DNA of 13,282 nucleotides from an uncultured archaeon. GTDB taxonomy: Archaea > Asgardarchaeota > Lokiarchaeia > Sigyniarchaeales > Promethearchaeaceae. The notes under the pieces are model-generated. The model was not told the DNA's origin. It did no database searches and was given only the letters and a program-made list of their open reading frames with translations. A program made the position numbers and the translations under genes. Location: the NCBI GenBank assembly GCA_964426185.1, contig CAYRPF010000033.1, forward strand, positions 1 through 13,282, written 5' to 3'. Positions 1 through 13,282 of this stretch are shown here, in pieces; positions within the stretch are counted from its first letter, which is position 1; each line of letters starts with the position of its first letter.

Positions 1-2
1 AA

Positions 3-1721
3 GAGAAAAGGAAATCAATAAGTAAAGTTTTTTACATGCTAATGAACGGAGACATCGAGAATGTAGAGTTCTATTCTAATATAATAATTACAAAAAAAAA
101 AGAAAAACGCATGATAAAATGGTATAATTCCTTATTAATTGATGATAATGAAAAAATTGTCGGAGTTTTGAGTTCTGGAACAGATGTCACAGAACTAAGC
201 AAAGCTCAAGAAAATCTGGAAAAAAATCGAGAAATGTTGCGAATAACTCTCAATTATTCTCCATTAGCTATTATTTCGAATGATCTTAACGACGTTATTA
301 CAAATTGTAATGATGCTGCAGTAAAATTATTTCATGCCCAATCAGAACAAGAATTAATTGGTAAAAATTACATATCCCTTTTTGAAGAAAATGATCATAA
401 AAAAATTGCTCTGAATTTAAAAAAAATTCGAGATGTGGGCAAAAGGAAATGCTTGCGGTATAATTTTAAACGTTTAGATGGTTCTACTTTTCCAGGAGAA
501 CTTTCTGTAAGTTTAATTTATGATTCACAAAAAAAACCGTTTGGAATTGTTTCAATCATTCAAAATATTTCCCGAAGAATAATAAGTGAAGAGACACAGA
601 TAAAAAACCAAAAATACCAAGCACTATCTTTAATGGCTGGCGGAATTGCCCATGATTTAAACAACGCACTAATGATTATTCAAGGAAATTTGGATCTAAT
701 TAAATTGAATGTTAAATCCGAAGAAATCAAAGAAATGATTCTTGATATGGAAAATAGCATTGAAAATATTAAGCAAAGCGTTAATTTTCTAATGTTTTAT
801 GGAAAACCTATTATAAAAAAAAGGCTAAATTACAATGTTAACAAGATAATTCAATTGTCAGTTAAATTTGTATCTCATGGATCCTCAAATGTTTTTATAA
901 TAGACACTGCAGAATTCCCTCTTAAAGTAGAATGTAATAGAAGCCAAATTTCACAAGTAATCACGAATATTTTGATCAATGCAGATCAATCAATGCCCAA
1001 TGGAGGAGAAATTAGGGTTAAATCATGTCTTATAAAAGCAACTGAAATTAAGGAGAAATATCCACAAGTCTTGAATAAAAGTCGGGATTATGTAGTAATT
1101 TCAGTGAAAGATCAAGGTGAAGGCATAGATCCCAAAATTGCACCTTTTATCTTTGACCCATATTATACTACAAAAGAAACAGGTCATGGAATCGGTTTAG
1201 CCACTTCTCTTGCGATAATTAAAAATCACAAAGGATATATGTTTTTTGAAAGTAAGAAAGGTATTGGAACCACTTTTTATATTTTTTTACCTCTTTCTTC
1301 TAAAAGTAGAGAAATTCATAAGCAGAATAGCAACCTTCAAAAAGGGAGTAGAGATTTTTCTAACAAGCGAATTTTGATTATGGATGATGATGTTTTTGTT
1401 CAAAAAATAATTACAAAAATGATGAAACATCTTAAAATTACTGCAAAAATTGTTCCAAACGATAAAGTATGCATAGAAGAATTTAAAGCAGCACATTTAA
1501 AGAAAAATTACTATGATTTAGTAATACTGGATAATGTCATAACCGGTGGTAAATCTGGAAAAGAGGTAATTAAAGAATTAAAAAAGATTGATCCTAAAGT
1601 TAAAGTGGTATTATCCAGCGGAACTTTCTTTCAAAATTTTGCTGATTTAGGATTTATCGATCAAATTCAAAAACCTTATGTATTGGACCAAATTAAAGAG
1701 ATTTTGAAGAAACACTTGTAA
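3..1721 (+). CDS. PAS-domain hybrid sensor histidine kinase/response regulator (5'-partial)
   Basis: The frame is open from base 3 (EKRKSISKVFYM...), so the gene probably starts upstream of the window. It has a PAC remnant (WYNSLL...GTDVTE), a PAS domain (NDAAVKLF...IQNIS), H-box IAHDLNNAL, N-box QVITNILINA, G1 DQGEGI, F-box IFDPYYTTK and G2 GHGIGLA. The C-terminal receiver has ILIMDDD, LVILD, LSSG and QKPY. Confidence 0.95.
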   Translation, partial: EKRKSISKVFYMLMNGDIENVEFYSNIIITKKKEKRMIKWYNSLLIDDNEKIVGVLSSGTDVTELSKAQENLEKNREMLRITLNYSPLAIISNDLNDVITNCNDAAVKLFHAQSEQELIGKNYISLFEENDHKKIALNLKKIRDVGKRKCLRYNFKRLDGSTFPGELSVSLIYDSQKKPFGIVSIIQNISRRIISEETQIKNQKYQALSLMAGGIAHDLNNALMIIQGNLDLIKLNVKSEEIKEMILDMENSIENIKQSVNFLMFYGKPIIKKRLNYNVNKIIQLSVKFVSHGSSNVFIIDTAEFPLKVECNRSQISQVITNILINADQSMPNGGEIRVKSCLIKATEIKEKYPQVLNKSRDYVVISVKDQGEGIDPKIAPFIFDPYYTTKETGHGIGLATSLAIIKNHKGYMFFESKKGIGTTFYIFLPLSSKSREIHKQNSNLQKGSRDFSNKRILIMDDDVFVQKIITKMMKHLKITAKIVPNDKVCIEEFKAAHLKKNYYDLVILDNVITGGKSGKEVIKELKKIDPKVKVVLSSGTFFQNFADLGFIDQIQKPYVLDQIKEILKKHL

Positions 1722-1725
1722 TATC

Positions 1726-1733
1726 TTTTTTTT
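1726..1733 (+). terminator. putative oligo-T terminator of the kinase gene
   Basis: T8 run 4 nt after the TAA, followed by further T-rich sequence, as in archaeal oligo(U) terminators. Confidence 0.45.
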
Positions 1734-1797
1734 AGTTTAGTTTTAGTTCTTTCTTATATTTCCATTTCTAATTTCCATACAGTAGTAATTCCCTTTA

Positions 1798-1985
1798 TCA
1801 GTTGTTTCTTTTATTTAAAGCATTTAGTAAAACTATGGCAGAAATGGATTCAACAACTGGTAAAATGCGAGGTACTATACAAGGGTCATGTCGACCAGGG
1901 ATTTCTAAAATTTCCATCTGTTTGTTCTGGAAATTTAACGTTTTTTGGGCTTTCTTAATTGAAGCGGTTGGTTTAACTGCGATTG
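1798..1985 (-). pseudogene. aroC: orphan 3' fragment of chorismate synthase
   Basis: Minus-strand translation IAVKPTASIKKAQKTLNFQNKQMEILEIPGRHDPCIVPRILPVVESISAIVLLNALNKRNN, then TGA (1800-1798) and TAA. It has no 5' part of the gene. Confidence 0.85.
1805..1985. repeat. 181-bp direct repeat, copy 1 (aroC 3' end)
   Basis: Ungapped match to 4714..4894 at offset 2909, with 4 mismatches (1828, 1833, 1853, 1977). Confidence 0.97.
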
Positions 1986-2085
1986 GTTATGTTTCAACGA
2001 TCACAGATAATTGAAGTTTAAAGAAGCCTTGAAAAATGAAAAGCCGTACGATTTAATCTCATCTATGACCTTCTTTAAGTGCATT

Positions 2086-4620
2086 TCATATATTGAAATT
2101 TCTAATAAAATCTCGGATTTCCTTGTCTAGATGAATGCGTTTAAACCTTTCTCCTAAGGTTAATTTTTTGAATTCATCGTATCCTTGCTCCTTTTTCATA
2201 TAAGAAAGAAATTTTAATTCCGATGAAACTCTTTTCTTTAATTTTTGGTTATTTAAGTGCACTGCGATATTTATGCTATCTTTTAGTACTTTTGCTGCTT
2301 CATCAAGATGAAATTGTGTGATTGAAATTTTTGCATATAGGATAGAAAGTTCTAAAAGTTCATATCTTACATGAAATTCACGAGATATAACAATCAAGTG
2401 GCCCAAGTGTTTCCTCAAATCAAGGATTAAAGTTTCATCATTAGATGTGAGAATTAATGTCACTAAAAACTCACAGAGATGAAGTAAAGCGGCATGTGTA
2501 ATTGTAGAATCAATAATACTCTCTTCGGTTACTTGTTCAAGAAGGAAAACTGCTTTCATTTGATCCCTATGTTTCCCGCTAAGCGAAAGCAAAAGACCTT
2601 CCACAATTTTTGCAGTTTGAATTATTATATCATCTTTAGCAGTTTTCCGCATTTCAAATAATTTCTCAGCATAGAAGCGGGTTTTTTCTATATCGGTTTC
2701 TAAAAATAGCAATACCAATTTATACAAGATCCAATAAGATTGCAGTTCATTTCCTTCTTTTTTAAAAGAATTCAATCCTTTTTCATAATAATGGAGAGCA
2801 TTGTCCAATTTGTCTATAGCATGATAAATGCCTCCGATTTCGCCATAAATTATTCCTAAAAATTGGGGGTGATTGATTTTTTCAAATAAATTCAAAGCTT
2901 TTTTATATAGATAGAGCGCTAGATTTAAATCAAGAATTTCTACAGCGATCTTTGCTTTTCGTGCTAAACTTATAGCTAAACATTCTTCATCGTCATTATT
3001 TTTTGCTAGATTCTCACATTTATCATAATAATCTAATGCCTCGGATAAAACACCCTTTTTCTTATAAAGATCCCCAATTAAATAATATAAACGAGCTAAT
3101 TCAGTTTTTTCTCCATGAATTTCAAATTTTTCTTTGGCTTGTAAATAATATTTCTCAATTTTTTTAAGGTCTTCTTTTTGAAAGGAAAGAAGGAAACCTA
3201 TACGCATATTGGTTTTTCCCGAAAAAATATCCATTTTCGAAAGATCTTGAATACATTTTAAATTAAATAAACTCTGGTTGAATAAATCAACGCTTTGAGG
3301 TAAGTTGCCTGAATGAAAGGCATTCCATCCTTTACGCTGGTTTATCCAGGCAGTATACTCAGCTTTTAAAACTGGGGGTAAATCTTGCGAAATTTGTAAG
3401 GCTTCATCATAGATTATCTGAGCTGAAGCATTTTCCTCTATAGATTCATAAAATAATGAATAGAGTATCCGATTTTCTATTAAAAGTTCTATAAACGAAA
3501 AATCTTTTAGGATGTCAAAGCTTTTCTCAATCTGTTCTTTAATTTTTTCGAAATTCACTTCTTTTCGGTCTTTTTTACCCAATAAAAGATTTAATTTTGC
3601 AGACATCATTTCAATTATGGCTTTTCGAATTAGATAGTTATTAGAATGGGGTAGACTTTCCATTTCTTGAGGAATTTGACATTGTGCCAGTTTAAGACAC
3701 ATGCTGTATTCATCAAAATTCCTTAATATCCAATCGCTTAAACCAAGGGATGCGTCGAATAACTTAAAGGCGGTTTCAAAAACCATAATCATGCCTGTAT
3801 ATGCTGCGCTTTGAATTAAATTCAGCACCGAATCTATATATAATACAGAATCAGAGATATATTTAGTAAACTCAAACGCTTTTTCTGCGAATTGATTAGC
3901 TAATGGAATTTTTTCCAATTTTTGACAAATATAACTTCCTATTAAATAGTATTTCACGCGATCAATGTCAGAAAAGGGGAAATCCTCCTTAATTTTCTCC
4001 CATTCAGAAAAAGCAGTTTCAAATTTTCGTAAACATATGTAAAGTAGAAGTCTTTGCAACAATTTTGGGATGTTATCTAATCCAAGCCATGATTTTATAT
4101 CATTAGAAGAATATTTTCCAGAAAATTGGATAAATCCAGGGATAAATGTGGGTATAATCTGATTACTTTGGATAATAATGGAATTTACTTCATCATAGAA
4201 AATTAGGAAAATTTTCTCAAAAGCTGATTTAATGCTAGCAAAATTTGGGTTTTCTTTAGCGTTCTTTAAGAATAAGATATCAATTTCGGGTAAGTTTTGA
4301 AACTCTTTTATATATTTTTCAATTAATTGACTAAATAAGGCTTCTTCTTGTGGTTGGATAAGGCCATCTCCCGCCCATATTGAAAGCATACAATCGATAG
4401 AGCCACCTCTTGCATTGAGAGAATCTATAGGAAAAATTGTGTTATATGTGTGTATATCATGAAAATTATACTCAAAATGAATATACTCAGAATAAATATC
4501 TAACAATGAATTAATTTGCTCCAAATTTTCACTATCTATAGGAGGTTTTACCATAAAGGTCGTAGGCCCCACAGTTGTATCAAAATAAGTGAAAATTACA
4601 GATAAATCAGAAAATTCCAT
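2086..4620 (-). CDS. tetratricopeptide-repeat protein with N-terminal uDENN/longin-like domain
   Basis: 844-aa ORF. The N-terminus has IFTYFDTTVGP (aa 9-19) and IDSLNARGG..MLSI (aa 65-81). Residues ~420-640 are TPR-like, e.g. LARLYYLIGDLYKKKGVLSEALDYYDKC and IIYGEIGGIYHAIDKLDNALHYYEKGL. Confidence 0.85.
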   Translation of the reverse strand: MEFSDLSVIFTYFDTTVGPTTFMVKPPIDSENLEQINSLLDIYSEYIHFEYNFHDIHTYNTIFPIDSLNARGGSIDCMLSIWAGDGLIQPQEEALFSQLIEKYIKEFQNLPEIDILFLKNAKENPNFASIKSAFEKIFLIFYDEVNSIIIQSNQIIPTFIPGFIQFSGKYSSNDIKSWLGLDNIPKLLQRLLLYICLRKFETAFSEWEKIKEDFPFSDIDRVKYYLIGSYICQKLEKIPLANQFAEKAFEFTKYISDSVLYIDSVLNLIQSAAYTGMIMVFETAFKLFDASLGLSDWILRNFDEYSMCLKLAQCQIPQEMESLPHSNNYLIRKAIIEMMSAKLNLLLGKKDRKEVNFEKIKEQIEKSFDILKDFSFIELLIENRILYSLFYESIEENASAQIIYDEALQISQDLPPVLKAEYTAWINQRKGWNAFHSGNLPQSVDLFNQSLFNLKCIQDLSKMDIFSGKTNMRIGFLLSFQKEDLKKIEKYYLQAKEKFEIHGEKTELARLYYLIGDLYKKKGVLSEALDYYDKCENLAKNNDDEECLAISLARKAKIAVEILDLNLALYLYKKALNLFEKINHPQFLGIIYGEIGGIYHAIDKLDNALHYYEKGLNSFKKEGNELQSYWILYKLVLLFLETDIEKTRFYAEKLFEMRKTAKDDIIIQTAKIVEGLLLSLSGKHRDQMKAVFLLEQVTEESIIDSTITHAALLHLCEFLVTLILTSNDETLILDLRKHLGHLIVISREFHVRYELLELSILYAKISITQFHLDEAAKVLKDSINIAVHLNNQKLKKRVSSELKFLSYMKKEQGYDEFKKLTLGERFKRIHLDKEIRDFIRNFNI

Positions 4621-4697
4621 TATAAAATCAATTTAATAGGATATAAGAAAAAATTTTTGATAATGAATTATTTGCTGTGGAATAGTTTGGATGAATT

Positions 4698-6641
4698 TTA
4701 AATTTCAAGGAAATTTCTTTTATTTAAAGCATTTAGCAAAATTATGGCAGAAATGGATTCAGCAACTGGTAAAATGCGAGGTACTATACAAGGGTCATGT
4801 CGACCAGGGATTTCTAAAATTTCCATCTGTTTGTTCTGGAAATTTAACGTTTTTTGGGCTTTCTTAATTGAAGCGGTTGGTTTAATTGCGATTGAAAAAC
4901 TTATAGGCATTCCCGTAGTAATTCCTCCCACAATTCCTCCTGAATGATTGGTAATGGTTTCAATTTCCCCGTTTTCACACACAAATGGATCATTATGCTC
5001 GCTTCCGTGCATTTCTGCAGCCGCAAACCCTGTTCCAAATTCAACACCCCGTACACCGGGAATTCCAAAAATGGCTTGCACCAGTTGAGATTCTAAAGAT
5101 TGAAACCAAGGATCCCCAATTCCTTTTGGGAAGTTCAGCACAATTACCTTGATTATGCCCCCAATTGAATCTCCCTCTTGCTGGACCTTTCTAACTTCGG
5201 AAAGCATCTTTTCAGCAATGTTTAAATCAGGATTTCCAATATAACACAGATATTTGGATATATTATAACCATCATTATTTGATTTAGAATTTTCTTCTGG
5301 ATGGGTCAGGATATCTACTCTCTTATCGTGAAATTTGATGAGTTCTTTGGGATTGTATTCATTGTCATCCTTAATTTTCCCGATTTTGGTGATGTATGCA
5401 ATTATGTGAATATCTTGGGCAGATAACATCTGTAAAGCAACTGCTCCACCCATAACGTATGCGGCAGATAGTCTTCCCGAAAAAAATCCACTACCTTTTA
5501 AATTAATATTCTCACCAAATCGCAATTTCGCAGGATAATCCACATGAGAAGGGCGGGGTATTTTCTTAAACAGTTGATAATCTCTTGAATTTACATCTTG
5601 ATTCTTGATAATCATGCGGACGGGTTTTCCATCTGTAAATCCGTTTTGTATGCCATTAGTAATGATAAAATTATCCAGCTCCTTTCGTGAAGATACTATT
5701 TCATTAAATCCGGGTCTTCTCAATTGCAGCATGGTTCGGATTAATGAAAAATCCAATCTAATGCCCCTTTTAATTCCTTTTATAATACAACCGATTTTAT
5801 ACCCATGTGATGTACCAAACCCAGCCACAGAAAAGGAATTTCCCAAGATCATGCTTTGAAAAATTTCCATTCCTTGTAAAAAACTTTTTAGAGAAATCTG
5901 GTTTGGTGCTGTTGTACAGTCTTTGTCAAATGCGACATAGTTTAGGGTATTACCCAAATAAGCCCCTGCTATTCGGGAAAAATGTGAATGGGGGCCTGTA
6001 GCAAAAATCGTAATGGGAACTGCTGAGTGTGAACTTAAGATCTCAAGTTGAAACTGCTCAAATCGCTCTATTTCTTCGTATTCTTCTCTTTCTCTCTCTT
6101 CTATTTCTTTTTCTTTTGGTTCTTTTTCTTCTCGTAATGATCCAGACCTTACCGAAAAGACAATCTTTGGGTAAATCCCTTCGATTTTTAAAAGTTCATC
6201 TAGTTTTTGCCGAAATATAGCCAGATTTTCGGGCAATAAGGCGTGATATGATACAATAATTTTACTAGAAGAAGCATGAAGCGCTTCTTGCGTGAATTTA
6301 GCGTTATTCAAGATATTGTCAAATTTTTGGAGGTTACTCCATTCAATATCAATGAAATCGAAGTTCAATTCCAGCGCAGTTTGAAATAACTCTCTTCGCA
6401 AAATATCGGTATAATTATGAACACCACCCTCTTTATAATCCCGAATGGTTAATATTAAAGGCTTCTTACTGCAATTTTTAATGTATTTAAGTAATTTCTT
6501 TGAAATTTGCTGGGGGTGCAGATAATCCAATCGAATTTCGATTATATCGATTTCAGAAACTGCGTTTATTGCCTCGATTCGTGCAAATAATTCATTGTGA
6601 GAATTAAAACTAAAACAACCAACTATATTTTTTTTTGGAAT
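4698..6641 (-). CDS. aroD-aroC: fused type I 3-dehydroquinate dehydratase (AroD) / chorismate synthase (AroC)
   Basis: One ORF. The AroD part (~6641-5853) has DIIEIRLDYL, LTIRDYKEGG, DFIDIEW, IIVSYH, PKIV (Schiff-base Lys), SRI and TAPNQ. The AroC part (5852-4698) has FGTSHG, RRPG, PRPSHVD, FSGRL, GDSIGG, IPGVRGVEFG, TNHSGGIVGGIT, KPTAS and GRHDPC. The start is uncertain: the TTG at 6530 falls inside the EIRLD motif, the frame is open to 6695, and ATT at 6641 is proposed. Confidence 0.92.
   Translation of the reverse strand: MPKKNIVGCFSFNSHNELFARIEAINAVSEIDIIEIRLDYLHPQQISKKLLKYIKNCSKKPLILTIRDYKEGGVHNYTDILRRELFQTALELNFDFIDIEWSNLQKFDNILNNAKFTQEALHASSSKIIVSYHALLPENLAIFRQKLDELLKIEGIYPKIVFSVRSGSLREEKEPKEKEIEEREREEYEEIERFEQFQLEILSSHSAVPITIFATGPHSHFSRIAGAYLGNTLNYVAFDKDCTTAPNQISLKSFLQGMEIFQSMILGNSFSVAGFGTSHGYKIGCIIKGIKRGIRLDFSLIRTMLQLRRPGFNEIVSSRKELDNFIITNGIQNGFTDGKPVRMIIKNQDVNSRDYQLFKKIPRPSHVDYPAKLRFGENINLKGSGFFSGRLSAAYVMGGAVALQMLSAQDIHIIAYITKIGKIKDDNEYNPKELIKFHDKRVDILTHPEENSKSNNDGYNISKYLCYIGNPDLNIAEKMLSEVRKVQQEGDSIGGIIKVIVLNFPKGIGDPWFQSLESQLVQAIFGIPGVRGVEFGTGFAAAEMHGSEHNDPFVCENGEIETITNHSGGIVGGITTGMPISFSIAIKPTASIKKAQKTLNFQNKQMEILEIPGRHDPCIVPRILPVAESISAIILLNALNKRNFLEI
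4714..4894. repeat. 181-bp direct repeat, copy 2 (within the intact aroC 3' end)
   Basis: 177/181 identical to 1805..1985. Confidence 0.97.
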
Positions 6642-6647
6642 AAATTT

Positions 6648-6673
6648 TCCCCCTACTGTTATGCTATATTTAA
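6648..6673 (-). promoter_or_regulatory. putative TATA box (TTAAATA) and purine-rich SD-like GGGGGA upstream of aroD-aroC
   Basis: The minus strand reads CCTTAAATATAGCATAACAGTAGGGGGAAAATTT-ATT. TATA-like at 6673-6667, G5 at 6653-6649. Confidence 0.4.
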
Positions 6674-6802
6674 GGTTATACTCAAATACTACACATTAAT
6701 GATATATTTCTATCAACAATATACTTCTATAATTCATTTCAATATTATTATTCAATAATAAATTTCCATAATACACTCCAATGCTAACTCTAAATTCTGA
6801 TA

Positions 6803-8215
6803 CTATGTATATAAAGAATCAAGCAGCTCAAAAAAATTTGGGAATGATTTTTTCACGCAATCTGGATCTTGAATTTCCATCCCATCGATTCGCAGACCTG
6901 CTATGGAAAATCCCATGGCAATACGATGATCATTTTGAGGATCCACCAAAATTCCGTGATAGGATTCTTGAGGCTCAATTATAAGAAAAGAATCACTTAA
7001 AATCACTTTCGCACCGAGATTTGTCAGATAGCGATTCAATAAATCCAGACGATTGCTTTCTTTAAATTTCAAATGCCCGATATTGGTAAAACTTGAGGTC
7101 CCATCTGCAAATAAGGCAGCAATTGCCAATGGAATTACCAAATCGGGATAATTCCCCAAATCAACCGCGATGGACTGCAAGCTTCGATAATTATTACTTT
7201 CATTATTATTATTTATATTATTATTTTCTGTTGCGGGAAAGATCTTAATTTTATCGTTGTCAAATTCAAATTTACAGCCCATTTTCTGCAAACAGTCAAT
7301 TATATAACGATCTCCTTGTATCGAATTAGAAGTAATCCCATTTATTACAATTGACCCCCCACAAATTGCCGCGGCTACAAAAAAGAAAGAAGCTGCAGAA
7401 TAATCCCCTTCAACCGTGATATTTTGGGATAAATACGGGCCTTGAAAGGGTATTTGAGCAGTTATTATTCCATTTTGCATTTCTGAATTTATACTGGCCC
7501 CAAATTTCTGCATTAATTCAAGAGTCATTTTGATATAAGGAACCGAGTGATGTATACCCGCAGAATGAATAATTAGCCCTTCTTCCAATAATGGTGCAAT
7601 AAGTAAAAGCGAACTGAAATATTGGCTGCTCTCCTCAATAGAAATAGTAATTTCACCCCCTCTTAATCTTCCGTGAATTTTAACAGGAGGATATCCATCA
7701 TCTTCAATAAAGTCGACTTTCACTCCTTTTTGGCTCAAAACTTGACTTAATTCTCGTACGGGACGGAATTTCATACCTTTGGCGCATTGTAAAGTGATTG
7801 GTTGATCCAACAGGACAGAAATGGTCATGAAAAAACGATAGCCGGTGCCCGAATTACCTAAATATATCTCCTCCGGCGGCGAAGGAAATATCCCTTGACA
7901 ACCGTTAAGATAGGTTTCTCCATTCTCCTCCCAGATATCAACTCCTAATTGCTTTAAGGCATTGATTGTCAACTTAACATCTTCACATTGAGAGAGATTG
8001 TGAATTTTTGAAATACCTTTGGCCAATGCGGCTAAAATTAGCACACGATGGCTGATACTTTTCGATCCGGGAATAGATATACAGGTACTATGATTAATTC
8101 GGTTTATCTGGTCTATCTGGTTTATCTTCTTTATTCGCTTTTTCTGCTCCAATTTCTTAATTTTGCGGATGTTAACCACGCTGTTTTGTTCGACATCATT
8201 CATATTTGGATTCAT
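6803..8215 (-). CDS. aroA: 3-phosphoshikimate 1-carboxyvinyltransferase (EPSP synthase)
   Basis: Motifs PGSKSISHR, LGNSGT, RP, SSQYFSSLL, EGDYSAA, QGD, PDL, KESNRL, DHRIAM and CVKKSFPNF. There is a ~40-aa low-complexity N-terminal extension, so the exact start is uncertain. Confidence 0.96.
   Translation of the reverse strand: MNPNMNDVEQNSVVNIRKIKKLEQKKRIKKINQIDQINRINHSTCISIPGSKSISHRVLILAALAKGISKIHNLSQCEDVKLTINALKQLGVDIWEENGETYLNGCQGIFPSPPEEIYLGNSGTGYRFFMTISVLLDQPITLQCAKGMKFRPVRELSQVLSQKGVKVDFIEDDGYPPVKIHGRLRGGEITISIEESSQYFSSLLLIAPLLEEGLIIHSAGIHHSVPYIKMTLELMQKFGASINSEMQNGIITAQIPFQGPYLSQNITVEGDYSAASFFFVAAAICGGSIVINGITSNSIQGDRYIIDCLQKMGCKFEFDNDKIKIFPATENNNINNNNESNNYRSLQSIAVDLGNYPDLVIPLAIAALFADGTSSFTNIGHLKFKESNRLDLLNRYLTNLGAKVILSDSFLIIEPQESYHGILVDPQNDHRIAMGFSIAGLRIDGMEIQDPDCVKKSFPNFFELLDSLYT
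8101..8127. repeat. 3 x 9-bp in-frame tandem repeat in the aroA N-terminus
   Basis: GGTTTATCT GGTCTATCT GGTTTATCT, encoding INQ-IDQ-INR. Confidence 0.85.
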
Positions 8216-8235
8216 TTCCAGAAAAATACTACTCT

Positions 8236-8520
8236 TTAATTTTTGCTTATACTGCGAATTCGTTGCAAATCTTTCATTTCAATAATAATTCGGGCGAATA
8301 TATCATGTATAAATTCGGGATCTAAGCCATACTCTTGCGCTAACTCATGATATTTTTCAAAAAGGGCTTGTTCGCGCTCGGGATGAAAAATTGGAATATG
8401 TTCTTTTTGCTTGATTGAAACGATTTCTGGAACTAAGTTCAAGCGTTGCCGCAATAATTGGATAATTTTCTCATCTATTTCTTCAATTGAATCTCGAATT
8501 TGTTTTAAGGAAGAGGCCAT
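8236..8520 (-). CDS. aroQ: monofunctional chorismate mutase (AroQ / CM type II)
   Basis: 94 aa with pattern LxxxRxxIxxIDxxIxxLLxxR...K....PI..PERE. It ends 20 bp upstream of aroA on the same strand. Confidence 0.9.
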   Translation of the reverse strand: MASSLKQIRDSIEEIDEKIIQLLRQRLNLVPEIVSIKQKEHIPIFHPEREQALFEKYHELAQEYGLDPEFIHDIFARIIIEMKDLQRIRSISKN

Positions 8521-8547
8521 TTTCTACCGCCCAAAATATAATTAGAA

Positions 8548-8610
8548 ATTTGGTTATTTTTATGTTCTCATATTCCTATATATTTGGTTATATATTTGGT
8601 TATTTTTATG
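8548..8610. repeat. short direct repeats upstream of the aro cluster
   Basis: ATTTGGTTATTTTTATG at 8548-8564 and 8594-8610; tandem TATATATTTGGT at 8577-8588 and 8589-8600. Confidence 0.85.
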
Positions 8611-8621
8611 ATATCTATGGT

Positions 8622-8629
8622 TTTATAAA
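8622..8629 (-). promoter_or_regulatory. candidate TATA box for aroQ-aroA
   Basis: TTTATAAA on the minus strand about 100 nt upstream of the aroQ ATG. The region is AT-rich, so a chance match is possible. Confidence 0.3.
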
Positions 8630-8682
8630 GTGAACTGAAATTGATTATTCAGCCGCTTCACTACAAAATTTAAAAAGTAAGA

Positions 8683-8788
8683 TGGCGCCCTGATCGGGAC
8701 TCGGACCCGAGTCGAGGGAGTGACAGTCCCCCATGCTGACCGTTATGCTCAACTTTTTTATGGAAAAATTGAACTACACTATCAGGGC
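8683..8788 (-). tRNA. tRNA-Asp(GTC) with a 31-nt D-loop intron and encoded CCA
   Basis: Acceptor stem GCCCTGA/TCAGGGC, discriminator G, CCA. D-stem GTGT/GCAT. Anticodon arm GGGGA-CTGTCAC-TCCCT (GTC at 8724-8722). T-arm TCGGG-TCCGAGT-CCCGA. Removing 8773-8743 gives a normal 75-nt cloverleaf. Confidence 0.93.
8743..8773 (-). other. tRNA intron, predicted position 15/16, BHB-like motif
   Basis: GTGT-AG^T-TCAATTTTT...AAAAGTTGA-GCAT-AA^C. This gives a 4-bp central helix GTGT/GCAT, two 3-nt bulges and an intron hairpin. Confidence 0.8.
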
Positions 8789-8969
8789 TTTGATGAGAAT
8801 GGAAATAATCAATCACGAGTTTTGAGAGAATTTCCAAGATTTACAATTATTGTTTATATTAAAAATTTTTGGTGAGAACCGAGAACAAATAGAAGTACAT
8901 AGTACATTACTATTAGAAAAAGCATTTTCCCGAACAGAAATTCAATTGGCGGATGAATTTTTCACAATG

Positions 8970-8977
8970 TTTAAATA
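8970..8977 (+). promoter_or_regulatory. TATA box, probable leaderless transcript
   Basis: TTTAAATA ends 21 nt before the ATG at 8999, which is typical archaeal leaderless spacing. Confidence 0.55.
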
Positions 8978-8998
8978 AGTCAGCGAGATACAATTTTT

Positions 8999-10105
8999 AT
9001 GTCAACAAAAACCGAAGAAGATATAACCACATCGATTATGCATCAACCTGTTCCTTTTAATAGTTTTAATAGGCTCGGTGAAATCTTAAGAGGTTATGCA
9101 ATTTCATTATTTGTGCGCTTAGCCTTGGGCGTGAGTGTTACAATTTTGGTGAGTATTTCTTATTTTAGCCTCTTGATGAATTCTGAAAATTATCAATATT
9201 TCCTTATTATTATGGATAATTTTTCCATAATTTATTTTAGTTGTTCATTTGTAAACATATCAACCGGGGCTTGGGTTTTTTACCGTGAATTCGAGTTAAT
9301 ACGAGAAATCCAGTTAATACAAGAAAAGGAATTTTTGAATAATTTACCAGTAATCCAGCGGAATTTACTACAGCAAAAGGTGGTTAATTTTGGTAAAAGG
9401 TTGAAAATTGGAGGGATTCTACGATTATGTTTGATGGTAATTTTATTAATTGTCGGTTTTGCACCTTATATTTTAAGAAACGCTTCAATTTTTGAAAATA
9501 CAATGCTATCTCTTGCTGGAATATGGGGTATTTTGCTGGTTTTCTTCTTATTAGCAGCAGGAAGTCGGGTATTTAGTGGATTAGCTTGGATGGATTGGAA
9601 TTCTTGGGTAAATGCAGTATTATCGGCAATTTCTGGCAATCCTTTAAATGTTCCATCTCAGTCATTGGTAGCAACAACAACAACAACAGCATTGTCATCC
9701 TCATTACCGAATTCAGAAAAATTGATTTTTTTTAACCAAGTGAAATCTTATTTAAATACGATTAAAATAGGTTGGGCGGTATTTGGTTTAGGATTAATTG
9801 GAGTTTTTGGTGTTTTCTTTATTGTTCCTTTTATTTCTTCCATCGGTTATGGTATATATGCTGTAAATATATGGAAATTAAGCAGTTACCTTTGGAGAGA
9901 ATCAACTTCTTTGGTGTCGAATGAATCGAATGAGTTGAGTGAATCAAGCGAGTCGAATGGATCATATCAAGAAAATCGCGGAAGAATCAATTTAAGCGGG
10001 GATCTCTCAAATTCAACTGATGTTCAAAGATATTGTGTGAATTGCGGGGCGGAAATTCGTGAAGAACATAAATTCTGTCCTAACTGCGGCCATCCAATAG
10101 AATAG
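8999..10105 (+). CDS. multi-pass membrane protein with C-terminal zinc ribbon
   Basis: About 5-6 hydrophobic segments, a Ser/Glu/Asn-rich linker, and terminal YCVNCG-x8-FCPNCG. Confidence 0.85.
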   Translation: MSTKTEEDITTSIMHQPVPFNSFNRLGEILRGYAISLFVRLALGVSVTILVSISYFSLLMNSENYQYFLIIMDNFSIIYFSCSFVNISTGAWVFYREFELIREIQLIQEKEFLNNLPVIQRNLLQQKVVNFGKRLKIGGILRLCLMVILLIVGFAPYILRNASIFENTMLSLAGIWGILLVFFLLAAGSRVFSGLAWMDWNSWVNAVLSAISGNPLNVPSQSLVATTTTTALSSSLPNSEKLIFFNQVKSYLNTIKIGWAVFGLGLIGVFGVFFIVPFISSIGYGIYAVNIWKLSSYLWRESTSLVSNESNELSESSESNGSYQENRGRINLSGDLSNSTDVQRYCVNCGAEIREEHKFCPNCGHPIE

Positions 10106-10116
10106 AAAAAAAAAAA
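10106..10116 (-). terminator. putative oligo-T terminator of the SDR gene
   Basis: T11 on the minus strand 13 nt after the SDR stop, between convergent genes. Confidence 0.5.
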
Positions 10117-10129
10117 TTGAATCAATAAA

Positions 10130-11020
10130 TTAACGCAGTAGAAAGTCGATTAATTTGCGCATTTTTTTGATTTTCTTAAATTCTTCTTTGGAAAATGTAT
10201 CCTCTGCCCATTCTTTGACATCGGCCCAATTTTGATTCTCTTTGGGCAGTGAACGCGCGTAACCAATTATTTTTTCCACTTTGTCAACATTAACCAGCTG
10301 TCCAGTTAACTTTTTTCCAGTTTTCGTGGCAAAAAAGGCATAGTAGTCCACCAAATCTTCAGGCATCATAGGGTTCATAGAATTGATCAAATCTTCTTTC
10401 ATTCCACGCAACATTGGTGTGCGTACCATTCGTGGCATAATGAGATTTACGTTAATTTTCTGCGATTTTAATTCCAAGGCTAAACATTCGGTGAAACCAA
10501 GGAGACTGGATTTAGACATAGAATACACGGTCCAACCGGGTGCTGGCTGTCCTATGATGGTGCTTCCTGTGGATAAAATGGTCCCTCCGCCTTGAAAAAC
10601 CATATGAGATAACACCGCGTGAGATCCGTAAAGTGGTCCGAGCACGTTAGTTTTGATAATATTATCTAATATTTCGGGGGTGCATTTTGGGTGATTGAGT
10701 GGATATAGACGCGAAAATCCTGCGTTGTTTATCAAGATATCAATTTTTCCAAATTTTTCCATTGTTTTAGCAAAAGCTTGCTTTAAATCTTCATAATTTT
10801 GAACATTCAAGGGAATTGAAAGAGCACGACGCCCGATTTTTTCAATTTCAGCTTGAATTTGCAGTAATTTTTCTTCAGTAGTACCAACAAGAACAATATT
10901 GGCACCATATTTGGCAAAACCCTTGGCGAGAGCTGCCCCAATTCCCGATCCCGCTCCTGTAATAAAGGCAACTTTATCTTCTAACAGAAGTTCTTGATTA
11001 GAATTTTTTACATTTTCCAT
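10130..11020 (-). CDS. classical short-chain dehydrogenase/reductase (SDR)
   Basis: Motifs TGAGSGIG, DILINNAG and YSMSK (YxxxK), with a helical C-terminal extension of ~45 aa. The ATG at 11020 (MENVKN) is preferred over the TTG at 11065. Confidence 0.93.
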   Translation of the reverse strand: MENVKNSNQELLLEDKVAFITGAGSGIGAALAKGFAKYGANIVLVGTTEEKLLQIQAEIEKIGRRALSIPLNVQNYEDLKQAFAKTMEKFGKIDILINNAGFSRLYPLNHPKCTPEILDNIIKTNVLGPLYGSHAVLSHMVFQGGGTILSTGSTIIGQPAPGWTVYSMSKSSLLGFTECLALELKSQKINVNLIMPRMVRTPMLRGMKEDLINSMNPMMPEDLVDYYAFFATKTGKKLTGQLVNVDKVEKIIGYARSLPKENQNWADVKEWAEDTFSKEEFKKIKKMRKLIDFLLR

Positions 11021-11177
11021 TTTTAAATTCACATCTTTGAAATTGAAGTATCTTGTGGATAACAAATGGAATTTTAAATAAAAACATTAATATCCAATAT
11101 GGATTAATTTGGGTTAATAAGAGATTAAAGAAATTCGCATGAAAAATGTGGATTGCAAATAGGGATGAACAATATAT

Positions 11178-11813
11178 ATGAAAAAAACGATTAAATATCT
11201 CCGAGAAGCGATAGAAGGGGAGCATCAAGCGGTGGAAAAATACCAAAAATTTGCCACTGTAGCCTATGAAGAAGGTTTTCCAAAGGTGGCCTTGTTATTT
11301 AAAGCATTGGTAAATGCAGAAAAAGTTCATATAAAAAATCATCAAAATGCAGTTAAAGCAAATTCTGCTCCTCTTGATTCACATTCAGATTCCGATTTGT
11401 CTTCAATTCAGAAACACAGAGCAAAACAAGAAAATGCAACAAATCACGAACTTTCGATCGAAGCTCCCCATTCTACCGATTCAACAAAATTAAATCTGGA
11501 AAATGCCGTGGAATCGGAGATGTATGAATATCGCACCATGTATCCAAATCTCCTTAAGGCTGTTAAAAAAGAAAAAAAGACTATGAAATGGACACGGGAA
11601 GTTGAATTAACCCATGCGAAAGCCTTGAAATTGGCATTGAAGCAAATCGAGAAAGGTTCAGACCTACAAGTAGAATCAATCTGGGTTTGTCGTGTTTGCG
11701 GTAATCTGATTTTATCTAACACCAAAGATCCACCGAAAGAATTATGTCCCATTTGCAGGCATGATCCTCATTTCTTTAAGCAAATTTCAGAATCCCCGCC
11801 AAAAATTACATAA
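11178..11813 (+). CDS. rbr: rubrerythrin family protein
   Basis: Diiron motifs GEHQAVEKY, AEKVH, ESEMYEYRTMYP and VELTH, plus a C-terminal rubredoxin-like WVCRVCG...CPIC. Confidence 0.92.
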   Translation: MKKTIKYLREAIEGEHQAVEKYQKFATVAYEEGFPKVALLFKALVNAEKVHIKNHQNAVKANSAPLDSHSDSDLSSIQKHRAKQENATNHELSIEAPHSTDSTKLNLENAVESEMYEYRTMYPNLLKAVKKEKKTMKWTREVELTHAKALKLALKQIEKGSDLQVESIWVCRVCGNLILSNTKDPPKELCPICRHDPHFFKQISESPPKIT

Positions 11814-11829
11814 TCAGGAAAATTATACC

Positions 11830-11887
11830 CAACAGATTCATTGTCAACAGAAGCATTGTCAAGAATACTAAATCGATACTAAATCGA
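11830..11887. repeat. two adjacent short tandem duplications in a convergent intergenic region
   Basis: CAACAGATTCATTGT/CAACAGAAGCATTGT (11830-11859) and ATACTAAATCG x2 (11865-11886). Confidence 0.85.
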
Positions 11888-11919
11888 AGTTAACATAAGA
11901 AATAAAGTTGGGATAACTC

Positions 11920-13200
11920 TTAAATATCCAGCACCCATTCCCATAAAGGTTTAAATTTTACTTGGTTCCTATAGCCTTCCTTATTTTTTGTAATAATCAA
12001 TGCTTCGTATTTTTTATCTGGAAATTTCTTTTTAAATTCTTCAAAACCTTTAAATTCGCGTTGGGAAAGTTCTTCATCTGAATAAGAGACATTGATTAAT
12101 TTGACTCCATTCTTTGGTAATAAAACAACAAAATCAATTTCATTTTTGCTTTTCCAATAGAAAACTTCCTTATATTTTTTAACAAGATATAGAAAAACCA
12201 AATTTTCAGCCAATCTTCCTTCATCTTTTGAAAAACTGAATGCTACATTATTACGTAATCCATTATCAATGCAATAAACCTTTTTGGGATTAACTTGCTG
12301 TTGTTTTACAGAATAACTGAAATATGGTAATAAAAATATAAAATTTGTCTCAATTAAATAACCGACATATTCGATAAGAGTCTCCTTGCTGATTTTTATC
12401 TGTTGATGAAGTATGTTATAATACTTATTTATACTGAAAATATTCCCAATATTAGTAAGGAGGTATTTAATGATGTATTTCAATGCTAAGGTGTTTCTAA
12501 TGGAGTATCTTTCGACTAAATCACGGTAAACTATCATTTCGTAATATGTATGTAATATTTCTGATTTTAAATGTTCTGAAATAACAACTTCTGGAAAACC
12601 TCCTTCATATAGATATTCATCAAAGTATTTTTTCACTTGATATCTTTGATCACTATACTTTAAATTTCCTTTAAGTATTATATTATGAAAGTGGAGAAAT
12701 TCTTTAAAATTTAGAGGGTAGAACGTAATTGGGATTGTTCTACCACGAAGCTCTGTAGAAATCTCTTGAAATGAAATTTTAGAGGAAGAACCTGTTAAAT
12801 AGATTTTTACGTCTTCTTTATCATATAATCTTCTTATAAACAATTCCCAACGAGAAACAACTTGTATCTCATCGAAAAATAAATATTTCTGCACTTTTTT
12901 ATTGTTAGGATATAGACTGAAATATGCATCCAGAAATGAATTCATATCCAATAGTTTAATTGGAAATAATCTATCGTCTTCAAAATTAATATAAACTATC
13001 CTATCTTTAGTTATTCCTTGATTTAATAAATCTCTTATTTGTTGGTAAAGAAAATATGTTTTTCCTGAACGCCAAACGCCAATAATTGTGAGTATTTTAT
13101 CCGTTTTTGGAAGAACATAATCTCGCATATGTATTTTGGGAAGTTTTTGATTTTGAAATTCTAATATAATATATTTAAAGGCAGTTTCTTTTTCCATCAT
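11920..13200 (-). CDS. AAA+ ATP-binding protein (AAA_14 + DUF4143 type)
   Basis: Walker A GVWRSGKT, YINFEDDR, Walker B FFDEIQ, TGSSSK, LRGR, GGFPE; C-terminal KKVYCIDNGL, LAENLV and EIDFV. Confidence 0.92.
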   Translation of the reverse strand: MMEKETAFKYIILEFQNQKLPKIHMRDYVLPKTDKILTIIGVWRSGKTYFLYQQIRDLLNQGITKDRIVYINFEDDRLFPIKLLDMNSFLDAYFSLYPNNKKVQKYLFFDEIQVVSRWELFIRRLYDKEDVKIYLTGSSSKISFQEISTELRGRTIPITFYPLNFKEFLHFHNIILKGNLKYSDQRYQVKKYFDEYLYEGGFPEVVISEHLKSEILHTYYEMIVYRDLVERYSIRNTLALKYIIKYLLTNIGNIFSINKYYNILHQQIKISKETLIEYVGYLIETNFIFLLPYFSYSVKQQQVNPKKVYCIDNGLRNNVAFSFSKDEGRLAENLVFLYLVKKYKEVFYWKSKNEIDFVVLLPKNGVKLINVSYSDEELSQREFKGFEEFKKKFPDKKYEALIITKNKEGYRNQVKFKPLWEWVLDI

Positions 13201-13282
13201 ACGAATAATTGATTTAATACATTTAAATTTATTCCTTTATGAAAGACCATTTTTTCAATAATTATTATAATATAAAAGACCG

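Follow-up and report, generated by a model that had tools for sequence, protein, structure and literature searches.

Fusions of shikimate enzymes, such as AROM and DHQ-SDH, are textbook examples of pathway fusion and are usually explained by hand-over between consecutive steps. Can a single chain also join steps that do not follow each other? This question is raised by a locus in an Asgard archaeon that GTDB places in one genus with Ca. Harpocratesius repetitus, where type I 3-dehydroquinate dehydratase (AroD, step 3) and chorismate synthase (AroC, step 7) appear to share one gene. We analyzed a 13,282-nucleotide stretch of contig CAYRPF010000033.1 of assembly GCA_964426185.1 (the window) together with related genomes and proteins, and found that the fusion is genuine and conserved. 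The preliminary description, which saw in it an unusual enzyme joining non-consecutive steps, is upheld on this point, with both activities predicted from sequence. We consider it quite probable that this is a bifunctional AroD-AroC that came about by merger of operon neighbors, its domains acting independently and, in the lineage that includes the window copy (clade A), docked onto each other.

A single open reading frame encodes AroD and AroC

The fusion lies on the minus strand in one open frame of 665 codons (6695..4698). A plus-strand reading of 4698-6641 was ruled out because its translation is riddled with stops; thus, the feature first described there is a real fused frame, but its coordinates apply to the minus strand and not to the plus strand. 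The 647-residue product (P0001, from window positions 4701-6641) matches two Pfam families, DHquinase_I (E 1.1e-24; 88.3 bits against a cut-off of 22.2; match split into two stretches) and Chorismate_synt (E 1.7e-104; residues 270-638). As had been claimed, no stop separates the domains, both families being held above their Pfam cut-offs by the same frame, and there is almost no linker. The junction is as first described, and nothing is added between the domains in the AlphaFold2 model, where the last AroD helix (251-263) runs into the first AroC strand (271-276), so that the “linker” is just AroC's own N-terminal segment. The ATG noted at 5852 does sit at the junction and encodes M264, a position occupied by N or D in the alignment of standalone Lokiarchaeal AroC.

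No ATG, GTG, or TTG precedes the first AroD strand in this frame, whose first canonical start, TTG 6530, would remove E35 and R37 from AroD. The real start is probably ATA 6662-6660 or ATT 6641-6639, and the product of a sibling assembly (P0002) is called from the ATA. The fusion belongs to a same-strand cluster of shikimate genes (Table 1), whose order with chorismate mutase is repeated on the sibling contig, and aroA followed by aroD-aroC is also found in three further genomes (G136, G137, and G138). The window contains no tRNA according to ARAGORN.

Table 1. Features of the fusion locus in the window
Feature	Coordinates	Strand	Remarks
aroD-aroC fusion gene	4698..6662	-	Stop TAA 4700-4698; frame open to 6695; start uncertain
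AroD domain (type I 3-dehydroquinate dehydratase)	5856..6641	-	Residues 1-262 of P0001; PF01487
Charged insert, ~21 residues (168-188), inside AroD	6078..6140	-	Species-specific; no counterpart in other aligned fused homologues
ATG of M264 at domain junction	5850..5852	-	Met in 8/8 clade A fusions
AroC domain (chorismate synthase)	4701..5852	-	Residues 264-647; PF01264
aroA (EPSP synthase, step 6)	6803..8215	-	PF00275 E 2.8e-98; TIGR01356 373.6 bits; directly upstream of fusion, same strand
Chorismate mutase (CM_2)	8236..8520	-	PF01817 E 3.5e-23; heads same-strand cluster

The fusion is rare and conserved in a Lokiarchaeal lineage

The AroD-AroC domain order is rare: among the top 150 matches from 1.84 billion proteins, it forms 5 clusters at 50% identity. 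One Lokiarchaeal family has the fusion in 4 of its 14 genomes, and the large neighboring family has it in no listed genome. No fewer than 10 distinct sequences, at 38-59% identity, have a fused frame; among them are those of Ca. Harpocratesius repetitus FW102 (G135, a single 4.36 Mb contig) and of two other members of the family, G136 and G138. Further fused proteins are P0003, P0005, P0007, and P0010-P0012, and the junction also recurs in several metagenome proteins. Over 2187 nt, the window and the sibling assembly, GCA_054388175.1, share 99.8% identity, with zero indels and an identical junction. A stop at the junction, homologues that are always split, or an architecture already widespread had been named at the outset as grounds for giving up the idea; the junction has no stop, the homologues are not always split, and the architecture is not widespread.

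Phylogenetic trees of AroD and AroC are concordant, and AroD that is linked or fused to AroC forms one clade (SH-aLRT 99), while AroD of other Lokiarchaeal genomes sits apart and is encoded on other contigs or far from aroC. All 8 rows of clade A are fused (support 95 in the AroD tree and 99 in the AroC tree); clade B, to which the G138 fusion belongs, is a mixture of fused and split forms. In two relatives aroD and aroC are adjacent but separate: G137 has the order aroA-aroB-aroD-aroC with the last two genes in different frames and overlapping by 23 nt, and on contig JABCTP010000430.1 (P0013) aroD lies 33 nt upstream of aroC. These split pairs indicate a merger of operon neighbors. In such a history, aroD would have become the immediate upstream neighbor of aroC in an aroA-(aroB)-aroD-aroC operon, and the stop codon and spacer between them would have been lost later. 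Fusion rather than fission is the most likely direction, and one fusion plus one fission would fit the trees as well as two or three independent fusions. Standalone AroD sequences for comparison were taken from genome loci, and a word-based search for shorter standalone relatives returned just two weak matches. In a genome scan with one peptide pattern, the next-best matches of linked AroD are bacterial; as the scan depends on this single pattern, we do not propose a bacterial origin for linked AroD.

Both domains retain their catalytic residues

The AroC domain scores above the cut-offs of its family (PF01264, 349.5 bits versus 27; TIGR00033, 342 versus 212.2; NF003793, 341.2 versus 321) and has intact motifs (GTSHG 276-280, RRPG 308-311, RPSHVDY 363-369, SGRLS 388-392, and GRHDPC 613-618), which cover the three family signatures GxSHG, SGR/SAR, and RHDPC as well as the RPSH histidine. 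It aligns with the yeast structure 1R52 (E 4.8e-70), and its beta-alpha-beta sandwich was recovered by Foldseek (7RCA, E 9.4e-33, TM-score 0.85; 1UM0, TM-score 0.84).

The AroD domain, by its sequence, is diverged. It passes the Pfam cut-off and falls below that of the NCBIfam equivalog_domain model TIGR01093 (77 bits versus 139.3), and phmmer matches it only weakly to solved AroD structures, the best being the Arabidopsis AroD-AroE chain. The (beta/alpha)8 barrel of its AlphaFold2 model matches S. typhi 1QFE (Foldseek E 4.9e-11; TM-score 0.76 on target), followed by many Salmonella AroD entries. Nine key residues are present in the window copy: E35, R37, D39, H133, K159, R223, and Q248, which do not vary across 28 aligned AroD sequences, as well as R67 and E71. 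K159 (codon 6167-6165) sits in YPKIV and H133 (codon 6245-6243) in SYHAL, aligned with PKI and SYH of Aquifex 2EGZ; we take these two to be the Schiff-base lysine and the catalytic histidine, K170 and H143 in Salmonella numbering, and E35, R37, R67, E71, R223, and Q248 presumably correspond to the substrate-binding residues E46, R48, R82, E86, R213, and Q236. The early remark that the catalytic motifs of both domains are largely kept therefore holds. E71, the Glu86 equivalent, is missing from 4/4 clade B sequences and from two clade A sequences, and P0010 lacks both R67 and E71, so the AroD chemistry may be altered in some relatives.

The genomic context points to an active AroD. In the window genome (92% complete), searches found a single DHquinase_I, a single full Chorismate_synt, and no type II dehydroquinase; in the single-contig G135, AroD occurs only in fused form, and again no type II dehydroquinase was found. 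The window genome also encodes DHQ synthase II, AroE, AroK, AroA, and chorismate mutase (CM), with AroE, AroK, and DHQ synthase II on contigs other than the window's. Searches of this genome with PF01761 and with the G138 AroB protein found no AroB, in place of which the archaeal DHQ synthase II is present. Most likely, the fusion is a working bifunctional enzyme, as the residues and gene content predict for both activities.

The two domains are predicted to dock in clade A

AlphaFold2 modeled the window fusion with high confidence (pLDDT 92.9; pTM 0.93), and Foldseek recovered both folds and found no solved chain spanning the two. When AroD and AroC were given as separate chains, the ipSAE values were 0.74, 0.74, and 0.71, compared with 0.00 for the best of 3 controls; the ipSAE mark is attained by 58/80 solved complexes and 2/110 mismatched pairs. 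These runs, which used custom alignments and differ by seed alone, agree in at least 97% of contacts, with partner pLDDT of at least 84. The models thus support intramolecular docking of the two domains.

The predicted interface has clade-specific residues on both sides. On the AroC side, M264, T328, N329, and R342 are each conserved in 8/8 clade A sequences, and position 386 is hydrophobic in clade A versus Arg in standalone and clade B AroC. On the AroD side, compared in an AroD-only alignment, E195 is found in 8/8 clade A sequences versus a hydrophobic residue in 16 unlinked AroD. This pattern suggests selection on the contact. The interface adjoins the AroD helix after R223 and, on AroC, takes in residues 275-276 and 280-282 on the flanks of the catalytic-site His279 loop. 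The charged insert of the window AroD lengthens the helix 177-204, which contacts AroC in the model, and places residues 184, 185, and 188 within the interface. A high pTM is not specific to the co-adapted clade, since the clade B fusion of G138 also reaches 0.86; we had considered that clade B fusions are floppy and dropped the idea, as 0.86 and 0.93 are too close.

Taken as a mechanism, each domain would run its own normal reaction independently, and the fusion would set a 1:1 ratio and co-folding of the two enzymes. In clade A, the older and always fused lineage, the AroD barrel would in addition be held against AroC's N-terminal sheet by a co-adapted surface. Direct substrate hand-over between the domains is not possible, because steps 3 and 7 are non-consecutive.

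Alternative explanations of the fused gene

Could the fused frame be something other than a gene for a bifunctional enzyme? The contig derives from a metagenome-assembled genome, and G137 carries the two genes just one frame apart with their 23-nt overlap, from which an assembly or sequencing error could make an apparent fusion of neighbors; yet the same junction stands in a second assembly, the fused frame recurs in the other, divergent sequences described above, one of them in a single-contig genome, and clade-specific junction residues argue for long selection on the fused form, which makes an artefact scarcely conceivable. It is very improbable that AroD is a dead or repurposed scaffold, with dehydroquinate dehydrated elsewhere. 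Its score under the equivalog cut-off, its charged insert, and the loss of E71 in several relatives (with R67 in P0010) would be consistent with decay, but the window copy keeps all nine key residues, Schiff-base Lys and His among them, and searches of this genome and of G135 found no further dehydroquinase, be it type I or type II, while the other pathway enzymes are there. Internal initiation at Met264, giving two products or mainly free AroC, would bring the gene functionally nearer to an overlapping operon pair, and both the conservation of Met264 in all clade A fusions and the missing canonical start of the full-length form speak for it. However, no Shine-Dalgarno-like motif is conserved upstream of Met264 across three genomes, the start Met of standalone Lokiarchaeal AroC is further upstream and does not align with Met264, and the conservation of this residue may be explained by its place in the predicted interface. 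AroD, moreover, must still be translated, being the only dehydroquinase found in the window genome, and we regard this alternative as unlikely.

A different question is whether the fused protein does more than two independent enzymes would. Chorismate synthase is a homotetramer that depends on reduced FMN, and type I AroD forms a dimer; the fusion could combine these contacts to seed an AROM-like shikimate assembly, or the docked domains could regulate each other. The specific interdomain interface predicted by docking and by the fusion model, near the AroD helix after R223 and the AroC His279 loop, would fit such a role, as would the hint of selection in its clade-specific residues, and, judging from many other fusions, AroC accepts pathway partners at both termini. 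Against this, AroE, AroK, and DHQ synthase II are encoded on other contigs, steps 3 and 7 have no common intermediate, and co-adapted interfaces can also arise neutrally after fusion. Overall, we give assembly or mutual regulation a small chance. Slightly more doubtful is its strongest form, in which an AroD barrel locked on the AroC face beside both active-site loops would link the first committed dehydration to the pathway's final step, either through allostery or as the seed of an AROM-like metabolon. If true, archaea would have reached pathway super-complexes by a path of their own, separate from that of eukaryotes. Our preferred reading remains a merger of operon neighbors into an enzyme whose domains act independently.

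Comparison with known fusions and implications

The earlier premise, that none of the familiar shikimate fusions includes AroC, was partly wrong, since sequence databases contain many fusions of AroC. Among them are AroA-AroC, AroK-AroC, AroC-AroK, AroC-CM, AroC-CM-PDT, and AroC-CM-AroE-AroK, showing that partners are tolerated at either AroC terminus, but in these the partners catalyze adjacent or downstream steps, and none has AroD directly N-terminal to AroC. AroD does share a chain with AroC in metagenomic P0093 (AroC-AroD-AroE, 781 aa) and P0112 (TyrA-AroC-AroD-AroE, 1090 aa). In contrast to the window fusion, these two have AroC before AroD, carry AroE, and are only 38-41% identical in the AroC part; they are independent fusions.

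Among fusions of AroD, AroD-AroE (plant DHQ-SDH, PDB 2GPT/2O7S; also Methanofastidiosa, Methanomassiliicoccales, and Planctomycetes) likewise has an N-terminal type I AroD TIM barrel in a two-enzyme chain, but there the partner catalyzes the next step (4), making channeling plausible, whereas here it catalyzes step 7. AROM/Aro1 of fungi and protists (steps 2-6) also combines several shikimate enzymes, including type I AroD, in one chain (PDB 5SWV is a weak match). Unlike AROM, which joins AroB-AroA-AroK-AroD-AroE and excludes chorismate synthase, the window protein has only AroD and AroC domains, with AroA as a separate gene, and is found in an archaeal host with no sign of shared descent. The split genes of the sister lineages G137 and JABCTP010000430.1 have the same order and belong to the same AroD and AroC clades; they remain two genes, and the residues typical of the clade A interface (R342, hydrophobic 386, and E195) are missing from them.

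Thus, a fusion of non-consecutive steps is conserved here, with split and fused forms among close relatives, and one lineage apparently evolved a dedicated interdomain surface after fusing. This offers a natural test of what a fusion may gain without channeling, be it fixed stoichiometry, stability, or a neutral ratchet. The absence of earlier reports, suspected at first, was borne out by a full-text literature search, which found no published description of an AroD-AroC fusion. A 2024 survey of archaeal fusion proteins has only AroD-AroE and AroE-AroK, with AroD-AroC not among them (PMC11237513). The architecture has nonetheless been in public databases since the deposit of the FW102 genome, in records that label it solely “chorismate synthase”; with this label, pathway reconstructions of these Asgard genomes will wrongly call step 3 missing.

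One reading frame joins dehydroquinase to chorismate synthase

The fusion of type I dehydroquinase (AroD, step 3) to chorismate synthase (AroC, step 7) reported in the preliminary description has correct coordinates, 4698-6641, and its strand is minus: translated on the plus strand this interval has stops throughout, and the open frame is on the minus strand, extending over 665 codons between 6695 and the TAA at 4700-4698. Pfam finds both families in this one frame. In its 647-residue product read from 6641, P0001, DHquinase_I matches in two stretches (E 1.1e-24, 88.3 bits vs a cut-off of 22.2) and Chorismate_synt spans residues 270-638 (E 1.7e-104). In NCBIfam, the C-terminal part exceeds the chorismate synthase equivalog cut-offs, and the N-terminal part is matched as aroD below the cut-off (77 bits vs 139.3). 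The domain junction and the ATG at 5852 (Met264) also agree with that description. The fused gene closes a cluster of genes on the same strand, the others encoding chorismate mutase (CM) and EPSP synthase (AroA). In the aroA product, an N-terminal extension of some 40 residues precedes the Pfam match, and there is a low-complexity insert rich in Asn, NNNINNNNESNN.

Features of the aroD-aroC locus (window coordinates)
Feature	Coordinates	Strand	Remark
Chorismate mutase	8520..8236	minus	same-strand cluster with aroD-aroC
EPSP synthase (aroA)	8215..6803	minus	between chorismate mutase and aroD-aroC
aroD-aroC	6641..4698	minus	final gene of the cluster
Direct repeat of aroC 3' end	1805..1985		181 nt, 4 differences between copies
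Direct repeat of aroC 3' end	4714..4894		181 nt, 4 differences between copies

No ATG, GTG or TTG precedes the first AroD strand in 6530-6698. An ATA at 6662 is shared with the sibling assembly GCA_054388175.1, where it is annotated as the start, and the orthologue in Ca. Harpocratesius repetitus FW102 (G135) has an ordinary ATG. A TTAAATAT box stands directly ahead of ATA 6662, and ATT 6641 is preceded by GGGGG at a distance of about 8 nt.

The fusion is conserved and narrowly distributed

The fusion is no artefact. The same locus occurs in the sibling assembly (contig JBQSLD010000055.1), and since the 2187 nt compared align without gaps and mismatch at 4 positions, the junction is identical. 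Fused ORFs of 599-666 codons are present in three further genomes, namely G135 (one 4.36 Mb contig) and G136 of the same genus and G138 of the same family, and both domains also occur in metagenome proteins P0003, P0005, P0007 and P0010-P0012. The fused homologues are 38-59% identical to P0001 in the alignment, and therefore the fused state has been retained across long divergence.

When 1.84 billion representatives (50% identity) were searched without a profile, at least five full-length fused clusters ranked first and standalone AroC came next among the best 150 of 8236 matches, so that more distant fusions may be missed. Among 400 sampled genomes of the phylum, 218 had an AroC match, and AroC frames above 600 codons were found only in the window's own genome, G135, G136 and G138. 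Within the window's family the gene is fused in 4 of 14 genomes, and the AroC frame of the other 10 has 363-393 codons. Family f3, a large neighbour, has standalone AroC, with AroD on other contigs or otherwise unlinked. A weak AroD match in the family member G141 (C73:7057-7368) lies inside a 746-codon open frame distinct from its AroC gene, which may be a different AroD fusion.

The premise that AroC is absent from shikimate fusions fails, as sequence databases contain AroC fusions: AroA-AroC, AroK-AroC, AroC-AroK, AroC-CM, AroC-CM-PDT, AroC-CM-AroE-AroK, AroC-AroD-AroE and TyrA-AroC-AroD-AroE. AroD-AroC is a real, conserved, narrowly distributed two-domain variant of known shikimate-pathway fusions. 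Literature searches found no paper describing it, and the only shikimate fusions given in a 2024 survey of fused archaeal proteins (PMC11237513) are AroD-AroE and AroE-AroK. Its main value is twofold: a natural comparison of fused and split states for non-consecutive steps, and a corrected annotation of proteins that public records label 'chorismate synthase'.

The fusion as the probable working enzyme of both steps

In the window's genome (3.26 Mb, 92% complete), DHquinase_I and full Chorismate_synt each have a single match, both within the aroD-aroC ORF, and no type II dehydroquinase was found. Likewise, in single-contig G135 the fused AroD is the only AroD, and no type II enzyme was found. 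The rest of the pathway comprises AroE, an SKI-type AroK, AroA and CM (the latter two in the window), and an archaeal DHQ synthase II (PF01959; C51:2377-3540), which makes dehydroquinate in this genome, where no AroB was found. The sister genus g5 (G137 and G138; L038 and L039 compared) has a bacterial-type aroB within an aroA-aroB-aroD-aroC operon.

When 28 AroD sequences are aligned by themselves, E35, R37, D39, H133, K159, R223 and Q248 are invariant. R67 and E71 are also retained in the window AroD, E71 being substituted in two sequences of clade A, the all-fused group that includes the window, and in all four of clade B, which mixes fused and split genes. We take these nine, in the order named, to be Salmonella E46, R48, D50, H143, K170, R213, Q236, R82 and E86. 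Given the sole copies, the kept residues and the intact AroC motifs, we infer that P0001 serves the cell both as its dehydroquinase and as its chorismate synthase. The closest solved relative of the AroC domain is yeast (S. cerevisiae) chorismate synthase (1R52, E 4.8e-70, 240 bits); for this domain (window 4701-5852), fungal 1R52 and 7RCA (234 bits) outscore all bacterial structures (at most 190 bits) in sequence comparison.

Predicted docking of the two domains

An AlphaFold2 model of P0001 from a 100-row alignment is confident (pLDDT 92.9, pTM 0.93). In it the final AroD helix (251-263) leads almost directly to AroC strand 1 (271-276), and a charged insert peculiar to this species, some 21 residues long (168-188), lengthens the long helix 177-204. 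Foldseek matched the model to chorismate synthase 7RCA (TM-score 0.85) and type I dehydroquinase 1QFE (0.76), and found no solved chain spanning both domains. The clade B fusion of G138 also models confidently (pTM 0.86), and pTM alone therefore fails to separate the clades.

Submitted as separate chains to a complex predictor, the domains scored ipSAE 0.74, 0.74 and 0.71, against a best of three of 0.00 for controls. In calibration, 58 of 80 solved complexes and 2 of 110 mismatched pairs reach that mark; these counts apply only roughly here, as the domains were run with our own alignments. The runs had at least 97% of contacts in common and partner pLDDT of at least 84, and these predictions support intramolecular docking. 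The predicted interface comprises AroD residues 184-204, 218-229 and 256-262 and AroC-side residues 264-265, 273-286, 328-344, 375 and 386. Within it, M264, T328, N329 and R342 are each present in 8/8 clade A sequences, clade A has a hydrophobic residue at position 386 vs Arg in standalone and clade B proteins, and E195 of AroD (8/8 in clade A) is replaced by a hydrophobic residue in 16 unlinked AroD sequences. Such clade-specific residues at a modelled interface fit co-adaptation following an old fusion. A putative part in a larger complex, or cross-regulation between steps 3 and 7, is possible.

Probable origin from operon neighbours

Split relatives keep the two genes side by side. G137, a single-contig genome from the genus of fused G138, has the order aroA-aroB-aroD-aroC, in which aroD, encoding 238 aa, shares 23 nt with aroC, encoding 368 aa in another frame; on the contig of P0013 (JABCTP010000430.1), aroD precedes aroC with a gap of 33 nt. 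In the AroD tree every AroD fused to or adjoining aroC falls in one clade (SH-aLRT 99), on a long branch apart from unlinked Lokiarchaeal AroD. This clade contains clade A, fused in all 8 rows, window included, and clade B, with two fused and two split rows; both are recovered in the AroC tree, and their linkers differ in length and sequence. The trees give a minimum of two or three fusion/fission changes, and the history could be one fusion and one fission, or independent fusions. On the simplest reading, aroD would have come to adjoin aroC on its upstream side, and the stop and spacer between them would then have been lost. The protein is most likely a bifunctional enzyme born from merged operon neighbours.

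A scan of species-representative genomes (L091-L170), built on one peptide pattern, placed two Harpocratesius-like loci first among matches to the fused-clade AroD; those ranked next come from bacteria (Calditrichaceae, Ca. Brocadia and Desulfocapsa) at 24-29% identity. Together with the long branch in the AroD tree, these matches could hint at a foreign origin of the linked AroD.

A repeat-flanked segment downstream

The two repeat copies enclose 2086-4620. The 2.9-kb segment that they flank has an 844-aa TPR gene as its sole gene, and no integrase was seen in it. The sibling assembly, 99.8% identical, is without this segment, its aroC directly adjoining a histidine kinase gene. At 4886 the end of the sibling's aroC agrees with the proximal copy, and at 4762, 4742 and 4737 it agrees with the distal one, so the join falls inside the repeat.
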